Below the pieces are notes generated by a model. The model saw only the letters and a list, made by a program, of their open reading frames with translations, did not search any database and had not been told where the DNA came from. A DNA stretch of 64,000 nucleotides, from contig QPMI01000679.1 of assembly GCA_004431415.1 (NCBI GenBank), positions 62,001-126,000 on the forward strand, in the 5' to 3' direction. How positions within the stretch are numbered: the stretch's first letter is position 1; the number at the start of each line of letters is the position of its first letter. Positions 1-64,000 of the stretch are shown piece after piece. Origin of the DNA: Cyanophora paradoxa CCMP329. Taxonomy: Eukaryota > Plantae > Glaucophyta. Position numbers and translations under genes: made by a program.

Positions 1-924
1 CCACGATCGAGCGGTGCGTCGATAGGTACTTCCGCATCGTCCTGCGCCAGAAGGGCTCATATGAGCCGCACGGGACAGGGGTACGGGGCGTGCGGCGGCG
101 CACCAGACGGATCCCCCGCCGGGGTACTGCTCCAGCTCGACTGGGATCTTGAGGAGGAGGCCGGAGCCGTCCGGCAGCCGCCACGTCGTGAACAGCATCT
201 GCGCGCGCGTCACCGACGTTAGCGCGGTACCCCCGAAGGCTCTAGATCTTAATCCCAGCAGGGGGAGCGCGCACGAGAGCCTGGAGGGACCAGCCGAAAT
301 AATTGTGCCTGTCCGCCCAGACCTGGATGCGCCCTAGGTCCTCCGGGTCCCCCGGGTCGGGTCCCCGCAGCTCCTCCACCAGCTCCTCCGACACGATGAA
401 CTGGGGGGGGGGGTAGAGGGGAGGGGGGTAGAGGAGCGAGTCGGTCGGTTCCGGTGGGGGTACAGCAATGCAAGCGAGAAGGAGGGGTACAGGCCCCGGA
501 CCTCATTGAATTCCTTGGCGCGGTTGCGGGACATGATACCCCGGACGGCGAAGGCGTGGGGCAGGTCGGGGGCGTCCACGACGCAGCGGAAGATGCGCGC
601 GGGGGCGCTGGGGTCCGAATCCACAGTGACGAGCCTGCCCCGAAGCTCGAAGCTCGCGGGGGCAGGGGCAAAGCGCCGGGCGGGCGCGGCGGCGGACCGG
701 GCCTCCACGGCGACGTCGATGTTTGCGTCCTTGTGCTCGACGATGACGCGCCAGTCCGCCGCCGACCCCGCCAGCATCTCCCGCAGCGTGAACCCAAACA
801 GCTCCTCCAAGTGCTCGACGTCGAGCGCGGCAATCCCCGCCGAGCCCGGCGACGATCCTGCCCCAGCCGGCGAAGAACCCGCCCAGCCCGGCGAAGAATC
901 GGAACTCGCCTCGTCCGCATTCAT
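1..924 (-). CDS. 5' part of a hypothetical protein, inverted paralog of the HMG-box gene at 6180-9318 (continues off the window start)
   Basis: MNADEASSDSSPGW...LDVEHLEELFGFTLREMLAG...EFNE plus downstream exons are near-identical to 6180-7089 in reverse complement, with the same introns. Confidence 0.8.
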
Positions 925-1330
925 CGCTGCGCTGCCCAGCCTGCCCTCCGCTCAAGGCCGAATCGCAGGGACGTCGACTTCACATGCTGCATGTAGAGCA
1001 CATATCAGAGCGCTGCCCACGCGCTCGCCCTAGAGGTTCTGAAAGCTCGCAACGAAACGCAACGCTCACCTCGGAGGACAGCTGAACAACGACGGGACGA
1101 CGCAGAACGCTCTTCTTATCTACTCGCTCTGTGCTGGGAATCACGTATACCACGCTGGGCGCTGGGCGGGCCCGACGGCTGTCTGAGATGCTTCTGGATT
1201 CTAGAACGAGCAGAAGCGCAGCTGTGGGAGCTCCCCTCGCAGTGCCGGATCCGGCGCGGCGAGGCCCCAGGTCGACGTCTGCAGCTTACGACGATGCCCG
1301 TACCCGGCCCCAGAGATTTCCCCCCCTGAG

Positions 1331-3342
1331 ATGGTGCTCACCGGCGAGTTCGCCCGCATCGCGGGCGTGGCGGACCAGAAGAGGAAGGTCGAGGAGTACA
1401 AGACGCTCCTTGGCCAGATCTTCGCCCGGAAAGCGGCCCCCGAGCTGAAGTCATTCGTTGAGCACAGTGCGCCCGCCGCCTTCGAGCGCAGCCGCGCGTA
1501 CCGCAACCGCGGTACGCGTGTTCGTACCGCTCTCCCTGACCGCTCCGGCGCAGTGGTCTCTGAGGAAGTCCCCCTCGTCGTCTCGCGCCAGCTGCTACAT
1601 GCATTCGCAAATTCACTCAAGACATTAGACAAGGAGCAGCACAAGGCGGTCGCACAGCACGCGCTCGAGAAGATCCAGGCGCGTGTGGTCTCGTTCGAGG
1701 AGCAGGTCACAGTCATACGGGAGGAGCTGGCGCAACTGCACGAAAACGACGAGGAGTGGGGCTTGGCGGCCAAGGTCCTCGCTGCAATACCGCTCGAGTC
1801 CGGCATCCGGTCGGCCCGGCCCCCTGCGACGCGCTGCCGCGCCTCCGGCCGACCGTCGTGCGCCGCGCAGCGTGGTCGAGGACGACTTCAAGATGGAGAA
1901 GTACGTCAAGATCGCGCAGCTGTACCTCGAGGACGACGAGTCGATCCAGGCGGAGGTGCCCCCCGCGCCGCGCCGGCGCTCCGCTCAGCGCGCCCCGGCC
2001 CAGCCGCCGACGCGCCGCCGCCCCGCAGGCGTACATCAACCGCGCGTCGCTGCTGCTGCCAAACAGCAGAGATCCCGCGCTGCGTTTGCGGTACAAGGCG
2101 CGCCCGCCCCGCGCCCGCCCCGCGCCCTGCCCCGCCCCGCACCCCGCCCCGCGCCGCGCCGTGCCTCTCTGACGCGCCGGGCGGCAGGTCTGCTACGCGC
2201 GGATCCTGGACTCGAAGCGAAAGTTCCTGGAGGCTGCGCTGCGCTACTACGAGCTCTCGCAGGTCGACTCGCGCGCCGAGCTCACCGGTGCGCGCGCGCG
2301 TACCCCCGCCGGGACCCTCTCCTCCGCCGACGCGCCTTGTGTCGCAGCGGGCCAGAGCGTCGACGAGGGCGAGCTGCTCATGGCTTTGGAGCACGCCGTT
2401 ACCTGCGCCATCCTGGCCCAGGCCGGGCCCCAGCGCTCCCGCGTCCTCGCAACCCTGTACCCCCTTTTCCCCCGGCGCCGCCGTCCTTTTACCCCCCGCC
2501 GACCTCCGCGCAGGCACAAGGACGAGCGCTGCTCGCGCCTCGACGTATTCCCCATCCTCCACAGCATTTACCTCGAGCGCATCCTCCGCGCCGCCGACGG
2601 TGCGTCGGAGCCGTCCCCCGCCGAAATGCCGTACCCCTCCCCGGAGCCGACGCCGGCCGCAGTTCAGCGGTTCGCGGAGACCCTCAAGCCGCATCAGATG
2701 GCCAAGCTCGCTGACGGCTCGACGGTCCTCGAGCGGGCCGTCGTCGAGCACAACCTCCTCAGGTGAGCCTTCCCCGAACCCGAACCGTCCGCGATGCCGT
2801 ACCCCCCTGAACGGCTTCGTACCCCCCTCCCGCAGCGCCTCGAAGCTGTACAACAACATCACGTTCGCGGAGCTAGGCTCCCTCCTCGGGATCGCCCCGG
2901 ACAAGGCGCGCCACCCTCCCTCCTCCCGGCCCGGCGCTCACCTGAGATCTGAGATCTGATCTGAGATCTGAGCGCAGGCGGAGCGGATTGCGTCGAAGAT
3001 GATCAGCGAGGACCGCATGCGCGGCTCCGTCGACCAGGTACCCCCCTCCCCCAACCCCCCCCCATTCCCTTATCTGATCTGAGCCAACTCCCCCCTCTCC
3101 CTCTCTTCTTCTAAGGTCCACGGCCTTATCCACTTCGAGTCCGGTCCGTCTTCCTCCTCCTTCGGAAAGCGGACAGAGCGGGCCCGCCCCTATTCTTACG
3201 CCCGCGTACCCCCCCCCCCCCTGCAGACGCGGAGACGCTGCGGCAGTGGGACGCGCAGGTGGAGGGGGTCTGCACGGCCGTCAACAACATCGTCTCCTCG
3301 CTCACACCGGAGCAGCTCTCCCTCGCCGGCGTCCGCGCCTAG
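1331..3342 (+). CDS. CSN4: COP9 signalosome subunit 4 (PCI domain), 12 exons / 11 introns
   Basis: Manual splicing gives EHMVSEEVPLVVSRQLL...RVVSFEEQV...IPLESG...IAQLYLEDD...YARILDSKRKFLEAA...AGPQRSRVLATL...LKPHQ...[23 protein letters not shown].LLGI...MISEDRM.GSVDQ, typical CSN4 motifs; stop TAG at 3340-3342. Confidence 0.95.
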
Positions 3343-3669
3343 CCAGCCAGCTAGCTAGCTAGGCCCAGGGCGGGGCGGGGCCTAGTCGTCCAGTCTGCCC
3401 CGAGCGGCTTGCCCGCCGGCTAGATAGCTAGGCCCGGGGCGTATCTGTCTTCCCCGTGGGGGAGCTCGCCCGGAGCAGCTCGCTTTCTCTTGCCTTCGCA
3501 GGCGTCCGCGCCTAGGGCGTCCGGCCCTCTCTTCCGCCCCTCCCTCCTTCTCTTCTTCTTCCTCGTCCTACGCCTCTCCTCTCTGCTGCCGCTGTTCAGC
3601 GCCCCGATCTCCTGTAAGAAATCTCGAGAAGGGAGCTGAGCTCGCGGGGCGGGCGGGCAAGCTATCTAT

Positions 3670-5476
3670 CTATCTGTGCGGCTGTACCCCCGGGCCCCTC
3701 TCCCCCCTCTCCGCCTCCGCATCCCCCCCCTCCTCGCCTTCTTCGTCCTCGTCGGGATCCTCCGCCCCGGCGGCGGCGCGGGCGGCGCGGGGCCCCCGGC
3801 CCGGCCCGGCCCGCCGCCGGAAGAGAGAGAGGAAGGCAGTGTGGCCTTTGGGGAAGAACGTCGGGTGGCAGACCTAACAAGAAAGTCAGTAACCGTTTCG
3901 CGGCTTTTCAAAAAGAATCTGAAGGAGGGGTAGAGCGCCAGCGCGCACGGGCGGCCTGACGTCCCACTCCCTGTGCTCCACCTCCATCACTCTGGGTACG
4001 GGATCAGGGAAGCGGGGGAGGAAGGGGGGAGGGGGGTACGGGCGCGCCGCTCGAGGCGGAGGGGGTGCCCCTCCTCGTCGTTGAACTCGATCAGGTGCAC
4101 CACCTGGGGTACGGTGAACTCGGGTGGACGCCGGGGGTACCCCGAAGGGCTTCGTTCGCGCGCCTGGGTGATGTTGGGCGTGTATGCCACGAGGAGCCCC
4201 CCCGATCGGAGCGCGCGGCATGCCGACCCCAGTACCTGCTCATACCCGTACCCCCAGCTCAGTTCCGCGTTGCGGGGACCGCTGCTGGAGGGGTACGCGC
4301 CTTCCAGGGTTCCATCATGTCGAGCGCGATTGCGTCAAACGCGGCCTCGTCGGGTGTACCCAGCGCCGGCTCTGGGCCGTCCCACGCGGCCGCCAGGTCC
4401 CCGACCCTAAACTCCACGTTCGAAACCTGCGGGGGCGCGTTTCCGGGGTACGCTCAATCCCGGACGGGGAGGGGTACGCGGGCGCACGTCGCGACCCTCG
4501 CGGGCCTTGACCCACTTTCGCAGGTTCGCCTGCATCCCAGCTGCTGGGTACGGCGCGCACGACGGGGGTTACGGAGGGCGGGAGGGGAGGGGGGTACCTG
4601 GGCGACGACGGAGAACTCGGGGCGGGCCTCGAAGGAGAGTACCCGTCCGGAGGGCCCGACCGCCCGTGAGAGGTACAGCGTCAGGCCGCCGCTGCGCAAA
4701 CGCCTAATTTCAAGACGGGCGCGCAGAAAGAAGGGCGAGGGTCCGCGCGCCTGCCGGATCCCGCCTCCAGGACGGTCTGGCCGGGCTCCAGGTCCAGAAG
4801 CTGGCACATCGCCCCCGCGTCCTTCGGGTCTGCACGCGCGCGCTCGCTCGGGGCGCCCGCAGCGCGGCTTGAGGGTGCGCGCACATGCGACGGTCGGGCC
4901 CCTGCGGCGCGCGCGACCGGCCGATCAGCCGAGGGCGGCCGGGCGCGCCGGGATCGCGTGCGGGCGCGGCGCACCGCTTCATGCTCGTGACGAAGCTGGC
5001 GAGCGTGGGTCGGTACAGCTGCATCCGGACCTCCTTCTGCTTCTTCTTCTCGCCCTCCTCGCCCTCGCCCTCCGCGGCCGCCGCCGCGTCGCGCTTCGCC
5101 CGGCCGCGGCGCGCGCTGACGTAGCCGCCAATCTCGGTCGCGACGATGTCCTCGTGCGTAATGAAGCCCCTGCTCCACTGGAATGACGCGCCGGGCTTGA
5201 GCTCTGGAACCTCCCACTCTCGCCCTTTCCTGCCGAGATTTATCGCCCCTTTACCGTGTTTTTAAAAAGCCGCGCGCTTCGCTTCAGGGCGGCGAGGCGG
5301 CACGCGGGCGCCTCGAGCGATCACGCGCGCCTGTCCTTGAGGACTAACGCTTCTCCAAACTTGAGCCGAAGCCCCCGATCGCCGCCCGGACTGTCCGACG
5401 CGGCCGCGGACGAGCTCGAGAACCGGCACGCCGACATCGCCCGGCACGAGCTACTCCGCAGCCTCGCCGCCAGCAT
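3670..5476 (-). CDS. tRNA (adenine58-N1)-methyltransferase, TrmI/TRMT61B-like, with a probable organellar (mitochondrial-like) presequence
   Basis: Spliced: MLAARLRSSSCRAMSACRFSSS...RPTLASFVTSMKRGPTVAYPKDAGAMCQLLDLEPGQTVLEAGSGSGGLTLYLSRAVGPSGRVLSFE...ALDMMEPW...YTPNITQV...REWDV...GHTAFL. These are GCD14/TrmI motifs. Confidence 0.88.
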
Positions 5477-5566
5477 GCTGCTGCTGTTAACGTTTCTAAG
5501 CCTAGCTAGCTATAGTCGATCGAACGCCCTGGCCAACTGGTTTGCTGGACGCTATACCCTGCCGTC

Positions 5567-5880
5567 TGAGTTCAGGTGCATGCGGGCCGCTTTCCGGGCG
5601 AAGATCTGGCCGAGGAGCGTCTTATACTCACCTTCCTCTTCTGTTCCGCCACGCCCGCAATGCATATGCGCGCGAACTCGCCGGCGAGCACCATCGTAGC
5701 GGGGGGAGCTTCTGGGGGTGGGTACAGGCGTGTCGTAAGCTGCAGACGTCGACCTGGGGCCTCGCCGCGCCGGATCCGGATCCGGAAGCCAGTGCTCGCA
5801 TGTGTGCGCGACGCTGCGCGTGCACGCGCAGCGTCGCGCACAGCTGCTCTTCGCATTCCAGAACCCAGATCTTGGACAGC
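5567..5880 (-). pseudogene. Inverted, degenerate copy of the CSN4 5' UTR and exon 1
   Basis: Reverse complement aligns to ~1185-1455 (ATG at 5694, MVLAGEFAR). It has a 4-nt deletion causing a frameshift, 6-bp insertions, and ends before intron 1. Confidence 0.9.
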
Positions 5881-6170
5881 CGGTTTCAGCTCATCGGCTT
5901 CAGCACGTTTCGAAGTTCAGGCGCCGTTTTGCGTTCAGGCTAGCTTTGCCGGCGCCAGTGCGCGGTATACTTGAGCCCTGGCACCGAGCTAGCCGCTTTG
6001 AGCATGTTTAGCCCAAACCGCAGCCCGCCCGTCGTTGTCTCAACTTTCCTGCGCGGATCCGTCGAGGTCAGGGGGACCATTTGAGGTGCGCCGCTCCGTT
6101 GGGCGAACTTGCAATTGGAACGCGCTCACGCTCTTTGCAGTATGCGCAGGCCCCAGCGCTAGCGGCGGAC

Positions 6171-7089
6171 AGCGCAGCGATGAACGCAGACGGGGCGGGC
6201 TCCGATTCTTCGCCGGGCTGGGCGAGTTCTTCCCCGGGCTCGGCGGGGATGGCCGCGCTCGACGTCGAGCACTTGGAGGAGCTGTTTGGGTTCACGCTGC
6301 GGGAGATGCTGGCGGGGTCGGCGGCGGACTGGCGCGTCATCCTCGAGCACAAGGACGCAAACATCGACTTCGCCGTGGAGTCCCGGTCCGCCGCCGCGCC
6401 CGCCCGGCGCGTTGCCCCTGCCCCCGCGAGCTTCGAGCTTCGGGGCAGGCTCGTCACTGTGGATTCGGACCCAAGCGCCCCCGCGCGCATCTTCCGCTGC
6501 GCCGTGGACGTCCCCGACCTGCCCCACGCCTTCGCCGTCCGGGGTATCATGTCCCGCAACCGCGCCAAGGAATTCAATGAGGTCCGGGGCCTGTACCCCT
6601 CCCCCTCGCTTGCATTGCTGTACCCCCACCGGAACCGACCGACTCGCTCCTCTACCCCCCTCCCCTCTACCCCCCCCCCCAGTTCATCGTGTCGGAGGAG
6701 CTGGTGGAGGAGCTGCGGGGACCCGACCCGGGGGACCCGGAGGACCTAGGGCGCATCCAGGTCTGGGCGGACAGGCACAATTATTTCGGCTGGTCCCTCC
6801 AGGCTCTCGTGCGCGCTCCCCCTGCTGGGATTAAGATCTAGAGCCTTCGGGGGTACCGCTTTAACGTCTTTGACGCGCGCGCAGATGCTGTTCACGACGT
6901 GGCGGCTGCCGGACGGCTCCGGCCTCCTCCTCAAGATCCCAGTCGAGCTCGAGCAGCACCCCGGTGGAACCGGTTCCGTCTGGCGCGCCGCCGCCCCCGC
7001 CGTACCCCTGTCCCGTGCGGCTCACATGAGCCCGCCCTTCTTGCGCAGGACGATGCGGAAGTACCTCTCGAAGCACCGCTCGATCGTGG
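6171..7089. repeat. Inverted segmental duplication partner of ~1-933
   Basis: Reverse complement of window position 1 (ccacgatcgagcggtgc) matches 7073-7089; high identity across exons and introns. Confidence 0.92.
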
Positions 7090-9318
7090 CTTATCAGGTC
7101 GCCCCCGCCCCCGACGGGCCCGGGTGCAGGCGCGCCGTGTACCCCGCTCCGCCCCGCCCTCCTTTGCTGAAGACTAGGGGGTACAGGATCAAATGCACGC
7201 TTCTGGACAGGAGGCGAGACGTGATGGCGTTCCTGCCGGACGCGCTCCACTCGCAGCTCTTCGCCCGCGTCTGGGCCAAGACCAGCCTGAGCGCCGTGCG
7301 GCCGCCCCCTCGGTTTTAGCGTAGCCGTCCCCCCCCCCCCCCCCCCCCCCTCAGCTCAGCCCGGCCCGGCCCGGCCCGCGGCAGGTTCGGGTGGTCCTGT
7401 CGGAGTACGCAAAGGCGTGCACCGCGGCGGGATCCGCGCGCTCCGCGGGGCCCCTCTCCTTCCTCTCCGGCTCGGCCGGCCCTCCTTTACAGCTGCGGCG
7501 CCCGGGCGGCCTGCGCCTCGGCCCCTCGCCCTTCGTGCTGCACGCCTTCTCGCCCTCGCGGGCCGCGGAACCGGGGCCGGAGTCGAACGTTCCTCCGGGA
7601 CCGGAGGCGAACGTTCCTGCCCCCAAGGCGAACGAGCTTTTTTACGACTTCGTGGGCATAAAGGCGCGCCCCGCCCCACTCGGCCTCCCCCTCGCCCTTT
7701 GCTTTCCGTCCGTCCGACGCCGTCCCGCCCCGCCCCGCAGGAAGAGGGACTGGCGGCGGAGGAGCGGGCGGCGGCGGCGGGCCCTGGCGCCCTCCACGGG
7801 ACCGTCCCCGAGGTCGAGGGCCTCATCGCCCCCCGCGTCCTCGCCCGCGTGCGCCCGCCCCTCAGATCATATCTGATCTGATCCGATCTGATCCGATCTG
7901 AGCAGTCTGCGGAGGCGGCGCGGGCGTCGCTGGAGCTCGCCCTCCGCCTCGAGTCCATGTCCCTCGCCGACCGCGCGCCCCCGCCCCGCCCCGCCCCGCC
8001 CCGCCCCGCCCGCCTCGGCACCTGAGGCGACGCGGCTGACAGCGCCGCCCGCGCAGTGCCGCAGCTGCGCCGCCCCGCCGGCCCCGCCCCGCCGCCGAGG
8101 GCGGCGAGGCGCCGCCGCCGCCGCCGACGCTGCCGCGCCCGGTGGTCCCGCCCAAGGCCCTCGCCCGGCCCCGGCCCGAGGAGGCGGGTCCCGGCGCCGA
8201 GTTCGGCCACTCGGACGGCGGGTGCGCAGGCACTCCTGCCCGCCCCGAGCTTAAGGCCCCCAGGGGCCCAAGCGATACACTCCCGCAGGCGGATGCTCTT
8301 CACGTGTGATCGCGTGGACGCCATCCTGCAGTCCGAGCCGGAGTGCGCCCTTGCCCCGCGCGCCCCCAGCCTGGTACCCGGCCCGCCTCTCACCTGAGCA
8401 GCCTCGAGGCCGAGGCGGTGGCGGCGCGGGTCGCGGGGGAGTGGGCGCGCCTCTCCGACGCGGAGCGCGCGGCGTGGGACGCCGCCGCATACTCTTCGAA
8501 GCGCCGCATGTCCGCGCCCTCTGTTCCCGTACCCCTCCCCGCCCCGGGCCCCTCCGGCTCCGCCCCGGTCCCCTCCGCCCCGGGCCCCTCCGCTCCCGCC
8601 CCCGCACCTTTGCCAACGGCCGCCGTGCCGCGCGCCGACGCGCCTCCTGCGCTCCACATGGCGCGGCCCATCGCGCCCCGGTGCGTGTACCCCCCGCCCC
8701 CCGCTCCCTCCTTCCCCCGCTGAGAATGGGCGCAGGGGGGGGCCGGAGGCGGCTGTACCCTCGAAGCCTCTGGACTTGTCCGGAATGCCCTCCTGGCGCA
8801 AGAAGCGCGTCGTGAAGAAGAAGAAGAACAAAGAGGCGGCCGCGCCGCCTCCGCAGCCGCTGCGGGCCCGGCCCCTCGCCCCCGCCGCCCTCCCCTCCTC
8901 CGACCCTGGCTTCCGCGCCCTCGCCCCCCAGTTCACATTCTTCTCCGGATCCCCGTACCCCCCTTTGCAACCGCCGCAGCCGGCGCCGCCGCCGGCGGAG
9001 GCGGACCCCACCTTCGCTCTGGTACCCGTGACTCTCGTCTACTTCGGTACCCCCCTACAGGCTCCCCAGCTGCAGCCGGGCACCCCGGCTGCCGCTCCCG
9101 CACCCACGCCAGCGCCAGCTGCAGCCGCCGCCGAGCTCGAGACCCCAGGGGCGCCGGCACAGGCGGCGCCGGCGGGCATAGGGATGCAAATGGGTCGGGG
9201 GCCCGACAGTCCCTCGTCGGAGCTTAAGCTCGACCTGGGTGTGCTGGACATGGTGGACATGGACGGCTCTATAGCTAGTTGCAGCCGGGCCGTCGACCCG
9301 TCGACTGTCGACCCATAG
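6180..9318 (+). CDS. Multi-exon protein with an unknown N-terminal domain, an HMG box, a basic NLS-like stretch and a Pro-rich tail
   Basis: Spliced exons join in frame. RMLFTCDRVDAILQSEPDLEAEAVAARVAGEWARLSDAERAAWDAAA (~8290-8490) fits the HMG-box pattern; WRKKRVVKKKKNK follows; stop at 9318. Confidence 0.72.
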
Positions 9319-10373
9319 AGTTGCCCGTCGACTCGTACCGCAGGCGCGCCCTCGTCCCGAGATATGCATGCGCAGGTCATGATCAGGGGCCAGGCCATCG
9401 GTGCATCATGGCAGGGCCAGCTGCAGCGCCAGCGCGTGAAGTTAGCTTAGCCCTTAGCGCAGCTGTAGCGCAGGTTTGGTAAATTAATATGTATTTTATC
9501 GGTAGTTCGTAAAGGAATCAATAAAAATAATATAAGTATCGTGGAATCTTTGTAAATTATGTATATAAAATATGTAATCGCGATATAGCCGATATGTATT
9601 TACGATGCGCGATGTGTATCTAAAACAACTACAATGTGCTGCTTGGGACGCGCCCCATACTGCGGCGAGGCGTCTCTAACGTTAACGGGGCGATTTGATC
9701 TTGCGGGGGGACCATGCAGGTGGCCGATCCGAATCCAGAGAAGAGGAGGGTGTACGTGTTCGACATTTCGGCCCTCGCGATCGGCGGCATTCCCGAGGTG
9801 CCCGAGCTCGAGTTGATCGATTTCATGATTTTCGCAACCGATCGCGACCACGCGGCCCGTGCCGTGTGCTCGGCTGCATCACTTCGAGCTCGCCGGGCGC
9901 CCGCCGCGCCTCCGCCCGCTACGTCGCCCTCTTCCGGAGCGGTCTGGTGTGTGTCGCTCTAGATCTATCCGTAGGCCCCCCCCACGCTAATTTTTGAGCC
10001 TCATGCAGGGATGCGCCGTATGGTGGGCGCGGGCGCGAGAACGCCCGCCTCAACCCCGCCCTCTTCGCATATGCATAGTGATCATGGCACGAATTTGGTT
10101 GCATTACTAGTTACCTCGGATATCTTAATAATTGATTTGGCCATCGTATGGAACATAGGCCATCGTATATATGGAAGTCAGCCTTAGCTATAGATTTTGG
10201 ACGGAAATTGAGAGGACAGGGGGGGCGGAAAGGGACCGTCGGCCGGAAATTGAAATGACAGGGCCCGGAGGGGGGGGGGGGAGGGGGGGGGGGAAGGGGG
10301 GGGGCGTTTGGCGGCCGAGAGGGAGGGGACCGCAAATCTGAACCTAGATCTCGATAGGGGAGCCACCGGGCCT

Positions 10374-11390
10374 TCACAGCGGCTTCCTCAGCTGAGAAGC
10401 GCGAGCAGTAGTAAGCGCGAGGTGCGGCCCGGGGCGCTGAGGGGGCCGGCCTAGCATCCAGGCCGAGATTTAGATCTAGAGCCTCGGAGCGCGGCGGGAG
10501 CGCAGCCCTCAGCGCCCCCCCGGGCCCCGCACCTCGTGCATGACCACCTTCTCGGTGACGAAGACGTCTCTGTTCTCCCACTCGTAGTTCTTGCCCGTCA
10601 GCTCGTAGCCTGCCGCCGGCGCGCGCGTACGTACGCATCAGCCAAGCCTTGAAGCACGGAGTCAGGTCGAGACAAAGAGCCGCCTGACCTAGCTTCGGAT
10701 AATAGCGCAGGAGATCCTCCCGAACGTTCAGAGTCCAGAGCGTCTGGTCGATTCTCATAGCTTAGATCTAAATCCAGCCGGCGCGCGTCGGGCTGCAGGC
10801 GGGCTGCGCTCGGGGTCGAACTTGTTTACCATCGCCTTGGCGCCGCGCGCGCGCGCGCAGGATTCGATCTCGCCGATGAAGCGGCGCCCGAGGCCGCGCC
10901 CCTGGTACCCCGCGTCCACGGCGAGCATCTTCATGAGGGCCTCCTCGCCTTTGATCTGTATGCCGGGCGAGCGTGTGCCTGAGCGGGCGCCTGGGCTTTC
11001 GCGTGGAATGCTGACAGACCTCGACGTGCACGCTCCCGATGACGCGTCCTCGAGCGGCCTCCGAGGCCTCCGGCTTCGCGGCCGCCTCGAGCTCGAGCTC
11101 GGGTCGAAGGCGCAGCACGAGGAGGTCGCCGGGCGCGTCGAGCAGCTCCAGGATCTCCTTCTCGTTCGTCCTGGGGACCTGGCGCGGGGCCATGCACTTC
11201 AGTGACACGTGCGCGGGACGCGTCGAATGAGCCGCGGCCGGCCGCGGCGCGCGCGTCGGCCGCCCTCTGCGCCCACCTTGACCCACTGCGCGTCCTTCGC
11301 GAAGTATCCCCTGTTTACGACGCCGACGATCGCCTCCAGGTCGTCCCGCGTGGCGCGCGCGAGCTCGACGTGGCTCACCTCCGGCGCCAT
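10374..11390 (-). CDS. GNAT-family N-acetyltransferase
   Basis: Spliced: MAPEVSHVELARATRDDLEAIVGVVNRGY...VIGSVHVE...MLAVDAGYQGRGLGRRFIGEIE...VREDLLRYYPKLGY...LRKPL*. Contains the acetyl-CoA motif QGRGLG. Confidence 0.88.
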
Positions 11391-12027
11391 CGCCGCGGCT
11401 GGGGTCTGCAGGCCTAGGCTGCCGCAACCGGTGCTGGAAGCTCGCCGCGTCAAGATGCGACACGGCGGGGGCGTGTAGATGCGGCGCTTGGCTAGCTGCG
11501 AGCGCTCTCGAGCTCTGATTTGCCGCGCGCGTGCGGCCTGGCGCTCCCGAGTCCCGGCGGGTGCTTCGCTGCGGGCGCTCTAGGCTCGTCCGCAGTGCGC
11601 TTTTACAGCTGGAGGATCGCGCGGGAGACGAATTGCGCGTTTTGCGTCAGCACACGTGACTCCTACTCGTAGGCGCGTCAACGTGGCACTTGGCGCTGCA
11701 CTATTTGATTGCTTTGACCGAGCTATGCTAAGCCTGGCGCTTCGGCAGCTGGCTCGCGGCCCAGTCGGGACCCGGGGGTACGCGTTTGACCACCGCCAGC
11801 AACGGCTGGGAATGCAGAGCACCTCAGAACCGCCAGCTGAAGCCAGGGATAGTTAGCTAGAGCACAGACAGCGCAGCAGCAACCGCCCCGCGCGCCAGAC
11901 CGACGCGCACAAGCAGATCGTCGCGTGGCGTTTCAGGTTTCGGAGTACGGCCCGGGGCGTAGGGCACGCCCGCAGGGCTGGCACTGCCACAGCTGCAGCT
12001 AGCGGGTTTCACCCTGAAAAAGGCACG

Positions 12028-15000
12028 ATGGACACACCCATGCAGCTCGGCAGCGTGGGCAAGAAGGACCTGCTCGACTGGGCGACCCTCATGGGCGGCC
12101 GGCCGGTGCGCCGCCTCCCGCACCGCTACTGCGCAGCTACGCGACGGGCTCATCGAGCGGCGGCGCGCAGGTGAACCGCGTGGAGGACCTGAAGGACGGG
12201 GTCGTCCTTGTCCGCATCCTCCTGCAGGTCTTCCCCCGCATCGCCCAGATGCGGAGGCTCAAGTTCAAGGTGCACGCGAGCGGCCGCGGCCGCTTCCAAG
12301 CGCGAAGGCGCGCGCTTAAGGCGAAGGCGCGGCAGGCGACCCCGCGCGGGGAGTGGGAGCGCCGCGAGAACTGGGAGTCAGTCGAGGCGGCGCTCGAGGA
12401 GCTGCGCGTCCCGCCCAAGCTCGTGGACGCCGAGGGCGTCCAGGCCGGGCGCTTCAAGGCCTGCTACTCGGCGCTCGTACTCACGTACTTCCTGTTCAAC
12501 TTGGCGCGGGACCCTGACTTCTCCGCGGACTTCATGCACCCCGTGGACGGCCGGCTCGCCGCCTTCTTGCAGAGCCCGCGCTCGCTGGAGTGCCTGGCGC
12601 GCGGGGGCGCCCTGGATGGGCCCGGGTCGTCCCGCGGGGGGAGCCCCAACCCCCTCGACGGGAGCTTCGCCAGCAGCGCGACGCACGCGGCGCACGGGGC
12701 GCCGCCGCCCGCGCCGCCGCTCCGCCCGCTCACCGATTACGACGGGCGGCCGGCGATGGCCCCCCCCGAGCCCATCGCGCCCCGGGCGCCGCCTCTCGAC
12801 GACGCCCTGTCCTTCGGGCCCTGGTCCGCCGCCGCGGGGCCGCCGCCGCCGCCGCCGCCGCCGCCGGGCGCCGCGGCACTCCGGACGCCCTCGCGGCGGC
12901 CCTCGCCGCCGGCGGGGGCCACTGGCTCTCGCCCGTGCGCACCCTCCGCGCCGCCGCGCCGCCGCCCGCCTTCGCATCCTCCACTGCCACCTCAGTCACC
13001 TCGGCCGCCCCGACCCGGCCCCGGGCCCCGCCCCGGCTCCGCCTTCGCCCCCAACACCTCCCGCTCCGCCCCCGCCCCGTTCGCCGCCGCCGCCGCCGCC
13101 GCCGCCCCCGCGCCCGCGCCGCACGCGGGGCAGGGCCCCGCCCCCGCTGGGGCGCCCCGTCGGGCCCCGGGCCCGCCCGGAGGCCCCGTGGGCGTTCAGC
13201 GAGCCCGCCCGGGGCGGCGCCCGCGGCCGCGCCGCCGGGCCCGACCCCTCCTCGCCGCTCCTGCGGGGCCGTGCGCGCTCGGCTGCGCCGGCGCGCTCGG
13301 CCCCGCGGCGCCCCGCCGCCGCGGCGGGCGGCGAGCGCCGAGCGGGCGCCGGCGTCGGTGGCGGCGCTGCAGGAGACCGTGCTCCGCCTTGAGGAGGAGC
13401 TGGGCGAGGCGCGGTACGAGCGGGACGCGGCGCGGCGGGCCGCCCGCTTCGCCGCGGAGCACGCGCGGGCCCAGGTCCGTGTGTCGGCGGCTGGGCGGGA
13501 GGCCTAGGGGGCGCCTTCCTTAGGACCGCATTTACGACCCCGGGAACAGGTGGAGGCGGCGGTGCGGGCGGAGCGCGAGGAGCGGGCGCGGCTGGAGGCC
13601 CAGCACGACTTCAACCTCCAGGTACCCCCCCCTAACCCCCCCCCCCCCCCCTTAAGCCGCTCCCATCCGCCCCTTGGATTGCTCCTAGATAGAATCTGAT
13701 CCGAGGCCGCCCCCCCCCCCCCCCCCCCTCCGTCCTCAGAACGAGCGAATCGCGTGGCACCACCGGCTGGCGGCCGAGCTCCGCGGACTCCACCGCGCCC
13801 TCCTCGCCGACGCCCTCCGCCCCCTCCCCGCCGGCGAGGCGGCGCTCTCGGAGCTCTCGTCGCCCCCGCGAGACGAAGCGGACGCCGAGGTGCGTAGTCA
13901 GCTAAAAAGATTATTTGAAGGACCTAAAGATCCTTCATTGGATAAGCTTTAGCCATCTAACGAACGCGAGCCGACCTGTACTGCTGCTGCAGGTGCGGGG
14001 CGTGATGCGGGCGAGGCGCGCGGCGCGCCAGTCGGAGGGGACGGCCGCCACCCTCAGCGACGACGAGGGCGGCGGGGGGCGGCCCGGAGGCGGCGGCCTG
14101 GGCCTCGGACTGGGACTGGGACTGGGCGGCGGGCCCGGGGCCGAGCTGGCAAACACCGTCCACCAGGCTCGCCCCTACCGCCTCCTAGGCCTCCTCCTCG
14201 CCTAGGCTACGCTCTTTCTTTCTCTCTGAACACCGCCGCCGCTACCGCCTCCTCCTCGTCTCCGCTCTTAACGCCCCCCCTCCCCCTCCTCCTCCTCCCC
14301 CTCCTCCTCCCCGCCTCTGTCTTCTCCTCTGAACTCTTCTCTTCTCTCTCTCGCGCAGCTGCAGACGCTGCACGGGCGCCAAGTGGACGCCCTCGAGCGC
14401 GCCAACGCCGCCCTCCGCTCCCAGGTGGATAAAAGGATGGAAGATGAAGAAGAAGCTTAAGGATTCTAACTCTCCTCTTAGGTGGAGGAGCTTCAGGGGC
14501 GGGTGGGCGAGGAGGCGCGCATGCGGGGCGGGCTGGCCGCCGAGGTCGCGGCCCGCGACGCCCGCCTCTACGCCCTCCTCGAGGGCGCCCCCGCCGCCTC
14601 CGGCCCGGTGCTTGACCTTTAAGCGAGAGAAAGATTGTCGTACCCCGCTCATTTGCTTGAGCTCGTCAGAACGCGGCGGACGGGGCGGCGGCGGCGGCGA
14701 CGGGGGACGCGTCGGCGCGCTACGCGCAGCTGACGCCGCTGGAGCGGCGCCTCGTGCTCGAGGTCCGGCGCCTCCGCTCCGCGGCCGAGGAGGAGCGCGA
14801 GAGCGGGCGCCGGCGCGCCGCCGCCGCCGCCGCCGCCGCTTCCGCCGCTTCCGCCGCCGAGCGGGACGCGCCCTCGGGCGAGCTGGGCGAGCCGGGCGCC
14901 GCCGCCGCCGCCGGCCCCGTGGACGACGCGGAGGCTGCGGAGCTGCTCGAGCGGCTCCGGCGTGGGCACGAGCGGCAGCAGGGCGGCGCGGGGCCCTGCG

Positions 15001-16798
15001 CCGCCTGCGGCGCGCAGGAGTGCGTGGCCGAGGCTGCCTCCAGCTTCGTGTGGCGCCTCGCGTGCCGCGAGGCGGCGCTGCGCGAGCGCGTCGAGCGGTC
15101 GGCGGCGCGGGCGGCGGCGGCCGTGCGCGAGGCGCGGGCGGCGCGCGGGGCGTACCTCGAGGCACGCTCCAAGAGCGAGGCGGCGGTCGCGTCGGCGCGG
15201 CGCGAGGCGCGCGAGGCGGTGGACCGGCTGCGGGAGGAGCACCTCCTCGAGGCGGCCGGGCGCCACGCGCGCATCGAGGCGGCCGAGGCGCGCGCGGCGT
15301 CGCTGGAGTCGGAGCTGCGGTCGGCGCGGGCCGACGCGGCGTGGCTAAGGGAGGCCGCCCTCGCTGCGGACGAGGCGCGGTTCTCGGCCCTTGCGGGGCG
15401 GGTACGGTCCCTGGGGGAGGAAGCGGCTCGTCTGAGGCTCCGGGACGAGGCCCACGGCCGCCTCGAGCAGGTCAGATCAGCTCAGATCTGATCTGATCTG
15501 AGCGTCCCTCTGATGATGTGCCTTGGCAGGTCCTGCGGCGGGCCCTGAACGCGGCGGAGGCGCTGCTGGCGATGGGGCCGGGCGGGGGCGGGCCGGACGC
15601 GGCGGCCCGCGGCGCGATCACGGCGCAGCGGCACGCGCTCCTGCAGGAGTCCGTCGCGATCACCCAGAAGCTGGAGGCGCTCGAGGGGCGGCGAGGTGGG
15701 ACCCGCGAGAGCGGCGGCGACGCCGGCAAGGACGGGGACGGGCCGGCCCCGAGCGAGGGCGCGCTGATCAAGGAGGCCGTCGCGGGGGCGCGGGCGGAGC
15801 TCTCGCGGGCCCTGGCGTCCGCCGAGCGGGCGCGGGAGCGGGAGCGGGACGCGCGGGAGGAGGCCGTGCAGATGCGCGCGGCGCTGCGGGAGGCGGAGGC
15901 GGCCGAGCGGGCCGCCCGCGACTCGGCCGACCGCAACGCCCGCCGCGCCGGTGCCTCCTACCGTCCTTCCTTCCTTCTTTTATTCTGAGCGGTCGCGCGC
16001 AGCGGAGGCGGAGGAGGCGCGGAGGGCGGCGGAGGAGCGCGCGGCGGCCGCCGAGTGGCCCGAGCCGGTGCGCCACGCCCGCCCCGCCCCGCGCCACGGA
16101 CGGGGCGCCCACCCACGGCGCCCCGCGCAGACGCTGGAATCGCTGCTAGAGGGGCGGCACCGGCCCCGGCCCGAGGAGGGGCGGCGCCACCGCTCCCGCG
16201 GTTCTCGCGGGACCGCCCCCGCCCCCGCCCCGGCCCGCCCCGCCCCGACGCCGGCGGCGCCTCTGCCTTCGACTCGCTCCCCTCGTCCGCCCTCAGCTCC
16301 CCGACCTTCGGTCCACAACAGCACCACCACCATCATAATTATCAGCAGCAGCAGCAGCAACAGCAGACGAGGGCGGCCCCGCCGCCGCTTCCCGCCGCCT
16401 CGTCTTCCCTTCCCCAGGCCTCCCCCCGGAGCGCCTTTCGGGCCGTAGCTGGGGCGCCGCCGCCGCCCCCGCCGCCACCGGCGGGGGCGAGGGGCGCGCC
16501 CGGCGCGGCCTCCCCCTTGCCCTTCCTCGACGAAGTCAAGGCTGCCGTCGAGTCCCGTCGCTCGCACGCGGACGCCGGGCGCCCCGCGCCGCCCTCCCCG
16601 ACCCGCCCGCGCACGCCCGGGCGCTACGGCACGACGAGCTCGCGCTCGCTGCTGCGGGCGGAGGCGGGGAGCCCGGGGGGCGCCAGCGAGGGCGGCCTCA
16701 GCGCGGCGGACGAGCTGGCCGAGCGCTTGAGCGCGCGCCGCCTGCGCGTCGCGCCGGGCTCCAGCGGCGAGGAGAGCGACGAGGAGGCCGGCCCATAG
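12028..16798 (+). CDS. Calponin-homology (EB1-like CH) domain protein with a Pro-rich linker and long coiled coil
   Basis: KKDLLDWA...VNRVEDLKDGVVLVRILLQVFP...ENWESVEAALEELRVP is a CH domain, followed by many E/A/R heptad-rich exons. Internal exon boundaries are approximate, with possible homopolymer errors. Confidence 0.75.
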
Positions 16799-17723
16799 CC
16801 TGCGTAGAAGCTGCTATAGATAGCGATGGTGATTGATTTATCGCGATCGATGTCGTGTTCAAACAAACTCGCCGACACATCTGAAATATAGATACCGACA
16901 GACTCTGATCATGAGAGCACACGAATAGAAGCCAACGCAGGGGTCGTCAGACTGAGATCTAGAGTGTGCCGAGTCTGCAGGGCACGACTGATATCGATAT
17001 CGAGCGCGAAACAAGTATCCTGCATTTGGGAAGACCGACGTGGAAATCCCGAAAAACAATAACACATAATAGAGAAGCCGAATCGCGATGTACGGTACAG
17101 CAATTAATGCATACACATGGAAAATGAGGGGGGCCAAGAGGTACACACTGTCACTGCAGCTGGTCACGCAACTATACACACAAGTTAAACTGGAATGTCT
17201 TTCTGTGCGAGTTTCCTACAGGCCTGCTCTTTCTCTGGTAACTTGACGAAGCTATGCTATAATATATATATAAACAAGATAATTACCAAGAGCAAAATGG
17301 AAGGAAGGTGTTATGTTCTGTTAAGCGTCTGCTGTTCAGAATAGGGGGCCCGCCGGACGTAGCGGACCCTAAAGCCACGTCTGACGGTCCATAACTGAAG
17401 GTCTATTTAAAAAGCACCAGGAACCGGAATCGATATCATACACTAGACAAAGGACAACGGAATGTACACTATATACCTAATACTTAGTTACAGTGCCGCG
17501 AGGCGGGGCTCACAGCAATAACACCCACTCGACAATTACTGGGCGCACGCCCGCCCGACCACCAGGAGGGGGGTAGGGGCGGGCCGGACGCAATGGAAAA
17601 CAGCGAAAAAAAAGGCGAAGCCAAGCCAGGCTCGTGCGAAGGAGGAGAAGCAGCGGGACGAGGAAGGGGGCCGCTTCTCGCCCCAGCGGCCGCCTAAGCG
17701 GCCGGCCGCTCACGCCGCTTCAT

Positions 17724-19222
17724 TCAGGAGGAGGCGGAGGGGGGGAAGGAGACGCTGGCGGGGGGTAGGGGGGCCCCGGCCCCGGCGTCGAGCATCTGGT
17801 CGACGTCCTTCCTCGAAACGAAGCGCCCGCTGATCCGCACCCGCCTGCGAAGAGATCGCCGACGTCAGCAGACGCACGCACGCACGTGCGCGAACGGTCT
17901 CTGAATCTAATCCGATCGGATCCGATCCGAGCCGATCCGTCGCGCCGCCTAGGGAAAGGGGGGAGGAAGGGGCGGGCGCACTTGGCAGCGGCCTCCTGGC
18001 GTACATTGTAGAGGACGCGGCGCTCGAAGCGGCGCCGGCTCCGCCTGCCCTCGGGTCAGATCTGATCTGATCTAATTTGATCCGATCTAATTTGTTGAAG
18101 GAGGTGCGTGCGGATTCTAATGATCTGATCCGAACGCTACTTTAGCTGGGCGCCAACGCACTTCTCGCGGTAGCGACGGAGTGCCTCCTCGCGGGACCAC
18201 GGCGTGCCGTCTGCGCGGCGGCCGCGTGAGTCAGTCAGGAGCCTAGGCGGGTGCGGATGCGGATCGGGGCGAGGCGAGCCGCACCCCGGTAGGCCGCGGC
18301 GGGCCGGCCGTCGGGGCCGCGCGGGGTGGGGTACGGGTACGCGCGGGGCGTGACCTGGGGGGACGGGACGCTGCAGGGCGAGGCGGAGGAGGAGGAGGAG
18401 GAGGAGGAGGAGGGGCCGCCGGCCGAAATCGGAGCAGCCGTCGGGGGCCCCTCTGGGATGCGGATCGGGGGCGGGAGCCCGGCAAAGCCGTGCCCCATCG
18501 TCGGGATCGCAGCCTGCGACCGGGCGGGCTCGCACGGGAGAAAAAAAAGGGGGGGGGGCGAGGAATGGACTGGTACGCACGCGGGGGCCCAGGGGCGTAC
18601 GCGGGACGCGGAGGGAGGGCACGGGCCAGCCGCAGGCTGCGAACGCGGCCGCCTGCGCCGTCCACTGGGGAACTATCGCTGCGGGGCGGCACGGTCAGGG
18701 AGGCCGGGCCGGTCGAATTTACGGCGGAGGGGGTGCGAACCGTCCGCGGTCTCGCGGGGCAGGGGGGGAGGCGTCGGGGAGCGGGAGGGGACGGGGGACA
18801 CCCCGAAGCCGCCCCGCGACGAGGCCGAGGAGGCGTTTGCCGTGGCGGCGCGCCAGGAGGCGATCGCGCGCGCGAACGAAGGTCCCAGGGCCCCGTTCCC
18901 GAAGAACGCGAGGTGCTCCTCGTAGCCCGCCAGGGGCCCGGTGTGCCCGTCCACGACCGTGATCCCGCCGTCCCCGGGCGGGCCCGTCGGACCGCCGAAC
19001 ATCTCCTCGGTCACCTCCGTCGGCACAAACGTTGGGACGGCGCCGTCGGCCCCGTACGCCTGCGGCGCGGTCGGGTCAGCGCGGAAGCCGCCGCGCTTAA
19101 CGCGCGGTTGGCGCCGGCACCTGGCCGAACGCTAGGGCAAGGAGGTACTCGCTGCGCAGAGAGCTCTCCGCCATCCGGGAGCTCTCCATCGCCTCCGCCT
19201 TCACGTGCGCTGACGCGGCCAT
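17724..19222 (-). CDS. CCT (CONSTANS/CO-like/TOC1) domain protein
   Basis: Three small exons splice via GT-AG introns to SREEALRRYREKRSRRRFERRVLYNVRQEAAAKRVRISGRFVSRK, the CCT consensus. In-frame ATGs at 19222 and 19189; stop at 17724. Confidence 0.85.
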
Positions 19223-19825
19223 CTCTGTCGGCGCTGTCGCTGAGATCGGACGGCGCAGAGCCTGCTGCAGTTCGACAATAAAGCCCCGCTGAACGCCACG
19301 GATGGGATGGGAATGCGATGCCTTTTGCTTTTCTACAGAAAGTATGGAACCGCCTTAGTAGGGCGAGCTGAAAGTTCTCAGATCTCCCTGCAGCTGTATG
19401 CGCGTGCTGCTGTCAGCCTGCTGATCGCTTTGCTGCTCCTGATGAAAGATCTGCTTAGACACGAACTGAATTCGAAGCGAGCTCAGAAACACCATGCAGC
19501 TCCCTGTTAACCAACTCTACTATAGGATCCGGTGCGAAGTTTTCTCAGGGGGGTACGACTCGCTTGGGGTAAACTCGGCCCCGGCCGTCCGGGTATGGAG
19601 CCGAGAGACGTACGTGCGTTGCAGACTGCACCCTCACTGCAGCGCGCCCTGCGCAGACTGATCATCGGATGTCGCCCTTCGATGTAGATGTCGCCCTGCA
19701 TTTGCAGACAATTTGAATTTGGGGGTACAATCTGAACGGTGCCGGCGAGAGCGTACCCTTGGCACGTGCCAGCCGCGGCGGCCGCACCGGCGCACGACGG
19801 CGTAGATCAGGGAGTGCGGCCGCAC

Positions 19826-21695
19826 ATGGATGACATGTGTGACATCGATGACATGGACGTCGGCGAGGGCGGGAGCGCCGGCGCTCAATTGCTCGACCTT
19901 CCGGTGCGTATGCTGGCTCGCTGCTGCGGAGAGGTTGCTCTTGGGCGCCTCGTGCGGCGTCCGATGACCCGCAACGCGCAGGATGAGCTGCTCCTCCACA
20001 TCCTTCGTTTCGCTTCGGCTAAGGAGCTGCGGGCGCTCTCCGCGGTCTGCCGAGGCACGCGAGAACTCGCCAACAGCGATTACGTGTGGGCGCATCTGCT
20101 TCAGGTCCGCCTGCGGCCTTCCGCTCTCTCTTCCGTCGGTCACCCTCTCTTCAGCGGGATTTCGGCCTCGGCGGCGCCGCCGCCGCCTGCAGCTGCCCTC
20201 GCCGCCTCTACGCAAGCATAAACTTGGCGCTTCGTGAGGCGGACGCGGCGGGACGGCACGCGCGGGCGACGATCGATTTCGACCCGAAGGCGCTTGACTA
20301 CGAGGTGCGCGCTTCCGCGTCCGCGTTGCTCCGCTCTGCTCATCACTCAGTCTTCTTCGCCGCAGCGCACGCGCTCCCCCTTCCTGCGCGTGGCCGGCCT
20401 GTGGGCCGACGGAGGCTGCGACGGGGGCGAGCTGCACCGCTACTCGCCGTTCCACGTCTTCGAGGCTTCGGGCGACTCGTACTGCTCGGAGGCGTCCCAC
20501 AACGTGCACATCGCGGGCGAGTTCGACGACGACCCGGCGCAGCGGGGGCTGGACGACGGCAGCCCCGAGCTGTCGTTCCGCGAGTTCGCGCTCACGCGCA
20601 TGCGCCACATCTTCCCCATCTTCGACGGCGCGATCTCGGCGGCCATCAGCACGGATCAAATTCTTCAGATCTGGTCGGACCCGCCGCCCGCGCCCCCTGC
20701 GCGCCCCGCCCCTCGCTCACCGACCGCGCGGCCGCCGCAGGTCCGACGTGTGGGGCTCTAACCTGCGCGCCTCGCTGCTCCAGGGACCCGAGCGCGACGA
20801 GGGATCATCGGCCCACGTCGCCCTCCTGCAGCGTGCCGACCGCCTGACCCGCGCCTACCGCGCGTTCCGCCACGCGCGACGCGAGTGCGCCGGCCCCGCC
20901 TCCGCCTCCGCCCCCGCCCCCGCCCCTAACCGCACTGTTCTTCGCTTTCTCAGCCGCGTCGAATGTCGCCGGATGGACCCTTCGTCGCCCCTGCTCCTCG
21001 CCTGCTCCCGTACCTTCGCGCACCGGGCGGCCGTCGCCGCCTCCGGGCCGCCCACCGTCGCGCTTCTCCGCTCCATCGTACTCCGGTGCGCGTTTTCCTC
21101 GCTGCCTCGAACCGCGCCGGCGCCCGCCGCCCGTCTCGTCTCACGCCGCGCCGCGCCGCGCAGGCGCCCGCCCGCGTTCACCTGCCCCGTCCGCACCGGC
21201 GTGATCTTCCTCTCATGTACCCCCCTCTCCGTCGAGCCCGCGGGGCGCGGCCCCGCCCCGCGGCCCGCCTGGCCCGCCGTCTCCGCCTTCGACGGAGTCG
21301 TGGATGCGGCCGCGGTCTCCGCGCGCCGCGGGGCCCGCGGGGCGGCCCTCCCGCCGCCCCGCCGCACCGGCTCCAGCGGCTCGTGCGCGTGGGTCGAGTT
21401 CGAGCGGCCGGCGGAGCCCCCCGCGGGCCCCTTCCCCGTCGTCTGGTTCCAGTTCCGCGACCACGGCCCCGGGGTACGCCTCCTCGAGGAGGGGGCGGAG
21501 GAGGTCGACGCGGCGACTGTACCCCTGGAGCAGGTCTTCTGCGGGCGGCACGTCCTCGTGAAGCTCATCGACGCGGAGGACCGCATGGCGGCGATGGGCG
21601 ACGACGGCCCCTCCACGAACCTCGACCTCAATGCCTGCCTCTTCCGCGGCGCCGCCCTGCGGCTGTACCCCGACGGCTCCTTCGCGTGCGCCTGA
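19826..21695 (+). CDS. F-box protein
   Basis: LLDLP|DELLLHILRFASAKELRALSAVCRGTRELANSDYVW is an F-box. The C-terminal exon ends ...VLVKLIDAEDRM...FACA* at 21695. Confidence 0.85.
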
Positions 21696-22658
21696 ACGTT
21701 CTCCTCTCCCCAGGAGGTTGAGCCTAATCGCTTTCTTTCTTTCTCCTCATTGCTTTCTTTCCCGGCTGTACCATAGTCAGTAAGTCCTTGAGAGTGCCCG
21801 CTTTCGGACCCACCTCTGTAAACTACGCGTGCGATCGTAGATACTCGAATCCACCCGCTCAGCTCACTTCCTGCTATTTCCGTTAGCTCCCTACAGACTT
21901 GTCGTTTCGATCCTCGGTCCGTGACCGCTCTCAGCCCTGTAGCTTTGATCCATTTCGTGGTTTTTCTGCGTATCGTGCAAGATCTGTATACATCTTGAAC
22001 GCTAGCAGGCGTGCTTAGAGTTGAACTCGCTCAGGAACTGCAGCTTCAATTCGCTTGGATTTTCAGACACAGACCTACCGCAGAGGCCCGCGCACGCGCA
22101 GTGTAATTGTACCACTACGATTCCCCTCAGAATTTCATTGCAAGTGCAGAGACTCTGAGAACTTAGCCTAGTTGACTTCGATTTTCGTCACGGCGTGCAC
22201 TTAGTACGTGTATCCGCAGTATTACAGTTCCGTGCACTGCGGCACTCGGGCCGGCAGCCGCATTCAATTGCAATTGGAACGACTCATATGCATGGTCATG
22301 ATGCAGTACTAGCTATATAGCTATAGCTCGTCTGCACTGACTCTGCAGCCTGCAGCTGGCAGGTCGACGTCGACGTCGCAAGTGGCCATGCATATGGCTT
22401 GCCAATTGCAAGCTTAAGTTACAATTGCGCGCGCATGGGCGTGCATATGACATACAAACGAGCCATAGGATACCATACATCTCTACATGAAGATACCAAA
22501 ATACTGCAACATGTACTTATCGACTGCAACATGTACATGTACATATCGCGACTGCACTGCGAAAGGACGAAACTGAGAAACCTACGTACCCCTAAGGACT
22601 GAGCGAGCGGCGAGCGAGCGAAAAACAACAGAGCGCATGGAGGGGGGTACAGGGTCCA

Positions 22659-25600
22659 TCAGGGGGAGGAGGCGGCCGGGTCGGATCCGGAGGAGGGGGA
22701 AGAGGCGTCGGGGTCGGCGGAGACGCGGCGGTGGCCGCCGAACCAGCGGCGGAAGAGGCCCGGCGGGGCCGCGCGCGGCGCCGGCGCCAGGCCCGCCGTC
22801 GGGGGCGAGGCCCCCGCGCCCGTACCCAGGCGCTGGAGGGCCTCCCCGATGACGCGTACCCGGGGGCAATCCGGGGGGAAGAAGTGGGCGAGGCGGGGCC
22901 CCGAGTAGAGCGCGAGGGCGCGGCGGTACGCCTCGACTGCCGCCGACACCAAGAGAATCAGTACTCGGGATCGGGATTCGACGGTCTTTCTAATCATAAT
23001 CATCCACGTAACGCTCGCACGCGCGCACCGGCCTTGCGGGGCTTGCCGACGCGGTCGAGGAGGCCGGCGAGCTGGAACTGGGCGTGCGCCAGCATCGGAG
23101 TCTCCCCCGCCCTGCGCGGGGGCGCGCCCGGGTCAAGGCGGGGGCGGGGGCGGGGGCGGGGGCGGCGGGCGGGCAGGCTTAGGGCAGATGGCGGTCTAGT
23201 CCCCTCAAGGTCAAGGCGGGGGCGACAGGCAGGTCAAGGTCAAAATCTAGGCGAGGGCGGGCGGCGGGCAGACAAGCTTCGTCTAGCCCCCTTCACTTCT
23301 GATCATCATCATCATCATCGTCGGACACGCAAACAGACACACACACAGACACGAACCTGTCCACCTTGGAGATCAGCGTGGACACCACCGAGATGCCCGT
23401 GATGAAGTGCCGCGCGGAAACCTGCGGGAGCGAGGGCGGGCAGGACTCCTGTGAGGCGAGGGAGGGCGGCGCGCTCGCTCTCTCGGCGCTGCATCGGCGC
23501 AGAGGACAGGAGGCCGCATGGGCAAGAGGCAGCACTAGAAGGCAGATCGAGAGCAGACTGCAGAAGAGCAGAATGGTCTTAATTTCGGGCGGGCCGGGCC
23601 GGGACAGGCGCACGGCGCGGCCAAACTATGAGTTAGGATGAAGTATCCAACTAGTCTAGTGTCTTAGAGTCTAGTATGAGGCCAACTAACTACTAACTGG
23701 ACGCACGGCGCGGCCGATGCCGTAGAGGAAGGGCGCGACGAGGTCGAGCTATTAATATATTGATATTAAGCTTCTAGCTAGAAGAGCTTCAGCTTATGAT
23801 TAGGATGGAGATTCTAGCTAGAAGCTTAATCTTAATAATCCTAAGTTCGGCCGGGCGGGCCGGACGCACGGCGCGGCCGACGCCGTACAGGAACGGGGCG
23901 GCGAGGTCCATCTCGGGGGCGGCGGGGTCGCCCAGGCGCACGAACTCGCCCGCGGCCCGCGTCCAGTAGCTCCGGAAGCTCGCCACGTTCCCTGCGCGGA
24001 GATAGATGGAGGGTCGGATTAGATCAGATAGAGTAGATAAGATAGATACATTAGATTAGATAGATAGAAAGATAGATAGTTCTCCCTCGGTGAATCCCTC
24101 AGCAAGCAGCTAGCTAGCAAGCTTGCAGTTTCAATGTTCTTGTCATATCTCTCCTCTCGCATAAAGCTTCTTCGAGAACTCGCTCACCGCGGAAGGCGGC
24201 GACCATGCCGGGGTACAGCAGCTCGCGCGCGTAGAGATGCCGCAGCTCCGGCCCGCACTCCCCGAGCGCGCGGAGGGAGCGGTCGCAGCACGAGACCGCC
24301 GCGCCGAAGTCCCGCGCCCATACCCGGTGGATCGCTGCGGGGGGCGGGTTTGGGAAGGAAGGGGGGGGGATGCGGCGGGGGTACCCGTGATGTAGTCGAT
24401 GCGGGAGCGAACGAAGGCGGACTCCTCCCGGGGGAGGTCGTCCAGGAGGTACACCTTTTCAGCCACCGCCGCCGCCGTCGAGACCTGGTACTGACCGTCT
24501 GTACCCCCCCGTGTCAGAAAAGAAGTGGGGGGGGAGCGAAGGGGGGGTATCGCACGCACAGAGAAGGATGGCGAGATCCAAAACGACAGAGAGCTCGAGG
24601 GGGGAGGGAACCATCCCGCGGCGCCGCAGCTCGCCCCACGCCTGTACCCTGCGCGGTCAGCGGGGAGCGGCGCCGGTGCACGGGGGGGGAGGAGGGGGGC
24701 TACACTCGCCTCGAAATACGAAGCGATCGCCTCGTCCCTTCGATCGAACTGCGAAGGGGGGGGGGGGGTCGCCCGTTCGGAATCCTTCGGTGTAGGGAGA
24801 GGAGGGAGCAGGGGGGGGGTACCAGCTGGAGGAGGAGGGCGGTGAGGCAGAGGGCCTTCGCGTGCACGGGCCGAGGCCCGCCCCGGAAGGGGAGAGCGAG
24901 CTCTTTAGCCCTCAGCAGAATCTGAGCGAAGGCGCGGAGGCGCTCGTTAGGGAGAACGGCGTGGGAGGAGGGGGGGGTACGGTGCGCGCCCGCTCGGCGG
25001 TGGGCCAGGAGAGGGGGTACAGGTCGTGCGCCACGCGGTGCAGGTCGGACGTGAAGGCCTGCGGGTACGCGTCGGCCCTGGAGAACAAACGGCGTACCCC
25101 CCTCGTGAATAACCGCGTACCCGGACGAAGGCGGCGAATCGGTCGAGGGCGAGCTCGGCCGAGTCGGGGGACCAGCCCGCCCCCGCAAAATCCTCGTCGT
25201 ACCCCGGGCCCGGCGGGGGTAGAGGCGCGAGTAGGGATTCGGCCAAGGCGTCCGGTACCCGCCTCGCCTGCCGCGGGCCCGTCGGAAAAAGTCGGGAGGG
25301 GGCGAGGGCGGGCGAGCGGGGTAGAGGGGTTCACCAGACGCGCGCCGGCGTCGCCCGAGGCGCGGAGGGCGGATAGGAACGCGCGCAGGCGGCCGCGGCC
25401 GCGCATCGTGCGGAAGAGGGGGGCGTCCAGGAGCCCCGGGTCGACAAGGGCCCTGAACAGGCGGAGCTGGAGCTCGGGGAGGGTCGCCGGCTCCGCCCCG
25501 CTCCGCTCCAGCGCCAGGCGGAGCGCGGAGGCCGAGGACTCGGCCCACGCCTCCAGCATTTCTAGCTCCCGCTCGGGCCGCGGTCGCGGCGGGGGCGGCT

Positions 25601-25858
25601 GTGGCGCGCGCGCGCGCGGCGTTCAGCGCTCGGCGCGCTGCGCGGCCGGGCGGGCGGGCGGGCCGGCGGCACCGGGGGTAGGAAAGACAGGGCAAATGCG
25701 AGCGGACCGCAGTCGTCGGGCGGCGGCTGCGGCGGCTCGTGGGGCAGGACGAGGTCCGGGGACGCGTCCTCGCCTTCCGCCGCGGTGTACGGGCGCTGGC
25801 TGTGCATCCCGGGGCTCGAGGGTCTCGAATCCGCGTCCGTAACGCGGATTGCTCCCAT
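22659..25858 (-). CDS. Multi-exon hypothetical helical protein with a TPR-like C-terminus
   Basis: A series of short exons with splice sites, including LAHAQFQLAGLLDRVGK..AAVEAYRRALALY (TPR-like). The start and several junctions are uncertain. Confidence 0.55.
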
Positions 25859-25859
25859 T

Positions 25860-26650
25860 TCTTGCGCGAGATCCTCAATCTGGGCGCCAAGTCATCTGGT
25901 GAGTCGGAGACCGGTCGAGCGGTGGGGAAGTTGGGGGAGCGGGCCAGCTGCAGGCTCGGGTGCATGATCTCGGCTCCATCTTTCTCCACCGTGTATTCCC
26001 GGCTCTGCTTCTGCTCCTTCAGGCGCCGAATCCGCTTGACGCCCTCGAGGGCGTCGGTGAACGTGGGCTCGTCGTGAGGCATCGCTGTCAGCGCCCCCGG
26101 TAGATGCTGCGCGATCAGCTGCAGCCGTAGATCCACATGCGCCGAGCCTCCCCGACGACCGCCCCCGGCGCCCCGCTCCCGTCAAGTGCTGGGTCGCGCG
26201 GAGCGCGGATTCGCCCCGCTCCCACGTGCCTCGACCAAGTTTGCTCGCTGCCGCCTGCGTCTGGGGTGTTTGAGCTGCTCTTTGAACGCTGCTACTCCCC
26301 CCTTGTTCCAAGCCGCCTTCGAAACGACCAGGGCGCGCGCCAAGAGTACTGGTACGGGTGCTCGGCGGTTATCGCACGCGCTAGCTGCAGCTGCCGGGCC
26401 CGGCCCGCGCGCTGATGCTGCCGCAGTGCTGGTCACGATATCGATGCCGCGGTGAATGCTCCTCAGGGCCTGGGCGCCGGGCGGCGCTCAGCGGCTGCCG
26501 CATGCGCAGTGCTCTCTAGATCTCGCAACTTCTGCATCTGTGAGAGGAGCGATCGAGACGGCGCGGCGCCCTGGAGCGACAAAAGACTGTACCCCAATTG
26601 CACCTCCGATTCATTTTTGTCCTTCATGAACAGTTTTTTTACCGTATGTG
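25860..26650 (-). pseudogene. Lower-GC gene relic, possibly TE-borne
   Basis: Protein-like segments (VKKLFMKDKNESEVQLGY; SKAAWNKGGVAAFKEQLKHP; DEPTFTDALEGVKRIRRLKEQK) are interrupted by stops and palindromic insertions; no family recognised. Confidence 0.35.
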
Positions 26651-26767
26651 TATATGCATGTATGCGCATCACAGTGCACGTGCATGCAAGCTTGGGGAAT
26701 TTCAAGGCCAGCGCTAGCCTACCGGGGCCCGGGGGTAGCCGGCCGGCCTGGGCCGGCGGGTGGGCCC

Positions 26768-27304
26768 CAGTGATGGCATTCTTTCTAGAAACATTTTTTA
26801 ATTCTATTCCAGGAATAATTCCTAGAATGATTCCTGGAATGGTGCTGGGAACGCCGTTCTTTCAGGAATTGTTCCGAATAAGGGGGGGTACTTGTTCGTG
26901 CATGGAAATTTTCGCCAGAACGCAGCACACAGAGTCCAGCAGAGCGCGCCCGCATCGCAAATCGATGTCTGGTGAGAACGAGGGCTCAGCTGGCCCGCCG
27001 GACTCGCGGGAGTCGCCTCTCCGCAAGCGGTCTGCCCGACGACGTCGACGACGACAGCTCGACTCGGCTTCGAACGCATGAATATGCTTCAATATTTAAT
27101 TCTTGACAGTTCATACAGTGGTCTCGCAAAGCGGGGAGGGGCGGGCAGGGCGGGGCTGGGCCGGCATGGGGTGCGGTACTACGGTACGCGTGTATAAGGG
27201 AAGGGTTTCTAGAAACAATAAAGAATTCGGAATCTTACTAGGAATATTCCAGGAATTATTCCTGGAATGGGCAGTTTTTCGGTTAATTCGGAATAACATC
27301 ACTG
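26768..27304. mobile_element. Non-autonomous hAT-type DNA transposon (MITE), 537 bp
   Basis: TIRs CAGTGATGgcATTC and CAGTGATGttATTC match 12/14. The 8-bp TSD GTGGGCCC is perfect at 26760-26767 and 27305-27312. Subterminal TTCCWGGAAT-like repeats occur at both ends. Confidence 0.88.
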
Positions 27305-27683
27305 GTGGGCCCTCTCGAGCTCTGGGCCTCTGGCCCCCTGGCCGCCGGCCAAGGCCATGGTCCCGATCCATGGCGGCCAGCCCGGCGCCGGCGCCAGGGC
27401 AGCCCCGCGGCGCGCGACCGCGGAGGCCAGCCCGAAATTTCAAGACCAGCCCGCGGCTGCCGGGGCCCGGCAGCCCCCCGCCGGGTCCCGGGGAGCCGCT
27501 GAGCCGGGGGGCGGGAGCCGCGGGACCGGCCCCGAGCCGTGGGGGCGCGGCCTTAAGGCTCCAGATTTAGCACTGCCGATCGACTATCTAACAAAAAGTG
27601 CGATCCCCGCCGGCGCCGCGCGCCGCCCGGCCGCGCGCCGCGCGCCGCGGGCGGCGCCGCACGCGCGCGCGGGGCTGCCGCCT

Positions 27684-30612
27684 CTACATGCGAATGTCGA
27701 AGACGGCGCAGTTGCCGCCCTGGAAGCAAGCGGCGATGCGCTGCCCGTCGCTGCTCCACGAGAGCTCGAAGATCCCGCTCCGTCCCCGGTACGTCTTCAC
27801 GATCGAGCCGTCCTGTCAGCCAAAAATCAGCAAGATCAAATTAAATGAGGCGAGCGAGCGAAGTTCAAATATTCAAAAATGGCGCGGATCGGAGCCGTTA
27901 GGGTCCCACCTTCACAGACCAGACGTGGAGGTTGTGGTCGAACGAGCCGCTCGCGATGTACCCCCCGCTCGGCGAGAACTCGATCGAGTAGACCGGTTCC
28001 CTGTACCCCGCGAGCGCCGCGTGAGCTCAGAGCCAGAGCTCGCTGTACCCCTGGAGCTCCCCGGAGCGAGCGCGCCTGTGCTTGTTGAAGTTCAGGAGGC
28101 GGCGCCCGAACTCCATCTCCCACAGCTGAACCGTCGAGTCGAACGACGCGCTGCGAACGAAGCGACGCGGCGTGAGGGCGCAACGGAAGGGGGTCACGCC
28201 GCGAACGGAGCGGCGGTCCCGCGCGCAGGCTCGCTCGCCTGGCGAGGATGAGGTTCTGGTTGGGGTTCGCGGTCTGGGGCCCCGTCGGGCTCCACGAGAT
28301 CGTGTAGATCTCCTTCGTGTGGCCCTGTAGGTTGAAGAGGGGCTTGTTTTCGTTTTTGTCGGCGCCCTTGAAGGCCCAGACCTGTCGGGAGAAGCGGGGA
28401 GGGGGGGGGGGGGGGGGGTTCAGCGAGGGGGGTACGAGGCCGCGTCGGGGGGCGGGAGGGGAGGACTGCCCGCCTTCGCGGTGTGGTCGTCCGAGCAGGA
28501 GGCGAGGAGGTTGCCGGTGGCGTCCCACCGGATGGCGTTCACCTGCAAAAGGAGAACGGTCGCCTCGCCTCAGCGCAACTCACGCGAAAGGCATCAGCGT
28601 TCGCGTTAGCAGGTGAGCTGTACCTCGTCCTCGTGCGCGGCGTACGTCCGCACCGGCCGCGTATCCCCCAGCTTGCACACTGCGGGGCGGGCGGGCAGAC
28701 GCCCGGCGTAAGGCTCGCGTGAGGCTTCTACTCTGGCGGCTGCCCCGCGAAGCGGGGCCCCTCTGTGCCCGCCCCTCTGTGCCCGCCGCTCTATTCAAAA
28801 GCTAGAGGATGGTTGGACTCGCTCATTCGGCTCGCAAAGCTCGCCGCCCCCCCTCCCCACACGCACCGTGGATGGTCTTGTCCGTCGAGCAGGATGCGAA
28901 CATGACGTTGTTGCGCCAGTCCACGTCCAGCGTCGGCGCTGCGCGGCGCGGTGCTCGCTCGGTCAGCCTCGGCTCCGCCCCGCTCCGCCCGGCCCGCCGC
29001 TCGGGCGAGCCTCCGCCGCGCCGCGCCGCTCGCTCGGCCTGCCTATCGTCTATCTTCTTCTTCCTCCTGCTAGTCCGACTAGGGGCCGCGGTCCCGGAAG
29101 GTCTATCTGAAGCCACGCCTAGCGCCTCCGACACGCCCGCTGGGATCTAGATCCGGCGTTCCCTTGCTTCCTTCCTTCCTTCCACGTCTAGCTCCTCCTT
29201 CATTCACCCTAGGATCTAGATCCCTCGTTTCCTTTCTTCCTTCCTACCGCGCACGCACCGGTGTGGAACTCGAAGGACTGCTTCAGCTCTCCGGTCTTGA
29301 TGTCCCAGACGGCGCACGACTTGTCCACGCTGCCCGTCAGGAGGTAGTCCCCCTTCTTGTTCCACCGCAGGCAGAACAGCGGGCCCTTGTGCTTCGTCAA
29401 CGTGTACTTGATCTGGCCTGAGAAGGAAGAAGGGGATAAGAAGGGGCGGGGCAGACGGGGCGGGGCCCGGCTCGAGAGAGGTACGCACCCTCCGACGTCC
29501 AGATCCGCGCGTTCCCGTCGTACGAGCCCGTAGCCAGCAGCGAGCCGTCGATCTGTGGCGGGATTCGCGGGCGGATCAGGGCGCGCGCGGGGGAAAGGGA
29601 TCGCGGGGTACACCGGCGCACGTTCCAGTCCAGCGTAGTGACGTCGTTGGACCTCGACGAGTCGATAGCGTGCCTGTGCTTAAGAACGAAGGGTGTGGAG
29701 GAGAGGATTGTGGCCTTCTCGCCCGACGGTATTTGGGGGATCGTCCATATCCTCGCCGTCGAGTCGCCCGACCTAAGGCGCAGGCGCAGGCGCCAGGGTT
29801 AGAAACGGAGAAGAGAGAGAACTGAGGCAGCGGAAGAAGCTTCTTCGGCTGCGAACCCGGAGGCCAGCTGCGTGTTGTTCGGGCTCCACTGGCACACGAA
29901 GACCTCGCCCCCGTGCCCCTTGAGCTCGGTGACTTCCCTGTCCTCCACCTCGATCGAAGAAGAAGGCTCCCGTTCGAAGTCTGGCGCAAGAAAAGGCTAA
30001 GCGGCGGCGGCGGAGGCGAGAGCGCGCGGGCGGCGCGTGGAAGAAGGAAAGAAAAGGAGAGGCGCTCGCACCGGCGTCGTTGTCCGAAGCGGAGGGCGCG
30101 AGCAGCCTGTCCGGCGCGACCTGCCTCTCTCTCCTTCCTTTTACCTCGCACTTGTGCGGATACACCACAGAGAAGGGCTGGTCACACAGGATCTCCGCGC
30201 CATCCTGCGGGAAGTGATCGCGCGTCAGCCAGCCGACGCGCGGCGCGCGGTCGGCTTAGTCTCTTGCACTTGATACACACCTCGGCTACGTGCTGCTCGA
30301 GCTCGATATACCGGAGCCCTTTCTCGATGAGCGTGATGAGCTGGGCGGCCGGCACGTCCGACGGCGTGATGGCCGACTTGTTCACGAACGACTCATGACC
30401 GAAAGTGAACGCGGCATGCGTAAAGCCTGCTCGCCGCGCGAGGACCGATCAGCACCGGTGTATGCGAGCAGGCGGGCCACCGGCGCGGCGCACCCGACTC
30501 GAGGAGGTATCTATAGACTAGGTAGTTGATCTGCGAGATCGGAGTGAGCCGCCGAGTAGCAATGACCCGCGCCACGGCGCAGCCGGACCTCGTCGCTCGT
30601 TACGTGGGTCAT
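27684..30612 (-). CDS. TBL1: TBL1/TBL1XR1 (Ebi/HOS15-like) LisH-WD40 co-repressor subunit
   Basis: [31 protein letters not shown] (LisH), [15 protein letters not shown], then WD40 repeats [57 protein letters not shown]; ends FDIRM*. Confidence 0.93.
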
Positions 30613-30828
30613 TGGGGCAACAGCCCCGACGCTGCACGTGGAACACTAACAGTGCTTCGCGTCGCCTGAAGCCAGTATGCACGACGCCCTTCAACTTCGG
30701 GGGGTACACTTTGACACGAGCTTGTCAGCACAGCAAAGTTCCCGAGCGGCTCCAGTGCGTTTCAGGCTACCAGGGGCTTTTATTCAGCACAACTCGGCGG
30801 CGTCCATCCCGTCACTCAACGCCAAGAC
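30613..30828. promoter_or_regulatory. Compact bidirectional promoter between TBL1 and the SBDS-like gene
   Basis: Divergent ATGs are separated by 216 bp. Inferred from geometry only. Confidence 0.55.
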
Positions 30829-32040
30829 ATGCAGAAGGGCCACGTCCACGCCAACCACAAGTCGAAACCCGGCCACGGCCCGGATGGTCAGCTGTGCACG
30901 TGGGAAGACAAGAAGCACCATCAATTCACGTGCGTACGCGTACGGGGACGCCGGACGCGCGCGTCATCGATCGGCCGATCGGCCCCTCAGCCAGGCGGCA
31001 CGCGTACGTCGCACGCATCTGATCGGGAATGCAGGATTGTATGTAAGCCCGGAATGGCGCTGAAATACAAGGATGGCAAACTTGGCTTCGGGAACCTTCT
31101 TGTGAGCGATGCGGTTTACAAAAACTACCAGAAGGGCGAGTGCGTGATCTGAATGCCTGTGCGCGACGCGTCGCACCGACTCGCATACGCAGGACGTACA
31201 CTGACGAGGAGCTAAAGGGCGCATTCGGCACAAGCAACCTCGAGGAGGTCGCGAAGCAGATCCTGGAGAAAGGCGAGCTCAAATTATCGGCGGCGGAACA
31301 GAAGGAGAAAATTGAGAAGGTGAAGAAGGAGATCATCTCGCATCTTCACAAACACTTCCTGGACGTCCGGAGCAACGCCCCGCTGCCGGAGCGCCGCCTG
31401 GAGGAGGCCTTCGAGCAGCTGAAGGCGCGTACGACTGTGCCCGCGCCCTTTCCCGCAATAACTAATCGTAATCAGCAGATCAAGGTCGACCCCGACACGC
31501 CGTTCAGGGAACAGGCGAGCGCGTCCCGCTGCGATTCGCCCGCCCCGCTCTGAGCGCCCCCTCCCCCGCGCGCGCAGCTTACTCAGGTGGTCAAGGCGAT
31601 CAACCCGACGATGGCGATTGCCGAGCGCAAGATCGAGGGCACCCTCGTCGGTCCGCGCGCGAGCCTACCCGGCCCCGCGCCGCCTGCTCCGCTGACGCGC
31701 GCGCGCAGTGCCGAGCAAGTTTGTGTCGCAGGCGAAGACCATCGTCGCGAAGCACGCGGCCGTCGGCGCCTCCGAGTTCTCTGAGGCCGGCCTCACCATG
31801 GAGCTCAGCGTCCTCCCCGGGGAATTCGATCTCCTCGTGGGCGAGCTCCACAAGGTTATGAAGAACGACTTTGAGTGGACGGCCGCGGCCCCCGCGGGCG
31901 CGGGAGGCCACGAGGAGTCCGCCAAGGGCAAGGGCAAGGGCGGCAAGGGCAAGGAGCGGGCGGGGGGCGCGGCGGCGCACGCGGGGCACCCCAAGGGGGG
32001 GAAGGCGGCCGGCGACGAGCCCTCGACCTCCGCCGCCTAA
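30829..32040 (+). CDS. SBDS/Sdo1-family ribosome maturation protein (divergent)
   Basis: Spliced: FTIVCKPGMALKYKDGK...LVSDAVYKNYQKG...DEELKGAFGTSNLEEVAKQILEKGELKLSAAEQKEKIEKVKKEII...PLPERRLEEAF...IKVDP...LSVLPGEFD; all three SBDS domains are represented. Confidence 0.85.
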
Positions 32041-32386
32041 TCGGGCCCGGCCGCGGGGCACTCAAGCTTGTGCTTGGGCTCCCTTCCGGGCGCGGCGCCA
32101 GTGCGCGCGGCTCTTCAAGCTTTAAATTTGATCCGCCGCCCCGGCACCCCATTTTTGTCTCTTTCAAGTCCTCATCGGTGACGGCCACTTTTGATCGGTA
32201 GCTATACATACTTAGTTTCAAGCGAAGATATTTTTGTCGGACCGACCTGTAACCTGTTGAATAATGAAAGAAATAGCCAGCTAGCTGCTGGAAAAATCAG
32301 TCGCCCGACTCCCCGAGTCGCGCCGATTCTCGCATGGACCCATATGCATGGATCAGACCTAGCTAGCTATAGGCTCGAGCCGCTGA

Positions 32387-35300
32387 TCATGAGCCGCCGG
32401 CGAACAGCTCCGCCGGCGCCGCGAACAGCTCCAGGACGCGCGCGGCGGCCGCCTCGACGTCGGCGCCGGCGCCCCACAGCGCCGCGGGGAGGCTGACGGC
32501 GGATGATCATGAGGGGGCTACGGAGAAATTTTGGGGGGTACCGACCTTGAGTTCGAGAGCGGGGGCGGGAGCTGGAAGTCGGGGAGGAGGAGGGGCAGGA
32601 GGCGCGTGCGGCGGTTCTCGGCGAGGGCGAGGGCGTCGCGCAGCGGCCGCGCCGCCGCCGAGCGCGCCGAGAGGAGCGCCACGACGGCCCCCGCCGCCCC
32701 CACGGCCCCGCCAGGCCCGCCCCGCCCTCGGCCCCGGGCTCGCCCTCGACGACCACGCGCCGCCCCGCTGCCCGCAGCCGCCCCGCGAGCCGCCCCGCCG
32801 CCTCCGCGTGCGCCCCGCCGTGCACCACCACAAACTCTGGGCCCTCGGCCGCCGACGGCGCTACTCCGTTCGCCCTCGAGTCTGCCGCCTGCTTGAGAGC
32901 CACCCGTAGCGCTTCGTTCTCAGTCATCTCCAGCGGCTTCGAAGAGGGTTCGAATCAGGGCGGGATGGATTATTGCGAGCGCGGGGGCGGGCGCGGGGGC
33001 GCACGGAGAGGCCTTTGGCGTTGCGGGCTTCGGTCGAAGCGGCCGCCGCGATGAGCGCCCCCGCCGCGCCCTGGTCCCTGCCCGGCCGCGTGGGGCCGGG
33101 CCGGGACGGGGCAAGGCGGGCCGCCGCGCGTACCCCCGGGCGACGGCCCAGTGGAGGGGCGTGTTGCGGTCCTCCGTCGCGTCCGCCGCGTTCGGGTCCC
33201 TGCCGGCCCCCCTTAGCGCAGCCGGGGTACCGAAAAACAAGAGAGTGGAAGCCGCGCACGCTCCCGACGCGAGTAGGGCCTGGACGCAGGGGAGGGTACC
33301 CCAGCGGGCGGCGGCGTGGAGGGGGTAGTCCCCCTGGAAGCCTTTGTTCGGGTCGGCTCCTGCGCCCCGCGGCGCCGTCAGGCCGGCCGGGCCGGGCCGG
33401 GGCCGGGGCGGGCGGGGCGGGGCGGGCCCTTGGCGAGGAGGGCGCGGACGAGAGCGGCGCGGCCGGCGCGGGCGGCGACGTAGAGCGGCGTGCCCCCGTC
33501 CGACGCCCGGTCCACCTCGCACTGCGCCGCGCCGCCGCAGGCTCAGAATTCGAAGCTGATCGTGAAAAGAATGCTGAGGGCGGGCGGGCGTGCCTTTGGG
33601 TGTGCCAGGAGGCCTTCCACGACTCTGTCATCGCTCTCGCCCGGCGGCCCCGCGCAGAACAGCACCAGCGACCTGTCGGAGTACGGGATCGTCGGGGGAA
33701 GTGGGGTACGCGATCTATCTATCTTTGGGGGTACGCACGCGGCGATGCGCTCGGCGGTCTGGGGGCCCCCGAAGCCCGCCCCCCCTTTCTTTTTCTTTTG
33801 GGCTTCCTCTACCCCTGTAGCAGGGGCTGGGGCCGCGGCCGCGGCCGCGGCCGGCCCGGCCTGCTGATGCTCCTTCAGGGGCGGCGCCGGCGCCGCCTCG
33901 GCCCCGACCCCCTCCTCGCCCTCGCCCTCGCCCTCCTTCAGGATCTGAGCCAGCTTCTTGTTCGACTGCGTCGTTCAAAACGGGAGCGCGCGCTCGGTCA
34001 GCCGGACGGGCGGATGGGGAACGTTCTTTCGGAGCGGGAGCGGAGGAACGGTCTCCGCCTACCGCGCAGATGGTTCGGGACCTCCCCAGCCGCTCCTCCT
34101 CGCGCGCTGAATCAAGGAATCAAAGAGGAGTAATTATAACTTCCTAATTAGAAGCTTAAGAGGACGCACGCCCCTCGTAGGGCAGGTTGTCCAGCAGGAG
34201 CAATTCCTTCAGGTTGAAGTTCTTCCCCAGGGACGCGAGGAGGGCGTCCACCCCCTCCTCCCCCAGCCGGTTCGCGTTCAGGCTCACCCTACGTGCGTGA
34301 CGTCACTTAGGGGAAAGAGCGTCCCGACGTCCGACGCTCGGGGAGGAGCCAGCCAGCTAGCCAGCTAGCCAGGCAATAAGGGGGAAGAGCGCCCCGAAGC
34401 TCGGGGAGGAGCCAGAGGGCCAGAGCTCACTTACTTGGTTAGGGAGCGGTTCTTCTCGAGGGCGGCGGCGAGGAGCGCGCCGCAGTCGGCGGTGAGGCGG
34501 CACCTGCGAACGAAGTGGGCGGGCGGGCGGGCACCGGGGGGGGGGAAGGGAGGGGGGGGAAGGGAGGGGGGGAGGGGAGGGGGGGGAAGGGAGGGGGAGG
34601 GGGGGCACCTCGACATCGTCAGCCGCACCAGAGACGCGTTCTTTGCCTGCGAACGATGCGGGCGGAGTGGGCGGGCGCTCGGGCGGGCGCGGGCGCGTGT
34701 CGGCCCCTGGCGCTAGCTGTAGCACCCACGGGCCGGGCCGGGTCTAGGGGGGCGGGGAGGGGCCGGGGCCGGTCTGCCCCCACTCTCTCGGAAAGGGAGG
34801 GGAGCGGGTTCGAGCGGAGCCGATTCGATTTTTTGGAGCAGGTTCAAATGGCCGATGCTTAGGGGTACCCGGTTTGAACGGCGGCGGGGTACGCTACGCT
34901 ACGCACGAGGGCGGCGGCGAGGGCCTCGCAGCCGGCGAGGCCGACGCCGTTGCCGTCGAGGCGGAGGACCTCGAGCGCCGCGTTCGCCTCCAGGCCCCGC
35001 GCCAGCGCCGCGCAGCCCCGCGGCCCAATCCGGCAGTCCTGCAAGGGTGCCGCGGCCGGTCAAGGCGGGGCGAGGCGAGGCGGAAGCGTTATCCAAGGTT
35101 AAGCGAAGGCTAAGGCCGCGCCGAAGCTTTAGCGAAGGTCAAATTAAGGCGAGAGGCTGGCTTCAGCTTTGGACCGGGCCGGGGCCGGGGGCGCCGAGGC
35201 GCCGGCGTCCTCCGATCGAATCGAAGCGAAGGGGCGCATATATATGGCGCACCTGCAGGCCGAGGTACTTGAGGGAGGTGTTGGCGGCGAGGGCGGCGGC

Positions 35301-35796
35301 GAGGCGCGCCGCCCCGTCGTCCGCGAGCCGCGGGTTCGAGCCGAGGCTGATCTCCTTCCAGGGCACGGGGACCCTCTCGCCCGCCTGCAGGAGCTGCGCG
35401 AGCGCGCTGACGTCGGGGGGAGAGAGGCCCTTTGACTCCAGGTTAAGCACGCCCTGCGTGCGTGCGTGCGGGGCGGCCGCGGACCGGACCGGCCGCGTCA
35501 GCGCTAGCTCGCTGGCTGGATGCGCTTGCGGCGGAGCTAAGCAGAGTCATTAGCTAGGCTCTCGTGACGGACGATGGCGCGTGTGGTGTGCGCGCCGGCG
35601 GTTACGAGGGACCGGAACGCGCGCGCCGCATTTGGACACGGGCGGGCGGGCGGCCGCGGGCGGGCACGTTGGCCGTGCGCACCTTCGAGAGCGCTCCCTG
35701 CGCGAAGCCAAGCCGCTTCTCGAGTGCTTCCACCGTGGGCGGGGGCGCCTCACGGACGCGCCCCTGCAGGAAGGAAAGCGCCGGCGGGAGCGCCAT
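32387..35796 (-). CDS. RNI-like LRR + ankyrin + degenerate TIR-like domain protein (copy A, lacks the catalytic TIR)
   Basis: LRR exons (LGSNPRLADDGAARLAAALAANTSLKYLGLQ...), ANK (GTPLYVAA, DYPLHAAA, NTPLHWAV), then LKQAADSR..PEFVVVHG..AVVALLSARS..LLPLLL. One apparent 1-nt frameshift near 32705; start uncertain. Confidence 0.75.
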
Positions 35797-36054
35797 TCGC
35801 GCCCGTTCGGCCCCCAGCTGGCAGCTGCTCTATTGTACCTTCTGCTAGCGCTGCAGCGAGGACTGGGAAGCGGGCCTGAGGCGGGCCACTCAGACGGCGG
35901 CTCACGGGGTACGCGTTCAACTCAGCGTCCCAGACCTGAACGACGGCGTGCACGAGGTTCGCGATTCTACGGCGGACGGAAACAAGGGATCTTGTCAGCT
36001 TGATAAGTTGCAAGCACCAGCGCCGCCTCCCAAGCGCGGCTGGAAGGCTCAACT

Positions 36055-36091
36055 GCTGCTGGAGCACAAGGCGACGGTCTGGGCGGAGGTC
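36055..36091 (+). repeat. 37-bp fragment of the LRR exon of copy B within the intergenic spacer
   Basis: gctgctggagcacaaggcgacggtctgggcggaggtc matches 36603-36639 at 35 of 37 positions. Confidence 0.75.
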
Positions 36092-36375
36092 CAAAGCTGT
36101 CGGGCACTGTCGGCACTTCCAGCCTTCCTCCCAAGTTCGACCGCACCAGGCTCGGAGCTCGAGGCTCAACTTCTGTGGCCGCCACGCTAGCTTCGCCGTC
36201 GGCGGCAGCGCAGCTGCCTGGAAGGGAGGCGCGTGCGTCCTATTGCTCCCAGAAACTTACCTGCTCGGAGGTCGAGTGCGACGGTTTAGCTGGCTTCTCC
36301 GTCAGCAGCAGCGACCGCGGGGACGCGTACGTAGAGACGGCGGATATGTAGCGTGCGGCGCCCGTCCGAGCATCC

Positions 36376-39300
36376 ATGGCCTCGCGGGTGGCACGCGCCC
36401 GCAGGGCGTCGTCTCAGCCCGAGAGCCCGCTCGCCGCCTTCGAGCAGAAGCTCAAGTTCGCCCCCGGGGCGCTCAGTAAGGCATGAGCGTACACGCGCCT
36501 GCGCCCGCCGCACGGCCGGACAGCTGAGCCGCGGCGGCCGCAGAACGTGGCGAACCTCGAGGGCCGCTCGCTTGGCCCGCAGGACGCGGCGTCGATCGGG
36601 GCGCTGCTGGAGCACAAGGCGACACTCTGGGCGGAGGTCACGCTCGCCTCCAACCCGCGGCTGGGCGACGACGGCGCCGTCAAGATCGCGGGCGGCCTCT
36701 CCGTCAACCGAACAGTGCGGTACCTCGGCCTGCAGAACTGCGAGATCGGGCCGGCGGGGTGCCGCGCCCTCGCGCTGGGCCTCGAGGCGAACGGCACGCT
36801 GGAGACGCTGCGGCTCGACGAGAACCCGATCGGCTTCGAGGGCGCCTCGGCGCTTGCCGCCATGCTCGTGCGCCCACCCCCCCCCCATCCCTTCCCCCCC
36901 CCCCCACCCCACCTTCTCACTTCGTTCGCAGACGAAGAACGTCACGCTGCTGCGGCTCACGCTCTTTCAGTGCCGCTTGAACGCCGACTGCGGGAAGGTC
37001 CTCGCGTCCGCCCTCGAGCGCAACTCGACCCTCATCTCGTTCGTACCCCGCGGGCCCCGCCGGGCTAGCCGCCGCAGGCTCGACGTACCCCCCTAACTCC
37101 ACCGACCGCAGGCTCAACGTGTGCGACAACAGGCTCGCCGAGGCGGGGGTCGACGCCATCGGTGCCCCGCGCCCCGCACCCCCCCCTTACCCCCTCCCCC
37201 CCCCGCCCCCCTCCCCTCCCTCCCTCCCTCCCTCCCCGCTAGAGGCGGCTAGAAGGGCTCGCCCCGCTACGCCACGCCTCGGGGGAGGGCCCGGCCTGCG
37301 CCCCCCCCCCTCCCCCCCCTCCCCCCCCTCCCCCCCCCTCGCACCCCCTTCCCCCGCCCCCCCCCTCCCGCACTCCGCGCCCCGCTCCCCGCCCCGCTCC
37401 GCCCCGCCCGCCCACGTCCCGCTACCCCCTCCGCCCCCCCCCCCCCCCCCGCCCCCCGCGTTCGATCGCCGACTCGCCGGGGGCGCGCAGTGGGCGCCCT
37501 GAAGGCGAACTTCACGCTCGTCGAGCTCGAGATGCGCAACAACGTCCCCGGGCCCTGTGAGCGCGCGCGCAGCCCGCTCGCGGCCCCGCCTCTATCTATC
37601 TCTCAATCTAGATCTATCCCATCTTCTTCGATCGTGAGCCCCTTCGCGCGCCTCCTCACGCGGCCGCGCGGCCTGCAGGGCGCAAGCCGACGAAGGAGGA
37701 GAAGGAGTTCGCGGCGCAGCGGCGCGAGGCCGCCCAGAAGCTCCTCGAGGCGCGCTCACCTGAGTCTCATGGATCTATTTATAGCTATCGTTCGCTGTAG
37801 GGCCGCCCGCGCCTGGCCTATGCATCCGATCGATCTCGCCCGCGCTCACCTGAGCTCTGAACTTTTCTTTCGCCGTAGTCGAACATGGCGATCGCCCAGA
37901 TTCTCACGGGCGGCGACGCATCGGGCCTGACCCGCGCGGCCGCCGACAAGGGCGCCGCCTTCACCGCCGAGCGCATCGCCCGCAGCCTCGAGTTCTTCTG
38001 CGGTACCCCCCCCCCGAGATCTTCTGTACCCCCCCTCTAACCTCTTCCTGTAGGAGCCGGTGCGCCCGAAAACCCCCGACTCGTCGAGGGCCTCCTAGCC
38101 CACCCGAAGGTCCGCCCGCCCGCCCTCAGCATTCCTTCCAGATTCGATGTCTGAGCTCGCGGCGGCCCGGCGCAGTGCGAGGTGGACCGGGCGTCGGACG
38201 GGGGCACGCCTCTCTACGTCGCCGCCCGCGCCGGCCGCGCCGCCCTCGTCCGCGCCCTCCTCGCCAAGGGCCCGCCCCGCCCGCCCCGGCCCCGCCCCGC
38301 CCCGGCCCGGCCCGGCCCGGCCTGACGGCGCCGCGGGGCGCAGGGGCCAACCCGAACAAGGGCTTCCAGGGGGACTTCCCCCTCCACGCCGCCGCCCGCT
38401 GGGGTACCCCCGAGGTCGTCAGCGCGCTCCTGGAGGCCGGGGCCTCCCAGGCGGCCGAGTCGGTCGAGGGGGGGGTTCGACCCCTCCACGTCGCGGCCGA
38501 GCTGGGGAGGGAGGCGGAGCTGGCGGCGCTGGTGGCGAAGGCCGGACCCGGGGAGCTGGACGCCAGGAGCCGGGCCGGGCGGACGGCGCTGAGCCTGGCC
38601 GTCGCCGCCGGCTCGCTCGCATGCGTCCGAGCGCTTCTGGAGGGCGGAGCGTGCGCGGGTTCGATTCTCTTCCGTTCCTCTTCTCTTGGATTGAGCGGCC
38701 CGGCAGGGACCCGAACGCGGCGGACGCGACGGAGGACCGAAACACGCCCCTCCACTGGGCCGTCGCCCGGGGGTACGCGCGCCAGCCCGCCTTGCCCCGC
38801 CCCGGCCCCGGCCCGGCCCCACGCGGCCGGGCAGGGACCAGGGCGTGGGGGAGGCGCTGATCGCGGCGGCCGCCTCGACCGAAGCCCGCAACGCCAAAGG
38901 CCTCTCCGTCCGCCCCCGCCCGGCCCGCAATTAATCCATCCCGCTCTGATTCGAACCCGCTTCGAAGCCTCTGGAGATGACGGACAGCGAGAAGCTTCGG
39001 TTTGCGCTAAAGCAGGCGGCCGGTTCCCGTGACGTCATGATCTCGTACAGGTCCCGCCCCCTCCCCTCTCTTTCTTCCTTTCCTCACTCTAATATGGAAA
39101 GCAGCCACCAGCCGGCGGAGGTGGCCGCCTTCGCTCGGGCGCTGCGGGACGCGCTTCAAGCGCAGCGCATCACCGTTTGGCTCGACGAGGCGCGCCCGCG
39201 CCCGCGGCAATGCTAAGGCCGCTTAGGCTAAGAAGGGTACGCTTCGCAGATGGCGCCGAGCGGGATCGAGGCCGGCACGGAGTGGCGCAGCCGCATCGCA

Positions 39301-40725
39301 CAAGGTGAACGGGCCCTCTAGATTCTCCCCGCCGAAATCAGAGGAGAGGGGAGCTGACGCTGCCAGGCGCGCCTGCATGCAGGGATTGACGGGGCGGCTG
39401 CGGTCGTATTCATCGCCTCGGAGCTCAGCGTCGCCTCCGACTGGTGCCGCAAGGTTTGCTCGTACCCCCGCCCCTGTGAATCGAGTACGTACCCCCTGAA
39501 GGCTGGTGGGCCGCGCAGGAGCTTGCGTACGCGCGGCAGACGGAGACGGCGATCTTCCCCGTCTGGCGCGAGAAGGCGCGCTTCCCCCCCCACTCCCACT
39601 CCCCCCCCCCCTTTCCCCCCCTCCGCCCCCTTCTCGGCTCGCTGAGCAAGGAGTTGGCCCCCCTCCCCCGCCCCGCCCTCCCCCCCGCTTCTCCCCCCCT
39701 CACTCCACCCCCTCCCCCCTCCCCCCCCGCCCCCCCCTCGGCTCGCTGAAGCGCGGACCCCCCTCCGGGCAGGTGCCGCTGGACGCCGAGCTCGAGGCCA
39801 TGCTCTTCTCCCGCCAGGCGAGCCAGCGAGCCAGCGAGCGAGCGAGCGCGTAGACTAATTATAAGAAGAGAGGCCTAACGGGCTTAAGAAGCTCAAGTAG
39901 AGTAGAAGTAGAAGGCGCGCACGAGCTTAAGAGGCCCTAAATAGCTCAAGGCGCCGGCTCCCCCTCCCCCCCCCTCCTGAACTCCTCGGGACTTCGTTCG
40001 CAGTTCGTGGACTTCTCGGGGGCGCGGCCGGGCGACGCCGCCTCGTTCGCGGCGCCCCTCGCCGCCCTCGCGTCGGGCCTCCGCGACGCCCTCTTCGCCC
40101 GCCGCGGGCCCAGGACGGGGCCGGGGCCCGTCAAGCAGGAGGAGGAGGCGCCTGCTTCTTCTACTTCTGCCTCGGGGCCGCCGCCGGCGGTCGGGGGCCC
40201 GGAGTTTGTGGTGGTGCATGGCGGGGCGCACGCGGAGGCGGCGGGGCGGCTCGCGGGGCGGCTGCGGGCGGCGGGGCGGCGCGTGGTCGTGGAGGGCGAG
40301 CCGGGGCCGAGGGCGGGGCGGGCCTGGCGGGGCCGTGGGGGCGGCGGGGGCCGTCGTGGCGCTCCTCTCGGCGCGCTCGGCGGCGGCGCGGCCGCTGCGC
40401 GACGCCCTCGCCCTCGCCGAGAACCGCCGCACGCGCCTCCTGCCCCTCCTCCTCCCCGACTTCCAGCTCCCGCCCGCCCTCGCCTACAGGTCCACTTTCA
40501 TTTCGCTCCGTACCCCCCTTCTCCGATCTCTGACGACGCCGTACCCCCCGCAGCTTCAGCAACTCGCTGCTGGTGGGGTTTGCCGAGAACTGCGGCCTCG
40601 ACGCGGCGGCGGGGCACGTCCTCTCGCAGATGCAGGGCGCCCCGGGGGCCCCGGGGCCCCCTTCGAATTCCGGGCCTACCGGGCCCGGCGATCACGGGAA
40701 GCCCGAATTCGAAGGCGCCGGCTAG
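36376..40725 (+). CDS. RNI-like LRR + ankyrin + TIR + degenerate TIR-like domain protein (copy B)
   Basis: LRRs, about 5-6 ANK repeats, then a spliced TIR: DVMISYSH..FARALRDALQAQRITVWLDE..IEAGTEWRSRIAQGIDGAAAVVFIASELSVASDWCRKELAYA..IFPVW..QFVDFS. A second TIR-like domain follows, with apparent homopolymer frameshifts near 40300-40335. Confidence 0.82.
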
Positions 40726-41344
40726 CATGCAGTGAGATGCATACGTAGTTCTAGTTAGCCTGTTGTAGTCTAATTTCTGTTATTACACGCACCGTAATGG
40801 CACCTCACACCTCGCACCGTACCTCGAGCCATGGCCAGCGCGCGCTCGAGCTAGCGCTAGCGCGCGCTCGAGCTCGAGCTCACGCGTACGCGTTCAGCGG
40901 CCGCGCGCGGGTCCGGCAGCTGCGCCTCCGGGATCCAAACCACATGCATATGCCGCGCGCAGTGCATGGCCAGCTGCCGAAGTGCGTCGACGTCGCGCGC
41001 GCGCGGCGCCAGCCGCAGCGCTAGCGGCTCGCAGCAGCTTCTCTAGATCTTGAAGAGCGTCAGCGGCTCGCAGCGCCAGCTGCAGCGGCTCTCAACTCTA
41101 TCATGATCAGCTTCTCTTGAAGAGCGTCGAGCCAGCTGCAGGGCCTGACATTGCTGGCCTATTCCAGTACCCGGTCGCCAGCGCTCGCCGCTCGCCGCTC
41201 GCCGCTCGCGGCCGCTCAGCTGCGGCCAGCAGCCACAGGCAACAGCAGCTTGCCAACTCGCCGACCAGGCTAGATCGGCGTAGTTCGCCCACGCGCCCGG
41301 CGACTCAAATCGCAGCGATCCCCAGACACCTGCAAATTCCACCG

Positions 41345-44337
41345 ATGGCGAATTCGAAGCGCTCGAGAACGTCGGCAGCGCGTGTCGAGCCCGAGGCGGG
41401 CGAATCGGCCCTGGAGCGGCTCCCCGACATCGTCCTCCTGCAGATCGCCGCGCACGTGGGCCCGCGCGCGGCGTTCGGCGTCAGCGCGCTGCGCAACGTC
41501 AGCCACAGGCTTCGCGAGATCGCCGACGCGACCGAGTGGCCGTCGCTGGAGCTCTTCGGCTCTGATGAAACCGACGAGAAGGACGCGGAGGAGGAGGGCG
41601 AGGAGGACGAGGAGGACGAGGAGGACGAGGAGGGCGAGTGGGAGGAGGCCAGCTACGGCGAGCTGGAGGAGCAGGAGCAGGAGTCGAACGCGGATGAAGA
41701 GCAGCAGCAGGAGGAGGACGAGGAGGAGGAGGAGGAGAAGGAGCAAGAGGAGCGCGTCGTCAGCGGGGGCGCGACGCGTCGGGAGACGCTCGCGGTCATG
41801 CGGCGGATCGGGCGGCGGCCGGCCGGCAGTGTCCGCCTCGCCGGTCTAGTCCTCGAGCTGCCGAGATCCGGCAGGGGACCGTGCGCGCGCCCTCGCGCGA
41901 AGCCGCCGGATCGATATCGCCGCCGCGGCGCCCCTGATCGATATCCGACCCGCGCACGCGCGCAGGGCCGGGGCCGTCGCGATCAAGCGAGACGCCCTGG
42001 CGTGCCTGCGCGCACTCTGCGGCCTCCGGAGCGTGGCCATTCGGTGCGCGGCCCTGCATGCCCCGCTCCAACGCCGACGACGCCGACGGCCGCCGCCGCC
42101 GCGCAGGTTCCGCAGGCACCCGGAGGACCCGGACGACGCGGACGTACCCCCCGACCGGGGGAGCCTCGAGGGCATGCGGGACATGCTCGCCGAGGCCTTC
42201 CGCGGCGTGCACGGCCCGGGATGGAGCCCGCAGCCCGTGGACGTGGGCGACATCCAGGCCCGCGTGGCGGGAAAGGCGCACGCGCTCGTGGCGGGCCTGC
42301 TGGGCGCCCTGGTCCCCTTCGCCCCGACCCTTGAGGTCCTGGCCCTCGGCCTCGAGTCGCTCACGCCTGCCCCCGCGCCCGGTGCGCCCCGCCCGCCCCG
42401 ACTAAATAAAATAAGTTGAAAATGTTAACTCTACAATCATATGCATATCTTTAGAATAAAAACCAGTTAACAAAGGAGCCTTCGCCCTGCCCCTCTCTCT
42501 TACGCGATCGCCATCGCGGCGCGGCGGCAGGGAGCCGGCACTTAGAATAAAAACCAGAATCATTGATATCTTTAGAATAAAAACCAGTTAACAAAGGCGC
42601 CCGCCCGCCTTCCTTCCTTCCCCTTCGCCCTGCTCATTCTTACCCTCTGTAGGGAGCCGGCACTGGGAAGCGATCCTGGGCGGATTCGCGCGCCTCGGCC
42701 GCCTCACCTCTTTGGACGTCTCCCGCTGCTTCCAGCTGGACCGGGCGGCCGCCCCCTTCCTCTACGCTTTGGGGGACCGGCTCCCTGGCCTGAGGGCCCT
42801 GGGGGCGGCTCTGGACATCGAGGGGGACCACGAGCACACGGAGGTCTCGCAGGCGTTCGTGGGGGGCATGCCGGCCCACTTCCCCCTCCTCGAGGTAGGG
42901 TCTTTTTTTCTCTCTTTCTCGGGGCTAGGGCACGTACCAGCCAAAGCTCCCGCTAGCTATAGCGCTGACTGGGTACCAACCAAGCGTCTGCTAGCGACAC
43001 CAGTCGGATCTTTCCCGAGGCTAGGGCACATACCAACCTACCTTCGGCTAGCGCTGACTTGTTTCGCAGGAGATCCGCATCCGCGACCTCGAAAAGTTGT
43101 CCGGCGAGCCTACCTTCTCGTACCTCCGGCTCGGCTCGTTCCCGCGCCTCCGCAGGCTCGGTGCGCACGTGTACCCCCCGCGCGCGCCGCTCTCCGGACT
43201 AGATTTTAGATGAGAGAGGCAGTGGAGAGCACTACTAGCCTAGTAGTAGGCGTGCCTTCGGAAGCGGGCGGTGTCCCGCGCGCGCCGCTCCCCTATCCTG
43301 AGCGCCGCCGCCTGCGCCGCCAGCCATCGAGTACCCGAGGGGCGGGCGCCACGCGTACCTGGAGCCCGTCGTGGAGGACGTCGAGAAGCGGCCGGAGGGC
43401 TCGCCCCCGCTCGAGTCCGTCTCGTTCCTCTCGCGGGCGGGGCCCATCTCGTGGCCCTTCAACGTCGAAGACCTGGGCCGCCTGGTACCCCCCCGGAATT
43501 TGATCCCGCCCTATCTCAAGCTTCCTAGACCCCCCACCCTCTCTTAAGCTTCTGTCCTCTCACGCGCGCGCACCCCCGCGACCGCAGCCCTCGCTCCAGT
43601 CGCTCGAGCTCGGGATCGAGGGGGGTACGATGGAGGGCCGCGGGCTCCGCGAGGCGGACCCGATCGAGCTCGAGGGCCTCGCCGAGGGCCTCTCGTCCCT
43701 CCCGCAGGGCCTGAGGCGCCTCTCCCTCGCCCTCACGGGCCTCAAGGGCCTGGACTTCTCCTCCTTCCTCCCGCGGCTCACGAGCCTCGAGGAGTTCAAC
43801 CTTCATCTCAGCGGGAAGGAGAAGCGCCTTACCGCCAACCGCGAGTCACTCGCCGCCGCCCTCGCCGCCCTCCTCCTCCCCTCCTCCTCCTCCTCCTCCC
43901 TCCGCTCCTTCTCCTTCGTCAACGTCGTCTACACCGGGGCCCCCGCCGCCCCCGACAAGGACGGGACGCTGGTCCTCCTCCGCGCCGCGGCCCCCGTGCT
44001 CGTCCGCTACGGCTCCAGCGGGCGCGACATCGTTCGGGAGGAGGCCGAGCTGCTCGCCGCGTGCCCCAAGCTACGGGCCCTCTCCCTCTTCCCCCCCCGG
44101 GAGTACGACCGGTCGCCCGCGAAGCTGGCGGCGCGCCTCGCGGCCCTCGCCCCCCTGGCCGCCCTCCAATCCCGTACCCCCCCTTCCCCCGAGTCCCACG
44201 AGGTCTTCACGGACGAGGAGGAGGGGTACACGGACTTCTCCAAGGGGCTCGCGGAGGCGCTGCCCGGCTGGCGCGTCGCGCGGGCCGGCTGGGCCCAATG
44301 GCCCTCCTTCCGCAGCGGCGCGGGCCCCCGCGAGTGA
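41345..44337 (+). CDS. F-box protein with an acidic tract and C-terminal LRR-like region
   Basis: ALERLPDIVLLQIAAHVG..LRNVSHRLREI (F-box-like), a poly-E/D tract, then LRRLSLALTGLKGLDFSSFLPRLTSLEEFNL and CPKLRALSL; stop at 44337. Confidence 0.75.
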
Positions 44338-45015
44338 TATCCATGAGCGCCTGAAGGCACCGTACAGTCCCGTACCCCTCCCGCTTTCTCCGCCCTCGCT
44401 CACTGTGCCCCCGCAGGCGCTCGCGTAACTCGGGCCGGGGTGCCCGTGCACGTCGCCGGGCGGGGCCCCGGCCTCCGGACCCGCCGCCCTCTCGCCGGCG
44501 CCCTTCCCGCCCGCCTCGCCCGATGCGCCCGATCGCGAGCCAGCCCCCGAGCCACCCGAATCAGATTATAGGCTGTGTTTTTAGAGGTTCTGCTGTGTTT
44601 GATCATGCCATGATCATGACATGCACGCGGCAGCAACCTGAAGGCGCCCCGGGCGGAGCTCGAGGCTGCAGCCAGAGCCCTCAATAGCAAGCTTGAGCTT
44701 GATTATAAGCTTGCGCATTGCAAGTCGCGATCGGGCAGTCCGCGCGCGCGCGCGGCCGGCGCCCAGCCGCGGCGCCGCCCGCGCCCTCGCCCGATCGCGA
44801 GTCCGCCGCGCGAAGCACCTGCGGCAGCGCGCTCCGCACCGCCTTGCAAAATTGAAGACTCGGAAGCCGACGTACGCGCCGGCGACGTCGAAAACCGTCG
44901 GCTGAGGGAGCGATCCGTCGCGCTGCATGGCCATGGCTGACAAGCTTAAGCTGCCCGGGACCAGAGCTGGACACGGCAAAAAGCTTAAGGAGCCCCGGGC
45001 AGGGCAGAGGCGGGC

Positions 45016-45019
45016 AAAA
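45016..45019 (-). terminator. RNA polymerase III terminator (TTTT) after tRNA-Gly
   Basis: T4 lies 1 nt downstream of the tRNA 3' end on the minus strand; a second T-run is at ~44978-44982. Confidence 0.6.
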
Positions 45020-45020
45020 G

Positions 45021-45091
45021 TGCGCCTGCCGGGACTCGAACCCGGGTCTCTTCGATGGCAACGAAGTATTCTACCCCTAGACCACAAGCGC
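45021..45091 (-). tRNA. tRNA-Gly (anticodon GCC)
   Basis: GCGCTTG TG GTCTAGGGGTAGAAT A CTTCG TTGCCAT CGAAG AGAC CCGGG TTCGAGT CCCGG CAGGCGC A forms a 71-nt cloverleaf with acceptor, anticodon and T stems. Confidence 0.96.
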
Positions 45092-45170
45092 TGATGAAAA
45101 CTCGAAACTCCTGCCCCGGCCGGAGCCGACTGCGCCGGGGGTACGGCGGGCGACTCAATTGCAACTATCC

Positions 45171-45375
45171 GCATGTCAGGCCCCGCGGCCGGCTCCGGCC
45201 GCGCCGGCCGCCGACGCGGTATTCCAAGCTCCGGAGGCTCGATGCTCGCCAAATCTTCTGCAGCTGCGCATGTCAGGCCCCGCGCCGGGCCCGCGGCCGC
45301 GGCCGGCTCGAGCTCCGGCCGGCCGCCGACGTGGCCCACGCGGGTTCCAAGGAATCAAGCTCGATGCTCGCCGAA
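45171..45375. repeat. Degenerate two-copy tandem repeat upstream of the tRNA
   Basis: gcatgtcaggccccgcg...ttccaag...gctcgatgctcgcc occurs from 45171 and again from ~45267. Confidence 0.7.
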
Positions 45376-45781
45376 TCGAACTCTCGGCGGCTGCCGGGCT
45401 ACCGGCTGCGCTTGCGCGCGGCGCGCGCCGGCCGCCGGGGCGCGCCGGCAGGCCGGCAGGCCGGCAGGCCGCCGACGCGGATCATGCCCATCATCGGATC
45501 ATGATCAGGCGCCTGAATCACCTGCTTAGCCCCGGCCGCTAGCTATAGCTACGCAGCCCGCGCGCCGTCGCCCGCCGGCATGCCATGGCCATGATGCGAT
45601 CGAACCTATAGCTAGCTTTAGGCCTGCAGCTGCGATCGAGCAGGCAACCCGCGGCCGAGGAGGCAGACGCTGCCGCGGCGCGCGGCCGCTAATTATAAAG
45701 CTAGACCGGCCGCGGCAGCGAGCTCGAGGCAGCCGCAGCCGCATGCGCAGCTGCAGCAGCAGGCGCGGTGGCCAGGCTAGC

Positions 45782-46348
45782 GCTCGGCGGGCGGCGGCGC
45801 GGCTCGCCGGGCGGGGCGGCTCCCCGGAGGCGTCGCGCGCGGGTGGCGGTGCAGCTCGCTGGGTGGGCCGGGGCGGAGGCGCCGCGGGCGGCGGCGCGGC
45901 TCGCCGGGCGGGGCGGAGGCGCGGCGGGCGGCGGCGCGGCTCGCCGGGCGGGGCGGAGGCGCGGCGGGCGGCGGCGCGGCTCGCCGGCGGGGCGGCTCCC
46001 CGGAGGCGTCGCGCGCGGGTGGCGGTGCAGCTCGCTGGGTGGGCCGGGGCGGAGGCGCCGCGGGCGGCGGCGCGGCTCGCCGGGCGGGGCGGAGGCGCGG
46101 CGGGCGGCGGCGCGGCTCGCCGGGCGGGGCGGAGGCGCGGCGGGCGGCGGCGCGGCTCGCCGGGCGGGGCGGCTCCCCCGGAGGCGTCGCGCGCGGGTGG
46201 CGGTGCAGCTCGCTGGGTGGGCCGGGGCGGAGGCGCCGCGGGCGGCGGCGCGGCTCGCCGGGCGGGGCGGAGGCGCGGCGGGCGGCGGCGCGGCTCGCCG
46301 GGCGGGCGGAGGCCCGGCGGGCGGCGGCGGGGCTCGCCGGGCGGGGCG
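45782..46348. repeat. GC-rich minisatellite with higher-order structure
   Basis: A ~39-bp unit (gcggcgggcggcggcgcggctcgccgggcggggcggag) is interspersed with three copies of a longer unit (cggaggcgtcgcgcgcgggtggcggtgcagctcgctgggtgggcc). Confidence 0.9.
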
Positions 46349-47162
46349 CTTCTAGACCTCTAGATCTCCCCCAGCCCTCGGGACGGGTACGGTGAGCCGG
46401 CGGAGAGGCCGCGCTCGCGATCGCGAATTCGAAGAATCGATCTTGCTAGAGTCTTTGGCTATCGAAGTCGACGGCCGTCTCGTCCCGCAGGCTTTGGAGT
46501 TCAAGCCACCTGGAAGCTTCGAGGCCCGCCCCGCCCCGCCCCCGCCCCCCTATAAGCTAGCTAAGACTAAGACTTGCCCGGGTGAGCGCTAGCTGCAGCC
46601 TGCATGCGTGTTCTTTCTTTGTTAATTTAGACCCCGCCCGGCCTTGCACATCTTGAGACGAGCGGGGGGCGGGGGCGAGCCGAAGACTTATTTGCAATTG
46701 ATTGATGTCAAAATCAACAGCTGCGCATGCACTACAAGTACTAGTATAGCGCAGCTAGCTCTAGCAATAGTTATTCAGCTCAGAAAATATTTATATTCGA
46801 TGTAGAGGTACGTATACTAATGAAAACAAAGTTGAGCTTGCGAGTCGATCGATATCCCTTTGCTGCATGAGCCTGCAAATGCATTGTCGGTCTAGATCTA
46901 GCTATATAGCTCTCTATACACTTATACGTATATATACGTATAAATATATAAGAAGTCGTAAGAATGTACTTATGTATACGTACATGTATAGCTATAGATA
47001 TCGATGGCGAATCGATTCGAAAGCGCCGTGGCGCGGCGCGGGAGAACAATATTAATATTGTTCTCTATGATGCAAATCGAAGAACGAAACTTGAAAAGAA
47101 AGCTCTAAGCTCTAAGGTGAAGGATGAAGGACGCGCGAATTCGAAGCCCTGTATATGGAGCT

Positions 47163-47459
47163 CGAGGCTATGGTACGCTGACCTCATGATCACGAGTCGA
47201 CGTCATGATAAACGATCACGAAGGACGGGCACGTCGACGTCCTGCCCGCTGTCGACGTCGCGAGCCGTTGAGCCCGATCGCGATCGCGAGCTCGACGGAG
47301 CTCGAGCCCGGCGAGGCTATGCATATGGTACGCTGACCTCATGATCACGAGTCATGACAAACGATGACGAAGGACGGGCCCGGGCACGTCCTGCACCGTT
47401 AGGCTGCCCGCTGTCGACCGTCGGACGTCCGATTACGGCCGCGAGCCGTTGAGCCCGAT
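47163..47459. repeat. Two-copy tandem repeat (~150 bp) differing by 6-bp inverted-triplication indels
   Basis: cgaggctatg..gtacgctgacctcatgatcacgagtc..gaaggacggg..gagccgttgagcccgat occurs from 47163 and from 47312. Confidence 0.9.
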
Positions 47460-48249
47460 GATGGCCCCGGTCGCGGGCTCGGCGTGGAGGTCGTATATAT
47501 ATATGCATGGGGATCCGGAGGGATCGGAGGAGCAACTGCAAGCGCCGGCGAGCCTCGGAGCCCGGCAGCGCTTGCTCGATCGGCGTGGACGGATGGATAG
47601 AGGAGGCCTCGGGGGAGGGGCTCGAGGAGGGTCGGGCTCCAAGTCTGCAGGCTCGCTCGAGCTCGAGCTCGAGCTCGAGCTCGAGCTCGAGCTCGAGCCG
47701 GGCCGGCGGCCCGGCGGGGATATGTACATGTTCATGTGTGTAGCTATCCGGGTCCAGACTGGGTCGCCAGCTCCGGCCATGCCAGCCGGCCTGGCGGGCC
47801 GGGCCGGAGCGCGCGCGGGAGCGGCCCGGCGGGATCCGGAGCCCGAGCCGTTCATCATGAGCTGGAGGAGTCACAAGAAGGGGAAGGGGGGCCCCGATCG
47901 CGATCGCGAGGAGGATTGGCGGGCCCGGGGTCGGTTGTATGTGCACGGGATTGGAGCCGAAGGAAAGAAAGGGAAGAAAAGAAAAGGAATTCGAAGGAAA
48001 GAAGAAGGGAAAGCGCTGCAAGCTGGGCGCCGATGCTGCTGGATCGCTGGCGCTGGCGCCGGTTCAGCGAAGGGTCCAGCTGCGAACAGAGAGAGACTTC
48101 AGTATGAGCTTGAGCTTGAATAAGAAGAATTCTAAAAAGAATGGCGAGCTCAAGAACAGCAGGATGACGCACCACGTGCATGCAAAAGCGCCTTCTCGGA
48201 AGACGCGGGGCGAGGGGCGGAGATCTGAGGCCGAGAGGCCTGCTCGCGC

Positions 48250-51200
48250 TCAGCGGGCGGAGTTTGCACCTCCCGGCGCCGGCGCCGCGGCCGGGGCCGG
48301 CGCCGTGCCTGCACCCGCATGCATGTGGGGCTCGAGCTCGAGGCCAGGGATGTGATAAGCTGCAGCTGGCGGCGCGCGGCGCTTTCGGCGCGACGTCGAC
48401 CCCGCGGTACCAGCTGCAGATGCGCCCGCCGGGAGCTCAAGCGCGATGGGCGGCGGGTGTACATGCATATGTGAGCTCGAGGCTGCGGCGACGGGCGCGG
48501 CAGCGGCCGCGGCAGCGGCCGTGGGCGACCGCGACGTCGACTGCGGCTGCGGCTGCGGCCCGGAGCTCGGAGCTGGCTCCGCGTCCCGCGCCGGCGCCGG
48601 CGCCGCAGCGCTGCGGGCCGGGCTGCAGCTGGCGCTGGCGCCGGCGCTGGCCGTGGAGGAGGCGCCGCCGGGCTGCAGCTGGCCGGAGCCGTGCTCCGGA
48701 CCCGCCGGCGTTGACCCCGAGCTCGAGACCGGGCCGGGCTCGAGCTCGAGTTCGCCGTACGCGTCCGCCTCGGGCGCGGGGGCGACGGAGGTGGTGGCAA
48801 GCAGCGGCGGTGGCTCCGGCTCCTGCGTGAACGTTCGCAATGAGCGAATGCGATAAATGTGCAGAGAGCACATCTAGCTATAGCTATAGATATCGATCAG
48901 ATGGCTTTGCGCTGCCTGGCCATGGCCATGGGGCGCGCGCGCGCACCTGATCATGATCATGATCATGATCGATATCCGGCGGCATGCGAGGCTGGCCCTG
49001 GCGCCGGCCCAGCGTCTGGCCGCGACCGACGCCCTCGAGCTCGCGATCGCGATCGCCCGTGCACGTGCCGCGAGGGGGGCGCCGGCGCGCTGGCGCTGAG
49101 ATCGCGATCGGATCCGGATCGGGCTTCGAATTCGCGATTGCTGTCGGCTTCGAATCCGACCGATCGATATCGCGATCGACGTCCCGATCGCGACGTCCGC
49201 GCGAGTGCTGCTGCCGCGCCACCGGTACCGCCGCCGCCGAGGGCGGCGGTCGGCGCGGCGGCCCCGCGACGGCACCCGCGCCGTCACTGACTGCACCAAG
49301 CGGACGGGCTCTGGATCCGGGTCCGCCGGCGCCGGCGCCGCGGCATATGCACATGTGCACGCATGCACGGCCGGCGCCAAGCGAGCCTCTCGATCCATAG
49401 CCATGGCCAGCCGCACCTGCAAGTCGCGCGCGCCGATCGATAGTTAGCTATATAGCTATAGGTTAGGTTAATGAAACGTTAACGTTGCATTGGAGGCGAC
49501 GGGGCCCAAGGCTGCCGCGTGCGGCGCCGAGGCGCTGTGTGCTGCACCTGTCCGTGGCCCAAATGTAGATCCGGAGGGCTAGCCACCTGCACGCTGGGGC
49601 TGTAGCTGTAGCTAAAGCCAGAGCTCGAGCTGCAGCTGGTCGCGTGCGCGCTTGTCAGGACCATCGGGCTGCAGTAGCTGTAGCTGGAGCTCGAGCTGGG
49701 GAGGAAGAAGGAGGCAGAGGGGCCCGGGGCGCCGGCGGATCCGGAGATCTAGAGCCAACGTTAACGTTGGCGTTCACGTTGCAGAATTCGAACCCATGCT
49801 GCGCCGGACGCGTTTACGTTAGCGGGAAGCTTAAGTTTAAGCTTGTAATTATAATTGAGGCGAATCAGCTGAAGAATGGGCAGGGTCGGAGAAATGCACA
49901 ACGTTATAATTACGTTAACATGAACGTTCGTGCATGTGTCGCACCTGCAGTCGGCCTGCATGCGCAGGTGGGAAGGGAGGGCCTGCCGCGTTGAATCCAT
50001 GCACCATATGGCGAGTGGCGGCAGCGGCTGGGGCCGTGGGGAGCGGCCGCGGCCTCCACTGCAGGTGCTCGCGCACGCGGGCGCTGAGAGTCGACATCGA
50101 CGGCGCGACCGAGGTCGCCGGGGCTGGCGCCGGCGCCGGCCACGGCGCAGGCTGGGCGTGTACATATGCACACGTCCCGGCGGCCGCCCGACCTTGATCA
50201 TGATCATGATCATGAAGACGCAGCTGACCAAGAATGTGGAACCCAGCTGCATGCGCAGCTGCGGCCGCCCCCTCTCCTTCCGGGTCCACCCCCGCCGGAG
50301 CTTCCTGGATGCAGCTCGCGATCGTCGATGTCTCCGCTTTGGTGCCCTCCGAGTGCGAGAAGCTGGGGATCCCGTGTTCCTCCGCGGCGCCGGCTGCACG
50401 TGCACCCGTCCACGGCCAGCAGCTGCGGCTGCCCGCGGCCCCGGCCGCGCCCGCGGTACCGGTAACGAGTGTTCGCCGCAACGAGCTCGAGATAAGATGC
50501 AGATATTTAAATGTAAGCGCCGCGGACGCCGGCGGCCGCATGCTTAGATAATTATGTGCGCATGCGCACCTGCATCGCGATCGGCTCGAGGTAGAAGAAG
50601 CCCAGCGGTCCCTGCAGCTGCGCCTGCAGCCGCGCCTGCATTCGCGCGAGCTCGCCATGGCCATCGATCCCGATCGCGAGCGGCGTCGGCGCCAATGTCC
50701 CCTGCGGCGCGCCTCCGGATCCGGACGTCGATCCGGATCCCGCCACGGCCGCGGATTGCAATTGATCGTGGTCATCACCGCGTTCATGATCAGGAACTCC
50801 CCGCTGGTTCGACTCCGCATGCGGCGCAGCCTGCGTGTACGTATACGCGCGCGACGCCCGTCAGATTAAACTCGAGCTCGAATTTCACAACGTGCACCCG
50901 TGCATGCACGTTTAAGCTTAATATAAGGGACGATCGAACGCACCCCCGAGTTGTACACCTCGCGAGCGACGTCGCGATCGATATCGGGCGCGTACGTATA
51001 CGGGGCCTCGAGCTCGAGCTCGAGCTCGGGGAGCAGCTGCAGTCCATGGAGATCGAGAGAGCCCGACGTGTCCATTGCAATTGGCCAGCTGCAGGTATCC
51101 TCCGCGGTCGAATCCGGCGGCGGGAAGCTTGAAGCGCACGCGGCTCCGGTGCCGCGGCCGGCGCCCGCCGCGGCGCGGAGCTGATCATGAATTCGATGCT

Positions 51201-51826
51201 GCTTCATGTTCAGCGCCAGCTGCAGCTGCGGGTCCAGTTCGTCGCCGCCGAGATCGCGATCCCGACCGCCATCGATGTCCAGGCCCAAGTCGAGGTCGGG
51301 CTCGAGCTCTAGATTTAGATCCATGTCGACCTCCTGCAGCTGCCCCTGCGATCCGTACACGTAGGCCCCTTCGAATTCGAATTCCGCGTTGTCTCTGCGA
51401 GGTCCCGGGCCGGGCCGGGCGTTAGCTGCGGGCACGGACGAGCCTCGCGATCGAATGCGAATGTAAATGCGCCGATCGGGGATCTAGATCTAGATCTAGA
51501 GCGGAGGGCGGGGGCTCACTCAAGCTCCATCGGCCTGCCACGCTTGAGACTGGCCGCGCTGACGGGGGCCTGCGTGTGGCGATCGCGATCGTGGGAGATC
51601 CCGCGCGGCCGGACGTCGACTCCGGATCCGTCGCCAGCGCTAGCCGCACTTGCAGCCGCAAATGGAGCGAGCGTTTCGAAAGCGTCCGTAGGCGAGTCCG
51701 AAGGCGCTGCTGACGGTGCGCCATGCGCATTCCCGTGCTCTTCAATTTCTAAGGCTACACCCGCCGGGACCGCGGCCGGTAGAAAGGCAGGTGCCGGCCG
51801 GCGCCGGCGCCGGCAACAACGGCCGC

Positions 51827-51889
<63 letters not shown>

Positions 51890-53930
51890 AGTCCACGCGC
51901 CGAAGACTCGCGGCGCGAGCGGGCGCGGCCACTCTGCCCTTTCCCCGAATCCCGTGAGTTCATGGTGGTTTCCGATATCGATGGGATCCTTGGGTCGTCA
52001 ATCCGACTCGTTTGCTTGAACGCTGACCTGGTGCATGCAAAAAGCAGGTCAACGTTTACGTCAAGCGCCTGGCCATGGCGGGCTGCGCGCGTGGCTCGAG
52101 CTCACCGACCTCAAAAACATTCCATGATTATGATCCAGGTGTCCGGAATATGGCCCGACCATTAATATCCCTTCTGCCGACCGGAATTTCATGTCGGCTG
52201 GGAGAAGTGAACGCTAAGGTGATCATGATTGCACCTAGGCCTTTTTCTGCATACCTTTACTCGCGTATCCAAAGGCAGAAGTCGGCTGCGCGCGGCGCCA
52301 ATTGCAATTGCAATGTCGCGAGCTCCGCAGGCTGCAGCGAATTCGGATCTAAGATGCACAGGCGCCGAAAATGAAAGGGATTAATATTGAGGCGAATCAC
52401 GCACGGAGGTCGTGTTTGCTTCCTTGCTGGAGCCCGACTGGTCATGAACGATGGGCACCGATATCCATTGCCATGGTGCACGTGATGCGAGGAGTTGGCC
52501 ACTTGTGCAGATGGACCACGGCTGGGCGCGGCCTCAAGCTCCAGATCTCCTGATACCGTCGATCGCGATATCGCAACCGTGGCCATGACCGGCTATGAAT
52601 TCGGAGTGAATGCTGCACTGCTTCGAATCCACAAACTAATTATAAAGATGCTCGCGATCGGTCGGCCTGCAGCTGGCCATGGGCGCGCATATCTGGATAA
52701 ACGGGACGTCAATATATATACGTATATACGTGTGCCGCATGCGCAGCACTGCGCATGCGGATCCGGATACCTTGTGCATGGTAGATTCGAATTCAACAAT
52801 AACGGTTACCTTGAGACGACGTCGACCACGTGTACGTGCACAGCAGAGGCAGAGTCTAGTTCTCCCGCGCTGTGCACGTGGCAACGTCAACCGCAATCGT
52901 CGACGTCAGTCCTGCAGAGAGACGCGTGCACGTGCAGACACGATTGCAAAGAACGCGAACCTAGGCCTGTGGTCGCACACGATCTAGGCGCGGTAGGCCT
53001 ATAGCTAGAGGTCGCGATTGCAATCAGTTCTTGCAATTGATTAATTGCAAAGCGGAAGGCCCGTCCGCGCGGAGGCCAGGTGCACGGCGGATGCCGAATC
53101 CCACGGACTATATATGGCCAGCTGCAGTATACTCGTGAGTGCTGCACGACGTGGAACGATCCAACATGTAGCTGCAGGCGCTGCTAGCTATAGGCGTTGC
53201 GCTCCATTTTGCAATTTGCTAATTGCATTCGAAATTCTAGATCTTAGGCCGCAACCGAGACCGTCGGACGTGTCATGGCCTTTCAGTTCGAATATCAAGG
53301 ACTCCTAGGTCTAATGGTATACGTAACCATGAACTTCGGAAGGATCATGCAAGCTGCAGCTACAGCTGCAGCTGTGAGCTGGCGAGAAGCGGGCTGTACA
53401 TGTGACCGGCACTCCAGCTATAGATCTGCAGCTGGTACGGTTCCATACGCGCGGCGATTGCAAGACCGATGATCGATCGCGGGCAATTGCAATCGATATC
53501 GCGAGCCGAGCCGATCGCGACTAGGCGATTCCGAAGTTCCAACCGCAGCGACTGATCCTGCAGCTGACACCGACGTTGACCGACGCCGAGCTCAGCGGCT
53601 CGACTCTCTCGGAGAGCTCGTGGTCGGGCGCGACGCGCAACGCCGTACTACGTGCGCCTGCGTATACGTATACGTATATATACGCGTGGCGCTGCTGGCG
53701 CACTGCGGGAGCTTACCGTAGTACAGCTGGAAGAATTTTACTACTCAGTTAATATTAATTCCACTGTCCGTTCCCACAGTCGAGCTGGGCCACAGATCTA
53801 TAGCTAGCTGGCTCTGCAGACTCTGACTGAGATCATCATCAGCAGGCTGACAGCAGCAGATGTGCTGTAAACGGTAGACTCCCACAGGGGTAGCCCACCA
53901 AACTCGATTATTCACGCTGTTTTGCTTCAT
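48250..53930 (-). pseudogene. Decayed intron-containing gene (low-complexity, poly-Q) riddled with 6-bp palindromic insertions; duplicated at ~55762-61442
   Basis: Protein-like segments (VVKFFQLYY|GTAAG; QGPLGFFYLEP; EEHGIPSFSHSEGT; Q20) with splice-like ends, scattered stops and dipeptide runs; no family recognised. Confidence 0.45.
51828..51889. repeat. (CTG/CAG)20 microsatellite
   Basis: Read directly; encodes poly-Q on the minus strand. Confidence 0.95.
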
Positions 53931-55350
53931 AAATTCACGCGCAATTTTAATTTAAATCTCTACGTGAGATCGACATGCATATATATATACACGTGGTATA
54001 TATATGATGATGACAATTAATATTGATATATATTTGATCTGATCGATATATCGCGATCGATTAATTTGAATTTCGACAACCGGCCATGCAGCGCCCGGCG
54101 GCCGCGCGCGGGCCCGGCGGCCGGCCGAACGGCGACGGGCCGCGGCGACGGCGCCGGCGGCGCGGCAGTGCGGCGGCACTGCGGCATGTGCGGCGGGCCG
54201 CATCATGGGCCGATTCATGGCCCGCATGGCTTAAAATAGCCTTTCCTAACCCTAGGCCCTAGCTAGTAGCTAGTACTACGGTATAGAGTCCTATAGACGT
54301 TGCACTTGGCAAGTTCAATGGCAACTTGGCAATGCTACCTTGGTAGACGTCACGTCAGTGACGTCACTGAGTCAGCGTCACGTCACGGCGTTGTTGTACC
54401 GGTCGCTGCAGCTGACTCAGTGAGGCCGTTGCAATTGCCTCCATGGCCAACTCTCAAGAGTCCGCCGCGCCGGTCTAGATCTAGATCTCTGACGGCGACT
54501 CGTCGGCGAGGCCTACATTGTTATATAGGCTACATGGCTATATATATGATGATCGGATCGCTCATCATCATCCGAATGATCGGATGATCCTGGGCCTGCA
54601 TATTTATGCACATGCTACAGTGATATCGATCATGATCATGAACGGGCCCGGCCCGGCCGCGCGCGGGGTCAGATCTACTAGGCTAAATGGGGCCGCGCCG
54701 GCCGGGCCCATTGCCCACGCCAGCCTGGCAGGCCGGCGCCGGCCGCGCCGCGCGACCGCGTCGGACGTAAACGACCGTCAGAAGACTAGCTATAGCTAGT
54801 ACTAGTACCGTAGTAGTACTGCGGAGCCGGCTCGAATTTGCCTCGAAAACCTACGCGAATCTGACCGGCGATCGCTTGCGCAGGAGCTGCTTCAAGTTCG
54901 TCGCACCAGCCAACGCCAACGCCTGCAGTGCGTGCCCGCCTCCCGTAGCGCTGCGAGCTTGCTCGCATAGAGATTCTCTATTCAATTGGATCGCTAGATC
55001 TGCCCCGCGCATAGAGCCTTCTCATTGCTCGGCGATCGCTTTGTGTTCGGCGCCATACCCAGCGAGTCCGACCTCTAACAAAGAGCTGCTGGGCCGGCGA
55101 TCGCTTCTGGGTTCTCAGTTCTAACGGTCGCCGCGGGCTTGACGTCCACCGCCTTCTCATTGGCCAAGCGATCGCTGCTTTTCGGTGTCTTATGCCCGAC
55201 TGCGCAGCATGTCGACCCCAGGAGCACACTCTTTGGGGAGGAAGAGATGGAGTGGACCTCCAGCTCATCTCCCAACCCCCTTCTGGCGGGCCGCGCGGCG
55301 GGTGGTGGCCTCGTGGGCGGCCTCGGGGGCGGCTCCGGCCTTGAGCTTGT

Positions 55351-55533
55351 CCCCGCCCCTCCCCCTCCCCCGGGCCCCGCCCCTCCCCCGGCCCCGCCCC
55401 TCCCCCGGGCCCGTCCCTCCCCCGGGCCCGCCCCTCCCCCGGGCCCGTCCCTCCCCCGGCCCCGCCCTCCCCCGGGCCCGCCCCTCCCCCGGGCCCGCCC
55501 CTCCCCCGGCCCGCCCTCCCCCCGCCCCCCCCT
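55351..55533. repeat. C-rich ~17-bp minisatellite (G-quadruplex-prone on the minus strand) at the duplication junction
   Basis: Units like cccgcccctcccccggg repeat about 10 times immediately before copy 2 starts. Confidence 0.85.
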
Positions 55534-55534
55534 C

Positions 55535-58500
55535 CTGGGCGCCGATGCTGCTGGATCGCTGGCGCTGGCGCCGGTTCAGCGAAGGGTCCAGCTGCGAACA
55601 GAGAGAGACTTCAGTATGAGCTTGAGCTTGAATAAGAAGAATTCTAAAAAGAATGGCGAGCTCAAGAACAGCAGGATGACGCACCACGTGCATGCAAAAG
55701 CGCCTTCTCGGAAGACGCGGGGCGAGGGGCGGAGATCTGAGGCCGAGAGGCCTGCTCGCGCTCAGCGGGCGGAGTTTGCACCTCCCGGCGCCGGCGCCGC
55801 GGCCGGGGCCGGCGCCGTGCCTGCACCCGCATGCATGTGGGGCTCGAGCTCGAGGCCAGGGATGTGATAAGCTGCAGCTGGCGGCGCGCGGCGCTTTCGG
55901 CGCGACGTCGACCCCGCGGTACCAGCTGCAGATGCGCCCGCCGGGAGCTCAAGCGCGATGGGCGGCGGGTGTACATGCATATGTGAGCTCGAGGCTGCGG
56001 CGACGGGCGCGGCAGCGGCCGCGGCAGCGGCCGTGGGCGACCGCGACGTCGACTGCGGCTGCGGCTGCGGCCCGGAGCTCGGAGCTGGCTCCGCGTCCCG
56101 CGCCGGCGCCGGCGCCGCAGCGCTGCGGGCCGGGCTGCAGCTGGCGCTGGCGCCGGCGCTGGCCGTGGAGGAGGCGCCGCCGGGCTGCAGCTGGCCGGAG
56201 CCGTGCTCCGGACCCGCCGGCGTTGACCCCGAGCTCGAGACCGGGCCGGGCTCGAGCTCGAGTTCGCCGTACGCGTCCGCCTCGGGCGCGGGGGCGACGG
56301 AGGTGGTGGCAAGCAGCGGCGGTGGCTCCGGCTCCTGCGTGAACGTTCGCAATGAGCGAATGCGATAAATGTGCAGAGAGCACATCTAGCTATAGCTATA
56401 GATATCGATCAGATGGCTTTGCGCTGCCTGGCCATGGCCATGGGCGCGCGCGCGCACCTGATCATGATCATGATCATGATCGATATCCGGCGGCATGCGA
56501 GGCTGGCCCTGGCGCCGGCCCAGCGTCTGGCCGCGACCGACGCCCTCGAGCTCGCGATCGCGATCGCCCGTGCACGTGCCGCGAGGGGGGCGCCGGCGCG
56601 CTGGCGCTGAGATCGCGATCGGATCCGGATCGGGCTTCGAATTCGCGATTGCTGTCGGCTTCGAATCCGACCGATCGATATCGCGATCGACGTCCCGATC
56701 GCGACGTCCGCGCGAGTGCTGCTGCCGCGCCACCGGTACCGCCGCCGCCGAGGGCGGCGGTCGGCGCGGGCGGCCCCGCGACGGCACCCGCGCCGTCACT
56801 GACTGCACCAAGCGGACGGGCTCTGGATCCGGGTCCGCCGGCGCCGGCGCCGCGGCATATGCACATGTGCACGCATGCACGGCCGGCGCCAAGCGAGCCT
56901 CTCGATCCATAGCCATGGCCAGCCGCACCTGCAAGTCGCGCGCGCCGATCGATAGTTAGCTATATAGCTATAGGTTAGGTTAATGAAACGTTAACGTTGC
57001 ATTGGAGGCGACGGGGCCCAAGGCTGCCGCGTGCGGCGCCGAGGCGCTGTGTGCTGCACCTGTCCGTGGCCCAAATGTAGATCCGGAGGGCTAGCCACCT
57101 GCACGCTGGGGCTGTAGCTGTAGCTAAAGCCAGAGCTCGAGCTGCAGCTGGTCGCGTGCGCGCTTGTCAGGACCATCGGGCTGCAGTAGCTGTAGCTGGA
57201 GCTCGAGCTGGGGGAGGAAGAAGGAGGCAGAGGGGCCCGGGGCGCCGGCGGATCCGGAGATCTAGAGCCAACGTTAACGTTGGCGTTCACGTTGCAGAAT
57301 TCGAACCCATGCTGCGCCGGACGCGTTTACGTTAGCGGGAAGCTTAAGTTTAAGCTTGTAATTATAATTGAGGCGAATCAGCTGAAGAATGGGCAGGGTC
57401 GGAGAAATGCACAACGTTATAATTACGTTAACATGAACGTTCGTGCATGTGTCGCACCTGCAGTCGGCCTGCATGCGCAGGTGGGAAGGGAGGGCCTGCC
57501 GCGTTGAATCCATGCACCATATGGCGAGTGGCGGCAGCGGCTGGGGCCGTGGGGAGCGGCCGCGGCCTCCACTGCAGGTGCTCGCGCACGCGGGCGCTGA
57601 GAGTCGACATCGACGGCGCGACCGAGGTCGCCGGGGCTGGCGCCGGCGCCGGCCACGGCGCAGGCTGGGCGTGTACATATGCACACGTCCCGGCGGCCGC
57701 CCGACCTTGATCATGATCATGATCATGAAGACGCAGCTGACCAAGAATGTGGAACCCAGCTGCATGCGCAGCTGCGGCCGCCCCCTCTCCTTCCGGGTCC
57801 ACCCCCGCCGGAGCTTCCTGGATGCAGCTCGCGATCGTCGATGTCTCCGCTTTGGTGCCCTCCGAGTGCGAGAAGCTGGGGATCCCGTGTTCCTCCGCGG
57901 CGCCGGCTGCACGTGCACCCGTCCACGGCCAGCAGCTGCGGCTGCCCGCGGCCCCGGCCGCGCCCGCGGTACCGGTAACGAGTGTTCGCCGCAACGAGCT
58001 CGAGATAAGATGCAGATATTTAAATGTAAGCGCCGCGGACGCCGGCGGCCGCATGCTTAGATAATTATGTGCGCATGCGCACCTGCATCGCGATCGGCTC
58101 GAGGTAGAAGAAGCCCAGCGGTCCCTGCAGCTGCGCCTGCAGCCGCGCCTGCATTCGCGCGAGCTCGCCATGGCCATCGATCCCGATCGCGAGCGGCGTC
58201 GGCGCCAATGTCCCCTGCGGCGCGCCTCCGGATCCGGACGTCGATCCGGATCCCGCCACGGCCGCGGATTGCAATTGATCGTGGTCATCACCGCGTTCAT
58301 GATCAGGAACTCCCCGCTGGTTCGACTCCGCATGCGGCGCAGCCTGCGTGTACGTATACGCGCGCGACGCCCGTCAGATTAAACTCGAGCTCGAATTTCA
58401 CAACGTGCACCCGTGCATGCACGTTTAAGCTTAATATAAGGGACGATCGAACGCACCCCCGAGTTGTACACCTCGCGAGCGACGTCGCGATCGATATCGG

Positions 58501-59338
58501 GCGCGTACGTATACGGGGCCTCGAGCTCGAGCTCGAGCTCGGGGAGCAGCTGCAGTCCATGGAGATCGAGAGAGCCCGACGTGTCCATTGCAATTGGCCA
58601 GCTGCAGGTATCCTCCGCGGTCGAATCCGGCGGCGGGAAGCTTGAAGCGCACGCGGCTCCGGTGCCGCGGCCGGCGCCCGCCGCGGCGCGGAGCTGATCA
58701 TGAATTCGATGCTGCTTCATGTTCAGCGCCAGCTGCAGCTGCGGGTCCAGTTCGTCGCCGCCGAGATCGCGATCCCGACCGCCATCGATGTCCAGGCCCA
58801 AGTCGAGGTCGGGCTCGAGCTCTAGATTTAGATCCATGTCGACCTCCTGCAGCTGCCCCTGCGATCCGTACACGTAGGCCCCTTCGAATTCGAATTCCGC
58901 GTTGTCTCTGCGAGGTCCCGGGCCGGGCCGGGCGTTAGCTGCGGGCACGGACGAGCCTCGCGATCGAATGCGAATGTAAATGCGCCGATCGGGGATCTAG
59001 ATCTAGATCTAGAGCGGAGGGCGGGGGCTCACTCAAGCTCCATCGGCCTGCCACGCTTGAGACTGGCCGCGCTGACGGGGGCCTGCGTGTGGCGATCGCG
59101 ATCGTGGGAGATCCCGCGCGGCCGGACGTCGACTCCGGATCCGTCGCCAGCGCTAGCCGCACTTGCAGCCGCAAATGGAGCGAGCGTTTCGAAAGCGTCC
59201 GTAGGCGAGTCCGAAGGCGCTGCTGACGGTGCGCCATGCGCATTCCCGTGCTCTTCAATTTCTAAGGCTACACCCGCCGGACCGCGGCCGGTAGAAAGGC
59301 AGGTGCCGGCCGGCGCCGGCGCCGGCAACAACGGCCGC

Positions 59339-59401
<63 letters not shown>

Positions 59402-62400
59402 AGTCCACGCGCCGAAGACTCGCGGCGCGAGCGGGCGCGGCCACTCTGCCCTTTCCCCGAATCCCGTGAGTTCATGGTGGTTTCCGATATCGATGGGATC
59501 CTTGGGTCGTCAATCCGACTCGTTTGCTTGAACGCTGACCTGGTGCATGCAAAAAGCAGGTCAACGTTTACGTCAAGCGCCTGGCCATGGCGGGCTGCGC
59601 GCGTGGCTCGAGCTCACCGACCTCAAAAACATTCCATGATTATGATCCAGGTGTCCGGAATATGGCCCGACCATTAATATCCCTTCTGCCGACCGGAATT
59701 TCATGTCGGCTGGGAGAAGTGAACGCTAAGGTGATCATGATTGCACCTAGGCCTTTTTCTGCATACCTTTACTCGCGTATCCAAAGGCAGAAGTCGGCTG
59801 CGCGCGGCGCCAATTGCAATTGCAATGTCGCGAGCTCCGCAGGCTGCAGCGAATTCGGATCTAAGATGCACAGGCGCCGAAAATGAAAGGGATTAATATT
59901 GAGGCGAATCACGCACGGAGGTCGTGTTTGCTTCCTTGCTGGAGCCCGACTGGTCATGAACGATGGGCACCGATATCCATTGCCATGGTGCACGTGATGC
60001 GAGGAGTTGGCCACTTGTGCAGATGGACCACGGCTGGGCGCGGCCTCAAGCTCCAGATCTCCTGATACCGTCGATCGCGATATCGCAACCGTGGCCATGA
60101 CCGGCTATGAATTCGGAGTGAATGCTGCACTGCTTCGAATCCACAAACTAATTATAAAGATGCTCGCGATCGGTCGGCCTGCAGCTGGCCATGGGCGCGC
60201 ATATCTGGATAAACGGGACGTCAATATATATACGTATATACGTGTGCCGCATGCGCAGCACTGCGCATGCGGATCCGGATACCTTGTGCATGGTAGATTC
60301 GAATTCAACAATAACGGTTACCTTGAGACGACGTCGACCACGTGTACGTGCACAGCAGAGGCAGAGTCTAGTTCTCCCGCGCTGTGCACGTGGCAACGTC
60401 AACCGCAATCGTCGACGTCAGTCCTGCAGAGAGACGCGTGCACGTGCAGACACGATTGCAAAGAACGCGAACCTAGGCCTGTGGTCGCACACGATCTAGG
60501 CGCGGTAGGCCTATAGCTAGAGGTCGCGATTGCAATCAGTTCTTGCAATTGATTAATTGCAAAGCGGAAGGCCCGTCCGCGCGGAGGCCAGGTGCACGGC
60601 GGATGCCGAATCCCACGGACTATATATGGCCAGCTGCAGTATACTCGTGAGTGCTGCACGACGTGGAACGATCCAACATGTAGCTGCAGGCGCTGCTAGC
60701 TATAGGCGTTGCGCTCCATTTTGCAATTTGCTAATTGCATTCGAAATTCTAGATCTTAGGCCGCAACCGAGACCGTCGGACGTGTCATGGCCTTTCAGTT
60801 CGAATATCAAGGACTCCTAGGTCTAATGGTATACGTAACCATGAACTTCGGAAGGATCATGCAAGCTGCAGCTACAGCTGCAGCTGTGAGCTGGCGAGAA
60901 GCGGGCTGTACATGTGACCGGCACTCCAGCTATAGATCTGCAGCTGGTACGGTTCCATACGCGCGGCGATTGCAAGACCGATGATCGATCGCGGGCAATT
61001 GCAATCGATATCGCGAGCCGAGCCGATCGCGACTAGGCGATTCCGAAGTTCCAACCGCAGCGACTGATCCTGCAGCTGACACCGACGTTGACCGACGCCG
61101 AGCTCAGCGGCTCGACTCTCTCGGAGAGCTCGTGGTCGGGCGCGACGCGCAACGCCGTACTACGTGCGCCTGCGTATACGTATACGTATATATACGCGTG
61201 GCGCTGCTGGCGCACTGCGGGAGCTTACCGTAGTACAGCTGGAAGAATTTTACTACTCAGTTAATATTAATTCCACTGTCCGTTCCCACAGTCGAGCTGG
61301 GCCACAGATCTATAGCTAGCTGGCTCTGCAGACTCTGACTGAGATCATCATCAGCAGGCTGACAGCAGCAGATGTGCTGTAAACGGTAGACTCCCACAGG
61401 GGTAGCCCACCAAACTCGATTATTCACGCTGTTTTGCTTCATAAATTCACGCGCAATTTTAATTTAAATCTCTACGTGAGATCGACATGCATATATATAT
61501 ACACGTGGTATATATATGATGATGACAATTAATATTGATATATATTTGATCTGATCGATATATCGCGATCGATTAATTTGAATTTCGACAACCGGCCATG
61601 CAGCGCCCGGCGGCCGCGCGCGGGCCCGGCGGCCGGCCGAACGGCGACGGGCCGCGGCGACGGCGCCGGCGGCGCGGCAGTGCGGCGGCACTGCGGCATG
61701 TGCGGCGGGCCGCATCATGGGCCGATTCATGGCCCGCATGGCTTAAAATAGCCTTTCCTAACCCTAGGCCCCTAGCTAGTAGCTAGTACTACGGTATAGA
61801 GTCCTATAGACGTTGCACTTGGCAAGTTCAATGGCAACTTGGCAATGCTACCTTGGTAGACGTCACGTCAGTGACGTCACTGAGTCAGCGTCACGTCACG
61901 GCGTTGTTGTACCGGTCGCTGCAGCTGACTCAGTGAGGCCGTTGCAATTGCCTCCATGGCCAACTCTCAAGAGTCCGCCGCGCCGGTCTAGATCTAGATC
62001 TCTGACGGCGACTCGTCGGCGAGGCCTACATTGTTATATAGGCTACATGGCTATATATATGATGATCGGATCGCTCATCATCATCCGAATGATCGGATGA
62101 TCCTGGGCCTGCATATTTATGCACATGCTACAGTGATATCGATCATGATCATGAACGGGCCCGGCCCGGCCGCGCGCGGGGTCAGATCTACTAGGCTAAA
62201 TGGGGCCGCGCCGGCCGGGCCCATTGCCCACGCCAGCCTGGCAGGCCGGCGCCGGCCGCGCCGCGCGACCGCGTCGGACGTAAACGACCGTCAGAAGACT
62301 AGCTATAGCTAGTACTAGTACCGTAGTAGTACTGCGGAGCCGGCTCGAATTTGCCTCGAAAACCTACGCGAATACGAGCCTTCTCATTGCTCGGCGATCG

Positions 62401-62539
62401 CTTTGTGTTCGGCGCCATACCCAGCGAGTCCGACCTCTAACAAAGAGCTGCTGGGCCGGCGATCGCTTCTGGGTTCTCAGTTCTAACGGTCGCCGCGGGC
62501 TTGACGTCCACCGCCTTCTCATTGGCCAAGCGATCGCTG
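55535..62539. repeat. Copy 2 of the ~7 kb direct duplication
   Basis: Begins ctgggcgccgatgctgctgg (as at 48023) and ends caagcgatcgctg (as at 55177). Confidence 0.95.
59340..59401. repeat. (CTG/CAG)20 microsatellite (duplicate copy)
   Basis: Same length as the copy at 51828. Confidence 0.95.
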
Positions 62540-62834
62540 AACTTGGATGAATGGGCAATAGGTGGTAGCCAGGTGCTGCTTGACCCCCGGTTTCTGGGCG
62601 GCGCGATCGAGGGAGTTCCTGGACACGGTTTTACTTTTACAAGCTGTGCGGAATGCATGCTCGTTGCTTTGGCGAAGAAGCGTGGTCGCTCTGGGGAGTT
62701 CTCGCGAGTGCTGGTGTTCTTCTTGGGGTACAGCTACCCCGCCAATTACCTGTACCCAGAGGAGCGCCAACGTACACTTTCAGAGCGTCCAGAGCGCCAG
62801 ATACGGCATCGCATTCGCATGCTTCACGAAGGAC

Positions 62835-64000
62835 ATGGAGTTCCGTCTGCCGCCCGACCCGTTCGGGCCACCGGGACAGCCGCCTGCGCCAGCGCGGCCG
62901 TCTGAGCTTCCAGCTCCGACCTGGTGGGTTGCTGTGCTTTGAACATGCTTCTTGCTTCTTACTTGTGTCAGGCGACCGCCGGCTCCGCCGCCTCTTCGGG
63001 CCGCGCCACAAGTTCACGGGTTGAACATGCCCTCGCTCGCAGCCTCATTCAGTGCGCCCCGTACGACTTCAGTGTGCGTGAAGAACCTTTGTTTTCACAG
63101 TTCCGCCTCATCCGGTCGCGCCCGACTGCTGTAGCTAACTTCGTCGCCGCAGTGCCGTTGCCGTTTCCATCGCTTCTGGGGCCGCCGGGCCAGAACATCT
63201 GGCTCGAGAAACGTGCGCTTTTGCATGCTTGACTCGCCGGTTCGCTTAAACGCGACCGCAGGCGTCCAGTCGGGCCGTCCGTGGGGAACAAGGCCGTCCC
63301 ACTTGTCGCCCAGAGCTCAGTACATGGCGCCCCGTGCGCATCTCCGTGCTCCGCGTTTGTGTTTGCCATGCTTATAATGATGTTCCGCAGCGCTCCTGGC
63401 GCCCCTGCGCCGTCACTTGCTCCGCTTGCGAAGTGGGTTCTTTCCCATTTAAGCTCTTCTCTTGCACGGTTTTGCGCTGACGCGTTCGCCGGCAGGCGGG
63501 CGAAGAGCGATGACAAAGGAGCCAAGTCAGTTGCTTTCCGGTACTTTTGTCCCGACTTCCACCCTGTTCCTCGATGCACAGCCTTACTCTTCTTCCTTTT
63601 CCTTTTCACAGGTGTGACTGGATGGGCTTTCCGGCGGCTGTTACTCTCATGATCAGCTGCATCGTCGATATCGGATTGGAACTGAGGCTCAAGGATACCG
63701 CCAGGAACACTGTCGAAACAGATCATGTCACCCAAGCTTTCAACAAGTTTCTTGCCCAAGGTGTCCTGGTACGCTGACACGGTTGCATTTTCTTCAAGGC
63801 TTTGTCTCTGACATGCTTCCCAGCGGGACAACATCAGGCCCTTCGTCCTGGATTTGCAGGGGCTAGACATGTCGGCAGGGCGCACGAAGTTCCTCCGCAG
63901 GTGGCAGAAGGTGGTCAAGTACTACCGCATCTACAACGAAGCAGAGAAGAGCGGAAAGAAGCTCACAGATGCAGATTTCCCGTTGAACTTCCAGCTCACA
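62835..64000 (+). CDS. 5' part of an intron-containing hypothetical gene of visibly lower GC (runs off the window end)
   Basis: GT-AG splicing joins in frame: MEFRLPPDP...|...RAKSDDKGAKSVAFR|CDWMGFPAAVTLMISCIVDIGLELRLKD...AQGVL|RDNIRPFVLDLQGLDMSAGRTKFLRRWQKVVKYYRIYNEAEKSGKK; acceptors are pyrimidine-rich. Confidence 0.6.

Follow-up and report, generated by a model that had tools for sequence, protein, structure and literature searches.

Genes A and B of Cyanophora paradoxa form a pair of inverted (head-to-head) paralogs that are both transcribed and spliced, as seen in three RNA runs (X1, X2, and X4) from two studies. Gene B encodes, in this order, RNI-type LRRs, ankyrin repeats, a TIR_2-type domain (TIR1), and, across a frame break in the assembly, a degenerate TIR-like module. 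Gene A encodes a subset of these domains that does not include TIR1. On balance, we lean toward the view that the pair is an inverted duplicate that arose as a large family of LRR-TIR receptor-like genes, cytosolic and without NB, underwent birth-and-death turnover, with B as the intact copy and A as its derivative.

Layout and transcription of the gene pair

All coordinates refer to the window, i.e., the whole stretch of 64,000 nt that was analyzed. The two genes and the gap between them are as follows.

35921..40725, plus strand: gene B, from the RNA contig start to the stop codon in the frame of the sequence-only reading; 20 exons
32387..35901, minus strand: gene A, from the RNA contig end to the stop codon in the frame of that same reading
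35902..35920, no strand: inter-transcript gap; the RNA 5' ends of A and B are about 20 nt apart

In the RNA runs, the contigs of A end at 35901 or 35888, and those of B begin at 35921, 35930, or 35935. A DNA contig (record 16 of run X8) is continuous across 34750-36881 and spans the gap between the two genes. The short distance between the divergent transcripts (35902 to 35920) thus points to a very tight bidirectional promoter region. The head-to-head arrangement proposed earlier from the letters alone, and a promoter region common to the two genes, agree with the RNA 5' ends at 35901 and 35921. The spacer of ~580 bp described in that reading corresponds to the distance between the start codons at 35796 (A) and 36376 (B), which have 579 bp between them, and the outer limits of the pair given there coincide with the stop codons at 40723-40725 (B) and 32387-32389 (A). 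Within the RNA-defined 5' UTRs, no earlier ATG opens a reading frame; upstream of the B start there is only a single one-codon ATG-stop. In each of the three RNA runs, the mRNAs of A and B have similar contig depths. Both the head-to-head layout and the coexpression can be attributed to the inverted duplication itself.

The B transcript has a 5' UTR of 455 nt, a coding sequence that starts at 36376, and a 3' part that extends beyond 40749. Its open reading frame (ORF) comprises 714 codons and is open to 40306 (ending in ..VVVEGEPG), and every splice site is of the GT/GC-AG type. Spliced RNA contigs of B are present in X1, X2, and X4, versus an unspliced DNA contig in X8, and the exon model predicts the unitig lengths of 1385 nt and 786 nt exactly. 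The A transcript has a 5' UTR of 105 nt and a coding sequence that starts at 35796, with an ORF that stays open for 531 codons across 13 correctly spliced introns. Record 12 of X4, an RNA contig of A with a length of 1155 nt, joins the segments 35901-35682, 35452-35252, and 35037-34906 and continues from there; this length matches the last A-unique 31-mer of the model, and the joint of exons 10 and 11 is seen in RNA with A-specific letters. Unitigs break exactly at the points where A and B share 31-mers (1155, 1385, and 40249). The concern that A might be an untranscribed copy, raised along with the original description of the pair, does not hold, as A is transcribed and correctly spliced.

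Housekeeping genes flank the pair (SBDS). No further copy of the family beyond A and B is found within the 64,000-nt window.

Domain content and divergence of the two proteins

The Pfam, PDB, and database searches were run exon by exon; joined translations were used only for the ORF checks and for the comparisons of A with B and of TIR1 with the TIR-like module. The features upstream of the C-terminal module are as follows.

36544..37556, plus strand: LRR module of B, exons 2-5; ~6.5 RNI-type repeats of 28 aa; Pfam LRR_6, 42.4 bits, E = 4.4e-11
38054..39030, plus strand: ankyrin module of B, consisting of a cap, five full repeats, and a C-terminal half repeat; Ank_2, 48.8 bits, 1e-12; Ank, 9e-12
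39031..40097, plus strand: TIR1 of B, exons 13-19; DVMISYSH ... SDWCRKELAYA ... FVDFSG ... LASGLRDAL; splices from RNA
39519..39521, plus strand: codon of the Glu in SxWCxxE; opens exon 17, behind the intron 39454-39518
34170..35453, minus strand: LRR module of A, exons 2-5; ~55% amino acid identity to B; Pfam LRR_6, 25.6 bits, 1e-5
32937..33672, minus strand: ankyrin module of A, without an equivalent of B 38410-38615; Pfam Ank, 30.7 bits

LRRs, a linker, ankyrin repeats, and TIR account for the ORFs of A and B, and no Pfam domains beyond LRR, ankyrin, and TIR are found in any exon of either gene. In particular, no exon of A or B matches a SAM domain, and neither the exons nor the long open frames of the two genes match NB-ARC or NACHT, in agreement with the original claim that the pair is devoid of an NB domain. 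The frames read here contain no oligomerization domain (no NB, SAM, or coiled coil) and do not end in a CaaX tail. The unusual LRR-ankyrin-TIR architecture without NB is real. No membrane segment or signal peptide is found: the highest 19-residue hydropathy, 1.76, falls within an ankyrin helix, and the N terminus is not hydrophobic. B is predicted to be a soluble protein of the cytosolic type.

TIR1 matches the Pfam TIR_2 profile (PF13676) in two co-linear, exon-wise segments, with 17.7 bits for profile positions 4-36 and 14.4 bits for positions 41-71. The sum is roughly 32 bits versus the gathering cut-off of 28 bits, with each single exon below the threshold. The ISYSH and SDWCRKE motifs that had been noticed in this domain are borne out by RNA contigs, which support the splices that form ISY/SH and SDWCRK/ELAYA (slashes mark the exon joints). 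TIR1 carries an alpha-C motif of the SxWCxxE(L) form with a catalytic-type glutamate, at an RNA-consistent splice. The Glu encoded at 39519-39521 sits where NADase TIRs have their catalytic residue, and TIR1 is a probable NAD-cleaving domain. PDB sequence searches with single exons of TIR1 have one match, that of exons 13-14 to the bacterial TIR structure 3H16 (PdTIR, the Paracoccus TIR protein), with an E value of 1, which is not significant alone; they are otherwise empty. PADLOC yields weak matches to uncharacterized models only. A protein-database word search with exon 19 of B, which holds the end of TIR1, the linker, and the start of the TIR-like module, finds no relatives; this says little, because full-length relatives are outside the length window of that search.

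Compared with B, A is without two ankyrin repeats (69 aa) and without TIR1 plus the linker (~175 aa), and both deletions are in frame, just as had been read from the ORF translations. According to the exon-wise Pfam searches, the domains of A are a subset of those of B, with no integrated decoy or extra domain. The LRR stretch of A from 35283 onward is shared, at a level of at least 95%, with 9 to 12 other RNA contigs per run.

The inverted homology between the two genes is found in three blocks: A 32557-32860 is 96.7% identical to B 40481-40179, A 32884-33294 is 82% identical to B 39020-38616, and A 33294-33625 is 89% identical to B 38409-38078. Divergence is graded, with dS values of 0.67 in the LRR module, 0.26 in the ankyrin module, and 0.15 in the N-terminal part of the TIR-like module, followed by 160 identical nucleotides. 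Such a gradient fits an old duplication with gene conversion at the 3' end. The dN/dS ratios, each from two sequences only, are 0.66 for the LRR module and 0.26 for the ankyrin module. The latter value, together with the in-frame deletions, argues for A having been under selection. The LRR halves appear to evolve loosely, a pattern that with two sequences is indistinguishable from relaxed constraint.

The C-terminal TIR-like module and its frame breaks

Both genes end in a degenerate module with the following features.

40199..40725, plus strand: C-terminal degenerate TIR-like module of B, split by the frame break and by the intron 40490-40553
32387..32840, minus strand: C-terminal degenerate TIR-like module of A, 100% identical to B over B 40312-40472; the last exon, 32492-32387, is diverged
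40301..40340, plus strand: frame-break zone of B; reading through takes two single-base shifts, in C and G runs
32698..32738, minus strand: frame-break zone of A; one shift is needed; CCC in A versus CC in B

The joint of B that connects 40489 to 40554 is deduced from a 27-nt unaligned contig head. The similarity of the module to Pfam TIR_2 is weak, with 13.2-13.5 bits and E of ~0.1 over profile positions 51-98. A comparison with TIR1 gives an ungapped match of 68 aa (z = 3.4), and its N-terminal part aligns with TIR1 no better than shuffled sequences do (z = -0.7). These values give weak support to its identification as a TIR domain.

The sequence-only reading described this module as a second TIR with Ala in place of the Glu. 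The alanine is indeed there at the Glu-equivalent site (ARPLRDALALA), but the module has no continuous reading in either copy as assembled. In B, one frame runs to 40306, and the half with PLRDALALA is in another frame from ~40341. As assembled, both A and B are frameshifted in this domain at a G/C homopolymer tract; apart from the one C that A has in excess of B at the position of B 40301, the two genes do not differ in the tract of G/C runs that holds the breaks. Both proteins, as assembled, end in ~100-125 aa of out-of-frame sequence. Should these frame breaks be real, neither gene would produce the C-terminal module that they share.

The codon-position bias (the GC1/2/3 coding signature) indicates that the frame chosen in the sequence-only reading is the evolved frame of the TIR-like module. 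Even the diverged last exon of A (32492-32387) keeps a coding GC3 signature, 0.88/0.62/0.97, in the TIR-like frame. An evolved frame with breaks in G/C runs implies either a recent frameshift or a homopolymer error. The assembly differs from the DNA run at another homopolymer run, at 39965, so the breaks, which are also in C/G runs, may be errors. No contig with an indel in 32698-32738 or 40301-40340 is listed among the RNA and DNA contigs. A canonical GT/GC-AG intron that would bridge 40301-40340 in B was considered and rejected: the sole AG is at 40310-40311, and there is no in-phase donor at least 45 nt upstream of it past the RNA-contiguous stretch that ends at 40249.

These breaks bear on the possibility that A, and perhaps also the C-terminal part of B, is a transcribed but decaying pseudogene, so that only the LRR-ankyrin-TIR1 part of B matters. 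It would account for the loss from A of the only catalytic-type TIR, for the two frame-break zones with no indel-bearing contig listed there, and for the LRR dN/dS of 0.66. However, the 531 open codons of A across correctly spliced introns, the ankyrin dN/dS of 0.26, and the coding GC3 signature in its diverged last exon speak against decay, as does the discordance at 39965, which leaves room for assembly errors in the C/G runs. We regard this explanation as doubtful.

Candidate functions and comparison with known systems

NAD+-cleaving TIR domains are immune executors in bacteria, plants, and animals. Within the duplication scenario that we favor, the RNI-type LRR module of B is the probable site of ligand or partner binding, and the repeat domains would hold TIR1 back from self-association. 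A trigger bound at the LRRs may then cause the protein to cluster, so that the TIR domains of the clustered B molecules could assemble and cleave NAD+, resulting in a signal or in NAD+ depletion, as in SARM1, plant TIR proteins, and bacterial Thoeris. A would be a derivative, expressed and correctly spliced, from which in-frame deletions removed TIR1 and two ankyrin repeats, leaving the degenerate TIR-like module in place. Through the ankyrin and TIR-like parts that it has in common with B, A may modulate B as a competitor or decoy, but this is no more likely than its being an independent or decaying paralog. Against the scenario as a whole stand the subthreshold TIR_2 scores of the single exons, the lack of an oligomerization domain through which TIR1 would assemble, and the out-of-frame ends of both proteins as assembled. 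The gene structures, transcription, splicing, domain content, deletions, and frame breaks are observed; the NADase activity, the immune role, and any interaction of A with B are inferred.

A stronger form of coupling was suggested in the sequence-only reading, namely, a true two-component receptor under one bidirectional promoter, with B as the NAD-cleaving executor and the TIR1-less A as a sensor or inhibitor that binds through the ankyrin and TIR-like modules. Consistent with it are the 5' ends ~20 nt apart and the similar depth of the two mRNAs in every RNA run, the in-frame nature of both deletions in A along with its intact ORF and splicing, and the gene conversion that keeps the C-terminal TIR-like tract nearly identical in the two genes while their LRRs diverged. 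However, an inverted duplication yields all these features without functional coupling, and with one degraded copy it explains the data equally well. Furthermore, neither an integrated decoy nor a novel domain is present in A, the supposed contact module is frame-broken in both genes as assembled, and the LRR divergence, which comes from two sequences, is not separable from relaxed constraint. A receptor of this kind seems unlikely, and its most specific version, an NB-independent system in which A controls the NAD-cleaving B via the ankyrin and gene-converted TIR-like modules, with the promoter shared within 20 nt, even more so. If true, such a two-component TIR receptor would give protists a counterpart of the paired NLRs of plants, made from different parts. 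It is improbable that A and B have no relation to immunity, with TIR as a protein-interaction or NAD-metabolic module of ordinary signaling: transcripts of both are present in RNA runs from ordinary cultures, and the neighbors are housekeeping genes, but LRRs combined with a TIR that has the catalytic Glu motif, in a large, fast-evolving multigene family with birth-and-death features, are typical of immune-type receptors, as established from TLRs, TNLs, SARM1, and Thoeris.

The pair shares with plant paired TIR-NLRs of the RPS4/RRS1 type the head-to-head orientation with closely spaced divergent starts, the origin of both partners from one receptor family, and, judging from the motifs, the presence of a signaling-competent-type TIR in one partner (here B) and its absence from the other (A). 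In contrast to those pairs, A and B have no NB-ARC or other STAND ATPase and carry their domains in reverse order, from LRR at the start to TIR at the end, with ankyrin repeats in between. What sets A apart is the loss of a domain and not the gain of an integrated decoy.

SARM1, an NADase with the ARM-SAM-SAM-TIR architecture, resembles B in being soluble and NB-less and in having N-terminal solenoid repeats followed by a TIR_2-class domain with a catalytic-type glutamate. In SARM1, tandem SAM domains drive octamer formation; B has no SAM, contains LRRs and ankyrin repeats in place of the ARM repeats, and has a second, degenerate TIR-like module after TIR1. Animal Toll-like receptors have the same N-terminal LRRs and C-terminal TIR, whereas B has no signal peptide or membrane helix, its LRRs are of the cytosolic RNI/NLR type (LRR_6), and its TIR1 keeps the enzyme-type Glu motif. 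Bacterial TIR_2 proteins, such as Thoeris ThsB and PdTIR (3H16), have the same Pfam TIR_2-type sequence. However, B is eukaryotic and intron-rich (seven exons in TIR1 alone), is fused to LRRs and ankyrin repeats, and has no ThsA-like partner nearby.

A search of the literature on TIR, LRR, and ankyrin proteins of Cyanophora and glaucophytes found nothing relevant and no paper on glaucophyte TIR proteins. An expressed soluble LRR-ankyrin-TIR protein without NB or SAM raises the question of how a TIR enzyme switches on without those scaffolds, and the adjoining TIR1-less paralog A provides a natural test of pairing with B.

Domain composition of the divergent gene pair

Gene B encodes what is best read, from its predicted domains, as a receptor-like TIR enzyme, cytosolic and without an NB domain. 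Its inverted paralog, gene A, lies head to head with it. A is expressed and, over its readable extent, intact; it lacks the only catalytic-type TIR domain of the pair.

35921-40725, + strand: gene B
39031-40097, + strand: TIR1, the first TIR domain of B
35901-32387, - strand: gene A
31140-31553, + strand: SBDS ribosome-maturation gene, one exon (Pfam SBDS_N, 2.7e-7), just upstream of the 3' end of gene A

Searches of Pfam, PDB, and protein databases were all run exon by exon. LRR_6 (4.4e-11 in B, 1e-5 in A) and Ank/Ank_2 (1e-12 in B, 3e-7 in A) are found in both genes. TIR1 is represented by two co-linear TIR_2 fragments of 17.7 bits (profile positions 4-36) and 14.4 bits (41-71), each under the 28-bit cut-off, with a rough sum of 32 bits; in the PDB sequence search, B exons 13 and 14 match only the bacterial TIR protein 3H16 (E = 1). 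The spliced domain reads DVMISYSHQPAEV...ITVWLDE...AAAVVFIASELSVASDWCRKELAYARQTETAIFPVWREK...FVDFSG and carries the TIR_2 beta-A, BB-loop Gly, and SxWCxxE(L) motifs. The catalytic-type Glu proposed in the sequence-only reading is indeed found at 39519-39521, within SxWCxxE(L). The reported lack of an NB domain also holds in exon-wise Pfam scans, and no NB, SAM, coiled-coil, or further domains were found in any exon of A or B. No membrane segment or signal peptide was found, and B is a soluble protein. It consists of an LRR region (~6.5 repeats), a linker, ankyrin repeats (~5.5), TIR1, a second linker, and a C-terminal TIR-like module. A word-based protein search with B exon 19, by a method blind to full-length proteins of this size, returned no relatives, and literature searches yielded nothing on TIR proteins of glaucophytes.

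A follows the same plan, minus 69 aa (two ankyrin repeats) and ~175 aa (TIR1 and linker). As had been proposed, each deletion preserves the frame; the second joins mid-exon 13 to mid-exon 19. Comparison of the region against itself shows that the inverted duplication is genuine, with the LRR exons linked by weaker matches and B segments 38410-38615 and 39021-40178 lacking a counterpart in A.

Inverted matches between A and B in the self-comparison (segment in A, segment in B, identity)
32557-32860, 40481-40179, 96.7%
32884-33294, 39020-38616, 82%
33294-33625, 38409-38078, 89%

No third copy is present in the 64-kb window. The downstream neighbour encodes an acidic protein in which Pfam detects nothing significant, and both flanking genes are unrelated to A and B. 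The surroundings within the window are ordinary genes, with no receptor cluster.

Transcripts, gene models, and introns

Four public runs were aligned to 34750-40749. Contigs of X8 are unspliced and represent DNA, one of them crossing the A/B junction (34750-36881). Contigs of X1, X2, and X4, from two studies, carry GT/GC-AG joints and are therefore RNA. Listed RNA joints set B exons 1-14. The other exons of TIR1 were deduced from the exact lengths of 786-nt and 791-nt contigs combined with canonical splice sites. The resulting model has 714 uninterrupted codons, from ATG 36376 to 40306. In the A model, RNA directly shows three 5' exons and the e10|e11 joint, and the other exons were modelled by homology to B with canonical sites, giving a 531-codon open frame that starts at ATG 35796. 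At k = 31, the models place the end of the last 31-mer unique to the gene at nt 1155 for A and nt 1385 for B, which are the lengths of X4 record 12 and X1 record 2, respectively; a contig end at 40249 is also predicted. These exact matches indicate single-base accuracy of both models in the stretches concerned, and the branch points of the contigs place both mRNAs in the same samples. A is thus transcribed and spliced.

RNA contigs of A stop at 35901 or 35888 and those of B start at 35921-35935, so the divergent transcripts are separated by about 20-50 nt, which, with the inverted matches, bears out the head-to-head arrangement of paralogs noted earlier. The A leader (105 nt) has no upstream ATG, and the sole one in the 455-nt B leader is a one-codon ATG-stop. 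The B 5'UTR also contains, at 36055-36091, a 37-nt copy (94.6% identical) of part of LRR exon 2 (36603-36639, LLEHKATxWAEV), which was probably left over from duplication of the first LRR repeat.

Most B introns are 51-74 nt long, and 6 of the 19 have GC instead of GT donors (36481, 37750, 38270, 39190, 39576, and 39818), of which 36481, 37750, and 39190 are confirmed by listed RNA joints. Two introns are paralog specific: one of 105 nt in A (34504-34608, - strand), which splits the exon matching B exon 3, and one of 329 nt in B (37162-37490, + strand), which A lacks. RNA shows splicing of both, and both start with GTGCCCC and are rich in (CCCCTCCC)n; at the A site, GTGCC heads the intron and also the next exon, resembling a target-site duplication. 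Judging by these features, both appear to have been gained since the duplication. The A e7|e8 intron (33673-33738) is displaced by about nine codons from B intron 38003-38053.

The C-terminal TIR-like module

The sequence-only reading had placed a second, degenerate TIR domain at the C terminus of both proteins. Its frame has a coding signature in both copies, but it is not continuous as assembled: A needs one shift and B two. In B, the frame with ..GPEFVVVHGG..RRVVVEGEPG is open until 40306; the half with AVVALLSARSAAARPLRDALALAENRRTRLLPLLLPDF lies in a different frame from about 40341, which resumes past intron 40490-40553 and reaches the stop at 40723-40725 (32387-32389 in A). Opposite B 40301, A carries an extra C and so needs one shift fewer than B; the copies are identical over B 40312-40472. 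No canonical intron fits across the break.

Codon-position GC is 0.74/0.54/0.93 in the verified CDS. In the frame of the sequence-only reading it is 0.88/0.57/1.00 at B 40341-40489 and 0.73/0.59/0.88 in the last B exon, versus 1.00/0.86/0.57 in the read-through frame; the diverged last exon of A has the same signature (0.88/0.62/0.97). The module therefore evolved as coding sequence in that frame in A and B alike. Two explanations fit the breaks: very recent shifts that gene conversion has spread, or assembly errors in homopolymers. Among the contigs listed for the four runs, none has an indel at the breaks, although contig coverage of this spot is uncertain. At 39965, in a C run within an intron, the X8 DNA (2012) has one C more than the window, so homopolymer lengths of the assembly, or between strains, are not fully reliable, which bears on the breaks at 40301-40340. 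As assembled, the products would be 839 aa (B) and 626 aa (A), each with an out-of-frame tail of ~100-125 aa; the break leaves TIR1, which is upstream, intact.

The assignment of the module to TIR is weak. TIR_2 matches it at an E value of about 0.1, and its C-terminal half gives a 68-aa ungapped match to TIR1 (z = 3.4) that 4 of 500 shuffles equalled; the match of the N part to TIR1 is not significant.

Divergence of the copies and possible functions

Nei-Gojobori estimates for A versus B, from two sequences only
LRR: dS 0.67, dN/dS 0.66
Ankyrin: dS 0.26, dN/dS 0.26
TIR-like N part: dS 0.15, dN/dS 0.16

The dS gradient, together with 160 identical bases after the TIR-like N part, points to 3' gene conversion upon an older duplication. 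By these ratios the LRRs evolve loosely, diversifying selection and relaxation being inseparable from two sequences. A stretch of A LRR exon 2 (35283-35312) matches 9 to 12 other RNA contigs per run at at least 95%, with divergence beyond it, which makes A and B part of a large expressed family with a common LRR cassette.

In B, the repeat domains may serve in sensing or autoinhibition, and TIR1 would cleave NAD+, provided that it can self-associate; this mechanism is suggested by its motif and by analogy to the known SARM1, plant TIRs, and Thoeris. As B has no NB, SAM, or coiled-coil domain, any TIR1 assembly would proceed without such a scaffold.

We lean modestly towards B as a stand-alone receptor-like enzyme whose pairing with A is incidental; the readings considered here overlap in part, and their probabilities do not sum to one. 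The paired-receptor idea of the sequence-only reading agrees with the tightly divergent starts, co-expression, in-frame deletions in A, and homogenised C-termini. However, each of these would also arise by inverted duplication within a family under birth-and-death turnover, and A lacks an integrated decoy, which leaves a true functional pair doubtful. Decay of A is likewise unlikely; the ankyrin ratio indicates purifying selection on the ankyrin part of at least one copy and probably of both. A non-immune role of A and B is more improbable still.
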